Origin: Promethearchaeota archaeon | GTDB taxonomy: Archaea > Asgardarchaeota > Lokiarchaeia > Sigyniarchaeales > SOKP01 | Reading direction: 5' to 3' | Length of the DNA: 19,715 nt | Assembly (NCBI GenBank): GCA_030599585.1 | Contig: JAUVNS010000032.1 | Coordinates: 1 to 19,715 of the forward strand | Shown here: positions 1-19,715 of the stretch, piece by piece | Layout: each line of letters opens with the position of its first letter | Numbering within the stretch: position 1 is the first letter of the stretch | Program-made: the position numbers and the translations under genes | The notes under the pieces: model-generated | The model's input: the letters and a program-made list of their open reading frames with translations, nothing else | What the model was told of the DNA's origin: nothing | Databases searched by the model: none

Positions 1-438
1 GATCAAAAAATTTCTTAAACATTTTCTCATAGACTTCCGAAAAATTGTATCGAAATTTACTCTTCATATAGCGAAGATAAAAAGCATCAATATAGCGAAG
101 GTGTGGCAGTTGACACCTTGTAAACTTAGTTATCTAACATATAATTTTAATAAGTATGAAAGTGCAAGCATAAATAAGTCAAAAAAAAAAAGCAATTTTT
201 AACTCTAATAGCTCACAGACTAAATAGAATTTAAAAATATTGATTTTTTAGAGGTGATAATGTTAAGGCATACAGTATTCGTAAAGTGAGATTATACGAC
301 GATTTATCGGTAAAAATTAAGCTCTGTCAAATCATCAATTACTCCCTCTCTACTATCGTTTCGCTAGGAGAAAAAAACTTCATAATTTTAAGGGGTATTT
401 GTTGTTGTTGTTTTAATAAGATTAGTTTAGTTCAATGA

Positions 439-663
439 TTATAAACTGCTAAATAGTTCATACCAGTGTGATCTCATTTCATTAGCTCTTTTTCCCAAGA
501 AATAATAAGCTAATAAAATAAAACGAACTGACCATTTATCTTGAAATAGGTCTAATGTAGATTGAATATTTTTTTTTAATACAGGATCAGCAGAACCAAA
601 AAACTCATTTATGAAAATGTCATCTGAATTAATTTTTCCCACTATCGTCTTTTTACTGGTCAT
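439..663 (-). CDS. Small hypothetical protein or 5' gene stump (74 aa)
   Basis: ATG-started ORF with protein-like composition; no motif recognised. Confidence 0.3.
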   Translation of the reverse strand: MTSKKTIVGKINSDDIFINEFFGSADPVLKKNIQSTLDLFQDKWSVRFILLAYYFLGKRANEMRSHWYELFSSL

Positions 664-946
664 TGAGATTAATAATCAAAAATAATTTTTAATAAAAAAA
701 ATTTTATGCATCTGCACAATATTGATATAAAATACTTTGTTTTTATCTCATTTAGAATTTATGCGAGCTTATTAAAATAGTTAGAATTTTCTGGAAGTTC
801 AAGGATTATATTGTAAAATCAACATCCTCATTGGAAAGAGATTCAACATCAAACAATTCTTTATGAGTATAAAAAATTTTTCCATTCCTAACTTGAAGTC
901 TTTTAAAAGAAAGATAGAGAGGGATTACATTATACTCCAACAATTC

Positions 947-1360
947 TTAATAAAAGTCTATTTCGTTTTTTATTAATTCCTGATAAGCTTTAAGAGAAGT
1001 TTTACGCTTTAATGTTGGAATATTATGTGTACTGCTATGATAGATTTTTATGAATTTAATATGGTGACCATTGATTGAAATATATCCAAATTTTCGATTT
1101 CTAATACCCATATCGATCAGACTACTATCAAAATAATTATTGATTATTTCGTCTTTAAGGACGATTTCAATTTTCTTTGAATTCTTTATAATTTTCTGAA
1201 AGGATTCAAATGCGGATCCTTGAAAAATAATTAATTCGGGATTTATGATTTCAATTTCCTTAATTCCACATTTTTGAAAACAATAATTCCAAACATCAGA
1301 TTGCTTTCCCTTATTCTCTCCTTCATAATCATAAAGGCATTTGCAAACATCTGTTATATA
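947..1360 (-). pseudogene. Uracil-DNA glycosylase superfamily protein, C-terminal fragment (not in ORF track)
   Basis: Hand translation gives 137 open codons: YITDVCKC...WNYCFQKCGIKEIEIINPELIIFQG...FIKIYHSS. This matches the UDG-like motifs YITxxxKC, EIxxIxPxLIIxxG and xxHxS. Preceded by an in-frame TGA (1361-1363) and a TAA about 11 codons further up; no start codon at its 5' end. Confidence 0.7.
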
Positions 1361-1675
1361 TCATTCTTTTAACAATTGTGGTATGACTCCGCTTTACTGA
1401 AGTGTCACAACCCAATGTGAGAATTGTTAAATTTATTTAACTTTCTAATAAAACTAAGGATCATTGTAATATCATAAATATCCTATACAAATATAAGACA
1501 GAAATAAATGTTCATTCAATAGTTGTTATATGCTTTCATTTTGACTGGAGATATTCGTTGTACCAAACAGGATTAGCATCATTATCAACAAATACCGTTT
1601 AGCTTGATATTACCTATTACAAAATTCAATTCTTTCACGAAATTGTAACATCTTTATTAGTTTTCATAGGGTATT

Positions 1676-2080
1676 ATGAATTTAGAGTCGGATTTAAAGA
1701 CCGAGTTTGAAGAGAAATCTGAAAAAATAATTAATAAAGAACGGACGGAGTTAATTGATACCGCAGATAAAGAGAGCGTAGAAGATCTAAAAGGAGATTT
1801 GGATAGAGTAGATTTAATAAAACAAGCTATTGAAATAGAAAAGAATTTGGTTTAACAAAAGAAATCTCAAATAGTAAATATAAATGTTTTTTATGGATTA
1901 TTTTTCTTAATTCTTGTTGCCCTAGGTTTGAGCAATGTGTTAATCATTTTAAGGGTTATGGAGTTTAAACTTCATTTGCTAACATTAATATTTATTTAGA
2001 GTAAATGGATAACATTATTTTTATTTAGTTTTTTGACAATTCTTTGAATACAATGCAAAAATATTATTAGATTATTTTAG
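1676..2080 (+). pseudogene. Decayed membrane-anchored protein (acidic coiled N-terminus followed by hydrophobic segments)
   Basis: One frame reads MNLESDLKTEFEEK...EKNLV*QKKSQ...FYGLFFLILVALGLSNVLIIL...LTLIFI*SKWITLFLFSFLTIL*...; protein-like sequence continues across in-frame TAA (1853-1855), TAG and TGA. Confidence 0.5.
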
Positions 2081-2265
2081 TGATCCCTTGCTAAAGTCTA
2101 ATCTTTAAGTTAACAAAAATATTTAATTTATTGAATTATTAGCATAAACTTCAATGGAAAATCCAATCATAGTCCAAAATTCCATTAATAGTTTTATTTT
2201 TAAAACTATATATAGAATTGTGATCCGATTTACTATACTAAAGTCAAAAATTCTAGTGATAAATT

Positions 2266-3156
2266 ATGGTAGATCCAATAACTGTTGTGGCTGCTGCGGC
2301 AGGCATTTATTTAGGTATTGATTTTGCTAGAGCCCTGGTTGTAGCTAATATTGCATATGATCATGCTTTTAGCAATTTTCCAGAAGATAGGAAAGATAAG
2401 TGGAGACATGGTTTTGTCGGATGTGAGTTGGGAAAGGCTTTAGTTACCCCTTTAACTGCTGAATCATTTGCTTATGGTTTTGAAATTGTAGTAAGTGCAA
2501 TATCTGATGCTCCAATCTCCGTAGCGGATGCGGAAGCTGTGATGTGTGGGTTTTGGAACGCTCAAAATGGAACTCATTGGGAGTGGGTGCCAACTAAAGT
2601 CGGCGCTTGTACAATCAATGTGCTTCAATTAATTACCGTTCCATGCGTAACAATTTGTTGGTCCCTTGAGGAAAAATGGGATTATTTTGATTCAATAGAT
2701 GGTGCTGATGATTCAAGCGATAATATTGGAGATGGTTATAGCACTAAAGTTTTAAAAGATAACTTTCAAGTCATCAATAAAATGCAAAAAATGGTAATCA
2801 ATAATTACAACCAATTAGATATTACCAAAGTTGGAGTTACCCAAGTAAAACAACAATTGACAGACGCAGACAAGGAGAGTCTTAGGAGGATTGCTATTGC
2901 AAATGAAAAAATAACGCGGGAGAAAATTCAAGAAATTAAGTCGGAATCGGGAGGTCGCGTTCTAACAGTTAAATATCTCCTAAATACTAACAAGAAGGAA
3001 ATCCACGATCTTAATAACCTAACACATCTCTGTAATGTTACAAAAATCGCAAGTGATCATAGGAAATATCTTAACCACATTAGAAGAGCCTCAGGTATTA
3101 TGGCACTTGGGTATGATGGTTGCAAGCATTGTTTACCCGAATTACATACAAAATAA
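2266..3156 (+). CDS. Multidomain protein: hydrophobic N-terminus, DKxxH...E...D-x2-A-x3-G helical domain, Cys-rich segment, C-terminal Ada-like metal-binding (H,C,CxxC) domain
   Basis: Intact 296-aa ORF with GTGAT SD-like motif and upstream TATATATA. Motifs DKWRHGFVGCEL / FE / SVADAEAVMCG and YLLNTNKKEIH...C...GYDGCKHCLP. Confidence 0.85.
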   Translation: MVDPITVVAAAAGIYLGIDFARALVVANIAYDHAFSNFPEDRKDKWRHGFVGCELGKALVTPLTAESFAYGFEIVVSAISDAPISVADAEAVMCGFWNAQNGTHWEWVPTKVGACTINVLQLITVPCVTICWSLEEKWDYFDSIDGADDSSDNIGDGYSTKVLKDNFQVINKMQKMVINNYNQLDITKVGVTQVKQQLTDADKESLRRIAIANEKITREKIQEIKSESGGRVLTVKYLLNTNKKEIHDLNNLTHLCNVTKIASDHRKYLNHIRRASGIMALGYDGCKHCLPELHTK

Positions 3157-3177
3157 TTTTTTTTTATTTTTTCCTTA
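3157..3177 (+). terminator. Oligo-T archaeal-type terminator
   Basis: Two T-tracts immediately after the TAA of 2266-3156. Confidence 0.5.
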
Positions 3178-3182
3178 TTGCT

Positions 3183-3760
3183 GTCATTTTTCGAATGACT
3201 TCACAATTTAAAATTGAATTTCCGTCGCTAAGAGACGACTTCGTAAAGTTCGTGCTTTCTTTGTCTATAAGCGGAGCCTTACACAAACAAATGGAAAAAT
3301 CTGCTCTTATTAAATTTTTTAGCGAGAGCTTTGGAGGGTTTGGATACCTAATTCGCTTCGTCAAGTCGTTAGAAACATAAAAACACGATTAATGTGTAAC
3401 TTTCACTTATCGTTCGGTCCGTACTAATTTAGTACGCATCGGTAAAAATGGCTTAAAAAGCCAAGTTCTACGATTCGGTAGAAAAATTTCTTGTTTTAAT
3501 AATTATCAATTTTTTTCGATAAGAAAAGGAAAGGGAGACTCCTACCACCAAGACCTAATAAGAAGGTCAGAAACAAAATAGGGTTAGGAGGGCGAAATGA
3601 GCGTGCAGAGCACGCTACCAAAAGACAAAAATCCAGGGCGGCGTGCAGGAGTCATGGTTTGAGTTTTCCCTATTTTACTTTAATTTTTTTTGTGTAGCTT
3701 TTTTTCTTTCAAAACGAAAATTACATGCGAAAAAATGCTAAGATTTTATCTTTCTTTACA
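3183..3760. ncRNA. Candidate large structured non-coding RNA or structured mobile-element end
   Basis: At least 10 inverted repeats, e.g. CGTACTA/TAGTACG 3420-3436, TGGCTT/AAGCCA 3449-3463, TTCTAC/GTAGAA 3466-3483, AGCGTGC/GCACGCT 3600-3616. Long-range pairs ACGACTT/AAGTCGT (3235/3363), GACTCCT/AGGAGTC (3537/3647) and AAAATAGGG/CCCTATTTT (3575/3668). GC is above the flanks and there is no convincing long ORF. Confidence 0.55.
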
Positions 3761-3780
3761 TTATCTATTTTTTTTATACA

Positions 3781-3794
3781 TATATAAATCTTTC
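3781..3794 (-). promoter_or_regulatory. Archaeal BRE + TATA promoter pointing into the structured region
   Basis: Minus strand reads GAAAGA-TTTATATA, a near-consensus BRE/TATA. Predicted start near 3755-3760; no ORF downstream. The TATATAAA could also serve the + strand ORF at 3843. Confidence 0.55.
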
Positions 3795-3842
3795 CACATA
3801 GCCGGATTAGTAGCACACAATAATCTCGTTTTTAAAGTTTAA

Positions 3843-4139
3843 ATGTTAAACCAAAATTGTTTTAATTCGTTAGCCAGCGCACCCCTCCTATCGGGAACTA
3901 CCGAAATTTCCTTTCTCACCCAATCTGAAATTCAGCTTACTCGTTTTATGAACCTTCGTCTGTTAAAAGAGTTAGGGACTAACCGTTTAAAAAATGAAAA
4001 CATAGAGATCAAGATAAGCTACCCAAAAACTTTCGACACGGGACTCTTTGGCGTGGAATATCCCGAACTCTACGCGAAATATACGTATGAAATAATTTCA
4101 ATGGATGAGGAGAATATAAATCTCTCATATTTCCTCTAA
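3843..4139 (+). pseudogene. Hypothetical protein, probably a truncated N-terminus (possibly of a transposase)
   Basis: 98-aa ATG ORF, CpG-richer than host genes, abutting a 5'-truncated LRR gene. The transposase link is inference only; no catalytic motif lies in this piece. Confidence 0.4.
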
Positions 4140-4266
4140 TATCATAAATTCTATTTTTAAAGTCCGAAAAGAATATATATAAAAAATTTACCATTCGAAT
4201 GAAAATGCTAATAACACCAGAACGATACCTGTTAATAAAATTACTAAACTTCCAGAGTCCATTGGA

Positions 4267-5214
4267 ATGTTGAAATCACCTAAAAAGCTAGATTTATATG
4301 AAAATCGATTATCGACTCTTCCTACATCAATTCGGAACCTTAAATCGCTCCAAACTCTATCTTTAGCGTGTAATAAAATAATAACTCTCCCCAAATCGAT
4401 AGCCCACCTCCACTCACTGATTAGTTTAGATTTACATAGGAATCATTTATCTACTCTTCCAGAATCGATAGATGAACTCTCTTCTCTTAAAAAATTAAAT
4501 TTAAGCGAGAATGAGTTAAAAACTCTCCCAGAATCAATAGAGAATCTTAAATCACTAAAGACATTAAACTTACATGAAAATCAATTTTCGATACTCCCAA
4601 AATCTCTTTGGAATTTGAAATCACTTACTTGCCTCGATTTGGGGGGAAATAATATATCCATTCTCCCGGATTCAATAAATCACTTAAAATCACTTGAGAT
4701 TTTAAGGTTAGGAGATAATCAGTTGTCCACCCTTCCTGATTCAATGGGTCAACTCTCCTCGTTAAATGAATTAAATTTGTCTAATAATAAATTTAGGATC
4801 CTTCCAGAGTCGATAGGTAATCTCTCTTCACTTGAAGTATTAAATGTAGGTCAAAATACATTAGAGAACATTCTTGATTCCATAGGTAATTTATCATCTT
4901 TAAAAGAATTATGGTTATCATATAATCGGATCAAGTTTTTACCAAAATCGATAGAAAAATTAAAAGCTCTTATATCCCTCAATGTTGGTCATAATCTTTT
5001 ATCGACACTCCCTGATTCAATAGGTAACCTAAAATCACTTGAAAAGTTATGGATAAACAATAATATGTTATCCACCATTCCTGATTCAATAGGAAAGCTC
5101 TCTATGCTAAGAAAAATAAACTTATCTGAAAATCAATTTAAGGATTTCCCACAAGTAATTAAAAACTTAGAAAAAAAAGGTGTTAAAATTGGTAAATTAT
5201 CTAGGTTTTTATAA
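4267..5214 (+). CDS. Leucine-rich repeat protein (about 13 x 23-aa repeats plus C-cap), likely 5'-truncated
   Basis: Consensus NxLxxLPESIGNLKSLxxLxL, C-cap IKNLEKKGVKI. The repeat phase continues upstream of the ATG (NKITKLPESIG from about 4234), so the ATG is mid-repeat; the first repeat has an L>P substitution. Confidence 0.92.
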   Translation: MLKSPKKLDLYENRLSTLPTSIRNLKSLQTLSLACNKIITLPKSIAHLHSLISLDLHRNHLSTLPESIDELSSLKKLNLSENELKTLPESIENLKSLKTLNLHENQFSILPKSLWNLKSLTCLDLGGNNISILPDSINHLKSLEILRLGDNQLSTLPDSMGQLSSLNELNLSNNKFRILPESIGNLSSLEVLNVGQNTLENILDSIGNLSSLKELWLSYNRIKFLPKSIEKLKALISLNVGHNLLSTLPDSIGNLKSLEKLWINNNMLSTIPDSIGKLSMLRKINLSENQFKDFPQVIKNLEKKGVKIGKLSRFL

Positions 5215-5738
5215 CATTTTAAAATTACATCCATGGTACTCAAATTTATCTCCTACCACTAAATTTTGAATTTTAACCAATTGATCCCCAATAATCTTGT
5301 GTTTTGATAAGAGGCTCGATACTTTTTCTTTTATAACCATACATAAATATTTCCTTGATATTTATGATTTGAATATTATAATAGGATTTTTTAAGTAGTT
5401 TCATGAAATTAGAATAAAAAATATAATTAGGATCTATATCTTTTTAAATGAAAAATTCTATTTTTTTCCTCCCATACAAAAAATATAGGGATTAATCAGC
5501 ATTATTGAAATTAATAGAATATTCTCTTTATATAAACTATCCATTATGGAAAACATCATAGCTCTTAAATTTATAACGATTTAAAGAGGATTGTTATTAG
5601 ACGTGATGATTGATGAATTAGAATCCGTTCTATTGCTTACCATTTCTTATTAAGAATTATTAACTAATCTTGGAATTATATTCAAATTAAAAAATTCCTT
5701 AGAAAAATAAGATTGAGGGGTAATAAAGTTAGAGTCGT

Positions 5739-6003
5739 ATGAAAGACGATGAAAAAATAGAAAATGATTCAACTGCAAGAAATCTTGATTTTTTATCTCA
5801 GGATTTAAGCGATGTGTTAGTATCAATTTACTCCTTTTTGAGAAAATTAGCATTAACAAGCGATCTTCCTGTTTTTCTTCGAGAAAGATTGAAAGAAGTT
5901 AGTCATAATAACATTTAGAAAAATCGTTAAGAAATAATCTCGTCCAATTTTTTGTAAAGGAGTTTATTGATTCTTTTTGGATATTTCACTTTTGCTTCAA
6001 TTA
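5739..6003 (+). pseudogene. Frameshifted hypothetical gene remnant
   Basis: MKDDEKIENDSTARNLDFLSQDLSDVLVSIYSFLRKLALTSDLPVFLRERLKEVSHNNI* (5739-5918) continues in another frame as HLEKSLRNNLVQFFVKEFIDSF. More protein-like than the overlapping minus ORF 5650-5859. Confidence 0.35.
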
Positions 6004-6311
6004 ACTCTAAAAGGAGTTTAATTATTTCATGATAGTCTAAACTACCTTCTCTTCTAATTATTAAAACCTACGAGGTTAAACCATCACAGGTAGAGTATAA
6101 AAGATAGGAGAATTGAATAAAAGAATTTTATATTATCTAGAGTTTATGAATTAAAAGATTCAGAGATGCCGATAAAGGAAAATTTTACCTAATTAATTAG
6201 ACTAAAGAGTACAAAAATTTTTAAATTCTTATAACATTAAGTACACATCTAATGAGATATGACAATAGAAAATATTAATAAGCGATTTCAAATACTATAA
6301 GAGGTTATAAT

Positions 6312-6992
6312 ATGGAGTCTTCAATATACCGAGATGAAGCTAAGAAGCTTTTATTAAAAAAAGTAACACCTGAAGAGATAAGAAATATATCAGGAAATTT
6401 ATTTAATATTAATCGAATTAGACAGCTCCATATTGAATTATGTGAATCTTCAGGTGTAAGTATAGCCTTAAATGGATATGTGAGGGTTTTTATTGGAATA
6501 ACAGGTCAAACCAATGTAGATGAAAATCAATTTTTTGAATTCCTCAATTGCATTCTCTCCTTGCAGAAGGAAATTAAAGATAATCAATCTTTAATAGATT
6601 ATTATAGAAAACAAGAAACTGTAGATCATGCAATACCTATTCCCGCTATAGTGGAAATAGCACAACTAATATTAATAGCATTAGCTACAGGAGTGGCGCA
6701 AAGCTTAGGAAATATTCTTGTACGAAAATTACTATCAAGAATCAAGAAGAATAAAAAGTCTGACATTTTTCTCCAAATGGTGTCCAGTAACCCAGTTCTA
6801 TCAAGTCTATCAAAAAATACCTCTGGACTTTCACTAGACCAAATTGTTAAAAAGACAAAAATGGCTGAATTGGACATTAAAATTATAATAGAGCAATATG
6901 AGAAGAAAAAATGGGTAACAAAAGTAATTAAAAATGAGATTGAAATTTGGAAGCTTGATAAAGAGAAAATTAAACAGGATTTTGGATTTTAA
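6312..6992 (+). CDS. Hypothetical protein with central hydrophobic helix and C-terminal winged-HTH
   Basis: GAGGT SD at 6301-6305; hydrophobic AIVEIAQLILIALATGVAQSLG; wHTH-like VLSSL...GLSLDQIVKKTKM...IIEQYEKKKWV...IWKL. Confidence 0.8.
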   Translation: MESSIYRDEAKKLLLKKVTPEEIRNISGNLFNINRIRQLHIELCESSGVSIALNGYVRVFIGITGQTNVDENQFFEFLNCILSLQKEIKDNQSLIDYYRKQETVDHAIPIPAIVEIAQLILIALATGVAQSLGNILVRKLLSRIKKNKKSDIFLQMVSSNPVLSSLSKNTSGLSLDQIVKKTKMAELDIKIIIEQYEKKKWVTKVIKNEIEIWKLDKEKIKQDFGF

Positions 6993-7018
6993 ATAATATT
7001 CATTATTCAAAAATATAT

Positions 7019-8080
7019 TTGGTAATTAATTTGGAGTATGATCCTCTATCTTTTTTCTGTTGGTCACCAATAGAAAATATGGTAATGGCGGAAAAATTAC
7101 TTGCAAAAAAGTTAGGTTTAAATACTTACTGCTCTAAGTGGGGTGTAGGTCAACTTCTCTTTTTAAACCTTAATTGGAATGAGGTTAATCATTATATTGA
7201 TTTTACTCAGATGAATAAGGATGAAATCTACGCAATGGATTTCGCCACACTAGCTTCAATCCTAAATACTAATATGATTACTTGTACATCTTGGGAAGAA
7301 GTAAAGCGAATTTTTGACATATACCAACAAAGCTGGAAAAATAGATTTCTGATCAGTTTTTTATGTGAAGGTGTTAGTAAAAGAGGTTTCATTGGAAAGC
7401 CGCTTTACTATAGTGAACTTTTTGGATATAAGATAGGATATTTATTAGGTAAAAAGCCATTGCTCGACATACTTGAAAAGAATCCAGAAATTTCACTAGA
7501 AGCAATAATCTTACGCATTATTGATAAAATGTCTAATTTTAAAGCTCGAGATAAGATTTTAGAAATGTTGGAGAGTGACCAGAGAGACCTTGTTTATCCC
7601 TTCTTACTATTTGGGTCACACGCATGTGCAAGTTTTCGGAAGTTAGAAAAATTTGGTGGTAAAGATGCAATTATAACCATTTCTGAGCATGAAGAGATCA
7701 AAGATTATCTCTATAGTATGTTAATCTCGGTAACATCTAATCTTTTCTATTTTGGTCCAAATCCAAAATTATTTAATTATGATGATATATTCAGCAAATT
7801 TAAAGTTAAAGAGCTGACTAATTTTGGGGGCGATACATCTATCCGTACTAGTCCACATTTCGTAACTTTAAGGGAAGAAATAAATCATTTTGTTTCAGCA
7901 ATATCAGGAAATCCATTAATGCGAGAGTTAATTGCTAGTATGCTTCGGAAGGTTTATCCAATTGAACTCCCTGATAAAGAGTTAACCTTTGATAGAATAA
8001 CCGATTCTTCTCCCCCTGAAATGCCTTACTTCATTAGATATCAAAAAAAAAAAAATTCAAGAAAAAGGAACAAGGTTTAG
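7019..8080 (+). CDS. Hypothetical protein, possible type-2 periplasmic-binding-protein (SsuA/THI5-like) fold without signal peptide
   Basis: Intact 353-aa ORF 26 nt after the upstream gene. YSELFGYKIGYLLG resembles xxDLKGKKIGxxxG and ILEMLESDQRDLV resembles ALxSGxVDA. The fold call is tentative. Confidence 0.75.
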   Translation: MVINLEYDPLSFFCWSPIENMVMAEKLLAKKLGLNTYCSKWGVGQLLFLNLNWNEVNHYIDFTQMNKDEIYAMDFATLASILNTNMITCTSWEEVKRIFDIYQQSWKNRFLISFLCEGVSKRGFIGKPLYYSELFGYKIGYLLGKKPLLDILEKNPEISLEAIILRIIDKMSNFKARDKILEMLESDQRDLVYPFLLFGSHACASFRKLEKFGGKDAIITISEHEEIKDYLYSMLISVTSNLFYFGPNPKLFNYDDIFSKFKVKELTNFGGDTSIRTSPHFVTLREEINHFVSAISGNPLMRELIASMLRKVYPIELPDKELTFDRITDSSPPEMPYFIRYQKKKNSRKRNKV

Positions 8081-8132
8081 TATTGACCCATCGTGGTTGA
8101 AAATTTAAAGAACAGAAGATTTATAAAAAATA

Positions 8133-8732
8133 TTGATTAGAGTAAGAATTGATATGACTAATATAGAAAAAATATTAGAAATGATTCTTGATGGAAATCA
8201 ATCTGATGTAAATGAAGCTTTTAAAGAACTAAAAAAATTAAAAGGCAGTCGCACTATAAAAAAAATAATTGAACCATTAATGAAAGCAGCAAGTGAACAT
8301 TATAATTTTAATAAAAGAATTGATGCAATTTATGCCTTAGGCGATTTAGCCGCTAAAAATGCAGTTGACTTACTCATTGAAATACTTAGAGTGGGAGCAT
8401 CACCAAAAGATGCATCAGCTGCATTGCATGATCTAACAGCACATGGTCCTTTCTTAATGTCAACTAGGAGTAGAAAAATCCAAACTGAATTACCAAAAGT
8501 ACGAGAGGCTGCTGCAGTAGCTTTAGGATTAATCGGGGAAAAGAAAGCAATGCAATCACTTATCGATACTTTACAGAACGACTGGGCTTATCCAGCGAGA
8601 GCAGCTGCTGCTTTTAGTTTAGGTGAGATGGATGATAGATTTGCTATTCCAGTATTAAAGGTTGCCAAAGAGACAGAGGAAGACGAGATTGTTCTTGAAC
8701 AAGTTCAGAAAGCTTTAGATAAACTTAAGTAA
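8133..8732 (+). CDS. HEAT-repeat (PBS lyase HEAT-like) protein
   Basis: Repeats RIDAIYALGDL...AVDLLIEIL, VREAAAVALGLIG...AMQSLIDTL and ARAAAAFSLGEM...AIPVL. Likely start is ATG 8154. Confidence 0.9.
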   Translation: MIRVRIDMTNIEKILEMILDGNQSDVNEAFKELKKLKGSRTIKKIIEPLMKAASEHYNFNKRIDAIYALGDLAAKNAVDLLIEILRVGASPKDASAALHDLTAHGPFLMSTRSRKIQTELPKVREAAAVALGLIGEKKAMQSLIDTLQNDWAYPARAAAAFSLGEMDDRFAIPVLKVAKETEEDEIVLEQVQKALDKLK

Positions 8733-9077
8733 AGCTAAATAATTTCAAGACGAATGTAGCGTTCGACACAGGAATTTTATCTATTAATTGTTCTAACCTG
8801 TGATTAATATTATATGAAGTCAAATCAGATAATTATCGATAATCTAGTATTTAAATTGGTTTAAAGAATTAGCTTCTCAATTAACCACACCTAAACCATT
8901 TTTCCTCACTATTATATATCCTTTTTTCATTTTTAAACATTTTTGTACACTCAAAATTTACTCGACTATTTGCGTCTAACAATAAATTCAATAACTTTTT
9001 AATAAAACTCGTATTGAATTCAGAATCAGGAATTAGACTCATTAAATCAATTTAACGATATTTATACAAAAAATAAT

Positions 9078-9094
9078 GGGTAGTTACAAAATTC
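9078..9094. mobile_element. Candidate right terminal inverted repeat of an IS
   Basis: GGGTAGTTACAAAATTC about 40 nt downstream of the transposase-like stop. It resembles GG-N3/4-GTTRCAAA ends of IS6-type elements; no partner in the window. Confidence 0.35.
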
Positions 9095-9130
9095 AGTGAT
9101 TGTGTTTAAACCCTTCGATATCTAGTTTTC

Positions 9131-9454
9131 TTAACTAATAGCAAAGTATTCTTGCCAAAGATGCTGATAATTTCTAAAATATAGATCAAGCTTTATTCTT
9201 TTATGCTTAAAATACATTCCATGCCCTCTCGTTGAGGGGTGATTCTGGGTTTCTCGTACTAATAATCGATAACTTTTATAGTTTTTATCGAGTTTAGTAA
9301 CAAAGTTAGGAAATCTGCCAAAATTATGCCTAAAAACACAATAATCTAAGACTCGCTGCGCTCCTTTTATCGTCATCATATTCCGTTTAAACGAGGGGTA
9401 ATACGTGTATTTCTTAAGAAAAAACTCCAATAAATTATCAATTTTTTTCCTTTA
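9131..9454 (-). mobile_element. DDE-type transposase, C-terminal fragment (pseudogene)
   Basis: The frame is open upstream of the called TTG: DNLLEFFLKKYTYYPSFKRNMMTIKGAQRVLDYCVFRHNF. This fits the N-x2-E...FK...GA...HNF pattern following the catalytic Glu of IS6/IS1-like DDE enzymes. Confidence 0.6.
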
Positions 9455-9568
9455 GTTTATGATTTTTGGAAAAGAAAAACTTTATATAATTTTGAAGAAA
9501 ACTTCTCCTCTTGAAATGGAAGTAGAAGTATTGTAATTGTTAATTTGATAAGTCTCAAATTATTAAAT

Positions 9569-10249
9569 TCATGAATGAAGTAATTCATCCTTATGATTCA
9601 ATTTTGTAAGATAAATCCGTTGAAAGCAAAAGTAAGGAATTGCAATTAAGCAGTAAAAAATTGCAAATATATTTCTGAAATAAATATCAATCCCAATGAT
9701 TACCAACCAAATCCCTATCGGAAAACAAGCATTGACAAATAGACGGTTACTGCTAAAAATTGGTTTTACATATTTTAAGTAAGTTATTCCTTTCACAATT
9801 AAACCTGAGAAGATAAGAATAATTCCAATACTATGAAATACCGAGTTAAAATTAAAAACATATATAATAACAAGAATTTTGCCTATTAGTAGACCAATAG
9901 CTGTTCCAAAACATCCTGTACAAATATAATATTTCCCGATTTTAATTTCGTGGTGTAAAAGTTTTGTATTATGATGTGATAATTTAATAATGAGTCGTCC
10001 TTTCCGAAAATATTGCTCACTTAAAACTTCGTCATACGCAAGATTTCTAATCTTAATGTGGATTAAAAAGAAGGTAATTGTTATACTAATTCCAATTAAG
10101 AAGATTAAGAAAATATATCTTTGAATAGATAAACTATCTCTAGGAAACATGATCATATTTAACGATATCCAATCTAAAAGAATTAATAAAAAAATTGGAA
10201 TCGAGATACTAAAGAATATATTCACTTTTATAATACTTTTAAGTCTCAT
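9569..10249 (-). CDS. Multi-pass membrane protein with SHH...CTGCxG motif (DUF2085-like), paralog A
   Basis: About 6 hydrophobic segments; LSHH...HEIKIGKYYICTGCFG; aligns by eye with 14115-14798. Confidence 0.85.
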   Translation of the reverse strand: MRLKSIIKVNIFFSISIPIFLLILLDWISLNMIMFPRDSLSIQRYIFLIFLIGISITITFFLIHIKIRNLAYDEVLSEQYFRKGRLIIKLSHHNTKLLHHEIKIGKYYICTGCFGTAIGLLIGKILVIIYVFNFNSVFHSIGIILIFSGLIVKGITYLKYVKPIFSSNRLFVNACFPIGIWLVIIGIDIYFRNIFAIFYCLIAIPYFCFQRIYLTKLNHKDELLHS

Positions 10250-10325
10250 AAAGCTATATTATTTTTTTTTTGAACTACAGATTAATTATATTAGATTAAA
10301 ATTTATATGTTAAGCAAAATTCCTT

Positions 10326-10340
10326 AAAAAAGTTTAAATA
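10326..10340 (+). promoter_or_regulatory. BRE/TATA promoter of the HEAT-like/metallopeptidase operon
   Basis: AAAAAAG-TTTAAATA about 70 nt upstream of the start. Confidence 0.5.
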
Positions 10341-10403
10341 GGAACATTTCATAATACTCCTTTAGAACAACGCGAAATCAAAAATAATTTAACATTATCT
10401 TAA

Positions 10404-11171
10404 GTGAAAATCATGACTCGAAAACGTAAAGATAATTCTCTTGAAATAAAGAATGTGAATCATCCATTTAAATTTAAAGGAACAAATGATCAAAATTTAA
10501 AGGAAAAAATTGTAGAAACAATTAACCACATGGGATATTTTGGTGATGATGCAGAAAAAGTTTACCAAGAAAGTCTTAAGAAATTAAAAACTGATGCTGA
10601 AAAAGTGATATCGATAGTAAGCGAAGAATATAAAGCCCTACCAGAAACGCAATACCTTAATCGCTGGTCACTCATCCAACTTTTAGCAGAGCTTAAAACA
10701 CCAAGTTCGTTATCGTTTTTAAATGATATCTTATCAACCCCAATTCCCCCTGAAAAATCCAAAGCCCCACAAGAATTTTCAACTCGGGGTGAGGAAGTAA
10801 TTATCCGAACAACTTCTGTTGAAGCGATCGCACGAATTGCGACTCAAGGAAATACAGAAGCAGTTAAAATATTACTTAAACACACACAACATGAGAATTT
10901 TTCTGTTAAGAGGGCGGCTATTCAAGGTTATCTTAGTATTGAAATCGAGAATGCTCGTGAAATTCTTCTAAAAGAGTTACCTGAAAAAGATCGTTATATT
11001 TTGGATATTAAACGAGTAGATGTCAATAAAATACCACAAGCTCATGTGGAAAAAGTTGTAATTGAGAGGGAGAAAGTTGATATTCCAAGAATTCATGCTC
11101 CTAAACCACCGCATAAGACGAAGGATCATTTTAATAAAAAAAACAATAATGAGAAAGGAGGTCTTTTATAG
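10404..11171 (+). CDS. HEAT/ARM-like helical repeat protein
   Basis: RWSLIQLLAELKTPSSLSFLNDIL, IRTTSVEAIARIA...AVKILL, VKRAAIQGY. Likely start is ATG 10413 (GTGA SD). Its stop overlaps the next start (TAGTG). Confidence 0.85.
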   Translation: MKIMTRKRKDNSLEIKNVNHPFKFKGTNDQNLKEKIVETINHMGYFGDDAEKVYQESLKKLKTDAEKVISIVSEEYKALPETQYLNRWSLIQLLAELKTPSSLSFLNDILSTPIPPEKSKAPQEFSTRGEEVIIRTTSVEAIARIATQGNTEAVKILLKHTQHENFSVKRAAIQGYLSIEIENAREILLKELPEKDRYILDIKRVDVNKIPQAHVEKVVIEREKVDIPRIHAPKPPHKTKDHFNKKNNNEKGGLL

Positions 11172-11857
11172 TGGCAACGTGTTCTTATACAGTTCCGGAT
11201 AAAAATGCTAGTGGAGACAATTTCTATGGTCAGTTTATATGCCGTCAGGATATGATTGACTTTTTTTGGAATGGGTATGGGTTTTCTGGTAATAAAGACT
11301 ATTGGGATGACGGTTTTGGGTGGCATGATTGTTGTAATACCGATAAACCATTGGCCCGTACTTTTAATGCTCTTTATCTGCTTAATTATTCTGCTGAAGA
11401 TTACATGAATGAAGATTGGAATTCCCCAATTCTAAATTGGGGTTGTAGATATGCTCGTAATCAACTTGACGATTTGCGATCAAAATGTGGGGACGGAAGT
11501 GCTAATGCTACATCATTTTCTGGAGCATGTCAAGATAATCGCGTTGAACTATACTTAGGATTTTTCTATAATAAAGATGTCCCTACGAGAGCAGGAACTT
11601 TACTTCATGAAGCAAGGCATCAAGGGGGTAAAGGTCATAATGCAAAGTTTCCTACTGGTTCGATCTACGGTGCTGGAAAAGATGGGGCAGATTCAAATTG
11701 GCAATATGAGGGTGCTTGGATGTATGATGCATTGTATTTATGGTGGTTTTATGCCGCCGGAACCTACACAACTTCTGCAATGAAAGATCTAGCTCGTCAG
11801 CGTGGAAATGTGGTCATTGATAATGCCTTTGCTACTCATCCAGGGTATAGTATATAG
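11171..11857 (+). CDS. Cys-rich zinc metallopeptidase-like protein (HExxHxxGxxH)
   Basis: RAGTLLHEARHQGGKGH motif; 7 Cys in the N-terminal half; AGGAGGT SD at 11156-11162, 8 nt before GTG. Confidence 0.9.
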   Translation: MATCSYTVPDKNASGDNFYGQFICRQDMIDFFWNGYGFSGNKDYWDDGFGWHDCCNTDKPLARTFNALYLLNYSAEDYMNEDWNSPILNWGCRYARNQLDDLRSKCGDGSANATSFSGACQDNRVELYLGFFYNKDVPTRAGTLLHEARHQGGKGHNAKFPTGSIYGAGKDGADSNWQYEGAWMYDALYLWWFYAAGTYTTSAMKDLARQRGNVVIDNAFATHPGYSI

Positions 11858-12168
11858 TTAAGAATCTCAAATAATTTATACTACTTAACATTAGGATGAA
11901 AAAATTTAAGCAATCAAAATACACCAATTCCTGATCAATGTAGATTTATTCCTATTTAGATTCAAGAAGGGGGAAATAGGCGAAAACTAGAAGGAATCTT
12001 TATTTTTCTATCTTTCCTCGATTTTTTCTGAATAAATTTTTCATTCGGTCAAAAATGATATGTTTATTTAAGTTTGTTAATTAATGCTGATAATTTCTAC
12101 CGATATTCAAACCCACGAAAAATTTTTAAATAGAAATATAGATAGAATCATTTAACTAAAAGTGTATT

Positions 12169-12183
12169 AAAAGTTTATAAATA
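12169..12183 (+). promoter_or_regulatory. BRE/TATA promoter candidate upstream of the M15 peptidase
   Basis: AAAAG-TTTATAAATA about 140 nt upstream of ATG 12322. Confidence 0.35.
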
Positions 12184-12321
12184 ATTATTAAATTAGACAT
12201 ATCTTAACTAACTACTTTCAAAGTAAACTAAACCAAAATTTGAAGAAGATTCTTATAACGGAGAGAATTCTAAATTTAAATAAATGAAGATATAAAAGAT
12301 ATAATAAAAGACTGATAAATT

Positions 12322-12930
12322 ATGGTTGAATTTAAAAGTAAAGTTAATCAAAGTTATATGAATAGCAGAATCACTAGTATTTACTCTAAATTAGATGAAA
12401 TTTTTAAGAAGTATACAGATGACAAAAGAGAATGTGTCATCACTTCAGTAAGAGAGGGAAGACATGGAATTGGACCTGGATCTTTACATTATATCGGTCG
12501 TGCTATAGATGTTCGAACGCGGGATATGAGTAAACGAAATATCCAAAATGTATTAATCGCTTTAAGATCTTCTCTGGGAAAAGCTTTTCAAGTAGTAGAC
12601 GAAACATTAAAACCTGAGGGACCACATATTCATATTGAATATGATCCTAAAGATGAAGCATGGACATCTTGGGTGCCACAATTGGAATTAGTGCAGTTAT
12701 TTGAGAGCAAAAAAAATAGAGAGTATCCAGTTGAACTTGAAGGCGCTTGGAACACTTTCACTAAAATCCCGCAATTTCGGGGAGTATATAAATCTCACTT
12801 TGCACCGCCTTTTATGTTTTGGGCTTTAATTGGATTAAACGATCAACAATTTCAAAATTTAGATCGTGAAAGAAAAGCTAATAACTTCTATAAGAACAAT
12901 TACTATAACAGAAATGATAATAATTGTTAG
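12322..12930 (+). CDS. Peptidase M15-like (Hedgehog/DD-peptidase fold) Zn hydrolase with a truncated C-terminal domain
   Basis: VITSVREGRH...SLHYIGRAIDVR...PHIHIEYD gives the H-x6-D and HxH Zn-ligand motifs. The last ~13 codons are the antisense of another gene's start. Confidence 0.88.
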   Translation: MVEFKSKVNQSYMNSRITSIYSKLDEIFKKYTDDKRECVITSVREGRHGIGPGSLHYIGRAIDVRTRDMSKRNIQNVLIALRSSLGKAFQVVDETLKPEGPHIHIEYDPKDEAWTSWVPQLELVQLFESKKNREYPVELEGAWNTFTKIPQFRGVYKSHFAPPFMFWALIGLNDQQFQNLDRERKANNFYKNNYYNRNDNNC

Positions 12931-12945
12931 AATTGCTTCTTCCAT
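12859..12945 (-). pseudogene. 5' stump of a membrane protein gene colliding with the M15 gene
   Basis: GGAGGT SD (12958-12953) + 7 nt + ATG: MEEAILTIIIISVIVIVLIEVISFSFTI*. Confidence 0.55.
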
Positions 12946-12966
12946 TTTATTTACCTCCTTTTTGTT

Positions 12967-13357
12967 TTATTCTTCTAATGATTTAATTTTATGGAATTTA
13001 AATAGTGCTTTATCAATTTCTCTTAATTTTCTTTTCACTTTTTTAGATATTTCCAAAATTATCGAACGATAAATATGATACCCTTTTATAGTATCTCTAA
13101 TGGCTGACATTTTAACATCTATTATTTCAGAACTCCATTCTCCTTTTTTTATATCAAGTAATTTACTTATTAAAAAATATAAAGCAATTTTTCCAATAAA
13201 CAAAAAATATATGGTCATAACAGAATTTGGCTCGACAAGTTTGCTTTTTGTATATAATTGGAACTCTCAATTGAGAGATCACCAAAAACAATCCCCAATA
13301 AAAGCGATTTGCTTTTTGAATAAGGAATAATAAAAAAATAAAAAAAAATCCTATCAA
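12967..13357 (-). pseudogene. Frameshifted or 5'-truncated hypothetical membrane-associated gene
   Basis: Overlapping minus ORFs 13163-13357 and 12967-13218; the stop lies just before the SD of the next minus-strand gene (operon-like). Confidence 0.35.
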
Positions 13358-14080
13358 GGATTCAGTACCAGCACATCACTTACATTAAATGATTGGAATT
13401 TGGTTTGTATAGTTCGTGACTTGGAAAACATGACTTTAAGCTGGTATATCGATGGAGCGCTTGTTAATCAAGCAGCAGCTTCATACTCAGCAGCTACTGC
13501 AGGCACCAATCCTGTTTACATCGGAAAAGGATATGTATCTAATTATAAGGGATATATAGATGACGTTCGTGTCTATAATCGCAGTCTGACCGGGGAAGAG
13601 ATCGGTTTTCTCTATAATGGCACTAAAGGTTTAATAATATCAAACGATTGGGATTCAGTTGAAGTGGAGAGAATTGTACCAGATGGAGATTATTACGGTA
13701 CGTATAGTTTTGAGGAGGATACCCACGGAACTGCGGGAACATCAATAAGTTTTATCGATGAATATCACGGATATGGATCAGGTTATTATTGTGATATATT
13801 AGCCCTTGATGGACCGTTAGATGGGCATAATAACTATTTAAGTATGAGAGATGCCCAGGGAAGTAAAAATACCTGGGGAGTTCATAATTTTGACGACTCT
13901 CAATCTTCTGGTACTATTGAATTCTTCACCCGGAACGGTCACGTGATATCCTCTTCGCGTCATTATTTCTACTTACGATCCACATCCGATACAATAGCCT
14001 TCGGAATGCAATTTGAGAGTCTCATGTTGGAAATTATATATAACCTCTTGATTAAAAGATGTTTCGGAGTTTTTAGTTAG
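13352..14080 (+). pseudogene. Internal fragment of a large LamG/ConA-like surface protein
   Basis: LNDWNLVCIVRD...WYIDG...VYIG...YKGYIDDVRVYNRSLTGEEI is the LamG C-terminal half, followed by a second beta-rich domain (YYGTYSFE...SGTIEFF). The frame is open upstream of the called TTG with no real start, and similarity ends near 14020. Confidence 0.8.
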
Positions 14081-14114
14081 TTTTGGCAACATAAATAAAG
14101 ACGGAAGACCGGTA

Positions 14115-14798
14115 CTATATATTTCTCCCGAAAAATTCATTACTAGCATGAATTCTTTTTAACAGTCGTCTATCATCAATCTTTGCAATTTTCCACCTAA
14201 AAAATGCGATTCCAATTAGTAATAATTCATAAATACCATTTATAACCCAATTTTGAAATAATTTATCTATAATGCACAAGAGGAGAACTATTCCTAAAGG
14301 TAGAAATACATTCGAGATAAATCGTAATGGTGGCTTCATTAGAATAAAAATTAAATATCGTAGAATAATAGGAATAAACAAAAATGGAATTAAACTGAAT
14401 AAAGGGATTATTGTAGCTGAGTTAAAACCGTATATTATATAATAGATGATTAATACTACCGAAATGCATATTCCAAAACACATTCCATAACAGCCAGTAC
14501 AAAAATATTTTCCTTTAATCTTAAACTCCTTACCATTCTCACGTAGTTTTTTAATATGATGACTATGAACAATCACTAAAGAACCAAATCGAGTCACCAT
14601 CCACGGACCCATTCTTTTAATACTTTCGCTCATGAAACGAATTCCTGAAATCCTAATTGCAAGTATTAAGGCACCTAGCAATAATACTATTAATGGTCCT
14701 TTTGAGCCATAAAATAACCCACTTACTAAAATGAAACCTGTCGCAATAACTATGAAAGAGACAAGATATTTATGATTATCAGAAATCTCTAATACCAC
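14115..14798 (-). CDS. Multi-pass membrane protein with SHH...CTGCxG motif (DUF2085-like), paralog B
   Basis: About 6 hydrophobic segments; HSHH...EFKIKGKYFCTGCYG. Confidence 0.85.
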   Translation of the reverse strand: MVLEISDNHKYLVSFIVIATGFILVSGLFYGSKGPLIVLLLGALILAIRISGIRFMSESIKRMGPWMVTRFGSLVIVHSHHIKKLRENGKEFKIKGKYFCTGCYGMCFGICISVVLIIYYIIYGFNSATIIPLFSLIPFLFIPIILRYLIFILMKPPLRFISNVFLPLGIVLLLCIIDKLFQNWVINGIYELLLIGIAFFRWKIAKIDDRRLLKRIHASNEFFGRNI

Positions 14799-15046
14799 CT
14801 AATAATAATCAATAGATTTTTTCTCGTAAAATAAATTAAAATTTCGATTCCATAATAATAAGGCAAGATATCATGTTTTTAACTTTTATTAGTTCAGATT
14901 TAGGAAGCAACTTATGTATCCTCGATTAAGCTAATTGGTGCACTAGCATTTTTAATTATTTCCTCGAAAAAATATATATATTATAATAATTTATCAAAAA
15001 TATTATACATTTTTGTATTAAAATTTAATCCAAAAGAAAAATCGAG

Positions 15047-15169
15047 GTGGTTAAAATAAGTTCGTGTTGTGGGGGTAGTAGTAAGACGAAATGCCCGGAA
15101 TGTAACAAAAGTCTTGATCCGTGGGAACAGAAGCATAAGACATGTCTTGGTTGCGGACATGAATGGTAA
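15047..15169 (+). CDS. Cys-rich zinc-finger microprotein (37-40 aa; not in ORF track)
   Basis: (M)VKISSCCGGSSKTKCPECNKSLDPWEQKHKTCLGCGHEW*: CC + CPxC + CxxCGHxW. A GAGGTG SD sits 6 nt before an ATA codon (15056). Confidence 0.75.
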   Translation: MVKISSCCGGSSKTKCPECNKSLDPWEQKHKTCLGCGHEW

Positions 15170-15298
15170 AATAATGAATAATTTAGTAGAAATCCAAAAT
15201 ACCCTCAAAAATATTCAAAGTTTTATCACTAAACAACAAAATTCTTTTATCGTGATAGCTTTATAAATTTTTTTAAATTAGGACAAGTAAGGCGAATA

Positions 15299-15628
15299 TT
15301 GAGACGCAGCGATAATCTACGAGTAGATGAATTTGGTGCTGACCATAATGAAGGAATATCTGAATTACAATTTGAGTCATTAAAGGAAGCATTAGGCGAA
15401 GGAATTAATTTTGTCCACGCTGTGGAGACGGGGCTAAGCGCTGATCCTACGATGTTAAGAGGTATTTTAGAACTAAGTAATCTCACTATAATATCAAACT
15501 CTGATAGTCACTCACTCTCTTTAAATAGGTTAGGAAGAGAAGTAACGGTTTTAGATTTAAACAGATTAACTTATCGAGAAATCATAAGATCAATTAGAAA
15601 AAACAAAATAGTAAAAACCGTTTTTTGA
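15299..15628 (+). pseudogene. Endonuclease Q family (PHP domain) internal fragment
   Basis: AVETGLSADP...IISNSDSHS...RLGRE is the EndoQ/YqxK signature. The N-terminal HxH motifs and the C-terminal Zn finger are missing. Confidence 0.8.
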
Positions 15629-15641
15629 TAAAATACGTTGA

Positions 15642-16763
15642 GATGAAAAAAGAATTATAATAGATCAACAAGAATATGAAGAATATTTTTTAGAGGGAAA
15701 CTTCGCAAAATGTTCGGATCTACAAATGGAAATTAGCGAACTGTCTGTAGAAGTATCTGATAATCTAGACAAATTTACAAATGGGTTGATGGGCGTATTT
15801 TCTGAATTTGAACAGCATGCGCTTATAACTCAAGAAGAATATGAGAATGCTCAGGATTCCGTTGCCATAAATGGTTTACCTCTTGAGGAACTAGAACTTT
15901 TACAAGATATTGGGTTTACGAATACAGATATAGAGAGAGTTACTGAGAGTGCCTTATCTTTAGATGATTATGATAGAATATCAAGTTTCAGTGAGACTTT
16001 TGCAAATCTCTCATATTTTTTCAATGTGCAAGAAAATTTATACATTCAATCCTCGGTTACCGCTCTAAATAATTCGATTACCATGAATGTGGATTATTTA
16101 AATGAAGTAGTAAGCAGTGCAACTCCAATCGAGCAGAAAAATTTGAGAACTTTGAAAGATCAACTTGAAAATGCTGTAAATAACTCGAATTGGTTTAAGG
16201 CAGAACAAATAGCGCATAATTTAATGAATTATTCAAGATATATCATCACTCAAACGAATAATAATAGTTACAATGAATTATATGAGTATGGAAATTTTAT
16301 TATTCAATATATAAAACTAATGCTTTCATTGGACCTTAAAGTTTCTCTTGAAGAAATTGATATTCAAGCAGGAATTAGTGAAGAAATAAGAATCTCTGTG
16401 ACTAACAAAGAAAATGAACAATGTACTTGTATTATTAGTTTAGATACCGAGTTTCCTGAGTGGTTTGAGTACAATACGACATTTGAATTGAATCCATACG
16501 AGACTAAGACGATTTCCATTAAAATACTAATCTCTACTTCCCCTTCTATTCCTATAGGTACATATCCTGTTAACATTTCAATCTTTCGAGAAGATAATCC
16601 CGATATTAGAGATAATGCCCAAATTTTAATTATTTTTACAGAGGATGATACCACACCCCCTGAGATATCAATTGAATATCATGGCTTAAAGACAGATGAA
16701 GATCCCGGTTTTTGGGATGTTCTTATTTCAGATCAACATTCTTCTCTAAGAAGACTTAGGTAA
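15642..16763 (+). pseudogene. Internal fragment of a large surface protein (helical region + Ig-like/NEW3-CARDB-like domain)
   Basis: The frame is open 28 codons upstream of ATG 15726. Ig-like ISVTNK...ELNPYETKTISI...PIGTYPVNISI; it ends shortly after the DDTTPPEI start of a new domain; no signal peptide or anchor. Confidence 0.65.
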
Positions 16764-16829
16764 AGATTGGAAAAAAATAATGAAGAAAATTTAAAATATA
16801 ATCCTCTTTTTTATATATGAGTTTTATGT

Positions 16830-17333
16830 TTAGACTAAAACTTTATTTAGTTTCTGTAATAATTCAATTAATTCTGGTTTTATTTTGTCGTATCCAAGAA
16901 TCTCTATTATTTCCTTCTTGTTTTTTCTTATAAACATTATAAAATAATGAGAACAGACGATGTCTAAAGGAACTTCTATTTGTAACTTAACTCTACTTCC
17001 TTGGAGAAGTAATGATGGTATTGAGATATTTCCTTTTGCTTGGCATATTGGACATCTCACTTTGATGGTTTTATTGTCTACACCTATAACTTTTCTTGCG
17101 GTATAAGCAATCTCGTACTGTGTTCTATAATCGAATTTTCGATCTATAGTTATAATCCTAATATGATCGCAAGTCCTTTCGCCTTTTGGAATGGGGTAGA
17201 GAAGAATCCCACCTTCTGAGAATTTAAACGCTTCCGTTGGTACTTTTATAGAACCGATTTTTCCGCACTTTTTGCATGTAGGAAGACGTACTGTTTTTTC
17301 AGTGAAATCTACAACATCCATATGAAATTTCAA
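16830..17333 (-). CDS. Tandem Zn-binding domain protein (2 x CxxC-x29/31-CxH)
   Basis: CKKC...G.I.VP...CDH and CPIC...G.I.IP...CSH. Likely start is ATG 17321. Confidence 0.8.
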   Translation of the reverse strand: MKFHMDVVDFTEKTVRLPTCKKCGKIGSIKVPTEAFKFSEGGILLYPIPKGERTCDHIRIITIDRKFDYRTQYEIAYTARKVIGVDNKTIKVRCPICQAKGNISIPSLLLQGSRVKLQIEVPLDIVCSHYFIMFIRKNKKEIIEILGYDKIKPELIELLQKLNKVLV

Positions 17334-17509
17334 CTTTTATGATTTTAATAAAATTTAGTTTTTATGTCTAAAATAACACATTATTTCTGTCTTATATTGG
17401 TAACTTTCCCATAAATCAAAGAGCAAATTGTTAAAGGTTCAAAAAAAATTAGGTGTTTTAATATGTATTATGTATTTTATCAAAATTAGTAACTGATTGT
17501 TTTATTTAA

Positions 17510-18112
17510 ATATATAAAGTAAGACTTTCGGTATGGGATTTTGCCGAGGAAGAGAGATTTAAGGTCTTTTTTCCAAGTTTCGTACAAGGTACTCAAGGCG
17601 CGTTATTTTTATACGATGTTGCAATTGGCTTTTCAATTGATCAAATTGACGAGTGGTTAAGACTAATTAAAGAGGGAGTTGGAGAAGGAGTAAAAATACC
17701 CATTTTGGTGGTAGGGATTGTAGCTGATGAGAAGAGGAAACGAAAAGTTTCAGAGTTAGAGGGCGTAAAAATCGCCAAGTCACGGAATCTAAGTGGGTAT
17801 ATAGATTGCAATCTTAAAACGGAGAAGAATACAAAAGAAGTTTTCGAAGATTTAGTAAGACTGATGCTAGCGTGTCACGGCTCAGGTTACGGCTTAGGTC
17901 CTCAATCCATTCGAAGCAAGACTTTTTTGGGAGCACCAACAGTTGGATTCCACTATGCTGTGTGTTATAATAAAAATGTTATTATTCTTGATGGAGATCG
18001 CCATGTCATAGATGTACTAAACAAAAAATTCACTCATGATTTAGAATTCACAAAACTATTCACAATTTTAAATTTTAAGCGAAAAAAATTAATAAAAAAA
18101 GAATTAAAGTAG
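17510..18112 (+). pseudogene. Rab-like small GTPase fragment (no P-loop) read through into an unrelated tail
   Basis: The frame is open from 17510: VRLSVWDFAEEERFKVFFPSFVQGTQGALFLYDV...IDEWL...IPILVVG...RKVSELEG...EVFEDLVRLML. TAA at 17507; G1 and G2 are absent; GTPase similarity ends near 17870. Confidence 0.85.
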
Positions 18113-18144
18113 GGAAAATTAAGTTAAAAATCTTCAATCCTGAA

Positions 18145-18933
18145 GTGGTGGACTGTTCGAGTACATGGGGTTATCTCGCACCACCTATAGAATCCTTAGA
18201 GCTTTTAATAGACATTTTATTAAAACTACTTCAATCAAATTTGATTATAAATATAGGAGAAATAGAGCTGACTATTAGTTCTAGAGAAAATTCTCCTTAT
18301 ACTAAATACTACTCTCCTAAAGTAATAGATAAATATTTTCTTGATGTCTTAGATTATGATTTAGATTCATATGATCTATATCAAGGGCCAAAGGGAGAAG
18401 ATAATAAATTAAACGAGTTGTATGTAGAAAAAAAAGAAGGTTTTGAAATTCGGATAAGAAACATTCAAGAAAGAGTAGATAAAAAATACCCTCAAGAACA
18501 TAAATACCTTATTTTATCTCCTGGTATTGGTGGTGTTAAGCAAGCAATAAAAATAATACAGGATATATATCTGGGAGTTGAAGATTCTTCAGTTAACTAC
18601 TTAATGATGTATGTAGACATAATTTGGAAAACATGGATTAATTATTATAATTCTACCACTAAAGAGAGAATTATTTTTGATTTGATCAGGGATGATGAAG
18701 AAGAATTAAATTCTGTAGATGAAGTTAAGGATTTGGATCTTAACATACGGAAAAAAGCATTGAATGCTTTTAGTCGCGTCGGGTTTGAGTTTCAAGGGGA
18801 ATTGGGGTATAGTTCCGAATTAAGTTTAGGAAAGAAATTTACTTATATTACAAGTAGATATTATGATGAAATTCTTTCCTTTATAAAAATGAAGTTTAAC
18901 AAGCAATTCACTATGGAATTTATCTATGGATAA
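18145..18933 (+). CDS. Hypothetical protein (262 aa)
   Basis: Long ORF with host-like composition, 42 nt upstream of the co-oriented radical SAM gene; no motif recognised. Confidence 0.75.
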   Translation: MVDCSSTWGYLAPPIESLELLIDILLKLLQSNLIINIGEIELTISSRENSPYTKYYSPKVIDKYFLDVLDYDLDSYDLYQGPKGEDNKLNELYVEKKEGFEIRIRNIQERVDKKYPQEHKYLILSPGIGGVKQAIKIIQDIYLGVEDSSVNYLMMYVDIIWKTWINYYNSTTKERIIFDLIRDDEEELNSVDEVKDLDLNIRKKALNAFSRVGFEFQGELGYSSELSLGKKFTYITSRYYDEILSFIKMKFNKQFTMEFIYG

Positions 18934-18975
18934 AAGAGTATGATGGAAATTTGAAAAAAAAGAAAAATTATTATT

Positions 18976-19470
18976 ATGATTGATTCAGTAGTGAGTAAAT
19001 TACAAATCATCAGATATCCTCCTAGATATCCTAAATCTGTATATCTTTATATCACAAATGAGTGCAATTTAGATTGTAAAAAATGTTATTACCGTACGCC
19101 TGATGATGAGAAACAACAACTCTCGTTAAAACGATTAACACCGTTATTCCGTGAATGGAAAAAGTATGGGCTTACATCTATAGCGATTGGAGGGGGTGAA
19201 CCATTATTGCACCCTGAAATTTTTGAGATTGTAGAGCTGGCAAAACAGATGAGTTTTTTTATAGCTGTGACTACTAACGGTACAATCCTTAAACCGATAA
19301 AACCAAATCGAGTTCATATTTCTTATGATAAATTACATCCAACGTGGCACTGTGAAAAGCTTATAAAAAGAGCTATTAAATATTATAAAGATCTCGGATT
19401 TGAAATCCTAAAGAATTTTTTTAATCCTTTAGACTTATTTATAGATTCATTTCAACCATTTCATAGCTGA
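18976..19470 (+). pseudogene. Radical SAM protein, C-terminally truncated
   Basis: ITNECNLDCKKCY (CxxxCxxC), GGGEPLLHP, VTTNGT, ISYD. Only 164 aa, with similarity lost after about 19397. Confidence 0.85.
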
Positions 19471-19510
19471 TTAGATAAATAATTTAAATTTAAAAAATAA
19501 TTTAATCTTA

Positions 19511-19714
19511 CTATAATCTAACACTATAAAATTGAAAGTCATTCTTAGTCGAAAAGGGTTCTTTTAACGCCATGCAAACCAAGTCAAGGGATTTGCCATA
19601 TTGAATATCTACGCGATACACATCTAAATCCATAACAATGTCGATGTATCCTTTAATTGTCTTATTGTTGTACACGCTGTAATTCGCGTCGTAATAAGTC
19701 GTTCGGGTTTCTCT
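19511..19714 (-). CDS. 3' end of a hypothetical gene entering from beyond the window
   Basis: 67 open codons from the window edge: RETRTTYYDANYSVYNNKTIKGYIDIVMDLDVYRVDIQYGKS...FYSVRL*. Confidence 0.5.
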   Translation of the reverse strand, partial: RETRTTYYDANYSVYNNKTIKGYIDIVMDLDVYRVDIQYGKSLDLVCMALKEPFSTKNDFQFYSVRL

Positions 19715-19715
19715 A

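Follow-up and report, generated by a model that had tools for sequence, protein, structure and literature searches.

A conserved small structured RNA family of Lokiarchaeia with a U-rich, Sm-site-like junction motif

Introduction

The eukaryotic Sm consensus, PuAU4-6GPu, is flanked by stem-loops, and the SmAP rings of archaea bind U-rich RNA (PMC3710371). The Sm site of the U7 snRNA is AAUUUGUCUAG (PMC7026596, PMC12360213). Whether archaeal Sm proteins act as RNP scaffolds or as RNA chaperones is an open question, and as of 2013 no species with four to six Sm genes was known (PMC3710371). An RNA that is conserved in archaea near the eukaryotes and keeps its U-rich site fixed allows this question to be tested directly.

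Here we analyze a window of 19,715 nt, contig C39 (JAUVNS010000032.1) of the 4.85-Mb genome of a Promethearchaeota archaeon (GCA_030599585.1). An initial annotation had described positions 3183-3794 as a hairpin-dense, non-coding block with its own promoter. The block is a composite of a small RNA gene of about 125 bases, a broken protein gene, and a DNA palindrome of mobile elements. Its right third holds a real, undescribed RNA family of Lokiarchaeia, whose function we infer. Almost every genome of the largest Lokiarchaeia family has this RNA, and the sister family has it too, yet no described RNA family fits it: it is absent from Rfam 15, and we found no description of it in the literature searched, most of it outside subscription journals. 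The core RNA is a member of no named family; its broad kind is a small structured RNA with a putative Sm-type site.

Composition of the block

BLAST against the genome itself divides the block into three pieces. In other copies these lie hundreds to thousands of bases apart, with other genes between them, so the block is not one continuous element. Every stem listed in the initial annotation is present, as are the BRE-TATA at 3794-3781 and the pyrimidine tract. The expectation that the block would fold better than shuffled sequences was borne out in two segments, 3528-3658 (z of -5.17 on the minus strand, 0/200 shuffles, and -2.72 on the plus strand) and 3400-3500 (about -3.4 and -3.1 on the two strands). 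It failed in the two others, 3177-3380 (-0.7 and -0.3) and 3660-3800 (-0.5 and -1.0), which fold like shuffles. The two left-hand pieces are:

3177..3380, plus strand: 3' remnant, 67 codons and stop, of a gene for 120-179 aa, function not known (tblastn, 58-78% identity; third-position bias)
3414..3442, no strand: imperfect 11-7-11 palindrome with conserved non-pairing positions (5 copies in the genome)

The frame at 3177-3380 has six protein homologs, 58-78% identical, with substitutions mostly in third positions (e.g., 23 vs 14 and 10), and the gene is intact in integrated-element copies on C9 (120 aa) and C10 (179 aa). Since this is the remnant of a protein gene and folds like shuffles, its stems are due to chance. 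Codon-pattern conservation among homologs, the sign of a decayed coding sequence, is found in the left third of the block. Hence, the term non-coding does not suit the open frame at 3177-3380. A second, plus-strand RNA of about 320 nt had also been proposed; it finds no support, as the stretch in question is the truncated protein gene followed by a DNA-type palindrome. If any part of the block is a structured element end, as was suggested, it is the palindrome at 3414-3442.

In this palindrome, a variable core of 7 bp separates two arms of 11 bp. Scanning the whole genome gave 5 copies, all of them 3' of an RNA copy and in one orientation, with a spacing to the RNA's U-rich motif that is mostly 140-250 nt and larger where cargo has been inserted. 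At the syntenic chromosomal locus described below, no copy was found. Over 3414-3463, the palindrome is joined by a conserved A-rich flank. At one locus (L271), two direct palindrome copies (2947, 3552) flank the gene of a 124-aa zinc-ribbon membrane protein, like a recombination cassette. The palindrome is probably a recombinase or repressor site of integrated elements. It resembles dif/pdif and att core sites of tyrosine recombinases in its two imperfect inverted arms of 11 bp with a variable 7-bp core, and in the direct copies flanking a single gene in one locus; this likeness is one of layout, no recombinase was linked to the palindrome, and an operator or a short RNA hairpin would also be possible.

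The RNA copy in the window shares about 190 nt of upstream sequence with the copies on C32, C10, C9, C35, and C23, and the copy on C32 lies less than 20 kb from a tyrosine recombinase and a ParB-like gene. Over 107 bp the window contig overlaps with C30, where parts of the same integrated backbone are found. From the shared upstream sequence and the backbone pieces on C30, the window copy is probably cargo of an integrated element.

Several other observations concern these elements. Related integrated regions, with several diverged copies in this genome (C32:198000-213232, C23, C51, C12, C24, C30), encode a tyrosine recombinase, a ParB-like protein, a 742-aa protein of no known function, and a wHTH protein. 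Their backbone also contains sibling folded elements of 125-150 nt (C32:201473-201613 on the minus strand, C12 at about 3270-3414, C51 at about 4823-4958; L287, L288), which have the closing helix and NCY-U-tail of the core RNA around a long-hairpin interior without the U-rich motif. Two or more other genomes of the genus have homologs of these siblings, and further ends of this kind, around other interiors, are seen at L209, L243, and L245:201-285. In the window, positions 18064-18118 (plus strand) are identical, 55/55, to the leader just upstream of the C32 RNA, with no RNA following; they overlap the 3' end of the ORF 17705-18112 and may be a recombination scar. The window also encodes a leucine-rich-repeat protein (4267-5214, plus strand) and has a weak match, below the cut-off (E 0.0015), to a Hedgehog N-terminal (M15-type) peptidase (12322-12930, plus strand).

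Architecture of the core RNA

The elements of the RNA are as follows:

3537..3653, minus strand: core small RNA, about 117 nt (z -5.17; compensatory changes in P1; model score 126.5 bits)
3653-3638 (5' arm) and 3550-3537 (3' arm), minus strand: closing helix P1 (compensatory changes in every pair)
3617..3637, minus strand: U-rich junction motif CCUGGAUUUUUGUCUUUUGGU, with two U-tracts and an Sm-site-like AU5G (near-invariant)
3600..3616, minus strand: hairpin P3, directly 3' of the motif (changes on both sides in all 6 pairs)
3569..3599, minus strand: pyrimidine-rich single-stranded junction with a GAUUU box and a C-rich anti-SD-like run (member sequences)
3552..3568, minus strand: hairpin P2, 5 bp with a 7-nt U-rich loop (changes on both sides in 5/5 pairs)
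3520..3536, minus strand: NCC and U-rich tail, probable terminator (sequence; in the family profile, C at +2/+3, then U at +4 to +7)
3668..3677, minus strand: 5' leader segment with potential pairing to 3575-3583 across P1 (10-bp duplex, -11.9 kcal/mol)

P1 measures 12-16 bp and joins the RNA ends. It encloses, from 5' to 3', the U-rich motif, P3, the pyrimidine-rich strand, and P2, while the NCC and the U-run lie outside. P2 is absent from some genera and its stem sequence is wholly swapped between genera; the pyrimidine-rich junction carries an extra hairpin in the sister family. The leader pairing is compensatory in the copy on C20, and it is strong in only 32/189 loci, so this pseudoknot or alternative helix is optional.

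The U-rich core UUUUGUCUUUU is present in 73/76 members, and the motif has 0-2 changes in most of the divergent members found by the model. Its general form is AU4-5G-UC-U4-5GG, with about 19 invariant bases. The host family reads G-A-U5-G-U-C-U and the sister family U-A-U4-G-U (full form AUUUUGUCUUUUUGGAUG), with a 1-nt indel between the two. The search method partly favours motif-bearing copies, which partly inflates this invariance; the RNA being near-universal, almost every genome keeps at least one motif-bearing copy. The motif lies between P1 and P3, and the folding model buries part of it in a weak, invariant 4-bp hairpin, whose pairs never vary and which is thus unsupported by covariation.

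An invariant, putatively single-stranded motif and a CCCUCCU-like run, which many members have, could each be the seed of a base-pairing regulatory sRNA with one conserved target, the C-rich run resembling an anti-SD sequence. The weak hairpin, which sequesters the GUC core of the motif in both families with its arms swapped, would suit such a role. We consider this reading unlikely, because neither the motif nor the C-rich run has a complement in 16S, 23S, SRP, or RNase P RNA above shuffled controls, there is no perfect complement in the genome outside the RNA copies, and the C-rich run is not conserved across genera.

Covariation among homologs is strong in the stems of the core RNA. When 68 sequences were aligned with MAFFT, without fitting to the structure, 18/24 pairs change on both sides. 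This alignment gives a covariation score of 0.262, vs 0.126 for shuffled data (0/500), and slid-partner controls reach at most 0.058. With 67 divergent members aligned to the model, all pairs (24/24) change on both sides, 92% of cells pair, and the score is 0.750 vs 0.211, in an alignment that leans towards the structure and whose counts are inflated by kinship. Stem sequences are wholly replaced between genera and the U-rich motif stays nearly fixed. Together with the family-wide conservation, the TATA-like boxes oriented with the RNA, the lack of an Rfam match, and SRP and RNase P genes that lie elsewhere, this covariation upholds the suggestion of an undescribed Asgard non-coding RNA on the minus strand, for 3537-3653 and its leader.

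Strand and promoters

The RNA is probably read from the minus strand. This strand folds better in 60/67 members; in a second comparison it was the better one in 20/29, with a mean z of -4.2 vs -3.2 on the plus strand. G-U pairs exceed A-C pairs in helix columns (78:30; 103:20). Strand-symmetric wobble counts are weak to null: with a composition control they gave 49 vs 30, but 68 vs 48 in shuffles, and a noisier test gave 159 vs 149. U-rich runs adjoin the closing helix on both strands. In some loci, convergent genes reach to within about 50 nt of the RNA's 3' end, which leaves little room for a promoter on the opposite strand.

Two promoter-like elements lie upstream in the window:

3741..3757, minus strand: promoter-like box resembling the GATAAAAATT box of many family members (upstream box statistics)
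3781..3794, minus strand: BRE-TATA (sequence; homology with integrated-element copies extends to 3843)

The GATAAAAATT box is found upstream on the RNA strand in 70/189 loci and on the other strand in 13; for TATA-like boxes, the numbers are 123/189 and 39. The idea that the minus-strand RNA has its own promoter is therefore sustained by TATA-like boxes oriented with the RNA. Of the two elements, the box at 3757-3741 is the more widely conserved; transcription from it would begin near 3715, as against the start near 3757 suggested in the initial annotation. Read as its reverse complement, the motif (3618-3632, plus strand) resembles the promoter box at 3741-3757 (minus strand), AAGA[C/T]AAAAAT, which may be chance in AT-rich DNA.

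Genomic neighbourhood

The 441 nearest ORFs of the RNA loci fall into 192 clusters and occur in both orientations, and no Pfam family recurs beyond 3/129 representatives among the neighbours. Such heterogeneous neighbours, in both orientations, argue for a stand-alone gene and not a leader. One locus is syntenic: in 57 sampled loci, the RNA has a divergent membrane-protein gene on one side and a Tes-like radical SAM gene (437.7 bits, just below the 450 cut-off) on the other. One or two copies of the RNA are vertically inherited beside this gene in the host family.

At this main chromosomal locus, the Tes-like gene is downstream on the same strand, as expected of a cis-acting leader such as a riboswitch or an attenuator peptide, and some copies have short ORFs running through the motif on either strand, as would be seen in a microprotein gene. 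Both possibilities together carry only a slight probability, the smallest among those we considered. Unrelated and often convergent genes are often inserted between the RNA and the Tes-like gene, and downstream genes are heterogeneous and in either orientation. The frame from start to motif shifts by 1-2 nt between copies, the 1-nt indel separates the motifs of the two families, and there is almost no synonymous change in the motif. A riboswitch or leader was rejected as the RNA is not consistently 5' of same-strand genes of related function, and a peptide on either strand, including an SD-led ORF of 21 codons, as neither frame nor start is conserved.

Could the element act as DNA, as a folded single strand, a recombination or replication signal, or a transposon or MITE end, without a functional transcript? 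It is multi-copy, many copies sit in integrated elements near a tyrosine recombinase and a ParB-like gene, both strands fold better than shuffles, and the palindrome trails the RNA. We find this quite improbable given the 57 syntenic loci between housekeeping-type genes, the promoter boxes oriented with the RNA strand, and a terminal helix that varies freely around a fixed interior, which is the reverse of a MITE. Moreover, no transposase, TnpB, or IS110 neighbour recurs among the top families, and the adjacent ORF 3843-4139 has no transposase match. A transposon left end formed with this ORF was rejected for the same lack of a match, the only similarity being of 20 aa to one other locus. The omega RNA of IS200/IS605, the bridge RNA of IS110, and MITEs were set aside because no linked transposase or TnpB recurs and the ends vary while the interior is fixed. 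An origin-recognition box, the core of which is GGAAAC, was dismissed since this core is absent.

Distribution and copy number

There are 9 copies of the core RNA in this genome, and the covariance model finds the RNA in 119/126 genomes of the host family, at 1-18 copies each. With a broadened model, 10 matches were obtained in the sister family; we discarded two of them (G042, G046), which overlap ORFs and do not have the motif, leaving clear members in 8/14 genomes. Metagenome contigs gave 8 further members. Searches of 5 genomes from two further families of the order, and of 7 genomes from another order, did not find the core RNA. Other Asgard classes yielded four weak matches (E 7e-5 to 4e-3), known by score alone. 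Homologs are almost all in records labelled Promethearchaeota, i.e., Lokiarchaeia; the matches in records labelled Hermod-, Hod-, Thor-, and Odinarchaeota or Patescibacteria resemble ordinary family members, and we do not trust these labels.

Two complete, single-contig genomes carry the RNA, G044 (4.4 Mb, two 23S genes; locus C1:1198517-1198664) and G055 (6.0 Mb, three 23S genes; locus C1:3151860-3151998), which we take to be, probably, Promethearchaeum syntrophicum MK-D1 and Ca. Lokiarchaeum ossiferum. Two carriers being probably cultured Lokiarchaeia, the expression, ends, and protein partners of the RNA can be tested in existing cultures.

A contig of IMG/VR (IMGVR_UViG_3300029288_000001, 224,826 bp) contains a partial match of 51 bits (L150:28-149) with the motif, P3, and the C-rich run; the closing helix is not evident in this copy. 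Its neighbours are an HNH endonuclease and phage-type genes of no known function, and the contig is possibly a Lokiarchaeia virus. In the genome G134, two diverged copies stand in tandem with a distance of about 290 nt, an arrangement that recurs at more than one locus (C14:149076-149505 and C14:3362-3794; L246, L247).

This range of 1-18 copies, the tandem pairs of G134, the copies on integrated elements, and the partial match on the 225-kb viral-database contig would fit a decoy or partner RNA of another specific protein, by titration in the manner of CsrB or 6S or as an RNA antitoxin acting in trans. The 19 bases would then be the protein site and the copy number the dose, and the invariance does extend beyond the U-tracts. 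We regard this as possible, if doubtful: each molecule has a single motif instead of repeats, no neighbour protein such as a toxin recurs, and none of the proteins considered is a candidate.

Known RNA families

No Rfam 15 covariance model matches 3537-3653 at the gathering score, and relaxed E-values bring chance matches only. Nine homologous loci have no Rfam 15 match at the RNA beyond one at chance level. The absence of an Rfam match fits the undescribed RNA put forward in the initial annotation, which had also seen no SRP, RNase P, or tRNA signatures. The SRP RNA (RF01857) and RNase P RNA (RF00373) were rejected, since both genes are elsewhere in the genome, on C22 and C7. ARAGORN reports no tRNA or tmRNA on the window contig, the P2 loop has no T-loop consensus, and the only tRNA-like feature of the core RNA is its NCC end.

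Y RNAs and vault RNAs resemble the core RNA in length (100-150 nt), in paired ends with a bulge in many members, in large pyrimidine-rich loops, in the U-tail, and in the presence of several copies per genome. The Ro60 site in the closing helix of Y RNAs is conserved. In the core RNA, the conserved bulged helix that binds Ro60 is absent and all P1 pairs change across members. TROVE/Ro60 (PF05731) was not found in this genome, which has a completeness of 100.

Retron msr-msd and DRT RNAs share with the core RNA a long closing helix, short hairpins, and a possible U-rich template and pseudoknot; the core RNA lacks an adjacent or co-occurring reverse transcriptase. A short, permuted U-rich stretch enclosed by a closing helix, together with an optional pseudoknot, thus recalls the RNAs that serve as templates for reverse transcriptases or other polymerases (retron-, DRT-, or telomerase-like). 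This is very improbable here, as RVT_1 occurs in only 25/126 genomes of the host family vs 119/126 for the RNA, no reverse transcriptase is among the recurring neighbours, and the genome has no tandem arrays of the predicted repeat. A 382-aa reverse transcriptase of retron-type appearance is encoded at C15:45278-45901 (L259), unlinked to the RNA.

A putative site for an Sm/Lsm ring

Since reverse transcriptases, Ro60, SRP, RNase P, rRNA pairing, peptides, and transposon ends do not fit, a protein-binding site acting in trans remains. We tentatively favour, at a little under an even chance, a stand-alone RNA whose stems would present the U-rich stretch to an Sm/Lsm ring. The data show its conserved structure, its distribution and copy number, how the promoter-like boxes are oriented, and the lack of a linked protein gene; its transcription, strand, Sm binding, and RNP function are what we infer. 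The core RNA would be transcribed independently from the minus strand. P1 would join its ends and, with two or three freely varying hairpins, form a multi-branch scaffold holding one near-invariant U-rich stretch at the junction, which may be the docking site of an oligomer of host Sm/Lsm (SmAP) proteins. The RNA would act in trans as a small RNP, with the stems providing stability and spacing, the ring seated on the U-tracts, and the remaining C/U-rich strand free for partners. Extra copies would travel on integrated elements, allowing these to add to the host RNP or to titrate it.

The host encodes candidate proteins for such a ring, with four LSM genes in this genome, of which one is most like archaeal Sm proteins and then LSm6/SmF. 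Most genomes of the order encode 3-4, and a few encode 5-6 Sm/Lsm genes. Sm genes are present in all genomes of the class, including those without the RNA, so their presence does not discriminate. The consensus PuAU4-6GPu is met only partly, because U and not a purine follows the G, and because the sister family also lacks the leading purine. In addition, the roughly 19 invariant bases are more than a ring binding oligo-U would require, and could instead be a site for a specific protein, serve as a template, or pair with a partner. The partial consensus, the 19 fixed bases, and the universal Sm genes keep us just short of calling the Sm-ring reading probable.

Comparison with Sm-associated RNAs

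Archaeal sRNAs bound by SmAP/Lsm and sibling sRNAs dependent on Hfq are, like the core RNA as we read it, stand-alone and multi-copy, with their own promoter, a U-tail, and U-rich single strands. The core RNA differs from them in its helix joining the ends and in a far deeper structural conservation, across two families and with full turnover of the stems; no seed-target pair was found for it.

With the Sm-class snRNAs, including U7, it shares the small size, a short U-rich stretch between stem-loops, and Sm-fold proteins in the host. The run UUUGUCU is common to its motif and the U7 site, and a match of 7 bases can be chance. It differs in that the motif is not near the 3' end but in a junction closed by a long helix, neither a guide arm at the 5' end nor a target was found, there is no Rfam match, and PuAU4-6GPu is matched in part. 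A bolder and rather improbable version of the Sm-ring reading would be an Asgard small RNP like the eukaryotic snRNP, in which 3-4 Sm paralogs assemble a (hetero)ring on an internal U7-like Sm site, the particle guides or scaffolds RNA processing, and extra copies on viruses and mobile elements serve to exploit the particle or to block it. If true, the RNA would be an archaeal counterpart of the Sm-class snRNAs, and would decide whether archaeal Sm rings are RNP scaffolds or Hfq-like chaperones.
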